Positions 1 through 64,000 of a stretch of 64,000 nt of DNA are shown here, piece after piece. The position numbers and the translations under genes are program-made. Below the pieces are notes generated by a model, which was not told where the DNA came from, searched no databases, and saw only the letters and a list, made by a program, of their open reading frames with translations. Every line of letters begins with the position of its first letter. Position 1 is the stretch's first letter. The DNA comes from Hyphochytrium catenoides (taxonomy: Eukaryota > Protista > Hyphochytriomycota), in the NCBI GenBank assembly GCA_900088475.1, contig FLMG01003947.1, forward strand, positions 62,001 to 126,000. Reading direction: 5' to 3'.

Positions 1-5518
<5,518 letters not shown>

Positions 5519-6317
5519 TTTAACCTAACACTGGACCCCCAGCGACTTCAATATAGCCTCGCTGCAATGCCGTAGATGTCAGAACTTTGCGAGGAGAGGT
5601 CCCCTTGGGTTGTTATGTGTCGCAGTTTGACAGACACAAGTAGAGAGAGAGGAAAATCTTCGCTGCAGCGCACAACGGCACAAGCGGCAGAGAGACGACG
5701 ACCTTCCGTCTCCACAGAAGAGCCTGGTATCCACATCCACTCTTGCATCCTCAAGAAGCTTCAGAAATGTCCAGAGATCTGACGGATGTCCAGACGAACG
5801 ATTTCTCTTCTGGTCCCGCAACAACTCCTCAACAGGAACTGTCACAGGGCGGAACATTCATTGTTACGTCGTACACAGGAGATTCTGTTCAAGGTGGTTA
5901 AGGATTAGGGTTAGTAGTGGTTCTTTCACGCGGAAAGGGAGCTATGGCGGTTAAGAATTAGCATTTACGAAACCTATACCATTATTTGGCGATTGACAGA
6001 TATAAAATCATTTTAATATATAAGGCCTGCAAAGGATAATGAATAAAGTACCCTTCTGATTTCAAGGAATGTGGCATAGGATTAGGGTGTTAGGCGCAGT
6101 TGGGTGGTAAAAAGATTGAAATCTGTTGCTCCTCCAAAAGCTTCAGAATGCGCATCTTCATCACCGCATGAACGAGCTCAGATCAGAGCTTCAAATCTGC
6201 CCAGCATTCTGTACCTCCCACAGTCAGAATAGCCTTTTGTGAGGTGTAATATCCCGGGCCGTAGAGCAGGGCGATTGAGGCAACTTCAAGGTTCGGCAGC
6301 TGCAGTCAGCAAGCGCC

Positions 6318-7017
6318 ATGGAAAAAATAGATACAGAAGATGTCACCGATCTGCGGTTTGGTGAAGGTAAGAACGGGAGAGAGCTCTTTCTAGCCATTGT
6401 AGCTGCCTGGTGACTTTCTGTCGGAGAAGCTAACTTTCCTCATTTGACCCTGTGGCTTGGTTCCTTTAGACTTCAAGAACCCCAAATGCTTGTCTAATGC
6501 AGAAGTTGCTGTCATCCTGGAGAAGCTGAAGACTGAGTATGAGAACCAGGAGAAAGAGCTCACCCCGTAAGAACGCCCCTCAACTCTACTATAAATGATC
6601 TACTTGCAAGTCAGGCCGCAATTCTGTTCTTTGCAGGGTGTTCCAGAAGACATATGCCTATGTTCAGCGGTTTAGTGGCATTCGCGACCCGATCGCCAAT
6701 CAAGCAGCAGTTACAGAGCTCAGAGAGTAAGGCTGCACTGTAGATACGCTCGTTTGCCTTATTATTCACCGCAACTTTGAATGCTGAAAATCAACAGGGC
6801 CTTGGCAACGCTAGCGTTTGAACGGGAGACGCCTGATGGACAGGTTGTCACTCTTCGGCTGCACGAGTACGAGACGGCAGCGTTGTCCAATCTAAACCCT
6901 GAAGAGGTAGAAGAGGCGATTGCCCTCATTCCAAGCTTGCAGACGAAGTTCAGAGAGGATGAGATTGACGAGATCCTACGAGTCGTCAGCAGGACAACTG
7001 CGCGCATGTTCTCATGA
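6318..7017 (+). CDS. RPB4: RNA polymerase II subunit RPB4 (4 exons)
   Basis: Spliced translation MEKIDTEDVTDLRFGE/DFKNPKCLSNAEVAVILE../VFQKTYAYVQRFS../..LHEYETAALSNLNPEEVEEAIALIPSL..DEIDEIL matches the Rpb4 family; GT-AG introns. Confidence 0.93.
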
Positions 7018-7300
7018 CAGCTCCCGCCACAGTGACTTGCATCATCCTTTGCAGCTGCTTGTCCTGTTCGGTGCACCCGGTGGTGTGCCTCTTTGTAGCC
7101 TCGGCCAAGCGATACTGCTACGCCTGTCTTCCTTCCTCTCAGCCATGGGCAGTGTGGGATGGCTGAAGCTTTTATATATTACATTTAGAAGTAGCTGACT
7201 CCTCAGTGGGGAACAACATTCTAGGCTAGGCACAGTCTGCGAACCGCAATATTTGCGCGGACTTCCCTCTGCCCGTCATCCGCCTTCCTTCTTTCGTTCC

Positions 7301-10300
7301 TTAGAAACCAGCCATTAGATGCTCTACATCTGACCCGGACTCCCTCAGACCCGTAAACCACATAAAGACTGCCTTTAACTCCATGGGAGTGATTGATGCA
7401 ACCTCTTCCGCATGCGGCTGGGAATACTTCTCGCGCACAGCCTACATCGAAACAGTCAGATCGAAGATGAGAGGAGCTAGGAAGATGCCAGGACGAAAGT
7501 TAGCCACTTCATTATAATGAAACAGATGTCAATGGATGATAGACTAATTGCGGGAACTAGGGAGGAGTGCACGATGCCCTTACCTTGAGCTGCTCTTGCT
7601 GACTTGTCTTATGTGTGCGCACAACCTCAAGAACAAGGAGCTCAAGTTCTTGTGCACTCTTTCCAACCACGTCATATAATGGTCGCGTCTGTCTCACAGC
7701 GAGTTAGTCTCTGCATACTACTTACTCCCGTTTAACCGTGCTTTCACCTTCCTTCTACCCTCCGCATATCCATTCCTTTCTTCCATAGATACATGGCTCA
7801 CTCATCTACCGAAATCTTATCCTGTCTTGCCAGCCACCACTTGCATCGTTTCGCCCTCCGAGTTGGTAGTTCATTGCACGTACCCATGGTGAAGAATGCT
7901 TTAAGGTCAGCCTTGCCGCCAGGAAGCAGGCACCTGCCACTCGTGATGGATAGAACTGAAGGAATCTATAGTCTACGAGGGTGAGCTCTGCTAGATACGA
8001 CGTAAAAAGTATTTCCCTTTTGCTAGACTCTCCCGCTCGAAATAGGCGAGTAAGCCACTTGTACGCTGTTGTGACCGTGAGGCGGAAGTCGATATGCTGC
8101 ACTATCTTTCCTTCCATGCAAAGTATCTGACAGAGGCGGGGGTAAGAGAACCTTGGGTTTTCTAAAGGAGGTTATTCGACGAGTTGTCTAGATCTAGGAA
8201 GAATAAAGGCCGCGAAGAAACACCTCAAATAAGATACTGTCCTCTCGGCAACAGCCAGAGGCCGGCAAGATGGAATACCAAGTTGTATAGATTGAACAAC
8301 AATGACCGTTTGCAAGCAGGAAGGGCCAAGAGTAAGGGAAGGGAACAAGCACAGAGAGAATTGCAGCTTTGAGAGTGGGAAGAGAGTAGGAGAGCGCAGC
8401 ACGGTAGAAGAGTCCTCGAGAAACTCTTACCTCCTCTCTTGTGTAGGTATCATCAGATATGTACACGAACTCATCTACTCCCGGAGAGTAGATCTCCTCA
8501 TACTTACTGGCCACCAGCATTGCCGCACACCCCAAGAGCTGCAGCTTCTGCCGGGACACTGCGAATTTGCTAAGACAGCGATCCACTATGTTGACCTGGG
8601 TAATAGTCAGCACGAAAGCAAGATCTATCAGCGAGCTAGACAAAGAATGAGCCTTCAGCATGCTAGAGAAAGTATGACCTGGAGATACTGGAGCCGGGCA
8701 GCACAAACAGAAAAGAATAGGGGCGAAGTATTCATGGGAGTCAAGTGGGGAATGCTATGAGTTGGAGGGAGACATAATGGGATCTAGTGGAGGAGAATGC
8801 TATGCAGTTTGTACCGAGAGAAAGAGTGTTTCCTGTGTGAGCTTGTACTCTTCAGCGACGTCCACCAACCAGTCCACCAGCATTGACCGCATAGATGCTG
8901 TTATGTCCTTCTGCAGTTTCCCCCGCCCTATGTAGTCACAGGAGGGCATGTCCATGACCTGCATACAGTTGTGTTCAACGGAGAATCAGAGACAGAGACT
9001 AGGCACAGAGACAGACAGTAAAGACAAACAGGAGAAGAAGCCGAAGTCTACTAGACGTCAAGTGAGGGGTGCACTGCGGCTAATCCAGTGATAACCAGTG
9101 GTGAGTGAAGGCACGAAGGAAGCAAGGAGAAAGCAGCTGGCGACGAACAAAGATAATCGGACGAGAGCGAGCGAGAACGGCCACGACAGCCAAAATCTCA
9201 CCTCATTGTCTTTCATGTACTGGATCGAACTGCTCATATAGGGCTCATAGCCCACCAGAGGAGCCAGAAAGTTGAGCCTCCCTTCCAACGCGGGCTTTTT
9301 CCTCTTGTCATGCTTACCTCCTTGCCCTTGCCTGGACTGAGGAGTCTTCGGCATAGGGACAGGGCTTTCATCAGGAACCTCATCGTCGTCTTCGACATCC
9401 TCATCGCACCCTATGTCTCCTAAGATGAAATCCAGTTCTTCGTCAAATAGTCTTTCTCTCTCTCTTCTCGCTTCTTCATCATCGGCTGGCTCTTCTTGAG
9501 GTTGTGGTTCACCCTCTTGAGGAGGTGCCTTCTGCTGCTCTTCCTTAACACTCTCCGCGTCGCCACAGGTACCTCCACTTTCCTCCTTTTTGGGTCTAGC
9601 CTTCTTTTTCCCTCTCTTCTCAGTTGAGGCCTCGTTGGTGTCAGTCCTCAAGTGGCCCCTATTCTTGTGCTTTGTCTCTTTTACCGGCTTGCATATTCCA
9701 ATCGCTTGGGTGTTCCTCGTGTCCTGATTCTCATCATTGGCTGCACCAAGGGATAAGGTCAGCAAGGCACCGAAAGGCTGAAAGAGGGAAGGGCATATGG
9801 GACTGGCTGGGGAAGAGTCATTGGACATTCAAGTAGGTGAGCCGGTAGAGGAGGAACAGAGGACTAGGGCACACTAGGAATAGCTGAAATGCACAGAAGT
9901 GAGATCACCTAAAGGGAGCTCTTCCTTCAAAGGAGGGTGCCCTTCGTTACTGGATGCAGCAGCAGCAGCCTTTTGTTTCTTTTTGCTTCTGGTTGGCTTG
10001 TGGTTGCCTTTGAGACCTGGGTCTTCGTAAATCTGAAAAGAGAGCTCCGAGCTCCTCNNNNNNNNNNNNNNNNNNNNNNNNNNNNNNNNNNNNNNNNNNN
10101 NNNNNNNNNNNNNNNNNNNNTTGGTCCTTAGAGCTTATAATATAGCGGTAAGTCCAAGCTGACCAGAAGAAGAGGAGAGGTGAAGACGACAATGGTACCG
10201 CTTATCATAATCAAAGACCAGATGGCAGACCTAGAGGGACTTACTGTGGCCGCTGGGACTACGCTTTGCTTTTCCCTAGAGGGGTTTGGTGCCTGATTGG

Positions 10301-10433
10301 TCAGGTCTTGGAGAGCGCCACGCTTCGAGCTCTCCGCTGGTCGTGCCCGTTTTTTGGTGACGGCCTCCGCCTCCTGCACGGCCCTCTTCCTCTCTGCAGG
10401 AGCGGCTGTCGTACGCTTTGTGGACACAGCCAT
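7301..10433 (-). CDS. CYCA: A-type mitotic cyclin (multi-exon)
   Basis: D-box RGALQDLTN in exon 1. Cyclin box [22 protein letters not shown] / [39 protein letters not shown]. Cyclin_[25 protein letters not shown]. Last exon [12 protein letters not shown]. Confidence 0.92.
10058..10120. other. Assembly gap (63 N) inside the cyclin gene
   Basis: Run of n characters. Confidence 1.
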
Positions 10434-11399
10434 ACTATCTGCAGAGGAGGAAATTAAATAGGAGCGGAGCAATGTCTGTAAATAGATCGCAAAGTGCCAA
10501 CATACAGCTCAGGACGATTGAGAATGTGCTGATAGGAGCATATACATATATGGGACGGAAGTAGCCAGAGGGAAGCTGAGACAACGTTTATGGAGTGGTA
10601 AGCAACGGTAAAGACGACAGTGGAGAAAAATCATACCCTTATACACAATCTTCTGAGAAAGCCGGTCCCGGAGGGTTCAGAAGCTGCCGTCGAACATCGC
10701 TTTTGGAGTCTCCCCAATAATACTCGAGCGTCAACGGATGATAGGGGCCACGGCTGGGATGAGATGAGAGAGACCCTCGGTTTCACACGGCACGTAGATG
10801 GCTCTTAGGGATGGAAACCCCAGTAGGCTGGGGGGAAATAAAATGCGAACAGAGAAATACGCAGATAATGCTGATTTTTGTGCACCCAGACGACTGCTTA
10901 CAGAGGAGAGGAGCCAGAATGACCGGTAGGAGAGACGAACGGTGGAGCGGGAGATGCTAAGACGGGAAGCAAGAATGGAATAGAGAGTAGGAAGTAAAAA
11001 GACGGGCGAAGGCAGAGGGAGGAAGGTGATGAGCGCTGAAGATAACCAAGATGATAGAGAAGAGAGACCACGCGAGAAACAGAGAGAGTTCACTGGAAAG
11101 ACTCGACCAGACAGAGCCAAGAGAACACGAAGAGAGAACAAAGAAGGGAAGGCGGGTAGATACGAATGATAGAACAGAGAGCAGACAAAGAGACTGAAGG
11201 AAGGGGAAGGGAAAGGGAAGGACAGGCAGCCAAGGCGCGAGGCAATGATCCTGGGCCTTGAGCGCCAATTCAAACAACAGATCCGCCGCCCGCCGCCGCT
11301 GCTGTCGAGGAGGAGACTCCACCCCCAAAGCAGCCCTTCCTTCCCTTTCCCTTCGCTTCTCATGAAACATTTCCAAGGAAATCTACTTCGTTTTCCTTC

Positions 11400-11452
11400 A
11401 TTCAAATTTGTCTCTGTTGGGTTCGAGTTATCAGCTACTGATAACCGTAATT
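11400..11452 (-). promoter_or_regulatory. Candidate MYB site (AATTACGGTTA) plus CHR-like TTTGAA upstream of the cyclin
   Basis: taaccgtaatt at 11442-11452 and ttcaaa at ~11401-11406. The same 11-mer occurs upstream of the MYB gene. Confidence 0.35.
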
Positions 11453-11526
11453 TTACGATACCGTTTCGTCCCATGAACGGACATGATTTTCACCCTCTCG
11501 TCATAATAATGGAAGAATATGGAAGG

Positions 11527-11530
<4 letters not shown>

Positions 11531-11572
<42 letters not shown>
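11531..11572 (+). repeat. (GA)n microsatellite within a larger GA-rich tract (~11530-11800)
   Basis: Perfect GA dinucleotide run of about 21 units. Confidence 0.95.
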
Positions 11573-11575
<3 letters not shown>

Positions 11576-12185
11576 AGAGCACACAGCAGACGCATGAAAG
11601 AGAACGAGGAGAGAAAGAAAGAGAGAGAAAGAGAAAGAGACTGTAAGAGAGAGAGAAAACGCGAAAGAGCAGTGACACACGGAGAGCGAGAATACGAGAA
11701 CGAGAGACAAAGGAAAGAGAAAGAGAGAAGAACGAGAGACAGAGCGAATGCCGGAGGGGACATAGAGCGGAAGAGAGTGAGAGAGAGAGAGGGGAAAACG
11801 AGGGAGACCAGTGTCCCAATAGGTAGGACGGAGCAAAGCACAGCTCCGCACGGAGGAGGAAATTTCATTCTCTTCTTCTTCAACTAGAGACGCTCATCCC
11901 TCACCCTGTCCCACACCCTGGCCCTCTCAGTCTTCCCCTTGATCCGACCCAGGGCGGGACTAGTTCTTTGCTCCTTTCCTGTCCTCTAGTTCTGCTCTTT
12001 GCGAGCTTCCTTTCTTGTCCTTGGTGGTACCTGCTGTTCGCAGGGCTAGCACTGTCCCCTCCTCCTGGAATAGCCTCATGCTCTCCACATCTTTGCCAAG
12101 CGCTACCAGCTGGAAGTAAGCATTGGTCGGCTGGTTGTGGATACCTCCGACTCCATCATCAGGGCTAGCTAAAGGCAAAGCAGCC

Positions 12186-13854
12186 ATGGCATGGCTACGG
12201 AGACACAGCCTTCTTGTTCTTCTCGTGTGGGCAGTTCTTGCTGCTCTAAAGCTGAACGCGGCTGAAGCCAAATGCGAGAACTATTGCTCTCTCAACGGCA
12301 GATGCAATCAGTTCAATGCGTGCGAGTGCTATGAAGGCTATGCAGGCGGAGACTGTTCAATACGTGAGCACACATACTGCTTCCCCTTAGTTACTTTCGC
12401 TTAGGCTTCTTGGATGTTGACTGCCCCTTCTCTAGAGTCGAGACACTTCCAGAAATGTCATCTAGGAGATACCGTCTGTTCCCTCCTCTGCCGGCAAAGG
12501 CTTCTACTCCTTCTAACAGTTTCCCATCGTTCATCTTTTAGAACTTTGTGTCCATGCTCTCGAGCTCTCTTGCGTCTCTATGTTTTGCTTTAGAAAGGGA
12601 ATCACAATCTGGGCCCACTGCTTTGCAAATTCATGCTCGTCTCCTCCTCCTCAAACACTAGGCGAGTCTTTCCTTCACCTTGCTCCACTCTCTCCTTGCT
12701 CATTCTTTCCCACAGAGCTATGCCCGAAGGGTCCGTCATGGGCAGTCCCTGTCAGTCTGGATGATCTAGCCCATGTGGAACAGGTGCAATGCTCAGGAAG
12801 AGGAAATTGTGTGGCTGGCGTCTGTCAGTGCCAGCCCGGCTTCGAAGGTCACAATTGCGGTCGCTGTAAGTTCCTCCTCTAGGTCGCGCGTCCCTACGGT
12901 CCCAAAGATGAGAGAGCCAGTGTCTTGGCTCGGACGTCTGCAGCTGCTTTCAGTACCTGTCTCTGTCTCTCTTGATGCCTCTCTTCCTTCAATTATCTTT
13001 GTCTCTGTCATCACAATTACCTTGATCTCTCTCTCTCGATCTGCGTCCTGGCTCTTCTCTCCTCTCATATCAAGAGCGCTCTTCGATGTAACTCCTTTCC
13101 CTCTTCCCGCAGTCTGATTCGTCTCTCACTTCCGTCTTTCCGATTGTCAGTGGCTTGTAATTGCAATGGACATGGAAAGTGCCTGACTCTCAAGCAACTA
13201 ACTCGTCTCTCACCGTTGGAGCTTCATCGAGCCACCACTGGGCCTCCTAGAACCTACGATCTGTGGGACGCGGACATGGTTCAGGGCTGTCTTTGTGACG
13301 CAGGCTTCACGGGGCCTGACTGCAGCCAAAGTAAGGAAAACCCTAGACACATAAGGTGACGGAGGCTGGTGTAGGTCGAACATCGTGGATTGATATCACT
13401 GGCCTTGTAGGGCTAAGGGTAAGGTGATTGCTACCACCACGTCCTAAGGTTGGAGGGCCGAGGCAAGGCGCGATGGTTAAGATATGCTTCAATATAGCGT
13501 TCACGTCCGGGTACAGCCTCGGCAATGCGCCCGGGACAATGGCCATTTTCTATAGGTTTATCTGTAGATAGCCAAGGTCACTGTGAGGCAGCAGCGTGAC
13601 GGACGACTATGAAGAGGGTTATCTTTTCGGGCAAGAAGGCTGAACAAAGTATTCTTCTCCTTCACAGAGGAATGTCCGAAAGGCGATGATCCCATGACCG
13701 ACGGGCAGAGCAGTGAGGTCCAGCTCATCCATTGTGTGGCTTCTGGCGGCTCTCTGGCACTGTCTTTCAAGGGAGAGACCACCCCTCACCTGCCTTCCTC
13801 GATCACAGCTAAGGACCTTGAGGCAGCGCTTAATGTGAGCAACCGCCGTCGCCC

Positions 13855-13887
<33 letters not shown>

Positions 13888-16796
13888 CAAGAGACACGGA
13901 GCTGCTCCAAACAGCACTTATCTCTCTGGTCCTACTCTCTCTCTCTCTCAATCTTTTTGCTCGCTCTGTCTCTCTTTTTATTCCAAAATGGTTCGTGGGA
14001 GTGACATACATTCCCTTGGCCCTTTCCCTATCTACTCTTTGTCCATATGTTCAGGCTTTGTCTAGTGTAAGGAACATCAAGGTGACCTACTCAGATAGTC
14101 GAGTGGGGACACTGCCCCTCTGCACCGCTGCCGGAACTAATGTCGCCTCCGTCACCTTTGTGAACCAGTCAAGGTGTCTCCTCTCTGCCTCTCCTTTCAT
14201 CTCTTTCTCCCTTTCTCCCTCAGTCTCTTCGGTCTTTCTCACCACCTTTTTCTCTCTCTTCTGCAATCAACCCATGACTCGCTTCCCTCTCGTGTTTCTC
14301 TTCATTATCCTGCTAATGTTTTCTTCCCCTCGTCCTAGCCATTCAGCCGTGTTTACTGCAGCGTCCTCTCTCTCCTGTACCTCCTTCTTGCTCACCGCGG
14401 AATACCTCGCTGTGCTTCGCTACCATGCAGCCAGCCGCTTCTTCAAGCTTATACCACCGCTTCCCTGCGCCTTCAACCGTCTGGAGCGCAAGGAAGGGTG
14501 CGTGTGGCCGGTACCGGAGAGGCCATTAACGGCGTTCAGTCCGCCAAAGGTTCCAGAGAGCACGCAGTCTGCGCAGGAAGAGGCCTTTGTGACAGGTGAG
14601 AACAAATGGTGTCCCAGACCGGGCGGCATGGTCTTTTGAATCATCTCACTCTCCTTCTTCTCTCTCAAGCTGTTTCAAGGTGCAGTTGATCTCTGAATAT
14701 GCCACTTTTTCCTCCTCTCTCCCTGTGCCTCACACTTTCTGTCGCCATGTGACCTACGTTGACATCCTGCCCGCGGGGATTGAGGGACCGTGAGTCAAAT
14801 CTGCTGCTAGTCCCGTTATCCTTGCCCTTTTCGGTCCCTCTTGCTTCTTGCTCTGTGCTCTCATAACTCACCCTACCTCGCGATCACCCTGCTTCTGCCT
14901 GACGTTACATCCAATGTCTTAGTGCAACCGGGATCTGTCAATGCTACGCGGGGTACCGACACAGTCCCTCAGGGGACTGCTCCATCGCCTTGCCGTCTAC
15001 GAAGTTCCGCTGCCCTGGAGACTTCCCCTGCAGCGGGCATGGAGTGTGTGACAGTAAGGGACAGGGAAAGTGCCTCTGCTTCAAAGGATGGGAGTCGGGA
15101 GACTGCTCTGAGAGTACGTCTCTTGAGCTATGTTTCCAAGCCTGTCTTACCGACATCGTCTCGTCTTACCCTTGTTGATGCAGTCTCTCCCACTTTCGCT
15201 CGCTCTGACTCTCTCTGCTTCTCTCTGTGCCTCTCTCCTCTCACCATCTCCCGTATCTCTCTGATCATCCGCCCACTTCCGGTTCTGTTATTTTAGGAAC
15301 ATGTCCCCTTGGTAGGAGCTGGTACTCTTATCCCTCAGGAGATAACCAAGCGCACAGCGCTCTGACAGAGTGCTCAGATAGAGGCTTCTGCGACCGAAGT
15401 ACGGGCCAGTGCAAGTGTATGGCTGGCTTCACGGGCACCGCCTGTGAGAAAAGTAAGGAGAGGACGAGAGCGTCCCAGCTTCCGCCCTTACTGTCGGACA
15501 GCATGCTAAACCGTTGATCTTGCAATGTTCTCTCAGTATACCATCGATTGCTTGCCTTCATACAGTGGCCACTGCCGCCTGACTGCATTCGTCTCGGTTC
15601 TCTTTCGATAGATGAACAGTCTTCTTAGATGAACCGCTACGCCGTCTTCTTACCCTTTTTGGCACTAGAGCACTCCGTTCCTCTGCTTTCCCTTAACTCT
15701 CTTGTCGTCACCAGTGGCGTGTGCAACGGATGACGCTGGAGTCACCTGCTCCAGCCATGGCCGCTGCCTCTCGATGGCGGAGCTTGCCCCGCTCAGGACT
15801 GTAAATGGCGTAGCGGTGCCGCTGAAGTATGGCATCGACCCGAACAACCCCAGCACCTGGGATGCGTACATGGTAAGGAAGAGACAAAGTTAGAGAAGAG
15901 ACTGACGCATTAGACAAATTGGTGACGAGGAGGGAACAAAGACACTTCTTTGGCTACAAGCTCCGCTTCATATCATGCTGAGTCGGGAGCAGGAAGACGT
16001 ATGCTGCTTGTTGCGCCACAGGTCTTCTGGGTTGTTTTTTGCTTCGAAGGGCCTGGCTCTGGGATGCACGTGACACTGAAGCTCCCATCTAAGCTTCCAT
16101 CTCTAGTCTCCCTGTCTAGTTACCTCTAACTGTTTCTCTTTCTTATCCTGCGTATGAATATCGTCCTAGATCCAAAGCTGCCACTGCGACGGTGGCCATA
16201 CGGGCTATGATTGCTCCCAGAAGCTTTGCGCCACAGGTGATGATCCGCTCACGACAGGCCAAGTTGACGAAGTTCAGCTGCTGCAATGTAACGCTACGTC
16301 TGGGCACTTCAAGTTGAAATTCAGAGAGGCACAGACCGCTTCTCTGTCATTTTCTCTCAGCGCTGCCGCACTCACAAAGGCGTTGCAAGCGCTTCCAACT
16401 GTGGGACGAGTGCACGTTCAGTACATTGAAGGCTCCTCAGAGCTTTGCACCGCAGATGGCTGGAACGTTGCCTCTATCGCTTTCCTTACAAAGCACGCGG
16501 ATCTTCCAGCGTTAGAGGTTGAAAACTTAGATCTAAGGCTCGAAACACCTTCCGTCTCCCAAGAAGGTTCCATTAGAGTGGCGACGAATGGTGAGACAGT
16601 ACGAGAGGTTGCATCCGCGAGAGGAACAAAGGAGAATATGCCCTGTTCCAATCGTGGCCTCTGCGATCTGGAGACCGGTAAGTGCCAGTGCTTTCCTGGC
16701 TTTGGGCCCAGTGACGGCACTGGGAAGATAGGGACTATTGACGACTGCGGACATTCGTCATTAAGGCCAGGGAAGGGCACGGTAAAGGGAAAATGA
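12186..16796 (+). CDS. Secreted EGF/tenascin-like protein, mastigoneme (Sig1/Ocm)-related, with an internally duplicated EGF+EVQ module
   Basis: Signal peptide MAWLRRHSLLVLLVWAVLAALKLNAAEA. Many CSG(R/H)GxC..CxC..GxxGxxC EGF units. Two copies of WDAxM..CxCD..G.DCSQ..C..GDDP.T.GQ..EVQL..C and of GxxE...CxxRGLCD. AATAAA at ~16841 after the stop. Confidence 0.88.
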
Positions 16797-17091
16797 ATTA
16801 TAGGGGTCACACGTTGTCAGAAGCACGGCGTCTAACTTCCAATAAATAACTAGCTTAAAGGCGAGGATTCTCTGCAACTTTCTCCCTCTTTTCCTCTGTC
16901 ACACTGAGAAGACTTTTCTCGACAGCACCACATGTTCCAGGCTGTCACTTCTCTAGTATGTCGCTACTAGTCGTCGTGTTTCTATTGACATGAAGCTGTC
17001 GTTCCTTGAGTCTCTGTCTTGTCGTCTGTCATCTCTGCCTCTCTGACTATCTTGCAAACTGTGAGGCATTGCTAGGCCAACCTCCCAGAGA

Positions 17092-18785
17092 TCAGCCCTT
17101 GGGCCTCTTACTTAGTGGTTGCTCAATGGTCTCCATAAGGTGGAGATATTGCGACGCTGTGTAGTCCTCTTCTTCGAAATATGAACCTAATGGGACTGAT
17201 TGTCCTAGAGCACCTTGAAGGGCCTGTGGCCTCTCAGAAACTTTGCTCGCTGCGTCTGCCTGATGGGCTTTAGCCATGCTATCGCTACCGGAGTAGATGG
17301 CTCCACGTGCGCTCTCAAAAGTAATACCTCCTTCATGCTTCTGCTTTGTCGGCTCTGCCGTGGCGTTTGCCGCTTGCTGCAGATTTTCGATTCCCGCAGA
17401 GGAAGCCTGGCGAGAAGCAGGTGCTGGAGGGATGCTTGGAAGAGAACGATTCGGGAGCTGGCACTCTGCAAGTGGAGGCCGAGGCAGTGCGCTACCCTGT
17501 CTAGTTGTAGGCATAGAGTCCGTCGCATTGCTAGTGTGGCGTAAGGAGCCACTGCCGGGATTGGGCCGCTGAGGAGGAGGGATGGATGAGAATGTGTTAT
17601 TGGCTGGAGCCTTCGAGCCGGGAGCGACCGCAGCAAGTGGCCTACAAGGACCGCCCGAGGTGCTAGAGGGTAGGGCCGCTCCCACCGCGGGCCCGGCTTG
17701 AGGCCCAAAACCGCCAGGTTGCATTCCCGTGCTGCTTGGAGGTTGCGCTTGGCGATGTTGCTGGCATAGGGAAGAGTAGCCCAGAAGTCAGTTGAGGAAC
17801 TGGGAAAAGAAGCTACCATACACACAGACAGGAGGTAAAGAGCAAATCGTCAATATAACTATAGCCGACGAGGTATGCAGTGCCAGGCAAGAAGGAGGAA
17901 CAAATATGATGAGAGGAGTGAGCAAGGTGTGAATTTTGAGCGAAGAAAAGCGCCTGGTCATGTTGCGTGAGGAGGTTACTTACCTCTAGTCGTGCTCTTT
18001 TGACTTCCTTGATATGCATCTTGTCATAGACCGAATTGCCCAGCCGCTCCCCGAATAGTCTTAAACAGCGTTTCCGAGCATCTGATACAGCAGCCTAGAC
18101 AGCGGCGGCGTTAGGATGAAAAATTCACGGAAAGATAGTGTGCAATGTACTGAGACTTGGTAAGGACTCGCTCACAATAGGGCAGATGAAAAGAGCTGTC
18201 GCATGTAAGGATCTATCCTAAGTTACCTTTTTCGCCTTCTCCAAAGACTTTCCTTTGTCCCTTTGGCCTTCACTCTGTCCAAACCCAATGTCTTCGTGAG
18301 CGGTACCGTCCTTGAGCTTGAAAAAGAGCCGCATTAGTCTCGTGGCACGCCATAGAACATGAGACTTTCCAGGAAGCCTATCTTACCTGTACTCGCACTA
18401 TGGCACTAGCTGTGACATACCACTTGCCTTGTTGCTCTTGGACCTAACGTTCTGTTCTGTTAGCTATTTTTTTTGACAGTGCAGATGCTTCGCTTACGAG
18501 CTCATCTTGGATTGAGAGTATGCTGCAGCTCCATCCGGTGAAGCCGAAGAGTTCGTTGGCCAGTTCTATCGTTTTCCAACTCTCGATGTAGCTTAGCTTG
18601 GATTGACCTGGCCCTGCGCGCTCAGCAATCTCCTCTCTGCCAAGCTTTTGCTGAAGCAGACTTCCGATCCTCGCCTTCTCTTCCTCAGTAAATTCGCCTT
18701 TTCCAAATCTCGTGTCATTATCCACCGCCGCCTGATTGCTTGCTATATAACCTTCAGCCGTCGCTGGCGAGAGCGATGAACTCAT
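17092..18785 (-). CDS. RAD52: DNA repair/annealing protein RAD52 (5 exons)
   Basis: LLQQKLGREEIAERAGPGQSKLSYIESWKTIELANELFGFTGWS / [54 protein letters not shown] is the Rad52/Rad22 domain. Disordered C-terminus ends in a basic KRPK. Confidence 0.95.
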
Positions 18786-20000
18786 ATCTGATGGCTACGT
18801 TTTCGTGCAGATCCCGCAATAGAGTCGCTGAGTCGGAATGCTATCAAATAGGGTCAGAGAGTTGCCTTCTGGTGGACCTGGGCTGTCATGCAATTTGGGA
18901 TAACGCATGTAAGGAGTCGAGCCAGGTCAAGGGAGATTAACACTCAGGCGGCGTAAGCAGGCTCCGTCTACGGCCCTGACTTCAGACAGTCAAGAGGCAC
19001 GACAGCTAGGAATGATCACATGTGTCGTTTCCTTATTGATAATGAATGACAACAAAGCTCTGGGCGGCACCGCGCCGATAGTTGCCGCCGTTTCTTCACC
19101 AAGTTCATACCCTGTACCGGTCCCGCCAAGATCAATACAACTGATCCTGATGAAGTTATCTATGCTGGCTGCATCTATTGTGACAATATATGGGATTTAC
19201 CAAAATGACACTGGAACTTGTAAGCCTCCGTTATTATGCCTGATACTGTATCCCTGAGAGTTAAGACTACATAAATGTTAAGGCTTTAAGCTTGACTGTT
19301 ATCCCTCTTTGAGGGAAGCGATAATCTCTGGAGGGATGTGGCGAAGAAGCACCTCTGTACCTGGAATGGGATGTTGAGGATCCTGATGACCAGCATCATC
19401 GACACATCAACAAGCTACACCTCTGTCCAAGGTTGAGATCAGAGAGCAATCGTCTAAAGTCAAGCTCTTCATCAAAGTCTGGATGACATGATGGGAGCTC
19501 CAGTAGCTCGAGCGCTGGTGGTTCGACAGAATAAATGGCTGCCGTCCAGACTCTCCGTTTTCCGACGCTACACTCTTCGTGAGGAAAGCTTTCCTCTTTT
19601 CTCTAAGATTACCTGTATGGACAAGGTCGCTAATATTCAGATAATTGTTTATTCAAGACAAAAGCGAAGGAGCCGGCGGCCACCATGTATGGCGACGTCA
19701 ATCTGCCACGAAGTGTTCCCTTCATGGCTCATTATCTCCCTACAGGAGTAAACCAAGCACTCGTTCCGGATATCTGCCGGTTCTTCGCCTTGCCTGCTTT
19801 GCTGTAAGGACAATTTTACGAGTCTAACTAGAAGCTCGTGCTGACTGGTTCGACACATACTGCATGTGGCTGGAGTGAGAGGCTACGGCTCCCAGTCTTA
19901 TACTGCTTTCCTACTCATCTCCTATGGAACTGCTGTTGCCAGCTGAACGACCGTCCAACTGCAGCTATTAGTGGACGACGCTTGATAAACGCCGAGTCAT

Positions 20001-21057
20001 CTAAATAATGTGTCCAGCTGGGCTCCTTATGAGCTGGAAGAACTCGCTTCGAGTCCGTGGGTCCGACTGGAAGCAGCCCAGTACAGAGCTTGTTACTGTG
20101 GAAGAGCCCGCCTTCTCGACTCCTCGAACTATCATACACATGTGACTGCAACGAAAGAGGTTAGTTTGCCCTTACAGTTTGCCAAGAGACTCAGACGGCA
20201 CGTACGATGCCTCAATGACAACCCCCACACCGAGAGGTTTTATAGCCTCCATTATAGCGGTCGCAATCTGCTTTGTCAGTCGCTCTTGGACTTGCAAGCG
20301 TCTGGAGAACATTTCTGCTATTCTAGCCAGCTTACTGAGCCCAAGTACTTTCCCGTTAGGAATGTAGCCAACATGAACCTGGAGAGAGTATTACAGTGTA
20401 AGCTGGGTCTGAACGCCAGGCGGTATACAAAGTAATACTTACCTTGCCCGTGAAAGGCACCATATGATGCTCGCATAGAGAGTAAAGGTCAATGTTCCGT
20501 ACAATAACCATTTCTCGGTGATCCTCCTCAAAAATGGCATCGTTCACGAGGTCTGTCAAAGTCTGTCCATAGCCCTTCGTACAGTAAAGAAGAGCCTTCG
20601 CCATGCGAAGAGGTGTCTTCACAAGACCTTCTCTTTCTGGATCTTCGCCCAAGCACTGCGATAGAAAGTAGTATTACAAGACATATCGAAGCATGACGCA
20701 AGAATTCTCTCACCTCTAACAACGTTCGTACTGCCTCTGACATCTTCTTCAACTTACGCTCGTCCTGGTCATTGATGGGGTTGCGTGTGGCGATTGACTC
20801 GGACAATTCCTTTAATCTCTCCTCTACGATAAGGAAGGTGAGATGGGTTTACCACTAATCAAAGTTGTGTGGATACCTTGATATGGGGTCAAGTCGCAGC
20901 TGCCAGTCCTGTTGCGCTTCGAACGGTCGGAGCTTGCCGGTGATGATAGCCCGTTAGCAGCACTTACAGAACTAACAGAGTGTGCTCGTTTTCGGTTGCT
21001 GGTTCCATCCTCCACGACCACCGCTGAGGGAGGCTTCATAGGCTTTACGAAGTCCAT
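20001..21057 (-). CDS. GCH1: GTP cyclohydrolase I (5 exons)
   Basis: [33 protein letters not shown] / [34 protein letters not shown] / [20 protein letters not shown]; Zn ligands present. Confidence 0.97.
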
Positions 21058-22028
21058 TCGCCCCAATTGCGTGCCCAGATTTTGTAGAAGTTATGCTGTG
21101 ATCTTCCGCTCTTAGGCATTCATCGCATCCTTCCCTCTGCCGCAGGTCAGGAAGCGTCTTAATCTTGTTTACGCGGTCTCCTTGGTAAGCGGTCCACGAT
21201 GCTCCTTCCGCCTATGGCAAAGGGAAAGTGGAAAGGGCGATCAACGAAGCTAATCACCTGTTCAAAGACCACCGACAGCAGTGCAATAAAGGTGGCTTCT
21301 AGACATCATCAACGCTATGATCGGGCTATAACTTCCTTGAGCTAGGGAAAGGAGAGAGGAGAGCGGGGAAAGGCTGATTAAGGAACTTTCACCCTTGCAG
21401 GACCGGGGGGTGTGCTGATTGGACTTGGTGCAACATTCCGCCAATCAAAACGCCTCCAGCAACAATTCTCTATGAAGGTAGAACCAGACAGGCATTATAC
21501 CCAATAAAGTCAGATACCAAGACTTAGATCACTGATCGTACAATTATTATTCAGAACAGTTGTGATATGTGGTTATCAAATGTGTTGGTTTTCTTAATGA
21601 GTCTCGGGTATAATTCAGTCTCGAATGCTGCTCGGCGGCTCGGGTCGCCGCGTTCGCATCTGTCTTCTTTTGCTTGTTGGAGCTTCCTCTCCAAGGTCTT
21701 TTGTGCCCATGTAGTTCTAGACAGCAATCTTCATCAGCTTCCAGGGCTGCTGTTGGAGATGGGAATGCGTTCGCGGGTGCGCTGTTGATGAATCATTGAG
21801 CTTTCAAGAGGCATGACACGCAGACCCGACCTCAATGACTATGAGCATTAGGCTCTAGTGGACTCCTGTGCTGCTTGAGGGCCCTACTGGACGGGCATGC
21901 TCCCTATCAGAGTACGACCTTGACCAGAGTGCGGGGAACCATCTCTTAAATCTCTCTCGCCGTTAGCGAAGAAATAGTAGGTCAAAGAAATTTGCTGTCG
22001 ACATCTTCAAGGGTCATACAGTCTCGGC

Positions 22029-23967
22029 ATGAGAAAGATGATAGGTGGACTTAATAGGGGCCTCAGAGCCATCGATAGTCGATTCCTGGCTTACCCTTGC
22101 ACGAGGAGGTCTTGCCAGATTGTGTCGATAACAGGCTGGTCTAAGGCTCCTTCCCTGCACTGCGTTTATGTACGGCATTCTCTATCTCCCTGCTCTTAAC
22201 TCCCTTGTGCTGATCGTACTTTCAATGCCTGTAGAGGAGGTCCCTCTTCCAGCTATCGTGGCGTTCAGAGACTAAAGATGGGTCTCAGAACTCAAGCGTA
22301 ACCCGAGTAGAAGCAACTTCGAAGACGGACAAGGATGTGGCTGTGTCTCCGCCCCCGCACTATGTTTTCAGCATGCCAGACATAGCAGACGTAAGCCGTC
22401 TGACTCAAGTTAGCTCCTGGCTGGTGGTTGACTCACCTTATCACCATTTTATCAGAAAAACATTGTTGGCACAGTGACCCAGTGGTATAAGAAGGAGAAA
22501 GAGGCGGTCACCGAAGGGGAGTTGCTGTGTGAGGTGAGCGCCAACTCCAGCAATTCTCTAAGAGTAATGCTCAGCATCAGGACTTGTTCCTCAGATCGAG
22601 ACCGAGAACTTAGTTGTAGATGAGGAGTCACCTATGAACGGTGTCCTCGCCCGAATCGGTACGGCCTTTCATTTTTCGGAGTCATCCCTTACCCGCAGAT
22701 TTATCGCTTCTTCTCAGCTCCTGTTGTCTTTGACCCTCTACGCCGTTAGCTCTTGTTTGCTTGGTCCGTCCTCCTTGCTTCCTCTCTCTCCCCTGATTGC
22801 TCTAGGTCTTAGCTCTTGTTCTGAATGCTCTTCGTCTTCCTTCACTCATGCGCATTCCGGTCTCTCCCTTTCCTTTCCGTTTGGTGTATGTCTAACTGTT
22901 CTCCGCTAATCTTTGTCTATATGCGCTCTCTAGTGGTACCTACGGGCACTCCTAACGTTCCTGTCGGCCAGACGCTCGCCATCCTGGTAGGGAAACCTAG
23001 CGTTTACTTGAGATCTAGGGTTAAATTGGTCTAACTTCGCTTATTTAGGTGTCTGACCCTGCTCATGTGGATGCCTTCAAAGACATAAAGCAATTTGGCG
23101 TGACAGAATCTTCGGGATATGGCATACAAACCGAGGACGAGAAACAAAGCGCGGAAGTGCTGAAGCTCCTCACTCAGTTACATGCCGACAACAAAATCAA
23201 AGACGAAGGTAAGGCCATAAAGATCCATCAGAAGTCAGGCTCAGGGGTTGTAGTCTCACATCTCCTACTGCCTCAGTCGCGTTGTCTGCGCTGAAGTCAC
23301 TAGCTATGAAGAATGACGGCAAGCTTCTTATCGTCTACAACGCTTTCTTTGATAAAGCGGAAGATGGCAGCATGACCGGGGATGTCGATAGCTTTATAAA
23401 GAATGCGTTGGAATTGGTAAGCAAGCAGAGTATTGAGAGCGCTGGAGCAGTGGACGTCTTGAGGGCAATCAATAGGTTAGCCAAAGAAGGAAAGATCACA
23501 GACAAAGGTATTGTGGCCCTATCCTCCAGTACCATGTCTCTCTTCCACACATGTCTCACTCACTGTTTTACGATAATTCTCATGAAAGGACCATTTCTGC
23601 TACAATCTTTGACCACGATGCGTGTTTACATTTATCCACATCGCTGCCCTTGCCGAAGTCACCTGGCTCTACTCTTGCGGCATTTGCAGCTCAAACAGGC
23701 GTTGCCCTTCATGTTATAGAGGTCTAACTCTCATTCCTTATCCCAGAGCATTTGCGCATTCTCAAAAAGCTCGCTCGGAGAAGTGATCCAGATTTGCTGG
23801 TCACATATTCAAGCTCCTACGACAAGCACGATAATTTTGATGAAGAGGGGTTCTTAGAAGGTTGTGAGGAGATAGTAAACGATTATTTAGAAGAGAAAAA
23901 GCAACAAGAAGCGGCTAGTTCACCAGGCCAAGTAGATGGCAAGGGAGCGGGAGACCCATCCAGCTGA
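22029..23967 (+). CDS. Probable mitochondrial protein with a lipoyl-like domain (no acceptor Lys) and two tandem helical repeats (8 exons)
   Basis: Arg-rich, acid-poor N-terminus. PPHYVFSMPD..GTVTQWYKKEKEAVTEGELLCE/IETENLVVDEESPMNGVLARI/VVPTGTPNVPVGQTLAIL/VSD..VDAFKD follows the E2 lipoyl-domain pattern. Exon phases are consistent. AATAAA at ~23976. Confidence 0.85.
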
Positions 23968-26815
23968 AGAGACCCAATAAATCTGGACTCATTTTAACTA
24001 TTCAAGTTGTATCGTTGGGAAGCTAGCGGTGGGCGAGGCTAACAATATAAGTGTACGTCCGTCGGGGAGGAAAGAGCTCCGCCAATCTAAGGGCCTTTTG
24101 TATGCCACTCATCTACAACGCTTGTTAGTAGGTCTGTCGGCTGTCAGTCATCACCAGTTTTCTCTTTCCTCTAGCGGAAGGTGGAGGACAGTTAAAGTAG
24201 TAGGGCGAGCTCCTAGTAAGAGTGTCAAGTGACGACTGAACTTAGTGGTGTGATAGTATGTAATATGAGAGACTGCTCCAGCTCTCGAGAGTGTGGGAGA
24301 AAGAAGGTGCTCTGTCTGTACCTTGGCTGGCCAGGCCTCAGTTCAGACAAGCACCACGCAGAGGAAGAGTTTGCGGGAACACACGCAAGTAGCAAAGGGT
24401 CTGAAAGAAGTTTATTGACTGAGATATAGAGGGTAAGAGGGAGTCTCCCTTGAGAGAGAGTCAGTCTACCTGAGAAATGCAAAGATAATAGAGTAACATT
24501 CAAGAGAAGTAGTGTCCACAGGCTATTCTGATAGCATGCAAAGAGAAAGAGGGAAGAAAGGGAAAAGGAAGAGAGCATCCTTCGTCAGAGCCATTCGTTG
24601 CCGACTCTAGTCGGGACTACCGCCGCCCTGAGAGTCCTCTTAAAGAGGAGAGGTCGCATCCCATACACCGGTCGATCCGTGTCCGGTGCGCAGTCAGGTG
24701 GTTAGCAGAAGAAGAAGAGCCAACAGAGGGAAAGTGTCAGGTTATCCATGTTGCCTTCTTGCGCTCCACCTTTCTGAGGAAGAAAGTACTGATAATAGAC
24801 ATGAGGAATAGGTAGGGGAGGGGGGCTTCTCTCGGTCTGTTGGAACAGAGAAGAAGAGAAGAAGAGAAGGTCACTGAGTAGATAGACGCAGACTTCTGTT
24901 GCTGCTTGGTATGCTGCTAATCTACTAGATTGAAGAAGTATTGGCCATTTCATTTTCCATACTACCAATGCCAGGAGATTCTCCGTAAGTCTGCCTGATA
25001 ACAAGCGTCTAACTTAGATGTGCATCCTCTCTCTGTGGCTGGGAAGATGAGGTAGGTTATGATGATATAATGTGACTAAAGAAGCGTCAATATCATCATC
25101 CTTTAGAACAACATTACTATTATTAGGGGTGATGAGGCAAGTCGAGGAGCATGCAGGAGGAGGATCACCACTAGTACTAATCAAGATGATCACCTTTGGC
25201 AGCAGTGACGAGAGATAATAAGAACAAGCAAGCAGTTTGAAGGGGGAAAGAACATGACGAATAGGGAGGGAAAAGAAGAACAAAGAAGAAACAAGGAAAG
25301 GAGGTGGAAGAAGAGGAGACGGCGGGCGGTAAGGGGAAAAGAAGGAAAGGAAGAAAGGAAGAAGAAGAGGAAAACGGTGGACTTAAGAAGGGAAGGCGAG
25401 AAGTGATGATGGGTGACTGATGAGTAACAAGGAGACGAAGAAAAGAGCTTAACAACATTCCGCCTGGTATACTGTTAGGTGACGATAGCAGAGAAGAGAC
25501 CTCCTCCCACCATAGCCCCAAGCGAGGAACTCGACATTGCATGCGAGGAGACCCTGATGCATTATGGTGGCATCATGATATTGGGGTTAGTTGTTGTTGG
25601 GTTGCCTGTGATTATGACTCTCCTGATGAAGAGGCTGGTGTGGTGGAGGGAAAAAAAGAGAAGATGAGTAAGAAAAAAGAGGAGAAATGAGCGGCGGGGA
25701 CAAAACAGAGCCCCAACGTAGTGGTGATAATTATCATAAGGACTGGACAAGCACTTATCTGGGAGGAGGGCGGCCGCAGGCAGCCAGTGGCCAATTATTA
25801 CGTACCATGGAGCTGCTACTAGCTATTCTCTTGCTTGAAAGACAACAAGAAGAGGTAGTAGGAGGAGGAGGTAGCGGTCTCACTAAATAATAAGAAGGAT
25901 GACAGCCATAATAGAACCGCATCCACACGGCAGCAAGCGGAGCGGATGGCGCTAACTACTTCTATAATGATGACGACGTGACGAATATTATAAGGAGGTA
26001 ATAAGTGAAGAAGAGAAAGGAGGAAGAAGAACGACTGGGCAGGGAAAAGAAGAAGAAGATCGAAGGATATTGCCAGTAGTAGCTGACTTTTTCTGCTTCC
26101 CTCGTCTGCAAGCGACGAGCAATAAGACACAACACCAACAACAAGAAAAACCGATCATCATGGACAGGAGGGAGGAGGCAGGACGGAGGAGGAGGAGCGA
26201 GGAATGAAGAAGAAGTTCTTATTGTTGGTGGGGAGGATCATCATCATCATCGACGGCGATGCTGGCTAGCGGGTGGCGGCAGTAGAGAAGGAGGAGTTGG
26301 AGAAGAAGGCGGAGGAAGAAGAGGAGCAAGCCACCCATGAAGAAGAAGAAGGACGGAGAAGGAGAAAGAACGAAGAAGAACAGCAGGTGATGGGGAGATA
26401 TTCGTAGTCCGGGAGGAGGAGGAGGGAGGAGGAAGGGGGAAGAAGAGATCAGAAGGAAGAAGGAAGAGGCAGAAGAAGGGAAGGAAGGAGGAGGAAGAGC
26501 TCCAGCAGCCTCTCTGTCTTGCCAGCAGTAGTAATAATAACAGTACCAACCCTTCCTGGCCCACCGCCTGTAGCTAACTACTGTGACGTTGTGGAACAGT
26601 AGTAGTAGTAGTAGGTCCAAACATGCTAAACGGCAGGAAGACAGAGCGAGGAAAAGCGTGAGACAGAGTAACACCAATATAAGCCTTTTCAACACTGGGT
26701 GCAGGCTCTAGAGATACCTGAAGAGGGTGACGAGAGAAGAAGTTGAGAGAGAGAGGGGGACGAGGGACGGTGGCCCTAAATAATAAACAAGACCGGTAGA
26801 ACGGTAGAGGGACCC

Positions 26816-26941
26816 AAACCGTAATATACTCTTCAAGTTGGTCTTAAGACGGTTACTTGGCATGGGTTTGGCATAATAAAAGCTCTAGAGACGGTGAGCG
26901 GCCCGAATTGGCAAACTTTACAATTTTGCTAATTACGGTTA
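26816..26941 (+). promoter_or_regulatory. Cluster of MYB-core-like (CGGTT) sites upstream of the MYB gene
   Basis: aaaccgtaat (26816), gacggttac (~26848), aattacggtta (26931). Confidence 0.3.
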
Positions 26942-27936
26942 GCGGCTCGCTCTATTGAGACGGCGCCTGCTTCCCCTCTCTCCTCCTCTTTGTTGTGTTT
27001 CAGTTGGGGGCTTAAGCTTCAAGAAGTGACAGACAGAGAGGCCGAGAGAGACGGAGGCCTCCGAGACAGATCAGCAGAGAGATAGGTCAATATAAGGGTC
27101 CAGAGAAAACGCAAAGAGGCCGATAACAAGAGACAGAGTACCCTGAGAGAAAGAGAACGACCAAACGAGAGAGCCCGCCAACTGGAAAAGAGCGGCTGAC
27201 AGACAGAGCGCCGACGGTCCAGAGAAGAGGAGGAGGAAGAAGGCTGAGGAGGAGTTAGGATCCGAGTGGCGCGTTTCCCCCGTTTCTCCGCCTGGTTCGG
27301 TCTTCAGTGATCATCACGATCCGAAGCTTCTCTGTCTGTTGGCAGCCTCAAAGCCTTAGATCATCTGCATCATCCCTTATCCCAGCCTGCGGAGCTAGTA
27401 TGTGACCTGTTCCCCAGTGCCAAGGACTGCAGAGCGAGAGGGCCAATCTTCTTGAAGTTACGTTGGTGAAGCGCGGCTTATTAATTCTGTCCCCTGACGC
27501 AGTTGTCCATCCCTCCTGCGGCTATCTCCTGATTATTACTCTGAGAGCCCATTGCCAGTGGACGGGTAGGGGTGGCTATCTTACAAGGCTAGCTAGCTAG
27601 CTGTGAGAGAGGTACGGCCGCTTATTTATCAGGCATATAGCTAGGGATTTCTATTATCTACTTCAGACGAGAAGATACTCGTGGCGTAGGCTATTTGTGG
27701 CGGCAAGATTACATTCTTGCTCCGTGCTGCCAGAGCGTGACACGGCACAAAAACGGCGCTGGAATGTGCTGCATCAGGGCGTCATTCTCTGCTGCCTCCC
27801 GTATCTGTTCTAGCTGACCACCGGCCAGTGGCTTCGTTCGGGTGCTATCAATTTGCAAGGCCTGCCAAACCACCCCATATGCTCGGCTAGCTCAATTTTG
27901 CCTTAGAATCACACTCTTAGAGCGAACGAGGACAAA

Positions 27937-30900
27937 ATGACGTCTTTTCAAGGACCCATGCACAGTGCCTACCGGCGTAACGAGAGGGTTAACGAGCCAG
28001 ATTATTATCGTTGCAGTTATTGTGGCAGAGCAAGCCAGGAAGAGCTGCTTCTGCCTTACGATGACGGCTCACATGCCTCTGGTCCCGTCATGCTCTGCAA
28101 GCGCTGCATGATAGGAAATAAGGTGCGGGTCTTCTGGCCAGTCGACATGCAGTGGTACATTGGCATGGTGCAGGACTATGACCCAGAAACAGACGAGCAT
28201 CTGCTGGCCTATCCTGATGGGGACACAGAATGGATTCGGATAGGTGACAACAAGGACCCAACACCTCATAGCATGCAGCTGCCGGCAATAACCCCTGCAG
28301 CACTTGCCAGTTATGGACTAATGAACGAGCGGATGGCGGCGCTGATGGCACAGAGTGCAGAACGGGCGAGGATGATGCAAGGAGAAAGACGCCCACCCAC
28401 GGTAAGCACGAGCTTTGAACGTTGAAATTTGCACAAACCTCCGTAAATCTTCTACTGGTCGGTCGTGGCGTTACCGCTGAGGCTTTTTAGTTCCTTGGTC
28501 CATTATTCCAAAGAAGTCGAAGCCCCATAATATCTCAGCCTACCTGTCTCATCCTTACTGTCTCCTTTCTCACTCTCCTCTCCTCTCGCTGTTCATTTTA
28601 AGCCCCAAATGCAGTCTCCGGGAGTGAGTTCCTTTCCACGTACCCATCAGGAGCCGTTGCCTCGCGCGAACGGGTCTATGGAAGGCTACGGCTATCATTC
28701 CTCCGGCGCTGTAGCGAACACCTCGGCGCAGGAGAGAGGCGAGAACGCCTCCTCGTCTGCTACAGGGACCAGCAGACAAGTCAATGCCAATCCTTCTCAA
28801 GGCTCCCCTTCTGTAGCTACCGCAACTGTGGACCAACTAAGAAAGATGCCAAAGAAAGGCACTGATAACTCTTGGACAGACAAGGAGGTACGACTCAATT
28901 TTCTTAGAATCTTTTTATCTTTACTGTTGGGTATGTACGTACGCTATCCGCTGCCCAAGTAGGTACTCCTTTGTTATGCTATGCGGTGTCATCGCCTTTG
29001 ACTTTAGGCTCAGCGATTATAAGTCCATCCCCACCACGCACAGTTTAACATTTTGGCATCAATAGGACGAGGCTTTATATGCTGCAGTCTTCAAGTATGA
29101 AGGCAAGGAGTGGGACAAGATCGCTCAAGAGATGCCGAACCGCACCGAGATGGAGTGCTTGGAGAGATGGAATAAGGTTATCAAGCCTGGGCTTAGTAAG
29201 CGATCGTGGACCAAGCAGGTACTTGACAGCTTTGATGCAGCGCTGCACCCCAGTGTGCCGTCCTGAAGAGCTACAATGGTATGGTGTTGACCCTTTTCTG
29301 TCGTGTAGGAGGACGATCTGCTCCAAGAGCTTGTCCAGAAGTTTGGAAACAAACGATGGTCTATGATATCGATGCATCTACCTGGTCGAACTGGGAAACA
29401 ATGCAGAGAGAGGTACGCGCACTAAAAACCGTTGAAGGCTTAAGCTCCTCCTCTTTTTCAAAATGGCGCTATCCTCATGACCTCAAGAAGGCTGGATAGC
29501 TCTGCATTTAGTACATGAAGTTGAGGGTTGATATCTTACGGTAATACTTCCATCCTCGTGTCTGCAGATGGTGCAACACTCTGAACCCAGACGTGCGCAA
29601 AGATAACTGGACACAAGAAGAGGACGCTATTATCTTTGAATATCATTCCAAGCTTGGCAACCAATGGGCAGAGATAGCGAAAAAGCTACCAGGAAGGTGG
29701 GTTCCTTACCGTCTGCCTCTCTGGCATGTGCCTGGGCAATGTGGATTGCCTACAGCTATCCCAGTTTAGTTTTGCCCTCCGTCTCTAGTATTCAGTAGCT
29801 GCGTTCTGTCGATCTTTTCAAAGCCATCTCTCTGACCGCAATGCTCACCAGGACGGACAACGCCATAAAGAATCGCTATTATTCTACTATCAGACGGTTA
29901 ATGAGGCAAGCGAAGAAGAACCCTGACGCGGTGGTGGAGTCTGCTCCCTTAGATGGTGACGTTGACTCAGACATCGTTACTTCCAAGCTAGAGCAGGCCG
30001 TTAAAGAGGTACAACGAGCGGCTTCTAGAAAGGCGAAGGAGGCCATCGTTTCGGGAAAGAGAGGGTTGAAAGGGCTAGAGGAGTCCTCCGCTAACGGAGG
30101 ACAGGCTCGGAGAAGAGTTGGAAGTGAGGAGGAAGATAGCGCAGCTGACAAAGGGATGGGGACCCCTGACAGAGTAGGCTTGCAAAGCCGCAGTCGAATG
30201 GAGTCCCAAGACAGCGGGACGCTGACCGATATATCCAAAGACAACGGAGGTGAGTCTGGTGCCCGGGCAATCGCACTTAGTGTATTCCTTCTTTCCTAAT
30301 CCCTACTTCCCTTATCTTGACTTTATTCTTTCTTTGAGGTTGCACCTTTCCTATTGCCGCTTAGTATGGCCAGTCGCTGCAACTACTCTCTCTCTCTAAG
30401 TTCCGGGGTGGACTGCGTTCCTTAGGAGTATGTCATTTTTGCTAAATCTTATCTTGTGGCTGTATCTCCACTGCGATAGATGGAGAAGCTTCTCAGAGCG
30501 GAATGATGGTAAACTCAGACGTGATGGCTCGACTTTTGTTCACAACTGCCAGAAGGGGAATGACTTCTTCCGAAGCATCCTCACGCTTTCTCGACAAGAG
30601 AAAGCGGAAAGACTCCCTACTCCGCGTCCCGGTGGGTCTGCCAGGAAGATCAAGCAAGTGTAGCAGGTGCAATCAGCCCAAAAGGGGACATTTGTGCCCC
30701 TTTAAAGGACCAGACGACCTTTCAGATTCAGAGGAAGAGGAAGGAGACAGTATAGAAAGTGGCAATGAAGGGAGCTCCGTTAGAGGTGGCAGTGCCCCAG
30801 CAGGAAGAGAAAGTTTTGGAAGAGATGGAAAGAGATCAAGAAGTGCCCTCAAGACGCACGAGCTTGTTTCCCCCAATACCCGGACGGACTTTGATGGAAT

Positions 30901-31033
30901 GTGTCACGCTTGCGGCTTTCTCTGCCCCTCTGAACAGACCGGACTGAGGCAGTGTACGGCTTGCTTCTATTGCGAAGCCTGCTGCGACCAAGAAGTCTGC
31001 CGCAACAGAGACGAGAGCCGAAGGAAGAGATAA
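27937..31033 (+). CDS. MYB3R: R1R2R3-MYB transcription factor with an N-terminal Cys4/Tudor-like domain and C-terminal zinc-binding motifs
   Basis: Three MYB repeats across exons 28860-29900: [24 protein letters not shown]; [25 protein letters not shown]; [35 protein letters not shown]. Tudor-like [37 protein letters not shown]. Confidence 0.92.
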
Positions 31034-31498
31034 CGTGGAAGGAGGCGAGTGCCCGGCAAGGGGGTAGTTTGGGTACCATAGAGAAAGTAGAGCAACAAAA
31101 GGATTGGAGAGCCTATGGGAGGGTGCCCATTCCTTCTTATGAGCCATTGTAGCGCCTGACTGTTGATCGCTCAAGAAATGTCCCTGTAACGTCATAGAAT
31201 CTGTCAATGAAATAGTTTGTAGGGGAAGTAAGCAGGAGACGGAAAGGGAGAAAGAGAGGTTTGTATGTGAGAGGATGGATCGGCAAAGCCTGTTAATTTG
31301 CAGGAGCTATGTATACTAATTGACAAATAAGGAAAGTCTGTTACATCGAACGCTGCGTTTGTCTGATTGTCTCTGTCCAGTCTTCCTTCACACAACGCTG
31401 TCTTTGTCCCGTGCCCTCTCGCCTGCCTTCTAGGCGACTGCCAAAACTGGCTTCCTTCACTTTTCAACTTCTTTCTTTCCTCCTTTGCTCCACCAAGA

Positions 31499-32621
31499 TT
31501 AGGCTCCTACAATGGCCCAAAGTTGAAGCTCTTTCACCTTTTCGTACTGCATGTACTGAGGAAAGTCATCTATGTTTATCTCTCGACCAATAAAGTGCTT
31601 CTCAGAACAGACTCCACAAGGTTTCTCTTGCTTGAGAAGCTTCAAGCATCTAGCGAGATCATTGTACTCTCCCATTCTACGAGTCCACTTCCTGTCCAGC
31701 AAGCTGTTGCAGTCGCCCTTCCCCTCTGCCTCGCCGCGCGGATGGGTGCAGACATGGGTGAGAAACCTGTGATAGCCTGGGCTTACAATGGCTGCATCCG
31801 CCAAGGAAAAGTTAACTCTCTTCTCAAAGCAGAGAAAGAGCGTCCGGGAGCCGGCGAGTAGGAGTCTGCGGAGGTCGAGGAAAGATTGTAAGAGATGATA
31901 AAGAAACGAGCTCTTGACGGTCGAAAATAGAAGACTAACCTGAGCAGCTGGAAGAGTCCGTCCACAAGCTCTCCGTTGTATATAACGTCACTGTCCAAGA
32001 ATATCATCTCATCAACAGAATTCTAGGATAAAGAGACAGCAAGTACAAAAAGATAACAGGGACGAATGGCAGGGACGCACCGCAGAGAGAGTTACAGGCA
32101 GGAACGCCATCAAGTAATGCTGGAAAGACAGTCATAGCGCTATCGTGAGGGAAGAGAAGTAGAGGAAAGCGAACCTACCTAGCAAACAAATATTGAATGT
32201 TGTCATAGTTCAACGCATCGTCTTCGCTCCAGTCAAACCTTGAGCGTGACTGAAGGCGAGAGGAGGTGCTGGGACAAGAGCTCCCATCCTTTCCGTTCTT
32301 TGGCAATCTACGTGCGGCCATCAGCATCCGGTCCACTTGTTCCATGGACTCGAAGTCAAGCCAGTCCACGCGCCTCACAGTTGCTTGATGTTGGGCAGAG
32401 CTCTTCTAGCATGAGATGAGAGGTGAAGGAATGCAAATGTAAGAGGTAGGGTTATTTTCTTTTGAGAAGCGGGCAGAAAGCATGAAAGCAATGAGGTTGC
32501 AATTCACAGAGGGTACCGAGGGATGGGGAGACTGATTGTGAGAGACAGAGAGGGGGGAGAGGGCGGGAGAGAGAGAAAGAGGTGACCTTCTGGAAGGAGC
32601 ACGACATAAAGAGGATAGGAA

Positions 32622-32655
<34 letters not shown>

Positions 32656-34251
32656 GGGTGAAGTGAGATCGAAAAAACGAAGGGAGGCTCTGTTCGTAGG
32701 CTACGGGAGCAGTTTCTAAGCTTTCTGTCCCTACATAAATATGCGAGTTCAGCTTCAGATTGCTGTCCAGAAGCGTCAGGATATCCTGCTGGTAGTCCGT
32801 CGCCACCACGTGCCTGCACACCCGCGCCAGGATGACTGCCAACAGCCCTAACACAGCAGATGTGACGAGAGAGAGATGAAAGAAGCGTAGTTAGCGGTAG
32901 ACTAGGAAGAAGCGAGGAAAAGGGGATCGATGGTTAGCAGAGAGAGAGAGAAACAGAAAGGGCAAAAAGTACTAGAGTGCTGTATAAGTCTGTGAGCAGA
33001 ACAGACCTACGCCGGCGCCCAGCTCAAGGGCAATGGATGATTCAAAAAAACTCTGCAAGGAGGAGAGGTAGCCATGTCGATAAGTAAGCGCATCAAACTG
33101 GACAGACAAGGAAACAGTTGGGAGCAACGCGCGGGTACGCGATGTATGTAGAGGGAAGGGAGAGTATGCTTGCAAAGGCAGAAGAAGTGAAGAGAGACGC
33201 ACAGATCACACAGCAAGCGAGTAGTAAGACAGAGCAGCGTTCAATGGAGATAGAAGATAGGACAAAACCTCTCAAGGTAGATGGGCCGCGAGCACCTGAT
33301 GATGAAGGACAAAGTCTGAGAGAAGCAGAGCGCCCCGCCATACTTGCAAGCCCACAAGCGCCATGGGAGTGGCCAATGTGTGCCTGAGAGTGACCGCGAA
33401 ATCTCTCTTCTCTTCTCTCTGCGTTGCCTCCTTTTCCTCTTCGTCTTCGGCCAGTCTCTTTCTTCGCCTTTTTCTACGAGAGACTCGGTCGCCATCTTCA
33501 TCTTGACTCTCTTCCGAGGATGATGATGTCTCTTCTTCCCTCTGCTGCAGATGGGAGAGAGGATAATAGACGTTGTACCGAGTGATCTGGAAGGGAGATG
33601 AAGAGAGATCAGTAAATGCAGGATGGTTAGCATCCTGACGCTAGAGCGACAGCAGGAAAGGAGAGAGACGCAGAGAGAGAGAGAGAGAGTAAGTGAGAAG
33701 GGGACAGAGAGAGACCCGGGGAGGAGGGGAGAGAAGGGGAAGAGATAGATAGAGACGAAGAAAACGGACGCAGAAGAGCCAAGCAGTGGACTTCTGACAG
33801 CTAACGTGCAAGGCTAATGCGGAAGAGAGGAGAAGACGAAAGCTCGCCAGAGAGCGAAGCCCAAGAGGGAGATGAGGAGAGAAAGAAGGATGACCACTGA
33901 GAGAAGGGATGCCGGAAAAGAAAGTGAGAAGGATGGGAGACAAGGTACCGTCTGAGCAAACTTGACCAGATTCCCTTTCCCGGCCGTGACTTCTAGCGCC
34001 TCCTCTCCTTCCTCCGCGATGCTGGCCACTCTCTCTTGCTCTGTCTCGCCGACGTGGAGATCTGACAGCACGAGATCATCGTCTTCTTCTGCATCACTCT
34101 CTTCCCTATCTCTCTCTTTCGCTCCTCCTCCTCGAATCTGAGCTTCCTGCTCCTCCGCGGCTGGTCCTCCGCTATGGTGGCCCTCTCTTGGCTCATCATC
34201 GTCTTCGCTTGCTTGTCCCTTCAATGTCACGTCTTCTTCGATCGCCAGCAT
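31499..34251 (-). CDS. METTL22: Seven-beta-strand protein lysine methyltransferase, METTL22-like
   Basis: LVLSDLHV; EDEDGDRV; LRHTLATPMALVGLQVWRGALLLSDF; motif I ALELGAGVGL; VVATDY; DVIYN; FEKRVNFSL; FPQYMQYEKVKELQLW. Confidence 0.88.
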
Positions 34252-34693
34252 TCTCCTGCTGCAGACCTGGCCAACCGTGTATTATGCTTAAGTTCTCAGC
34301 CAGCACCTGAGACCTCTGCCTTAACAGTCCAGGACGGCGAACTGTCTTGAACGTCTGTTCCTTTGGCATGAAAAGGTGGAGGATATGTGGGGAGATATGC
34401 TCTGACGGAAGAGACGAAGTAGAAGAGAGAGAGAGAGAATGAGAGAGAGAGAGACGGAGACAGAGAGACAGAGAGCGAGAGAGGGAGAGGGAGAGAGAGA
34501 GACAGAGAGAGCGAGAGCTGTTCATGCGCTCTCCCACTTGATGCTTGATGAGAACACGTCCTAAGGATAAGCCAGGGCGGAAGCTATAAAGGGCTCCGAG
34601 AGGGTATTCTTTCCTATAGGTATTCCGCATCCGAAGGCAAACCTTCCAACTTTTTCCCAAGATCCTTTCTCTCATTCTCTGTCTGCCTTCTCC

Positions 34694-34739
<46 letters not shown>

Positions 34740-34780
34740 CTCTCTCTCTCCCTCTCGCTCTCTCGCTCTCTCTCTCCCTG

Positions 34781-34933
34781 TGACTCTCCTGTCTTGTCTT
34801 TCGCTTGCTCGCCCCCTCTTTCCCCTTCTCTAGTCTTCTCTCCTCTCTCTCCTCTCCCTTGACTCTCCTGTCTTGTCTTTCGCTTGCTCGCCCCCTCTTT
34901 CCCCTTCTCTAGTCTTCTCTCCTCTCTCTCCTC
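34781..34933 (+). repeat. Direct tandem duplication of a ~74-bp CT-rich unit (period 79 bp)
   Basis: tgactctcctgtcttgtctttcgcttgctcgccccctctttccccttctctagtcttctctcctctctctcctc occurs at 34781 and again at 34860. Confidence 0.9.
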
Positions 34934-34976
34934 ATGCTGCTTCCTAGTCCTCATAGTGTTGCTGTTCGCTTGCCTC

Positions 34977-35006
34977 TGCTGCTGTTGCTGCTGCTGCTGC
35001 TGCTGC
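34977..35006 (+). repeat. Imperfect (TGC)n trinucleotide microsatellite
   Basis: tgctgctgttgctgctgctgctgctgctgc. Confidence 0.85.
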
Positions 35007-35236
35007 CCTGTCCATCATCAGTGCACTGACCGGTCCTCATCTTCCCTCTTCTCAGTCCGAGTTTCCCGTGTCTCTCTCCTACCTGTACAACCTTCAGTGT
35101 TCACGTTGCTTATCTCTCTTTCCAGCAGGAACTTTGGTCAGAAGGCCCCGCTGCCTTCGGACGCCTTCGTCCGTGGTCTCCTTCCGATCTCTCAAAGCTT
35201 TTTGGTCTCTCTCTCTCTCCCTCTCTGTGCGTCAAA

Positions 35237-38024
35237 ATGGCTAGCAAAAGGGTATTAACAGCAGACATCTTCTCCTATGTCATTTCGTTCCTCCCTTCTC
35301 TCTCCGCACCCTCTCCAATGCCCCAAAGAGTGCGGAAGCGGAAGGCGAGAGATTTTGATGACCAAGCCGGCTCGGAAGATGGGGACGATGACGAAGAGGA
35401 AGAAGAGGAAGAAGACATGGAGGAGGAGGTAGAAGAGGAACGGCACAGGGGCGAGGGAAGAGAGAACGAGGGTGACAAGAGAGAGAACTGGAGCAAGTAC
35501 CTTCTCTCTCTCTCTCTTGTCTGTCGACACTGGCGCACTATGATGGCGTCCGAGGAGGTCTGGATAGAGTTGTGTCGGCGAGACTGGCAACTGGAGGATC
35601 GGGTCTCGCCTCTCTTTAGCCTTTCACGTAGCGTGCAGATGGAAGAAGCCCCGTCCTATCGGGAAGCATGGTAACGCTCCTCTCTGAGGGTCTCACATCT
35701 TGCTTTTCTCCTCTAGTTTCTCCATTACTCGCTCTCTTCCTCTACCTCGCCTTCTCTCTTTCTCTCTCTCCCTCTCTCTCTTGTCCTCTCTTCCGTGGGT
35801 GTCTCTCCTTTACATTTAATCTCTCTAAATTTGTCTAGCTTGCTTCTTTTCCCCTGCGGTGCTCTGCTTGATCCCTGAACGTCAGTCTCTCTTTCTCTTT
35901 GTTTCTGTTTTGCTGCTTAGCCTCAAGTAACGGGCCTGCCTTGCTTATAGTCATCTATTGCCGTGGTCTCAGATCTCAGGTCATTGATTTTGACATCTTG
36001 TTCTATGCCTTTCATCGACTACTCTCCCTTACCGACACTTCTCAATTTCTCTTCTCTCTCTCTTCAATCTCCTCACTTGGCTCCCTCTCTCTTTCGTTGC
36101 CCAACCTTTGTCGCTTTCTTCTCCTCCAAACTCTCGATGTCCATCCAGGAAGCGCATGTACCTCTACAATCGGCGGGTCAGTTCACCCGGGGGACAATTA
36201 GTGGATGCTGGAGTGCTGCGCAGGGCTGCTGAAGTTTGGCAAACGATTGAGACGTGGCTGGCGGCGAATCTGCCCCATGCACTGGATACGCTGGTACGAA
36301 AGCCCTTAAGTTCTAACGGGTTGGAGAGAGAGGAAAGAGTTTGAAAGAAAAAGAGGGGCAGTCAGCGAACTGCAGAATGTAGATATGTAACTTTGGGGTC
36401 TGACAGGAGTAGAATGGACGGGGTGAGGGACGACTCTTTTACATCCTCAAAACTCTCTCTTTTCTCTCTGTGTTGTTCTTTCTCGTATCGTCGCGCTCTC
36501 TCCCTTCCACTCTCACTCCTTGTTTATTGTCTCTTTCCTCCTACTCGTCACTCTCTGTGCTACCTGCACCCATTTGCTATCCTCCTCACCTACCTTCTTT
36601 TCGTATGACGCCAAGAACATTGGCATTGATCGTGAGGATGTGTTTGAGACGATAGGCAAGGAGCTGCGGACCCCCATCGCCCCGTCTGTAAAGGCAATCT
36701 TCTCATTCCACGACGGGCAAGTCCTTCTCCCTCCCCTAACATCGGGAGCAAGATATGGTAGGCGCCTTCCTCTCTTATCTCAGACCGCCTGCGTTTGGAC
36801 GGTGTCACTCAGTTTGTTTATCTTGTTTGCCAAATCTTGAGCTCTGTGTGAGTGCACCCTCTCCATTTGCTGATCGCAGTGATAACTCCTTTATTGTGTG
36901 CATCCACATCGGCCCTTTGGCAGGCTACTTCTCCTCCAACGTGAAGAAGATTTGTAGCGGCATCTTAGGCGGCTACTCCTGCTATGACAAGCTCATCTGC
37001 ACCCGGCTCTTTCCTGTTGTCTATGCGATGAGACTCACAGAGAAACTCCGACCGCACCAGAGCTTTCTCAAGAATGATAGGACAAAGATAGCCATCGCCT
37101 GTAGCTGGGACCTACAGAAGGTAAGACAGTTCATCGTTTCCATTTGAGAAAACTTTAGCCTAAGAGAGCAGGGGAGAAAGTGTTCAGTGGCCTGCAGAGA
37201 TCTCGCAGTATAAGCAGCAGCTCCTTATTCTGCCTCTGGTTGGTCTCGGTGATCATTGCTCTGCCATCCATCTGTCTGACAAGCTGCAATTTCCTACATC
37301 GCCTTGTGGCCCCTCTCAGGCTTTCTTTCTCGACATCTCTACGGGAAACCTCTTCATACTGGCAGGTCAGGACTTGATACCATGCTGCGGAGGACTGACC
37401 GGCGCTGTAGAGGAGTTCCAGTCAGATTCGTTCCTGTCGTGGCTTGAGGAGTATGCAAAGAGGCTCAAAGAAGGAGTCTATAGGAAATCCGAGATACTGC
37501 CAGGCTTCAAGGATTCAGAAGGTACACTCACTTTCTTTTCTTCTTTCCTTACTATCCTTTCTTAGTGTTCATGGTGCTCCTCAATCACAGTTGTGAGCCA
37601 CTTCGACGAGGCCGCGGCAGGCATGTATGGTATCTTTATGCCCCTCTGTAAGGAGCCCTCATTGCAGTTGAATGCAGTTCCGCTCATTCTTTTTAAATGT
37701 CTGTCACTGACACCCGACTCCTAGGGTTGTTTAGCTCATCCTTCTACCGTTGTCTAGCCTTATCAATGTGTCTCGTTGCTTATGAGTTTGCCATAGGCAT
37801 TCAAATTTTGCCAGTCAGTGGCCCTTCAGTATCTCGCGCCATAACTCGAGGTGTGGAGGTGAAGGCCAGTGCGTTATTTACGCTTTTCCGAGATCGATAC
37901 ACCTATCGCATTATGATTAGAATCGTACCAGAGGGAGAATACGGCCACCTGTCGAAGGAGGAAAGGGGTTTTGAGACCTGTCAACTGGAGTCAAGGCACT
38001 GGGTAAGGATAACTAGGGGTGATG

Positions 38025-38058
<34 letters not shown>

Positions 38059-38876
38059 CTCTCTCCATTCTCTCTCCCTCTCTTTTTCTCTCTCTCTCTC
38101 TCTCGCGCGCGCGCGCTCTCTCTTCCCATTCACTGAGATCTCTTGATGTGGTGCCTTGTTTTCGTTCAGCATGTTATCTCTCCTCCATGTTACTTCATTG
38201 TCTCTTCTCTCGCCCTCTCACTTCTTCCCAAGAAGTCATCTTGTGCTTTCATCTCCTCTAAGTTAATGGCTATACCCTTTGCTTCACACCGTTCCTCTGC
38301 CACATGCTGTACTGAGCTTATCTCTTGCCCCGAAACCTCTTACTCTAGAAAATAGTAGATGGACGAGGAAGGGAGAGACATGTCAGTGGCGAAGGAGTTG
38401 TTGGCCGAATGCCAATTCTGGCGGAGGGCGGTTTTATAGAAGAGGGAAAATTTACAAGGTAAGCTCTCTTCAATGACTTAGAGCACTAAGTGTGAAGGGA
38501 AGAAGAGGGCATCGACTGGCTACAGCAATGCACATGATGATGAAAAGAATGCTAAGCCGAGAAGAATGAGAGAGTTAGCGAGTGGGACGGAATGTTCGAT
38601 GGAGAGGAATGAGAAATGTGAGAAAATTATCAAGAAATGAGCTGAAAGTGGGCTGAGCATGGAGAAGTTCTTTGGCTCTGTTTGTTTGACGTCTCCCCGC
38701 ATTTTTGCAGTGGCTGGTTCGAGTACCAGAGTAACTCAGGAAGACTAGCGGAGGACGAGGGCACGTTTGGTGGCCATATCAACTTCTATCCTGGCACAAT
38801 AGCGCAACCCACAGGCCGACCCTTTCCTGTCACCGTGGCTGACTTTCCATTGAAGATCCCGGAGTTCATCTTCTAG
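35237..38876 (+). CDS. F-box + SMI1/KNR4-like + ApaG domain protein (SKIP16/FBXO3-like)
   Basis: F-box split by an acidic insert (LTADIFSYVISFL..LSLSLVCRHWR..EEVWIELC). RAAEVWQTIETWL..FHDGQ..GILGGYSCYD. ApaG: SRAITRGVEVKAS..YTYRIMI..CQLESRHW..VSGEGVVGRMPIL..FEYQS..GGHINFYPG..PEFIF*. Confidence 0.9.
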
Positions 38877-39497
38877 GGGGGCCTGCCTCCTTGCTGACTG
38901 CTCGTCCTGCCTACTCTTTGTGCCCTTCCCTTTCTCTTGAACGTCAACGTTCTTCAGTCAAGTCAAGGAAACGGTCGGATGAGCACTACCATTTTCACCG
39001 AATGGGGCTGCCGTCCGTCTTAATTGTCAACCTACTCTCTTTAGTTCTACCTGTCGTTTGCTGCAATGATTCCCCCGCCCGTCCCCCCAACCACCCCACC
39101 TGCAGGGCAACGCCATGTCTCTTTAACCCACTGAGAAAAAGTTCACTCAGAACAAGCATCTATCACCAGACTTTCGCTACTAAGACGCTTTCGATGGTGA
39201 AAAGGCAGCTTAGTAACGCAGATAACTGCAGTCTCTCAGCATTTGTCCTCAATATTCTGCCAAATCGAGCCCTTTGTGTTTCTCTTAACTGTACAGATGG
39301 TTGCGCTTGCAACTGGACTTCACAACCGTACCAGGTTGGCAAGTCTTTCCTCTCCAACCATCGGTCTGTAGGTAAACCCTAGGCTAAATGATAAATAGTG
39401 TTTTTTATAGTTAAAACGTGACGTGGAAAAGTAGGAAGGAAGACAAGGGTTGCATTGCAAGAGCTAGGAGAGATAGAGCGGCATCGTGGAGTCCAGA

Positions 39498-42400
39498 CTA
39501 AGAGGTAGTGAGCTGGCGTAGACAGATGACCCAATCCATGGCGTCATTTTGACTCTGACACTGGAAAGACTGCTTGGAGGATCCTTCAGTCCGACCCAAC
39601 ATACGCATCATTGTCCCAGCCTTCACGACCTACCGCCGCATCGGCAGAGCAAAGGTCAGGACCATTTTTTTAGCACTTAAGGAGCTCAAGAAGAGGCAGA
39701 CGTAGGGATAGATCGCCAGAGTGCGGTGCAAATAGTCAGGCACTTGGGAGAGAAGACTGTCAGAGCATAGATGCAAGAAGGATTCGAGCGCAAGAATAAG
39801 TCTTGGTGATCATTTCTTACCGTTTCTACCTCGAATGTACTCTGCAACGTGGAAGAAAATGAGACTTGAGAGTGAGGGAGGAAGACGGAGAGTCTGAGCG
39901 AGGATTGTATCTGGCCAGAGTTCTGAGGAGAAGAAGACTTTTCTTCGCCTTTCTCCTGCTTGTCAAGCCCTAACGAAAGCCTTCTTTCGATACCACTAAA
40001 GAGCTTTAAAGCACCAGCTTCAGGGGCTGGGATGGCCAAAGGTAGAAGTGCTGTGTCTACCAAGTCCTCCTTTGTCTGGCCCTCCGGTTGAGACTCGAGG
40101 TCAATGACATGGAGGAACCTATAAAGCTCTTGTCAGAGAACATTACCATGGACTATGGCGTTAGACCCTTCTACTGCACACTAGGACAGTCCACTTTTAT
40201 GTACTCTCCATGAACTTGGGTGGCCGACAGGCGGAAAGACCTTGCCTACTTTCTAGGTCCTTCGCGATATAAGCTACTTTACTCTCTACCAGCTTACCTG
40301 TCCTGAGTGACTATGCAAATGCAGTCTTTCCAGTTCTTAGTGATGCCCGCGACGGTGTACTTGCGCTTCAGGATGCCATGCTTTATAACCTGGAGAAGAG
40401 GAGAAGAATAGACACATTACACTTGCTCTCCTCTCCAGCACTTCTAAACCCTCTGCCCCCTGCCATTTTGCAGGTACTCTTCTATATCCTATCTCAGGAC
40501 CCTCCTGCAAGAAGGTCATTTCTTTCGTTCTCGCCGTTCCCTTGTACATACCAATGGACTGATGAGTGCTGACTTGGCCACCGGGAACAGCTCTAAACTC
40601 TCTCCGCTTTGGAGGAGCCGAAGTCGCTCTACAGGCTAGAGCAATTTGAAAATGAATGGGCTGTGGTGAGGATACGGACTGACCGGGTGGATTTTGAGCT
40701 TAAACAACAAGCATAGCCGCAAATGCGCCTTAGAAGGGTCTTCAAAGGGCAAAGGGTGAACGAACCTTGGCAGGGAACTGGTCGAAGGCGCTCTTAAGTT
40801 CTGCTTCTGCTTCAAGTTCCTAGTTCAATTGGAATCATCATGGGTAAACAGCAGCATGGGCAAGCAGTACCACGGACTATCAGAGTAGGGCAGCCACTTT
40901 GAAGACGAAGTGGGAACTAGAGGAATGGGTTTGGCAGCTCTCCTTCGGAGGGGCATAATGCGATCCAAAACGGAGTGCGGGTAAAATCTTGGTGTGGAAA
41001 ACGGTGAAGAGAACCCTGAAGGAGAGTGCGACGCAAGGGTATACTCTACCTGCTCTTCTAGCGCCTCTGTGCTGCTCACAGGGCTCCACAGAATGTTATA
41101 TTGCTTCTGATACCATGATATGGACTTCAGCGATAACTCTATTCTATTTCTCTCTAGAGACTGGGCAGAACGCGCATACGTCAATGAACGGGATCTCCAC
41201 GGGACCAAGACAGAAGGAGGAGTGGCGGCGCTGACATTTGGCGTATGACTCACCTTATATTCCTCAACGATCTGCGCCATACCCGCAAGATACTGCTGAT
41301 GAAACTTCCTTAGCCTGTTTGCCCCCACGGAGTATTTCGCTTCGTGAAGCCACAAATCCTTCCGGACTCCTCGATTTGTTGACCGAATCACAGCCTTTGT
41401 ACAGCGAGATGGTAGGGAGGACGAAAAGAGGGATGAGACAAGTGGCATAAAAAAGCGATTGTACGTGACCAATCTATCCTAGACCAGCACACGTGTGTTG
41501 ATGCTATAGGATCTGTGTAGGACAAACTCGTCTAGAGTAGCGACAGGGGGCACCAGGAGGGACGGTATAGTGCGTATGTGCCGGAGGTTCAAGCCTCGAG
41601 ACGAACTAAACGAATGAATATAAGACGATGGTACCATTTCTCTAAAAAGCGCGTCAAAGTCAGAAAAGTTGATCAGCTCTCGCTGAAGAATGTGCGCCAG
41701 CTCCTTGTCAAGCTGTTCTCCTTTTTCTAGCAGTGCTGTTACTCGCTCTTCATAGCCGGAAACCATCTTGTCTAGATATCCATCAAGAACCTCGCTAGAG
41801 GAGAGAGCTAGTGCGTTAGTAATAAACCCAGCCAAAATGGCTAAGAAGAAGACGATTACGGCCAGCCAAAATGGCTGAGAAGAAGGAAAACATTAGTGCT
41901 GCTGTGGCTTTCCATGGAGCTCATTTGTACCTTTCTAATTGGTCTGCGTGTTGCAAGAGGTTCTCCGCTACTTTTGAGCTCTGGTTGGTTAGCTTCTGCA
42001 TCGTTTGCTCCAGACCGTTGGTCGGGTCGATGGTGGCAGAAGACGATGAGAGCGAAGAAAGGCTAGCTGTCATCCCTCTTGCATAACTTCGATCCTAGAA
42101 GGAGGCGAAGACGAGAGTGAAAGGAGAGAGCGAGGATTGTTACAGTCTTCCAGCAGCAAGAAAGGAAAAGAATCTGGGAAAAGACAACGAGGGATTCCCA
42201 GAAGAGGGAGAGGATTGCTTGTGGACGTATTTAAAGAAATAGGAAGCCCTTTCCTTACCGCTTCCATTCGGCTACCCAGGAACTTCCTCAACTTCTTATT
42301 CGCGTCCATACCGGCCTTCATCCTCATCACCAGCGCCATCCATAGCTCCCTGTCATCTTCTACGTGTTCAGCCACGAGCTGCTTCCTCCGCAGCTCAAAG

Positions 42401-43221
42401 TCGTGCAATTGGTTGCTGCAAACTTCCTTGTTCCGCCATAGAAGAGTATCAGGAACGGCAGGAACCTCCTCGGCAAGAAGCTCTGCACCTCCCTCTCTGC
42501 TAGAAATGGAGGAAGATGCTGAAGAGACGAAGGACGTAAAGCTCATGGTCTTAGGAACGTCAGCGCCGTCTGATCCTTCAGTAGATCCCTCTGTGTCTGG
42601 CCCTTCCTTCTTGTCATCTCTCTTTTTGGCTGACGATGCGGAGGATTTAGCTGCTGCTAGACCTCTCGCCATCACTTTCTTCCCCTCAGCACTTGTAGCC
42701 GAGGCAACAGCCTTCATTCGGCTGGCCGTTGCGGAGACCCTAGCCTTCATCAAGCCACCGAGGCCCTGAATGCGTGACTTCGCACTGCTTGTGCCCTGCG
42801 ACCCACCGTCGTCCTCCTTCTCCACCTGGAGAACCTCCTCTGGCACCGGCTCCAAAGGAGCAGAGTCGGGAGAGCCCAGGGAGCCCTCATCCTGGTCCAT
42901 AGGAGCACCGCTCGCCAGGACTTGCTCTGTCTCTCCAGCGACTTCGTCGTGGCCCATCTCGAAAGCATCTTTCGTACTGGTAGCACTATGGCTAGCAGCG
43001 GCGGCAATAGGAGAGGAGAATTCTTCAACGACGGGGTCATCAGCAGGAATTCGTAAGGAAGATCGCCGTTCTGTCTCTACAGGGTCCACGAACTCGTCAA
43101 ACTCTTCATCAACAGTGGAAGGAAGTGAAGGCGCTGCCTCCGGCGGAGCATCAGCCTCCATGGCCCCAATAAAAGAAGGAGCACTGGGACTAGGTACCGA
43201 AGCAGGAGCACTGGTGGCCAT
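39498..43221 (-). CDS. BAR/F-BAR-like helical domain plus C-terminal PH domain protein with a long acidic disordered N-terminus
   Basis: Large first exon 42260-43221. Helical exons (LVMRMKAGMDANKKLRKFL; YLDKMVSGYEERVTALLEKGEQL; KDLWLHEAKY). PH: VIKHGILKRKYTVAGITKNWKDCICIVTQDRFLHVID..SFQCQSQNDAMDWVICL*. Confidence 0.7.
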
Positions 43222-43936
43222 GGCAGGAGTTGCAGTCGCTAATGGACAAGGCTTCGCTCCAAAACACTAGATGCTCCTGCTCCTCCTCGCCAGCTAGTAA
43301 GGCCCTTTAGTGCCTAGTCTGGAGCTGCGCGCTTTCCTCAAGGAAGTGATGCTATGAGGCTAACGAAAAGAGACTCTGTGCCTCGTTCTCTGACGCTCGG
43401 CCGTCCATCTATCAGCTAGACAAGAGTAAACGGCAAGAGAAGGAAGAATCAGACCATCTGCGGTCTCCTCCTCGCTGCTGTTAGAGCTTCTGATGACTCG
43501 GCCTGCTTGTGTGGGAGCTCCTGTCCGACCTCGAAGCTTTCTTTCTCTCACCGAGAGGGAAGAGGAAGGACAGAGGGAAACGGGAGGAAAAGAACCAAAA
43601 ACGCCCCACATCAATACGTTACCGGCTCCATGAGGACAGGGGGGAAGTCCGTCACCGCCAAGGATCAAATGAGGGATTATCTCTGTAGTACAGTAATCAA
43701 TAAGCTATTGACAACTCCGGGGGGAGGAGAGAATCAAGAACCAAGGAGCCAAGAAGAGGGTTTTCGCCTTGCCCTTGACACCAAGAAGTTTGTGCTGGCG
43801 TTGTCTGCAAATGAAGCTTTATTAAAAAAAATTATGCAGTTCCCAAAGCTTCAGAGATCGGTGCGGACATATTTCCGCATCCGCATCCAAGCCCAGAACG
43901 CTTGGTAAGAGGGAGATACAGATTCCAGGATTGACA

Positions 43937-44527
43937 ATGAATACACTTGTAGCAGCTGCCGGGCGTTCTGCCCAAATGCTACCCATGTTTATGTCCCAGA
44001 CCGCCAGCAGAAGCTCACCATTGCTAACTCATCGTCCCACATCAGTGAGCTTACTGCAACCGCTGGCGAGGAGTCTACCAAGCGGTACCAAACAACCCTA
44101 TTATTTTCTTGATTCGCTATTGTTATCTTCTCTTACTCCCTTTTATTCGATACCTCTGCTTGGGCTCCTCTATAACTTGACAGATTTTAACGGCGTGGCT
44201 TCCATACTGCCGTCATTAGTCGAGGGCAGTCCTATTCTGGAGGCAATGAATAGAAATGCGCGGAAGCCAAGAAGGGTGAGTCGTCAACGAAGAGTGATCT
44301 TAAGTGGTGCATATTGCCTGTTAAGAGTGTCCTAAATGCCCTCCCGGTCCTCTCTGAATACTGTTGGGAGTGGCTCCCTACACCTCCTCGATCTCTAACT
44401 AGGGTTCTTCCCATCTCTCGCTTCCTCTGTCTTATTATGGTGCACTTTCTCCGTCTTTTAGGCAAATCGAGGGAAGCGCCCGGTTTCAAACTGGAGAAGG
44501 CGCTCAAAGCGCCCTAAGAGGGTCTAA
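43937..44527 (+). CDS. Small, probably mitochondrial protein with a very basic C-terminal peptide (mitoribosomal-like)
   Basis: Presequence-like N-terminus. Spliced C-terminus ILEAMNRNARKPRR/ANRGKRPVSNWRRRSKRPKRV* via intron ~44276-44461. Confidence 0.65.
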
Positions 44528-44653
44528 GACTGAATAACAACCACCTGCTCTCGGGCACCACCTCCAGGTAGATTAGGGGATGTGTAACACCGCTGGACAG
44601 CTTTTGTCGATGACATTAGTATACAGCTAACACCGCTCAAGAAAGCAGCTAGA

Positions 44654-46937
44654 TTACATAGTTTGAATCAGTCTGGCGACAATTTCCTTAACCTTACTCT
44701 TCTTGTCAAGAAGACCGGGCCCGAAATCCTCTTGCAGTTTGCTGAGCAACATTTTTAGCGTGAAGCTTGAGATGTCAATAGACTGCATGATTTCCCTGGT
44801 CTTCTCTTCAAGGACCTCATCTATGACACACAACACTCGCGTCAGGGAAATCATAAAGGAGAGTACAAGCAGAGGGCTTGCTAGTTACCTAGAATTTCGG
44901 TGGACTGCGATGGAGAGGGAGGACTCTGGTGAAGGTGTTCATCGTTAGTCTCCTCATTTCCCCCCGATGGCTCCTCTTCATCCTCCTCTTCCTCAGAGAG
45001 CACGATTCTGTTGACTCTTCGTCTTTGATGAGCTGGTCGAGGCTCTGGGGGGTGAATGACAAGGTTTATGAGCTTCCGGTGACACAGTAAGGGAGAGCTC
45101 TCCTCACCCACCATCTTCATGTGGCTGCTCTGTTCCTTCTTCTCCATCGCATTGCAGCGCTCTGTTGGATCTTGTTGTCTCTGCCCTCTTGTCATTGTCA
45201 CTGCTACTTGGTGATACTGAACAGTAAAAGTTCATGCAAAGGGTTACAGTAGGGACGTAGCAGTCGGGTCGCTTAGCGATACGTAAGAATTTAAGGCCTG
45301 TGACCCTCTTCTTCCGATTTTACGCACCTGAAGAGGCTGGTGGCTGGATGCTCGCATGAGAAAGCGTGGCGGTCGCTCTTTCGCTCGGCATTTGGCTACT
45401 TGCCTCTCTAACTGGTGACGAATAGGTCTCGGTGGCCTCCAGAAGAACTTCCGTCTGCATCGTACCGCCCGCCCCCGATACTGAGTTGCTGAGACTAGAT
45501 TCGAAATTCTCCGTTTGAGTGGCTTCCACCTCCATCCTTTCCGTTTGAGGGTCTTCCACTTCCATTCTTTCCGTTTGAGAGAGATCTTCTCTATAGGAGT
45601 CTGCCTCCTTGATAACTCCCTCGTTCTTCTCGGTCTCTTTCGTCTCACTTTTGTCTCCAAGTGCTCTTGATGAGGAGCTGTCTGCTACTTGTGGGTCCCC
45701 AACCTGGGACGCATTGTTTTGCCGTTGCTGTGATGGCCGTTGAGTACTTCGATCCATGGCAGTGTATTCATTGATAGTTGCACTTCGATACCTTTTCCTT
45801 CAGTTTCTCCAGCGCTCGAGCACGGTTTCTAGCAATGCGCTCTTCCGTGGTCTCTTGTGACCCGAGTTCTGATTGTAAAGCGGGCTCTGTCTCGGGTTCC
45901 ACTTGGCGATTGTCTTCCTGCGCAGGGCCGTTAAGTGAGTTACGCAGTAGCGCTAAAGACAAGCTTGAAAGGAGATGATGTCTAGAACAGCACCGGGAAG
46001 CAGTCGTGGCACAACAACCGAGCAATCCCAGCATGCACTAATCGGCCACTGACCTCATCCATTCTCATCGATGTAAGTGACGGGACTGGGGGTATATCTC
46101 GTGGAGGGAGTCCATTAGCAGCCTGAGGAGACGCAGTTATTGCCTGTCCATGTTCACGTTCACCGTCACAACCTACTCTGTATCTCTTATTCTCTCGGTC
46201 TTGGAGTTCACATAGGAAGTCCATTACCTACATGTCATAGAGATTACTTCAATCGACAAGCAAAGCGGATGAGATCTAATGCCCCAATGTAGCATCACAA
46301 GGATAAACACTATGAAAGGCGGACACGCCAATCGGAAACCGGAAGGACCACAAAGATACCACGGGACAATGAAGGTGGACTATCACTCACATGTCTCTTT
46401 CTCCCATGGCTGCTCTCAATGCGAGCGATCAAGTCTTCAAAGGCCAGTCCGGGGAAGAGGTCATAAGCCCAATCGCGGTAGCATCCCATCAGTTTTCGAA
46501 GATACTGGGACTGAGGCCACCAGGGAAGTGCAAGGTCAATAGAGCGAGCACGGTCGACCTATGGGGTGTCCCCTGAGGAGCAATGTCTCACCTCGTATCC
46601 AGGGCCCCTATAAGTGACTCTCTTCGGAAACTCTTCATATATTCTTTCAAGGCCGTTACGCTGGAGTAGGTGAGTGGGTTGAAAGGTAAGTCGTGGTTTT
46701 CTGGGCTGTTTGACTTTCACGGCTTCGACTGCTCCAGCCTGAGTCGCTCCAGGCTGCGTTGATGACGGCCGACCGTTGTCTGTGGCTTCCGCGCCATTGG
46801 CAGCTCCTGATAACAACTGTGAGGATAAGCGGATACAAGCAGTCGCATCGGAGTATCGTACCTATAAGCGACCGGATGTCGTCATCATCGTCGTCCCACA
46901 CACTATAACGTGTACTGCCGGGTGGAGGAGGAGGCAT
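44654..46937 (-). CDS. TIPIN: TIPIN/Swi3/Csm3 replication-fork protection protein with a C-terminal DEK-C-like domain
   Basis: RKPRLTFQPTHLLQRNGLERIYEEF..YRGPGYE/SQYLRKLMGCYRDWAYDLFPGLAFEDLIARIE is the Swi3 domain. EERIARNRARALEKL. Last exon DEVLEEKTREIMQSIDISSFTLKMLLSKLQEDFG..LLDKKSKVKEIV. Confidence 0.85.
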
Positions 46938-47367
46938 TCTGCTCAGTCTTGTTGAACACTATTAGCTTGGCAATTCCACTCCCAATGGCGTTGCTTTGAG
47001 ACGCTCACTTGTCCAAGCGTTTCTGGGTCACTGGCAGCACTCCTAAGGGATCTCTTGGCATACAAGACGGCCTAGATGTCCTGCTTTATCGTGCCGCTAC
47101 TGCTCGAACCTGCCGGAGATGGCGGGGTGAAGCGAGCATCATTCTACCACTAACTGGTGATGATCGTCATCTCTGTAGCGTTTCTTTTGTATTTGGCGCG
47201 AAAACTATCTATTTATCTAGAATAATAACCAGTCTTCAGATTGGTTCTGGCTGATAACAACCCCACTATTCTGAATTTACCTTGAGAAGCTTTCTTGATG
47301 AGTAAAAGTCTTCTTTCCTTTCTACATCAATAACCAACACAAAGCACTTACAAAGTACACAGTTTAT

Positions 47368-49072
47368 TTAATAGCGGCGACCTCCGCCATAGCGATCGCG
47401 AGAGCGGCTACGATTGGATCTCCTGCTGTTCTCGCGATAGTCCCTAGAGTCTCTTCGTCCTCGGGACGCAGAGTCTGTTCGACGATAATGGCGGTCTCTG
47501 TCATTATCTCGCCGATCATCTCTTCTACCGTCCCGATTATCTTCTTTGGCTCTTTCCCTATCCCTGCTGTGCTCCCGGTTGCGGCGCTCATCACGAGCCT
47601 CACTTCCTTCGCCTCTACCGTCATTGTTAACACGCTCTCTGCTGCGGCTTCGACTGTTGCTGGGCTTGGAGTGTTTGCTATCATCCTGGTGATTCTCTAA
47701 TCTGGAGCCTAGCGCTGACATGCTTTTGGCACTATCACCATTTGATTCCGCAGGCGAGAGTCCTTGCGATCTGAGCTCCGGGATGCCAACATCCGGGTTG
47801 ATAGAGCTGCAGCAAGAGTCGCTGAGAAATACAAGGTCGCGGGCCTAATCCAAACAGAATGCACCTGTATGTCGCCTGAAGCCTTGCCAGGGCAGCAGCT
47901 TGTTTAGCTTTCCTATCTTGTTCCCTTTTCGATCCCTAACAAAGTTCAATGAGAAAGGGTCATGCTCTCATAGCAAGGGTCATAGTCATCACCTTCTTTC
48001 TCCCAAAATCGTCGTAACCATCCTCAGCAACTTCATTTTTCGTCCCTGAAGCCCTGAAGAGAAGCCATAATCAGTGCCATAAAAGTAGTCAGCACTAGGT
48101 GGCATATGTGTCCTTACCTTTCTTGACGTTCATTGAAGCCACCGCCAACACCATCCCTATGCTCAATCTGAGGAGAAGGCGAGCCACTCCAGTCAGTCAA
48201 TCAGTCTCTCAACGTAGAGCTCTGCTATTACTCTAGACACCCTACATGCTGTCCAGGCTTGGGGGCTTTGCACACATTGCACTCTAGTCTCCTCTCCCAA
48301 TTGACGTTGCCGCACCTTCAGTGATAGGGAATGTTAGGGGTATCGGTAGCTTTTCCACCAACGAAGAGAGACCACAAGCTTACATTAGACAAGACCAGTC
48401 ACCCTTTTTGAATAGCCCTGGAGGACCTCCTAGCCCTAGGGAGAGTCGCAGTTCAAGGTTTAAGCTGTAGGATGGGGTGCGATTGGACATACCTGGCTCT
48501 TTTTTCTGAGGTCGCTCAGTTCCAGGTTTTGGTGTCTGGCAGATGTTGCAAGCGTTACGACGTGCAAAGTTGATGTTTCCGCAACTATGTGCCGGAGATA
48601 AGTGTTAGTGCAATGATTTATGTCAGCTGGGTGGGGGCATCGAGGGACTTACCCCTCGTTTGGGCATCTCCAATCCCCTTCGCCCATTTGGAATCCTCCT
48701 CTCCCAGCGCCACGTCCTCGACCACCACCGGGGAATGACCCACCACTGCCGGCTAACCCCAGCGGACCCTCACCACCTCCCAATCCTCTGCCTCCGGCAC
48801 CGCTAGAAAGCGGGGCATCAAGGTCTTGCGCAGAAAAGAGTGGAATGCCTCCTCCCCGTCCTCGACCTCTACCAGCTGGCGAAGGACCAGCTGCCGGACC
48901 AAACCCAGCTGTGTTATCACCGTCATCGTAATGAGGTTGTGGGTGTGCGCTGTGGCCGGGACCCGTCTCGTGGCCTCCATATTGGGGTGCGTTATGGAAT
49001 TGTTCGGGTTCTGGTTAATAAGAGTGTTAGCTGGTGCGTCACGAAATCCCGCGATCGGAACTCACCAGTCAT
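47368..49072 (-). CDS. ZRANB2: Splicing regulator with two RanBP2-type zinc fingers, RGG region and RS/RD tail
   Basis: [68 protein letters not shown]; C-terminal RSRSRER/RD repeats. Confidence 0.9.
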
Positions 49073-49704
49073 CTTGTTATGTCTCGACCCTAGTCTTAGT
49101 CAATCGGATTAACCTCGAATAGGAACAAATGATCAGCCTCTGCAGGTGAGATGCCCACAGAGAACTTTTGCAGACTGTTGCGGTCTAATCACCTGACCTT
49201 TCCTTGACATCAAGGGAATCCGCAGATCCGCAGAGATGCAGCGGATTATAAAAAAGCATGATCAATCACATACACAGAGACCTCACTTCTCCAGACCGAG
49301 AGCTGCTAACCGAAGCTCTGCCCTTATTGCGGCTAACGGCTATCCTTATGAGACAACGATAAACTTACCCCCACCCTATACAGCTGCTAACAGCGCACAG
49401 CCATGTCGAAGGTCCCTTGCGTGCTGTTGCTGGTGGAGGTCACCACATCATCAGAGTGAAGGTCAGCCCTCCTCATGCTAATAAGAGAGAATAAGAAGAG
49501 CTCTATAAGAAGCCTTTCGAAGACTTCTGAAGTCTGAAGCCCCACAGATGAAAATTGCTGTCACTCATCGTCTTGATCAGATTCCAGACTGCTACAGGGA
49601 GCTCACAAAGATTGGAGATCTTGCAGAAGTGCTAAGACTTTGGCGAGACCCGCTCGAGCACCCACAGGTATAGGAGAGGCAGGAGCACGTGTTGGTCACG
49701 AATC

Positions 49705-50768
49705 ATGAAGATTTTGGTACTTGGAGGGTCAGGCTTCATCGGTCCCCACTTCGTCCGAGAGGCCCTGACCAGAGGACATGAGGTCACAGTTTTTAATCGC
49801 GGCACGAGTAATGACAGGCTGAAGGAGACAGCAAAAGAGGTAGACGCTGGTGACCGCTTGGACTTTCTCCTGGGAGATCGCTTGAAGGGAGAGCTAACAT
49901 CCTTGAATGAAGACGACCAGAGGCAGTGGGATGCCGTCATCGACACGTGCGCCTATGTACCCCGAGTTGTCCGTGATGTACTGGAAACCCTCAGCCATCG
50001 GGTCAAGCTGTATGTTTTTATCTCAACCGTGAGCGTGTACCATGGGCACTGGGACGTGCATGGACTGGATGAGACGGGCCAATGGCCACTCTAGAGGATA
50101 AGACGACTGAAGACATTACCCCTGATACATACGGAGCCCTCAAGGTTCTGTGTGAAGCGGAGGTAATCAAAGCCACCCGTCCGCAGCACCGCGGAGCGTC
50201 GGCGGACTCAGATGGTGTTCCAAGAGCCCAGCACTTAATCTTGCGACCCGGTATTATCGTGGGCCCTGGTGATAGCACCGATAGGTTCACCTATTGGGTG
50301 ACGAGAATTGCCGAAGGTGGCGAAGTGCTTGTGGCCGGTAAGGATAGTGCTCCCGTTCAATACATTGACGTCAGAGATCTTGCTACCTGGACCCTGGAGA
50401 TTATGGAAAGCCAGACTTCCGGTATTTTCAACTGCGTGGGTCCGCAAGAGCTGGTGACAATTGCAGACCTACTTACAAGGATTCGAGATATCACGGGCAG
50501 TGATGCAAAATTTACATGGGTTGATGAGGGTTATATAGAATCTGAGGGGGTTAAGCTGCCACTCTGCCTAAAGCCAGAGCAGTACGGAGTGTTCAAAGTC
50601 AACAACTCAAAGGCCTTGAAAGCTGGTCTCAAGCTGAGGCCTGACGAGAATATTGTCCGAGACACCTTGCAGTGGAAGCGCCAAAGCAGCCCTAACGAGA
50701 TGAAGGCTGGCATAAGCAAAGAGAAAGAGGAGGAACTTCTGAGGAAGTGGCACGCAGGAGCAGCTTGA
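49705..50768 (+). pseudogene. Intronless bacterial-type NAD(P)-dependent epimerase/isoflavone-reductase-like SDR with one frameshift (~50080); a pseudogene or a sequencing error
   Basis: MKILVLGGSGFIG..HEVTVFNRG..WDAVIDTCAYVPR..YVFISTVSVY in one frame continues as MATLED..TYGALKVLCE..LRPGIIVGPGD..RFTYWVTRI..QYIDVRDLA in the -1 frame. No intron fits at the junction. Confidence 0.85.
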
Positions 50769-51237
50769 CAGAGATATTTAGTCACGGCCTCACAGTACAG
50801 CTGTGAAAAGGGGCCGCCAGTAATAAAGGTAAGGACACAAGCCCACTTGGAAGGGCAGAGATATCTGGCGCTTTGTCAACCTCTCCGCTAATGCCTTGAA
50901 CATTGCTCTAACTCCCTCCTTCCAGTTAAGGTTGTTTCTAGCAGTACAACTTAAGATTGAGTTAATGCAAGTGGGAGTCTCCTCCATGCTTTGCTCGTCC
51001 CTATTGTGGTGCAAATGGACCTCGTTGCGGGGGTGGAGCTCTGAACAGCAATTATCTTGAATGTGCTTTGACCAAACTATCGCTTATGTATGTGAGATGC
51101 CTCAGCGTTCTAAAGAAGGCAATAGAGGGATCATCGCCGAAGCACATAGTAAGAACCAATAAGGCTTATAAATAAATAGGTGCATAAGAAATGGCGCTTG
51201 GGTTAGGATTGCTATAGCCTTCGTGCCTATCTGCCGC

Positions 51238-51682
51238 CTAGGTCACAAGTTCCGCGATCTCGTCGAGTTCTTCAAGATTGAGACCCGACAGCATATCCAG
51301 GTGAGACTAGAGTGGCAGAGACTTTGGTACCAAATACTACGAGTCTGTGCTAAATACGTCACACTGCCTACCTTCTCCGCGACTGCTCTCGCCTTACGAG
51401 CACCTTCAGGACCGTAGTATACTCGAAGATATCGCTCGAAAGCTGGCCAGAAAGCACTACTGTCATCAAATTTTGGGATGTCTCGTGGTCCACTAGCTCT
51501 GGTGGCGGAAAACTCCTCACCCTCGACCTATGCAGACCAGAGAGTTGATCAGTCACCTATGCCTTACGGCTGTAGCGTATACTCAAGCTTCTTACCGTCG
51601 AGTTCCATTGGACCCTGCAATAGTTCTTTCTCCTAACTACCTTGTACTTCTGAAGCTCTTGCTGGAAGGTCTCATAATCCAT
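51238..51682 (-). CDS. Small hypothetical protein (~105 aa, 3 exons), not in the ORF track
   Basis: MDYETFQQELQKYKVVRRKNYCRVQWNST / VEGEEF..FWPAFERYLRVYYGPEGARKARAVAEK / SHLDMLSGLNLEELDEIAELVT*; canonical phase-0 GT-AG introns. Confidence 0.75.
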
Positions 51683-52173
51683 CTTTCAGCTCGATATTAG
51701 AAGTAGTTGTCACGAAGCAGGGCGGAGCTCAGTAAGCTCTGAAGCTCTAATGGAGACTTGAGGAAAGTTGTGAGGGGAAGAATCTCAATAACAGCGCTGT
51801 AAACTCGAAAACGATGGACTTTGACAATAACAAGCGCCAGCGTGCGCTACAATAAAGCACATATAGCGCTTATAGCAGAATGTGCGCACGAAGCGTATTT
51901 GGGTATCTACAGGGGTGTGGTTGTGGAGTTGCTGCTTTGGCAATGATCTTCATGATCTTCATTAGCGCGAGACCTTCCTCATCCCCATAATTGCCGAGTT
52001 CGTACCTCCTGCGCAGCACTTCTTACCTTCGTCTCCTTCCTGCAAGCTTTCTTTTCTGAAGAGTCCGCTTCACCGTGCTAAGCTGGGAGGCTGGTGCTTG
52101 GAAGGAGGGATCATACATTGGAACAGCTGGCTAGCACGGAGCAGCGGCTGGTAGGGCCGAGAAAGTGCTTACC

Positions 52174-55100
52174 ATGCCCATGGTAACCGAGTCGACTGGC
52201 CTGGTTGATGTCAACCAGCTGCTCCAGGTGGAAAGCATTCCCTTACTCAGATCTCTTAAATCCTTACACCGACAGTCATCTCATTGTCTGTACACTGCGT
52301 AGCTCTTTCTCTCTCAAGTGCTCACAACTATCCTTTACCAATGTCCATTCGTATAGGACGACAATGACTTTGAGTATGAAGAAGAGTTGGCGCGTGACCC
52401 TTACAACCTGAGGGCTTGGTGGCGATATTTGCAGTCTAAGAAGCATGCCAAACACCGCGTGCGCTTTCTTATCTACGAAAGAGCAGTTAAAAACCTTCCT
52501 CGCAGCTACAAGCTGTGGAAAAACTATCTGGATGACAGGCTTTCGCAGGTGATTGCAGCTTACCTTGACTTGCGATACCAGGCTTTCTTCTCTTTGTCTA
52601 CCCTCCGCTCTCTGCCAGGATCCAAGCATCATCACCCTGCATAGCGATAAAATTCGCTGATATGTCCGCTAGGTTTTGCTTCCCTTCTCCTAGCCTTTTC
52701 TCATCACAATCTGGCCCTCATAGTTCTCGCTGCTACTTCACGTTGCTGAGTCTTTGTCACATTTCTATACTCCTGTACTATGATCTCGCCCTCTCAGGCA
52801 AAGTTCCGGTCGGTTGCGGATAAGAAGTGCGTTATACTGGTGAACTGTTATGAGCGTGCGCTGGTGCACCTCCACAAGATGCCAAGGATCTGGTAGGACC
52901 AGGAACACGCATGGCAAACTAGAGTTCAAGGCGGCGCTAATTGCCATTTGTCTTTCCTTCTGCCTTTTGTTCTTGCCACCGCGATTTGCGCCATCCCGGT
53001 GTGGCGATGCTCTCGTCAGGCTGGACTATTGTAACTTTCTCATGCATCTGAAGAAGATCACTGCTGCCCGAAGGGCCTTCGATCGGGCCTTGCAGGTATA
53101 TGAGATGGGGTGACACCTAGTTAGAGCTGTCTTGCGTCCAAGTCTCCCTTCTTCAACTGTCATGCGGCATGGTCTGCTCGCTTCTACCCTCGCCCTGCTT
53201 CCACTAACCGCCTGTTGACGGTACTCTATGCCTTTGCGCCACTCCCAAGGCCTTACCGATAACTCAACACAACCTGGTGTGGGACCTGTATATAAAGTGC
53301 GTGAAGGAGATGGGAATCTGGCAGACTGGAGTTAGAGTGTACTCTAGATATCTGCAGTACGATAATGGTGCCAGAGAGGACTTTGTGGACTATCTAATGT
53401 AAGTTTTGGATCAAGGATAGGAGTTGAGTGACGTATGAGCTCTTCATAATCACTGTCTTCGTGGTACAAACGGCTGCTCCTATCCACTTTGTTCTTAAAG
53501 GCAGTGTCCTCTCGAAACAACTAGATTTCTTTATACCAGTCTTTAGACTCTGTCGTTTTCTTACCTTCTTTTCTCCTGGGAGACAGCTCTGCTCTCTAAG
53601 TAGTCCAGCGGGGTTGGCTAATCAGACTACTATTACCTAACTAGGAGCATGAAGCAGTTTGGCGAGGCTGCTCGTCAATTATCTATTATCTGCAGTGACG
53701 ACAACTTCATCTCCAAGAACGGAAGGACGAGACACCAACAGTGGATGGCTCTTTGTACTCTAGTTGCCAAGCACCCGGACAAGGTCCCCAAGGATCTCAA
53801 TGTGGAGGCCATCATTCGTGCTGGATTCAGGTGCGACTGTTGACCCTTCTTCTGATCCCATCGGCTCCCTGTGTTTTAGGGCCAACCTCTTCGACTGGCG
53901 CCGCTGTATATTTATTCTTTGCCTTTCCCTTGGTTCCCAAGGCGATTTACCGATGAGGTAGGGCGGCTATGGTGTACTTTGGCAGATTATTACATTCGGC
54001 TCGGGCAATTCGAAAGCGCAAGGGACGTGTATGAGGAAGGCATTACCACCGTAATGACGGTATGTCTCTGACTCTTGCCTGAATACCTTCTTCTTCTTAG
54101 TGTTTTGGACCTACATCTTGCCATGGCCCTGTCTTGACCCTATCCTATTAAGATAGTAGTCATGTCCCGGAATAACAATGGTCTTTTCTCCCATCTCTAC
54201 ATCTCTGTGGGCGTCCACGGACGACCATATGGCATTCTAGGTTAGGGACTTCAGTATGATCTTTGATGCTTACGCCCAGTTTGAGGAGAGCATGATCAGG
54301 GCCAAGATGGAGTTGGTAGAGAATCCTGAGGATGAGGAGGAAGAGGATGAGGAACAGGATGGCGCAGAGGCGACCGAAGACGTAGAGTTCAGATTAGCTC
54401 GCCTGGAGCATCTAATGGACAGGCGACCAGTCTTGCTCAGCTCTGTTTTGCTTAGACAAAACCCTCACAATGTCGCCGAGTGGCTGAAGAGAGTGAAGCT
54501 ATTCAAGGATGATCCAACAAAGGTATGAACCGCGACTACAGCGTGAAACTTTAGAGAATGGTCCGCTCTGGTCGAGGACGACAGGGTTGAGAGGTGATAG
54601 AATTGACAATCGAGAGATCTTAGAAGAAGGGGAGTGTTCGAGGTAGGGAAGTACGAGAAGTGCTGGCCTCTTAGGCCTGTGAAAGAGTAGAATCGTAGGA
54701 GGGAAAGCAATGGAGGCCCCGCACCTCTTTGGCTTTGGCTATCGGTGACGTTCCTTAATCACTCCGGCGCTCTTCCGCTTCTCTGTCACGCTCTTCTGCA
54801 GGTGATCATCACTTTCACTGAGGCGGTTAAGACTGTAGATCCTCAGCAAGCCGTCGGAAAACTGCACAGCTTGTGGGTGAAATTTGCCAAGTACTATGAA
54901 GAGCATGAAGACATCGCCAATGCGCGTGTCATATTCCAAAAAGCCAGTCTAGTGCCGTACAGAAGTGTTGAGGAGCTGGCTGTGCTCTATTGCGAGTGGG
55001 TTGAGATGGAATTGCGCCATGAGGCTTACAAAGATGCACTGCGCGTCATTCGGGAGGCTACTAAAGAGCCAGCAGGGGGAGTGGGAAGCGTCCGTATCAT

Positions 55101-57951
55101 CTCCAAGGTAAGCAGACTTACATGCCTTCAGTTTACCTCTTTGCGCCTGTCTGGCTTTATTTTCTTTCTTACTATGAAAAGTATGCGGTTCTGCCCCCTG
55201 GTGTAGTCATAGTGGTAACGCCGCAAAAGCCATCTTACACTAGAGCAGTGATAAGGCGCTGGTAGCTACCTATTGCCTTACATTTTGCTACGTGCATTCC
55301 ATCCATTCCTTATATGTCAGGTCTCAAAGTTAGTTAGCTCTCCTCAAATTCTGGCCTTGAGCCAGGCTTATGGCTAGAATCCATCATTCTATAGTGAACC
55401 CTTTGGAGCTATCTATCACTCAGTGAATATTTCTAACCCTTTCTCTCCACATTTCACTAATTCGCAGGGCTCGGAAGACACCAGAGTGTCACGTCCTGTT
55501 CAACAACTCGTGTACCGATCTCCTAAACTATGGTCACTGCGCGTTGATCTGGAGGAGTCTTTGGGGACGGTTCAGAGCACGAGAGAGGCTTATGACCGAT
55601 GCCTCGAGCTGAAGGTCGCAACGCCTCAGATAATCATCAACTATGCCTCCTTCTTAGAGGAAAACAAGTACTTCGAAGACTCTTTCAGAGCTTTTGAAAA
55701 GGTAATGCACTGCAGCATTTATCAATTCTTATCGGCGTCCTACTTTTTATTCCTCAGTTCCGGGTCATATGGCCCTAAAATCTTGGTATAGAGGCTGCAC
55801 TATCGTCCTCTCTTCAGTCTATAACGACCCTGATTCTGCTGGAGGAACGGGGCGGACTTCGTTTCTCCATTCAACAATAAGGCCTTCCACCCGATAAGGC
55901 GTGTCTTAATTCACTTCCCTGGGATTGCTTCTCCTTTTCAAAGCTCCGTATACTAAAGTGCTCCGTGACGTCGTATTGCGGGCTTAAGTGCTGTCTGACA
56001 TAGGGTACAAGCATGTCGTTATCTCATGATGTTTCTCTTCAATTCCATGTCCAGGGCATAAACCTGTTTACCTGGCCTCATGTCTACGATATCTGGCTAG
56101 CGTACCTCACCAAATTCGTCGCAAGATATAAAGGGACAAAGCTTGAGAGAGCCAGGGACCTATTTGAACAAGTTCTTTCTTCAGTTCCCAGCGACAAGGT
56201 AAGACCTCTCTTCCTTCTAATCAGTCCAGATCTTCTTCTTGCAGCTTGAACTCTGCATATGCAGAATATTTTTCTTCTACCTCTAATCCTTGCCCTGTAG
56301 AAGGTCCTTCCTTTCGCTTCTTCTATTTTCTTTCTTGGGAGTAGGTGATTGAGTACTTACAAACTCTGCGAATCTGTAGGCTCGAATCTTTTATCTGAAA
56401 TATGCGAAGCTTGAAGAAGAGTTTGGATTAGTGAAGCACGCCATGAGTGTCTATGATAGAGCTACAAGGGCTGTTCCAGCCGAAGGAAAGGAGAAGTATG
56501 AGATGTTCCTTCTTTACATCAAGAAGGTGGAAGAGTTCTATGGGGTCACCAGGACACGAGAAGTCTATGAGAAGGCTGTTGCGGAGTTGCCAGATGAGCA
56601 GGTGGAGACCTATGTAGCCGTCTCTTGCGTTAACTTTTAGTGCTTGCCCCAGCTCCGGTTAGCTCTTCTGCCCGTGCCCGTTGATGATCAACGTCTCACC
56701 CATGTGTTCCCAACATCCAGGTTCCTGATATCTGCTATAAGTTTGCTTCAATGGAAGTCAAGCTGGGAGAGATTGATCGTGCTCGGGCGATATACATTCA
56801 TGCATCGCAGTACTGCGACCCAAGAACCAAACCACAGCTGTGGACGCAATGGAAGGAGTTTGAAATTGCACATGGTACTCTCTTTGATGGAAATCACTGA
56901 CCTTACTCTAGCATTCACACTGCGTAGTTGCTACCATTCGCTTGCTCTGGTCACTGCGACGATGCTATGATTCTTCTTCGTCCTCTATCCTCAGTCAATA
57001 TCCCTACTTCGTCCTCCTTCTTGCTCGCGGTCCCACGTGACCCTTTGCAATAGCCTAAAACTGTCTTGCCATAGGAAATGAGGAGACGTTCCGGGACATG
57101 CTTCGCATCAATCGCTCGGTGGCCGCTCAGTACTCGCAGGTTAATTATATGGCAGCGGAGATGGCAGCGACCAGTGTGGAACATGTACGCTGATAAATTG
57201 CTGGGCTGTCTATCTCTTGATTTTACGACGGTGATTGCTACCCCGTCTCTACGTCCCTCCATGCTTCCATGGCAGACAAACAACCAATCTCATCGAATCC
57301 CATCGGGAGTCTCTCCGCTTTTTGAACTCCAGGTTTGGTTTTCCCTTCCTCACTTTTTATTTCTCCTCGCTTAACTCGCAGATTCCCTCCGATGGTGACG
57401 TGCTCGCCAAGCTAGAGGCCAGGAAGATAGCAGAGGCCTCTGAGAACCGCCAGGTCCCAGAGACGGTAGGGAGCTCACACACTTCCTTGGCAATTTACAT
57501 CCTCTATGCACTCTCAACTTTTGTCCTCTATGCAATTCTCAAGCTTCTGCATTACTAGATCTCTCCTGTCTCTGTCACTTCCCTCATCGTTTTGAACGTT
57601 ATTGAACTCCTGGTCCTGTCCTTTCTTCAGAGAATTCCTCCCCGGTCGCGGGAGCAAGAGTTGGAGGAGCTTCAGCGTGCCACTGGGGCGCCATCTCAGT
57701 CTCCTTCAGCTCGGCAGCCGGTAGAGGAGAACCCGGAGGAGATCGATCTGGATGAAGAGGAAGAGGAAGGTGGAGAGAAAGAAAGTGAAACAGGGCAGCA
57801 AGTTAACATCGCGCAAAAGGCTGTGCCAGATGCTGTCTTTGGGAGTGCCAAGACAAAGTTAGAAGCAGCAAATGCTGGGAAACGGGAACTAGAGCAGGAA
57901 GAAAAGCCATTAGGGGCTCTAGATAGGTTCAAAAAGAGAAAAACGGGCTGA
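52174..57951 (+). CDS. SYF1: Pre-mRNA splicing factor SYF1/XAB2 (HAT repeats, many exons)
   Basis: YEEELARDPYNLRAWWRY..IYERAVKNLPRSYKLW; HKMPRIW; ALPITQH; FTDEVGRLWCTLADYYI; LLSSVLLRQNPHNV; DLEESLG; KLERARDLFEQ; KLGEIDRARAIY; HGNEETFRDMLRI; NPEEIDL..GALDRFKKRK. Confidence 0.97.
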
Positions 57952-60900
57952 CGATGAAGCTACCACGCGAAAGTCTTCAGGTGCTTTTCAGTCTGAGAGG
58001 AAGGCCTTGAGCGAAACGGGGAATTGAAAGTCAACCCCGCTTGAGAATTTAGAGGAGATGACTATCATATAACTGCCCGACTTCTGTCTGCTCAGTTATC
58101 TCTTGCATGTACACCGTCCTCACCATCCAGAAGACGCTAGAGTGTCCAACACGCTACATCCACAGTCGCTCCATCCCACTGAGACCATCTTCCCATCATC
58201 TTGAACTCTTCTCGTTGTATTGTTGGCTTGTAGTGTCCACTGCCTGATTCCCATGAAAGTATTGAGTGAAGAGATCGCATCGCATAGCCTCATCACTAGC
58301 ATACCAAGGCTCAGTTCACCAAGATCAACTTTCGAGAGGTCCGGTTCAAGCAAGGCATAGGACACTAGCAACAAGACAAGCTTAGGGACTGAGTGGAAGT
58401 GCTAACGTCGTGGTTAAAAGCCACTGGCTTCCCATCACAGTTGCAGGCTTTGTTCGTCCTTCTTTCTCCTACTCTCTCTCCATCCTCTCTGACCTCCATC
58501 ACCTCTGCTAGGGCTGCTCACTGCTTGTTATTTCGTTGACTACTGTGGCCAAGAACGTGAGAGGGGAAAGCTTCTTCGATGCAAGGTGCAGCGATAACTG
58601 GTGATGAGGCAAAGACCTTGACTCTCAGGCGCTCAGGGATCGCCTCAATAGTCTTCGCAAGTACCTATAGCATCGCTCGACGATATCTGTGTAGAAAGAG
58701 CCTGGTGCCATCACTCTTCTTGTTTGGACCAGTCTCCACTGTGTACGATACCCTGGCGTGCTTCTTCGTTCACCTCCGATTGTTCCCAGCATGGATAATA
58801 AGTAAGGCTTCTTTTTGCTCCTTCCTTCACAAGGTTAGATGCCAACCCTATTGTCCCTCTTCTCCATCTAAACAATGAATGCTGTATCAGGCGCTGGTCT
58901 CTGCTGTACCTCACTTATCATCTCATCTTCGGGCTTCTTATTTGTCTCTTGGTCTCAACATCAATAATAGTAATAGCTTCTTTCTCAGTCCATATCACTC
59001 GCACTTTTCCCCTTCTTCGTACTATTATTCTTTCGTGTTGATCTAGTCGGAGGTCCTGCGCGCGACTCTACTGCCTGGGTGATGAGCTGCAACACGGAAG
59101 AAGGTTGATGACTCTGAGTTAGTGGCCATGACTCATCCTGCTGCTGGTGATGACGGACGATTGAAGCGAATAGAGTCACTCGTTCTTCTCACCCTGTTGT
59201 TTGGTTTCCATGGGGCTTATTAATAGCTCCTATTAGTAGCTAAGAACAAGAACTCGATTCTGCTGACGAGACTGGGACTTCTTCTTCTTATCACTCAAGA
59301 CGTTGGGAAAAAGCAGCAGCAGCTTTTACTTGGTACTTGTTGGCATGTTGCTGTGGCCATTGGTGATACTTTGGACGATCACCCATCGCTGGCTATTACT
59401 CATTCATTCACAGCTACTGCTGCTCACTGGTACTGGTGGGCTCATTCTCCTTTCGTCTTCCTCTTCTTCCCCTTCCCCCCCTCCTCCTCCAATTGTCTGT
59501 AGGTTCATCTTCGTCTTCCGCTTTGGTTGTTGGTTTCTGCTGTTTTGGTCCACACCACCATCAATGATCGACCAAAGATGAATAGGATCAATTCGTTAAA
59601 TGAAGTAAGTGGGATCAATTAGGCAAGTTTACTGACCACCACCACCAGTAGTAAGTCCGTCCTTGCGCGATCATTAGTCATCATCAGCTTCTTCTTCTTC
59701 TTATAAGTAGGGAGAGAATGTCGGCAACACGATAAGAAGAAGAGGAGGAGGTAGACTGATCGACAATCATCATCATCAACTATTATTATGGCAGCCGCAG
59801 CACGCAGCAGCATGATGATGGTGGTGGTGGTCACTACCTGAGCAGCGGGATCCACATACTACTACTACTAGCTAGGGCTCCTGCTGCTGCTGGTAGTAGG
59901 TCACATCATCATTGACACCAGGCGCATGGTTGGTGCTGCAGTAGTAGTAGTAGGAACACTAGCGACCGATACGATCGAGCAGCAGCACCACCAGCGGAGC
60001 GCCTTCAGACGACCGAGAGATCGCCGCCGACTGGTCATCAGGCAGCAGGGCAGCAGGCAGCAGCAGGGACGGAAGAAGGAGTAAGATAATGTGCAGTGGG
60101 AGTCAGAAGAGCAGCTGATACTGGAGCTTTTAGTTAGGGATCAGTACCGTCATAGATACAGAGAATGTTGTCCTCTCAGCTGTGCAACTGACAGCAGCAC
60201 AAGTTTGACCTTTCCTTCGAGATTGAAGAATTTGTGGCCCAAGATCTGACGCTACATTCGGAATCCGCCCAATCTGTTGTTGTTGTATGCTTCTCCTTTT
60301 CTAGGTAATCAGTACTGTACCCTTCCAGTACTCAGCACAAACTCTATCTTCACTCGATTTCTGATCCAAGCACGTCTTAACCTAAATCTGCCCAATACAG
60401 TAGCTCGTCCTCTTGATGCCTCCAAAGCCGTTACAGCCACAGCTCCGCTACTTGACCTTAATTTGTTTGTTTTCCTATCTTTCATTATTGCTGTTTTCGG
60501 TCTGTTTCAAACCTGGTACACAGTCACAGCAGAGCTTTTAGCTCCCACAAGTTGACGCTTTGTTTCATTTCCTCCAGCTCGCAATAATCATATCTTTCTC
60601 AATTGTTGAGGAGTGGAGATAGGTGGCCCAGTGGTGGAAGATCTTTGTTGAGAGCAAAAGGTTTTCCTCCTCAATCTTTTTTCCTCCTGCTCTTCCTCCT
60701 CCTCCTCCTTCCTTCTCATTAGCCTCGTGCTCACTCTTTTCTCCTTCCTCTTTGTTCTCTTCTTCTCTCTGCACTGCCAGCAGTCAAAATGTTCCGCAGC
60801 TTCCATTGATCTATCGACGGATGAGGGGCTCGAGGTAGTTCTACAGATGACAAAGCAAAAGAACGATAAGGCGAAGAACGGAGGTAGGAACTAGATAAGG

Positions 60901-61705
60901 CGGAATGGTTGAGGTTGTCATACTCGTCGCAGATGGTGGGGAGCCAACGTCTTTCTCCCTTCCTCTATTCTTCTTGCTTTGTTGCCAGTGAATGGACCCG
61001 AGCGAGATAGAGGTGGTGGCGTTCCTTCATCGTCGTCGTCATCAGTATGATTTGCTCTTGCCTGGGGTTAGGCCAATTGTTAGTATGTAGTGAGCAACGA
61101 CAAGAGAAGAAACCCTGTAGTTATGTGGTAGTGTCTCCTACTATTTGTTGTTCTTGTGAGAGGCTTTATCACGCTTGCAAAAGCACACAACAAGAGGGAA
61201 AGAAGGATGACCTAATGGGACAAGATGTCTTGGAATGAAGGAGACACAGGGACCAAATGTGACGGGGGAGGAGGGTTAGCTGTTGTCGAGCAGCAGCCAC
61301 GGCAAGAAGAAGAGACAGCAGTGCCTCCTTGCTTCTCCTGAACGACCAGGCACCACCGACCTAACAGCTGTGGTCGTCTGTGACGGCGACGTAGCAGGAG
61401 CTCACCCCCAGGACCTTCTGTGGAGATAGTTTTTCGGTGGTTTGTTCCGTTCCTCGTCCTGGAGATCAAAGAAGAACCATTGTTTGCGCTTGTTTATCAA
61501 TAAGGATGCAGTCTACCACCCACCCACGCACGTAATCGTCACCTAGAAGACCGCTACTGACCGACAGCACCACGAGCAGCTCCTTATTTGCTAAATTTCC
61601 TCTTCATGCTAATCGGCTGAAGACAGGGGCAGTTGGGCTCGATATTAGTCCTTGTTGTTGTTTCTCGGGAGTTGTGGAGCAGAAACTTCATACCGCAACT
61701 GGGGA

Positions 61706-62426
61706 ATGATGTTGCTGAGGGTAGCCGTCACTGCGCTCTTCCTACTATCTGGAGGGACAGTAGCGCCATTCTCCCAAGCTGCCAGTATAAGGCGCGAGTG
61801 GTCCTTCACCACTTTGGAGCAGCAGTCAGTGACTCAGCCAGGACCCCTCGCTAAGAAAAGTCTTTGTGATCTAATCCTCGACAACTATGGACGTTTTGAA
61901 CAGTGCCCGGCGAGGAGGCATTGCAGGGGACAAGCCACCGATCGGTGACGACTGCTGGGGATGGATTTACGCTGGGGAGACATGCACTCCGAATAGAAGT
62001 GAAGCCGAATGCAGGGCGGTCAAAGGAGCCAACTTACCTCCTAACAATAACCAGGCCATCGGTGTAAAGTGGGATGCGTGCTATGTCAACCTCAATGCTG
62101 ATGCCATCGCCAACGCAGAGAAGAAAAGTCTCTGCGATCTCATCTCTGTAGACTATGATCGGTTTGAGCAGTGCGCCAGGCGAGGCACTGCCTCCACAAA
62201 TCCTCCGTTGGGCGATGAATGTTGGGGATGGTACTACACTGGAGAGAAGGAATGTAAGAACATCAAAGGTGCTGATATACCTCCTAACAACAATCAAGCT
62301 TTGGGCGTGAAGTGGGACGCCTGCTACGTGAATGGGAACACACAGACCCTGCCCGCTGTGATCCCTCCTGCATCTATCGATAAACCTGGAAAGACAGGTT
62401 GCCGGACGATATCTACCTCCAACTGA
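61706..62426 (+). pseudogene. Intronless secreted protein with two tandem Cys/Trp-rich repeats; 2-nt frameshift at ~61905
   Basis: Signal peptide MMLLRVAVTALFLLSGGTVAPFSQA. Repeat KKSLCDLI..Y.RFEQC(A)RRG....PP.GD.CWGW.Y.GE..C..(V/I)KGA..PPNNNQA.GVKWDACYVN occurs twice. Confidence 0.75.
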
Positions 62427-63660
62427 TTGAGGTTAGCAGCCCTCTTATAATAAGGGCAGCGAGAATGGCAGGCCTCCTTCTTCTCCCACCTGAATCAATG
62501 TCATTGATCGAGGAAGATCTACTTCTTCTCTGCACTGTCCTAGTCAAACAGTAGCGAATGAGGCAACTGCATAATAGTAAGCAAGGCTTCAAAGATTCTT
62601 TTTCCTCTTCTCGATGCCCGTCGTAGTAACCTTCTGGTCCTTTCAAGGAGTGAACATGCATGTATCATCCTTGGACACATGTCAATTTTGGTCTGAGCTC
62701 CTCTCCTCGACCAAAGCTTTCGTTAGCTCGTGTGCTCTGGGTAGCCTACAAGCACTGATAGACGCGGTTATTAAAGCGGTCAAGATCAATCCCAATGCAA
62801 GGATCTGGTCGAGAGGATGCTATGGCGTCCGTTGGTTATGCCATATTATGGGAATGAAGAGAGCAGCAATCATATTTCTTCTAATTCTAACAGCACTTGT
62901 TCGCTCCTCATTTCTACGCCTCTTGCAGCAGATCTCATCGAGACAACAGCGGGGACACTCATAACAGGGTTACAGATTAGCCTTATGCGTCTTCAGAAAT
63001 CAATGCTAACCACCTTGGCAGAGCATTCTACCTTATTCATTCCACAGACAGCGGGACCAGAGCAGACGTATAGACTTCCCACTAGATGGAAGATTCATAG
63101 CTTTCTTAGAGGAAGAGACAGCGCCAAAACTAGCGTCAACGCCAGATAGCGCCACGGTTAGGAGGAGACTGGCTTTCTAGACCAGATGCCAGTGAGATGT
63201 CGGTGCCTCGCCTTTCTTCTGCAAGTTCTCCCCAGCTCCTCGTTCTGGCAACTGTACCTTAAGTACAAAAGCGATGATGCCGGTCCTATTTCTCTTACGT
63301 CAGTGGGAACTCAATTTTTCGAGTGATCCTCCGTGCAGGGAGGTTTGCCCGCCCTAAGTTTGCCAAAGGTTGTCCCTGTCTGGTCGCAGGTGGACCCGAC
63401 GAGAGCTCACAAACTTCTTGTGACTCTCTTTGTCGCTCCTCCCTCTGATGTGTTTCTTCTTTATCGCATTGCCAGCACCGTCCAACCCCTTCGCCATCAT
63501 TTATCTTCTCCACTCTTCCCTTCCTTGTTAGTTAGCCCCGTGAGACAGGATTAAGAATCTCTTCTAGTGGCAGGAGAACAAGCTTCACTTCTCCACTTAA
63601 ACTGTCTGTCTGGAGAGGAGGAACAAAGCCCGAATCCCTACAGACATTCTGCTGTCTCAC

Positions 63661-63924
63661 CTCCAGGTAGAGGGTCCTCAACACCATCTTCATACTGCTC
63701 GCAGCCGAGAAGAGATCACCTCCATCTTCCGTCGCTCTGTCTTTTCCCACTTTCTCCTTCTCACCTCTGCACTGCGGATGGCAAACTAGCTCCACTGCCT
63801 TCGCTTCAAGGAGAGAGTCTCGAATTTGTACCAAGATGCTCTCTTTGTATAGCTCGTCCACAAGGATTCTGTGCCACTGGAGATTGTGGAGCTTCACTGT
63901 TGGCAATGTGCCGTCACATTCCAC
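63661..63924 (-). CDS. Probable internal exon with an SNF2/Rad5-like motif II fragment; the gene would continue beyond the window
   Basis: An 88-codon open exon flanked by cag| and |gtgag; contains LHNLQWHRILVDE. Confidence 0.35.
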
Positions 63925-64000
63925 CTGCGGCCAAGGCAACGCAAGATCAACGGGAACAGGAGACGAACAGAGCAAGGAACCGCGTGAGAAGATGAGATGT

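What the first reader, a model, noticed from the sequence alone, without database searches (positions are those of the whole stretch)
22029..23100. Mitochondrial lipoyl-fold protein that cannot be lipoylated: possible decoy regulator of 2-oxoacid dehydrogenases
Seen: the spliced product keeps the E2 lipoyl-domain pattern (MP..GTV..WYKKE.E.V.EGE.LCEIET....D.ES...G.LA.I.VP.GT..VPVGQ.LAI). The hairpin reads IETENL instead of IETDKA, with an Asn codon at 22607-22609, and both neighbours are also changed, so a single base error is unlikely. No E3/E1-binding or acyltransferase domain follows. Known: lipoate is attached to the Lys of DKA; PDH kinases and phosphatases dock on E2 lipoyl domains; plant BADC proteins are Lys-less biotinyl-domain regulators of ACCase. 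Inference: this could be an analogous pseudo-lipoyl regulator or adaptor for PDH/OGDH/BCKDH or the lipoylation machinery.
Basis: partly seen in the sequence, partly recalled or inferred. Interest (0 to 1): 0.78.

Follow-up and report, generated by a model that had tools for sequence, protein, structure and literature searches.

The report
Lysine-less lipoyl-domain protein, oomycete-lineage family
This is a real eight-exon gene for a probably mitochondrial protein whose lipoic-acid-carrying domain has lost the lysine that holds lipoate; all 30-plus water-mould relatives checked lack it too and evolve under strong constraint, so it is an unstudied, functional "dead swinging arm" protein.

Summary
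Observation confirmed and extended. It has 8 exons, all GT-AG, and encodes 367 aa. The parts are an Arg-rich presequence, one PDH-E2-type lipoyl-fold domain with hairpin IETENL (Asn codon AAC at 22607-22609), and two tandem ~78-aa helical modules.

A profile of the oomycete relatives matches the spliced product at 171 bits (E 1e-54). Relatives occur in Phytophthora, Peronospora, Plasmopara, Bremia, Pythium, Globisporangium, Lagenidium, Aphanomyces and one metagenomic eukaryote. Every member whose hairpin is present reads [IV][DE]TPD[LV]; none keeps the Lys.

Three intron positions, including the one directly before the hairpin, are shared with Phytophthora and the metagenomic gene. Phytophthora dN/dS is about 0.1 in the lipoyl part and 0.02-0.08 in the C-terminal module. 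So this is neither an error nor decay.

The lipoyl part is closest to human DLAT L1/L2 and PDHX. The C-terminal four-helix module has no known relative, and no E3-binding or catalytic domain is present.

Function is untested; a PDH-linked adaptor or regulator is the best guess. No RNA runs were listed. This scan had already noted the duplicated module on this same window and other odd lipoyl proteins elsewhere in this genome.

The parts
22029..22169 (+). Exon 1: start codon and Arg-rich N-terminal presequence (aa 1-47)
   Evidence: It starts at the first ATG of the ORF. The donor GTACGG at 22170 is in phase 0. It is needed because an in-frame TAG lies directly upstream of exon 2. The 5' exon is inferred and has no RNA support.
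22235..22390 (+). Exon 2: end of the presequence, the PPH motif and the first strand of the lipoyl-like domain (...PPPHYVFSMPDIAD)
   Evidence: The PPH-x-x-x-x-MP motif aligns with the PPH motif that precedes the human DLAT lipoyl domains.
22456..22533 (+). Exon 3: lipoyl-like domain, loop 1 and strands up to ...LLCE
   Evidence: Pfam Biotin_lipoyl E 0.095 for this 26-aa piece alone. The intron after CE is at the same position and phase as in Phytophthora and L001.
22595..22658 (+). Exon 4: hairpin IETENL and the following strands. Hairpin codons are 22595-22612, and the Asn codon that replaces the lipoyl-Lys is 22607-22609
   Evidence: The Lys of a bacterial E2 (P0055, TDKV) and of human DLAT (TDKA) aligns with this Asn.
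22934..22986 (+). Exon 5: last strands of the lipoyl-like domain (VVPTGTPNVPVGQTLAIL)
   Evidence: The preceding phase-1 intron is shared with Phytophthora and L001.
23049..23208 (+). Exon 6: post-domain helix and GY motif, short linker, and the first helix of module 1 (module 1 starts at about 23127)
23277..23507 (+). Exon 7: rest of helical module 1 (to about 23425) and the first helix of module 2 (from about 23426)
   Evidence: Profile matches for module 1 (aa 191-267, 48.8 bits) and module 2 (aa 268-348, 58.0 bits) are. The two modules are 30% identical to each other (E 5e-10). Both are split by a phase-1 intron at the same relative position.
23747..23967 (+). Exon 8: rest of module 2 (to about 23907), acidic/low-complexity tail, and stop TGA at 23965-23967

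Best explanation
The locus encodes the most divergent known member of a conserved family that is restricted, as far as these searches reach, to oomycetes and their close relatives. The protein is nuclear-encoded and probably mitochondrial.

Its architecture is: a presequence; one lipoyl-fold domain derived from the pyruvate dehydrogenase E2/E3BP type, in which the lipoyl-lysine turn (DKA) has been replaced (ENL here, PDL in oomycetes); a short conserved helix; a flexible linker; and an orphan four-helix module. Oomycetes have one such module; this organism has two in tandem.

Shown:
- The gene structure.
- The lipoyl fold, by profile for this protein and by model for an orthologue.
- Absence of any lysine in the turn in all members.
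- Absence of E3-binding and catalytic domains.
- Strong purifying selection in Phytophthora.
- Shared intron positions.

Inferred:
- It cannot carry lipoate, so it cannot shuttle acyl groups.
- It therefore works as a non-catalytic binding protein. The most likely role is an accessory subunit (adaptor or regulator) of the mitochondrial pyruvate dehydrogenase complex or its kinase, phosphatase or lipoylation partners. The dead lipoyl domain would supply one docking surface and the four-helix module(s) a second.
- Remodelling followed by invariance of the turn and the adjacent loop suggests a new, specific interface rather than plain competition with genuine E2 domains.
For: - Gene model.
- Match of the spliced product to the oomycete family profile: 171 bits, E 1e-54, in three stretches (lipoyl part 70.5 bits, modules 48.8 and 58.0 bits).
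- Pfam Biotin_lipoyl above the curated cut-off in orthologues (32.6, 37.1 and 24.6 bits against 22.1).
- The family profile hits human DLAT (E 3e-26; L2 stretch 1e-12) and PDHX lipoyl domains, with Lys aligned to Asp.
- The AlphaFold model of the P. infestans domain has a core pLDDT of about 90. Its best Foldseek matches are the PDHX lipoyl domain 2dnc and DLAT L2 in PDK3/PDK2 complexes, TM 0.63-0.74.
- Hairpin tally in proteins that hold it: IDTPDL 27, IDTPDV 2, IETPDL 1, plus Aphanomyces VETPDL and the L001 gene IETPDL. None has Lys.
- CEIDTPD is invariant in 23 sequences from Phytophthora, downy mildews, Pythium and Globisporangium.
- Three intron positions are shared with Phytophthora and L001.
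- dN/dS is 0.09-0.11 in the lipoyl part and 0.02-0.08 in the module.
- The presequence is Arg-rich and almost acid-free.
- The C-terminal module is modelled as four helices at pLDDT of about 88.
Against: - There is no experimental or expression evidence for this organism; no RNA run was listed.
- No paper mentions the orthologues that were searched for.
- Nothing links the protein physically to the PDH complex. The assignment rests only on the ancestry of the domain.
- The residues at and next to the lipoyl-Lys, which are among those that E1, the lipoyl ligases and (in crystal structures) PDK3 contact, are exactly the ones changed. Binding to those partners may therefore be lost rather than kept.
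- The C-terminal module has no informative structural or sequence relative: best Z 5.5 against generic helical bundles, PDB profile E >= 0.49, hhalign against one E2's region that should hold the PSBD gave probability 0.2%.
- Mitochondrial location is only inferred from composition.
Confidence: 0.5

Rival explanations
1. The protein keeps a lipoyl-derived fold, but its job has nothing to do with 2-oxoacid dehydrogenases. The domain would be a generic protein-binding module, the conserved four-helix module would be the functional heart, and the protein would serve another mitochondrial (or non-mitochondrial) process.
For: - The C-terminal module is the most constrained part (dN/dS 0.02-0.08) and was duplicated here.
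- The surface that defines lipoyl-domain recognition is the part that changed.
- In Phytophthora and in the metagenomic relative the gene sits head-to-head with ribosomal protein eS30. This gives no PDH hint.
Against: - The domain retains PDH-E2-specific flanks (the PPH motif before it, an acidic helix ending in Phe after it).
- It also keeps most core and surface positions of DLAT L1/L2. That is easier to explain if some PDH-related partner still recognises it.
Confidence: 0.3
2. It is a pure competitive decoy, analogous to plant BADC. The Lys-less domain would occupy the sites on E1, E3, PDK/PDP or the lipoyl transferase that normally take E2 lipoyl domains, and so would damp flux or lipoylation.
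For: - The architecture, a carrier-domain homologue without the modifiable Lys, parallels BADC. BADC proteins are BCCP homologues that lack the biotinylation site and negatively regulate ACCase (abstracts of 10.1101/634550 and 10.1101/2023.08.31.555777, listed).
- The best structural matches include L2 as bound to PDK3 and PDK2.
Against: - A decoy should preserve the recognition turn apart from the Lys. Here the residues on both sides are changed, and oomycetes have a 5-residue insertion in the neighbouring loop.
- The decoy idea does not explain the highly conserved, duplicated C-terminal module.
- There are no functional data.
Confidence: 0.15
3. It is an artefact or decay: a sequencing error, a wrong splice model, or a degenerating E2/E3BP duplicate evolving neutrally.
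For: No RNA data for this organism. The 5' exon is only inferred.
Against: - There are eight in-frame exons with canonical splice sites.
- The alignment to orthologues is unbroken across the junctions.
- The Lys is absent from all orthologues.
- The intron directly before the hairpin is conserved.
- dN/dS is about 0.1.
Confidence: 0.03

Closest known systems
Lipoyl domains of mitochondrial PDH E2 (DLAT L1/L2) and of E3BP (PDHX)
   Same: - Same fold and clear sequence homology: profile E 3e-26 to DLAT, and Foldseek top hits 2dnc, 1y8n, 2q8i and 3crk.
- Same PPH lead-in and the same acidic helix ending in Phe after the domain.
- Conserved Glu-Ile-[Glu/Asp]-Thr before the turn, and the Gly 11 residues after the Lys position.
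   Different: - The Lys of DKA is Asn here and Asp in oomycetes, and its neighbours are also changed.
- No PSBD and no catalytic or core-forming domain follow; an orphan four-helix module follows instead.
- The protein is far shorter than an E2 or E3BP.
Plant BADC proteins (Lys-less BCCP homologues that negatively regulate heteromeric ACCase)
   Same: The concept is the same: a swinging-arm carrier domain that has lost the residue carrying the cofactor, retained under selection as a separate non-catalytic protein (BADC described in the papers).
   Different: - Different branch of the single-hybrid-motif superfamily: BADC derives from the biotinyl carrier, this protein from the lipoyl E2p domain.
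- Different compartment and lineage.
- BADC's inhibitory action is shown experimentally; nothing has been tested here.
- BADC has no equivalent of the C-terminal four-helix module.
Uncharacterised oomycete 'Lipoyl-binding domain-containing proteins' (e.g. P. infestans PITG_19668, P. sojae PHYSODRAFT_475213; some are annotated as dihydrolipoamide acetyltransferase)
   Same: They are orthologous. They share the architecture, three intron positions, the Lys-less hairpin and the C-terminal module.
   Different: - Identity is only about 35%.
- The hairpin is TENL rather than TPDL.
- The first loop has the canonical length, without the 5-residue insertion.
- The C-terminal module is duplicated, and there are extra introns.
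- The acetyltransferase names given in databases are not justified, because no catalytic domain is present.
Kgd4/MRPS36-type small adaptor subunits of 2-oxoacid dehydrogenase complexes
   Same: They are small, non-catalytic accessory proteins of such complexes.
   Different: No sequence relation was found, and the adaptor role here is only a hypothesis.

Membership tests
Biotin_lipoyl (PF00364) fold, PDH-E2-type lipoyl domain | Significant match to the family profile | tested here: met
   Orthologues score 24.6-37.1 bits against a cut-off of 22.1. The window's domain matches the orthologue profile at 70.5 bits. Window exon 3 alone gives only E 0.095. The full spliced domain could not be sent to Pfam because it has no reference.
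Biotin_lipoyl (PF00364) fold, PDH-E2-type lipoyl domain | Flattened beta-barrel (barrel-sandwich hybrid) fold | tested here: met
   Tested on the P. infestans orthologue, not on the window protein. The AlphaFold core has pLDDT of about 90, and the Foldseek top hits are all lipoyl or biotinyl domains.
Functional (lipoylatable) lipoyl domain | Lys at the tip of the hairpin (DKA/DKV motif) | tested here: not met
   Asn (AAC at 22607-22609) in the window and Asp in all oomycete members. No Lys lies within 10 residues of the turn.
2-oxoacid dehydrogenase E2 acyltransferase | Peripheral-subunit-binding domain (PF02817) and catalytic domain (PF00198) | tested here: not met
   No Pfam hit in exons 6-8 or in the orthologues' C-terminal halves. 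hhalign of the module against residues 120-200 of one bacterial E2 (chosen by position as its PSBD region) gave probability 0.2%.
E3-binding protein (PDHX / protein X) | Lipoylated lipoyl domain + E3-binding domain + E2-like core domain | tested here: not met
   Only the lipoyl-fold part is present, and it lacks the Lys.
BADC-like pseudo-carrier regulators | Carrier-domain homologue lacking the modifiable Lys, kept under selection | tested here: met
   This is a functional analogy only, because the domain descends from the lipoyl branch and not from BCCP.
BADC-like pseudo-carrier regulators | Binds the parent enzyme complex and inhibits it | not testable with these tools
   Needs biochemistry.
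Oomycete PITG_19668-like family | Presequence + Lys-less E2p-type lipoyl domain + conserved helix/GY motif + four-helix module, with shared intron positions | tested here: met
   The window differs in having two modules.

The most novel reading that the evidence does not exclude
Oomycetes and their relatives have a dedicated 'dead swinging arm' subunit. It would be a non-lipoylatable E2p-type lipoyl domain tethered to a lineage-specific four-helix docking module, regulating or organising the mitochondrial pyruvate dehydrogenase complex (or its kinase, phosphatase or lipoylation relay). That would be the first BADC-like pseudo-carrier described for a 2-oxoacid dehydrogenase complex, and it is absent from the plant and animal hosts of these pathogens.
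Probability: 0.25. Interest if true: 0.8.

Novelty: new variant of a known kind. Interest (0 to 1): 0.6.

Why it matters
- Lipoyl domains are defined by the lysine that carries the cofactor. A lipoyl-domain protein that has lost this lysine, has no catalytic partner domain, and has been held under strong constraint across the sampled oomycete orders (Saprolegniales to Peronosporales) and in one more distant relative implies a non-catalytic role that has not been described for 2-oxoacid dehydrogenase systems.
- The only well-known parallel is plant BADC in the biotin world.
- Databases name several members "dihydrolipoamide acetyltransferase". That is wrong and could mislead metabolic reconstructions of important crop and fish pathogens.
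- The family, and especially its orphan four-helix module, appears lineage-specific. It therefore gives a clean handle on how central carbon metabolism is organised or regulated differently in this group.

Tried and rejected
- **RNA evidence:** The look-up of sequencing runs listed no run, so read laying was not used and the splice model has no read support.
- **Whole spliced protein:** it has no reference, so it was not sent to Pfam, PDB, Atlas or the big searches. It was analysed locally against fetched orthologues instead.
- **Single-exon Pfam scans:** nearly blank.
- **Atlas feature searches** with exon 7 and with the P. infestans C-terminal part: nothing usable.
- **Atlas fold search:** only TM <= 0.31.
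- **Full-length AlphaFold model:** it failed on the lipoyl part (pLDDT < 50), so a domain-only alignment was needed.
- **Fold search of the four-helix module:** only generic bundles, such as the Zuotin four-helix bundle at Z 5.5 and MLLE/PABC at about 4.6. I rejected these as evidence of kinship.
- **PDB profile search of the module:** E >= 0.49.
- **PSBD comparison:** negative, against one bacterial E2 only.
- **phmmer hits of exon 7 to long proteins (P0001, P0002, P0004, P0005):** P0005, the one I read, is a long bacterial-looking repeat protein that matches a low-complexity stretch of the query; I treated all four as spurious, the other three without reading them.
- **Two metagenome scans:** no confirmed locus.
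- **Naming the organism:** Earlier notes call it an intron-rich oomycete-lineage microbe.
- **eS30 synteny:** the head-to-head eS30 neighbour seen in Phytophthora and L001 is not present in the window.
- **Literature:** searches for the orthologue locus tags and for Lys-less lipoyl domains found no description.
Full report
**1. What is in the sequence**

Reading 21500-24300 and joining the open pieces gives one gene on the + strand with eight exons:
- 22029-22169
- 22235-22390
- 22456-22533
- 22595-22658
- 22934-22986
- 23049-23208
- 23277-23507
- 23747-23967

Every intron begins GT and ends AG. The joined frame is open for 367 codons and ends at TGA 23965-23967.

The lipoyl part contains four lysines, all in the first loop or the WYKKEKE strand; none is in or near the turn.

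Exon 1 is needed because an in-frame TAG sits immediately upstream of exon 2. It supplies an N-terminus with 9 Arg, 2 Lys, 1 Asp and 0 Glu in 58 residues. That is what a mitochondrial presequence looks like, but this is an inference. No RNA run could be listed, so no read evidence exists for splicing or for the codon.

**2. Relatives**

The spliced protein has no reference, so I searched with pieces by reference and did the whole-protein work locally.

An exhaustive phmmer search with exon 7 (76 aa) against 1.84 billion representatives gave only eight hits. Four of them were real relatives at 40-46% identity.

From one of these (P0008) a word-indexed search returned 33 oomycete proteins of about 260-270 aa. 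They come from Phytophthora, Peronospora, Hyaloperonospora, Plasmopara, Bremia, Peronosclerospora, Nothophytophthora, Globisporangium and Pythium. Most are named "Lipoyl-binding domain-containing protein"; some are named dihydrolipoamide acetyltransferase. Two profile searches added Lagenidium, Pythium oligandrum, Aphanomyces astaci and several metagenomic or Logan fragments, and nothing outside this lineage.

A profile built from 23 of these sequences matches my spliced product at 171 bits (E 1e-54) in three stretches:
- the lipoyl part, aa 59-179, 70.5 bits
- the first copy of the C-terminal module, aa 191-267, 48.8 bits
- the second copy of the C-terminal module, aa 268-348, 58.0 bits

Oomycetes have one module; the window protein has two. 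The two copies are 30% identical to each other (E 5e-10), and each is split by a phase-1 intron at the same relative place.

**3. The lysine is missing everywhere**

In the local and tool alignments the position of the lipoyl-Lys is Asn in the window and Asp in every oomycete sequence. A bacterial E2 in the same alignment has TDKV, and human DLAT has TDKA.

The tally over fetched proteins that contain the turn is IDTPDL 27, IDTPDV 2 and IETPDL 1. To these add Aphanomyces VETPDL and the metagenomic gene L001 with IETPDL. None has Lys.

In the 23-sequence alignment (Phytophthora, downy mildews, Pythium, Globisporangium) M-C-E-I-D-T-P-D is invariant. The family members whose gene models lack the turn are fragments or mispredictions that break exactly after "MCE". 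That is where an intron lies.

**4. Gene-structure support**

I spliced three Phytophthora genes exactly to their database proteins and the metagenomic gene L001 by hand. Three introns are shared with the window gene:
- The intron between ...CE and the hairpin is phase 0 in Phytophthora and L001, as in the window.
- The intron after ...AR[LI] / ...AKL is phase 1 in all.
- The intron after the MPDL-type motif is within one codon of the window's.

Because the intron just before the hairpin is conserved, the exon that carries IETENL is correctly joined.

**5. Selection**

Nei-Gojobori estimates were made between P. infestans, P. sojae and P. ramorum, with dS about 0.8-1.0.

| Region | dN/dS |
|---|---|
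| Whole gene | 0.13-0.20 |
| Presequence | 0.40-0.55 |
| Lipoyl-like domain | 0.09-0.11 |
| C-terminal module | 0.02-0.08 |

This removes the "evolving neutrally" refutation for the family. It cannot be measured in the window's own lineage, because no close relative was found.

**6. What kind of lipoyl domain**

- Pfam Biotin_lipoyl is above the curated cut-off in orthologues.
- The family profile finds human DLAT (E 3e-26; both L1 and L2, L2 at 1e-12) and then PDHX. BCKDH and OGDH domains score far weaker.
- The match includes the PPH motif before the domain and the acidic helix ending in Phe after it. Both are typical of mitochondrial E2p/E3BP.
- A domain-only AlphaFold model of the P. infestans protein has a core pLDDT of about 90. 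Its best Foldseek hits are the PDHX lipoyl domain (2dnc) and DLAT L2 as seen bound to PDK3 and PDK2, with TM 0.63-0.74.

Two features differ from canonical domains. One is the turn: D-K-A becomes P-D-L in oomycetes and E-N-L here. The other is the neighbouring first loop, which in oomycetes carries a 5-residue insertion and is modelled with low confidence. In real lipoyl domains these two elements lie side by side and form the recognition surface (established knowledge, not tested here). The rest of the domain is retained, including the Glu six residues after the Lys position and the Gly eleven residues after it.

**7. The C-terminal module**

AlphaFold models it as four helices with pLDDT of about 88. 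The searches for relatives came back as follows:
- Pfam: no family.
- PDB profile search: E >= 0.49.
- hhalign against the presumed peripheral-subunit-binding region of one bacterial E2 (residues 120-200): probability 0.2%.
- Structure search of 48,161 chains: only generic helical bundles, best Z 5.5, well inside the tool's stated noise for helical domains.
- Atlas searches: blank.

The module is an orphan. No E3-binding or acyltransferase domain is present.

**8. Interpretation**

Firmly supported:
- This is a genuine, constrained member of an oomycete-lineage family of PDH-E2-derived lipoyl-fold proteins.
- The family cannot be lipoylated at the canonical site and has no catalytic domain.

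Inferred:
- It acts by binding other proteins.
- The ancestry of the domain makes the PDH complex, its kinase or phosphatase, or the lipoylation relay the most plausible partners.
- The architecture (domain, flexible linker, small helical module) mimics the N-terminal part of an E2 chain without the core. That fits an adaptor or regulator.
- Two modules in this organism would make the protein bivalent.

The strict decoy reading is weakened in two ways. The recognition turn is changed on both sides of the Lys and then frozen, which suggests a new interface. The decoy idea also leaves the most conserved part of the protein unexplained.

Whether PDK docking needs the lipoyl group is not settled. 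In the PDK3-L2 crystal structures, as I recall them (not checked here), the lipoyl-lysine is buried in the kinase. One solution study instead reports that the lipoamide region of L2 does not contribute to PDK2/PDK3 binding (PMC5322387).

A role unrelated to 2-oxoacid dehydrogenases cannot be excluded.

**9. Novelty**

I found no paper on the orthologues searched for or on Lys-less lipoyl-domain proteins of this kind. The nearest concept is plant BADC. The proteins are already in public databases as uncharacterised or misnamed entries. The finding is therefore a new variant of a known kind, not a new kind of molecule.

**10. Surroundings**

- Upstream on the minus strand lie an exon of GTP cyclohydrolase I (20356-20652, Pfam E 4e-24) and a Rad52 exon (18444-18785). 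Downstream is a weak Tudor-like ORF (27937-28425).
- No Rfam family reaches threshold in 19000-27000.
- None of these neighbours suggests a functional link.

Noticed in passing
L001:2433-2603 (-), L002:858-1235 (-), L003:862-1206 (-), L004:879-1228 (-): In P. infestans, P. sojae, P. ramorum and the AT-rich metagenomic eukaryote (L001), the Lys-less lipoyl gene sits head-to-head with the ribosomal protein eS30 gene. This is a conserved divergent gene pair. The window has no eS30 nearby (tblastn blank).
   Followed up: partly
window 20356-20652 (-) and 18444-18785 (-): Upstream neighbours on the minus strand are an exon of GTP cyclohydrolase I (Pfam E 3.9e-24) and an exon of a Rad52/Rad22-family protein (E 5.7e-16).
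   Followed up: partly
window 27937-28425 (+): A 162-aa ORF with a weak Tudor-like match (PTM/DIR17 Tudor, E 4e-4, below the curated cut-off).
   Followed up: no
window 24001-28000 and 32001-34000: There is strong purine excess on the + strand (GC skew 0.18-0.26, AT skew 0.20-0.29). The minus-strand ORFs there are Ser/Leu/Pro/Phe-rich and of low complexity, which suggests a purine-rich coding or repeat region on the + strand.
   Followed up: no
window 22659-22933: Intron 4 of the gene is unusually long for this gene (275 bp against 61-69 bp for most; intron 7 is 239 bp). It is pyrimidine-rich and contains a short direct repeat (ttagctcttgtt, twice).
   Followed up: no
database entries P0015, P0024, P0027, P0028, P0032, P0011, P0045: Several orthologues carry misleading public names. 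Some are called dihydrolipoamide acetyltransferase although no catalytic domain is present; others are called 60S ribosomal protein L27a or RxLR effector protein. Several gene models (P0008, P0009, P0011, P0037) misplace the splice junction at the conserved intron just before the hairpin.
   Followed up: partly
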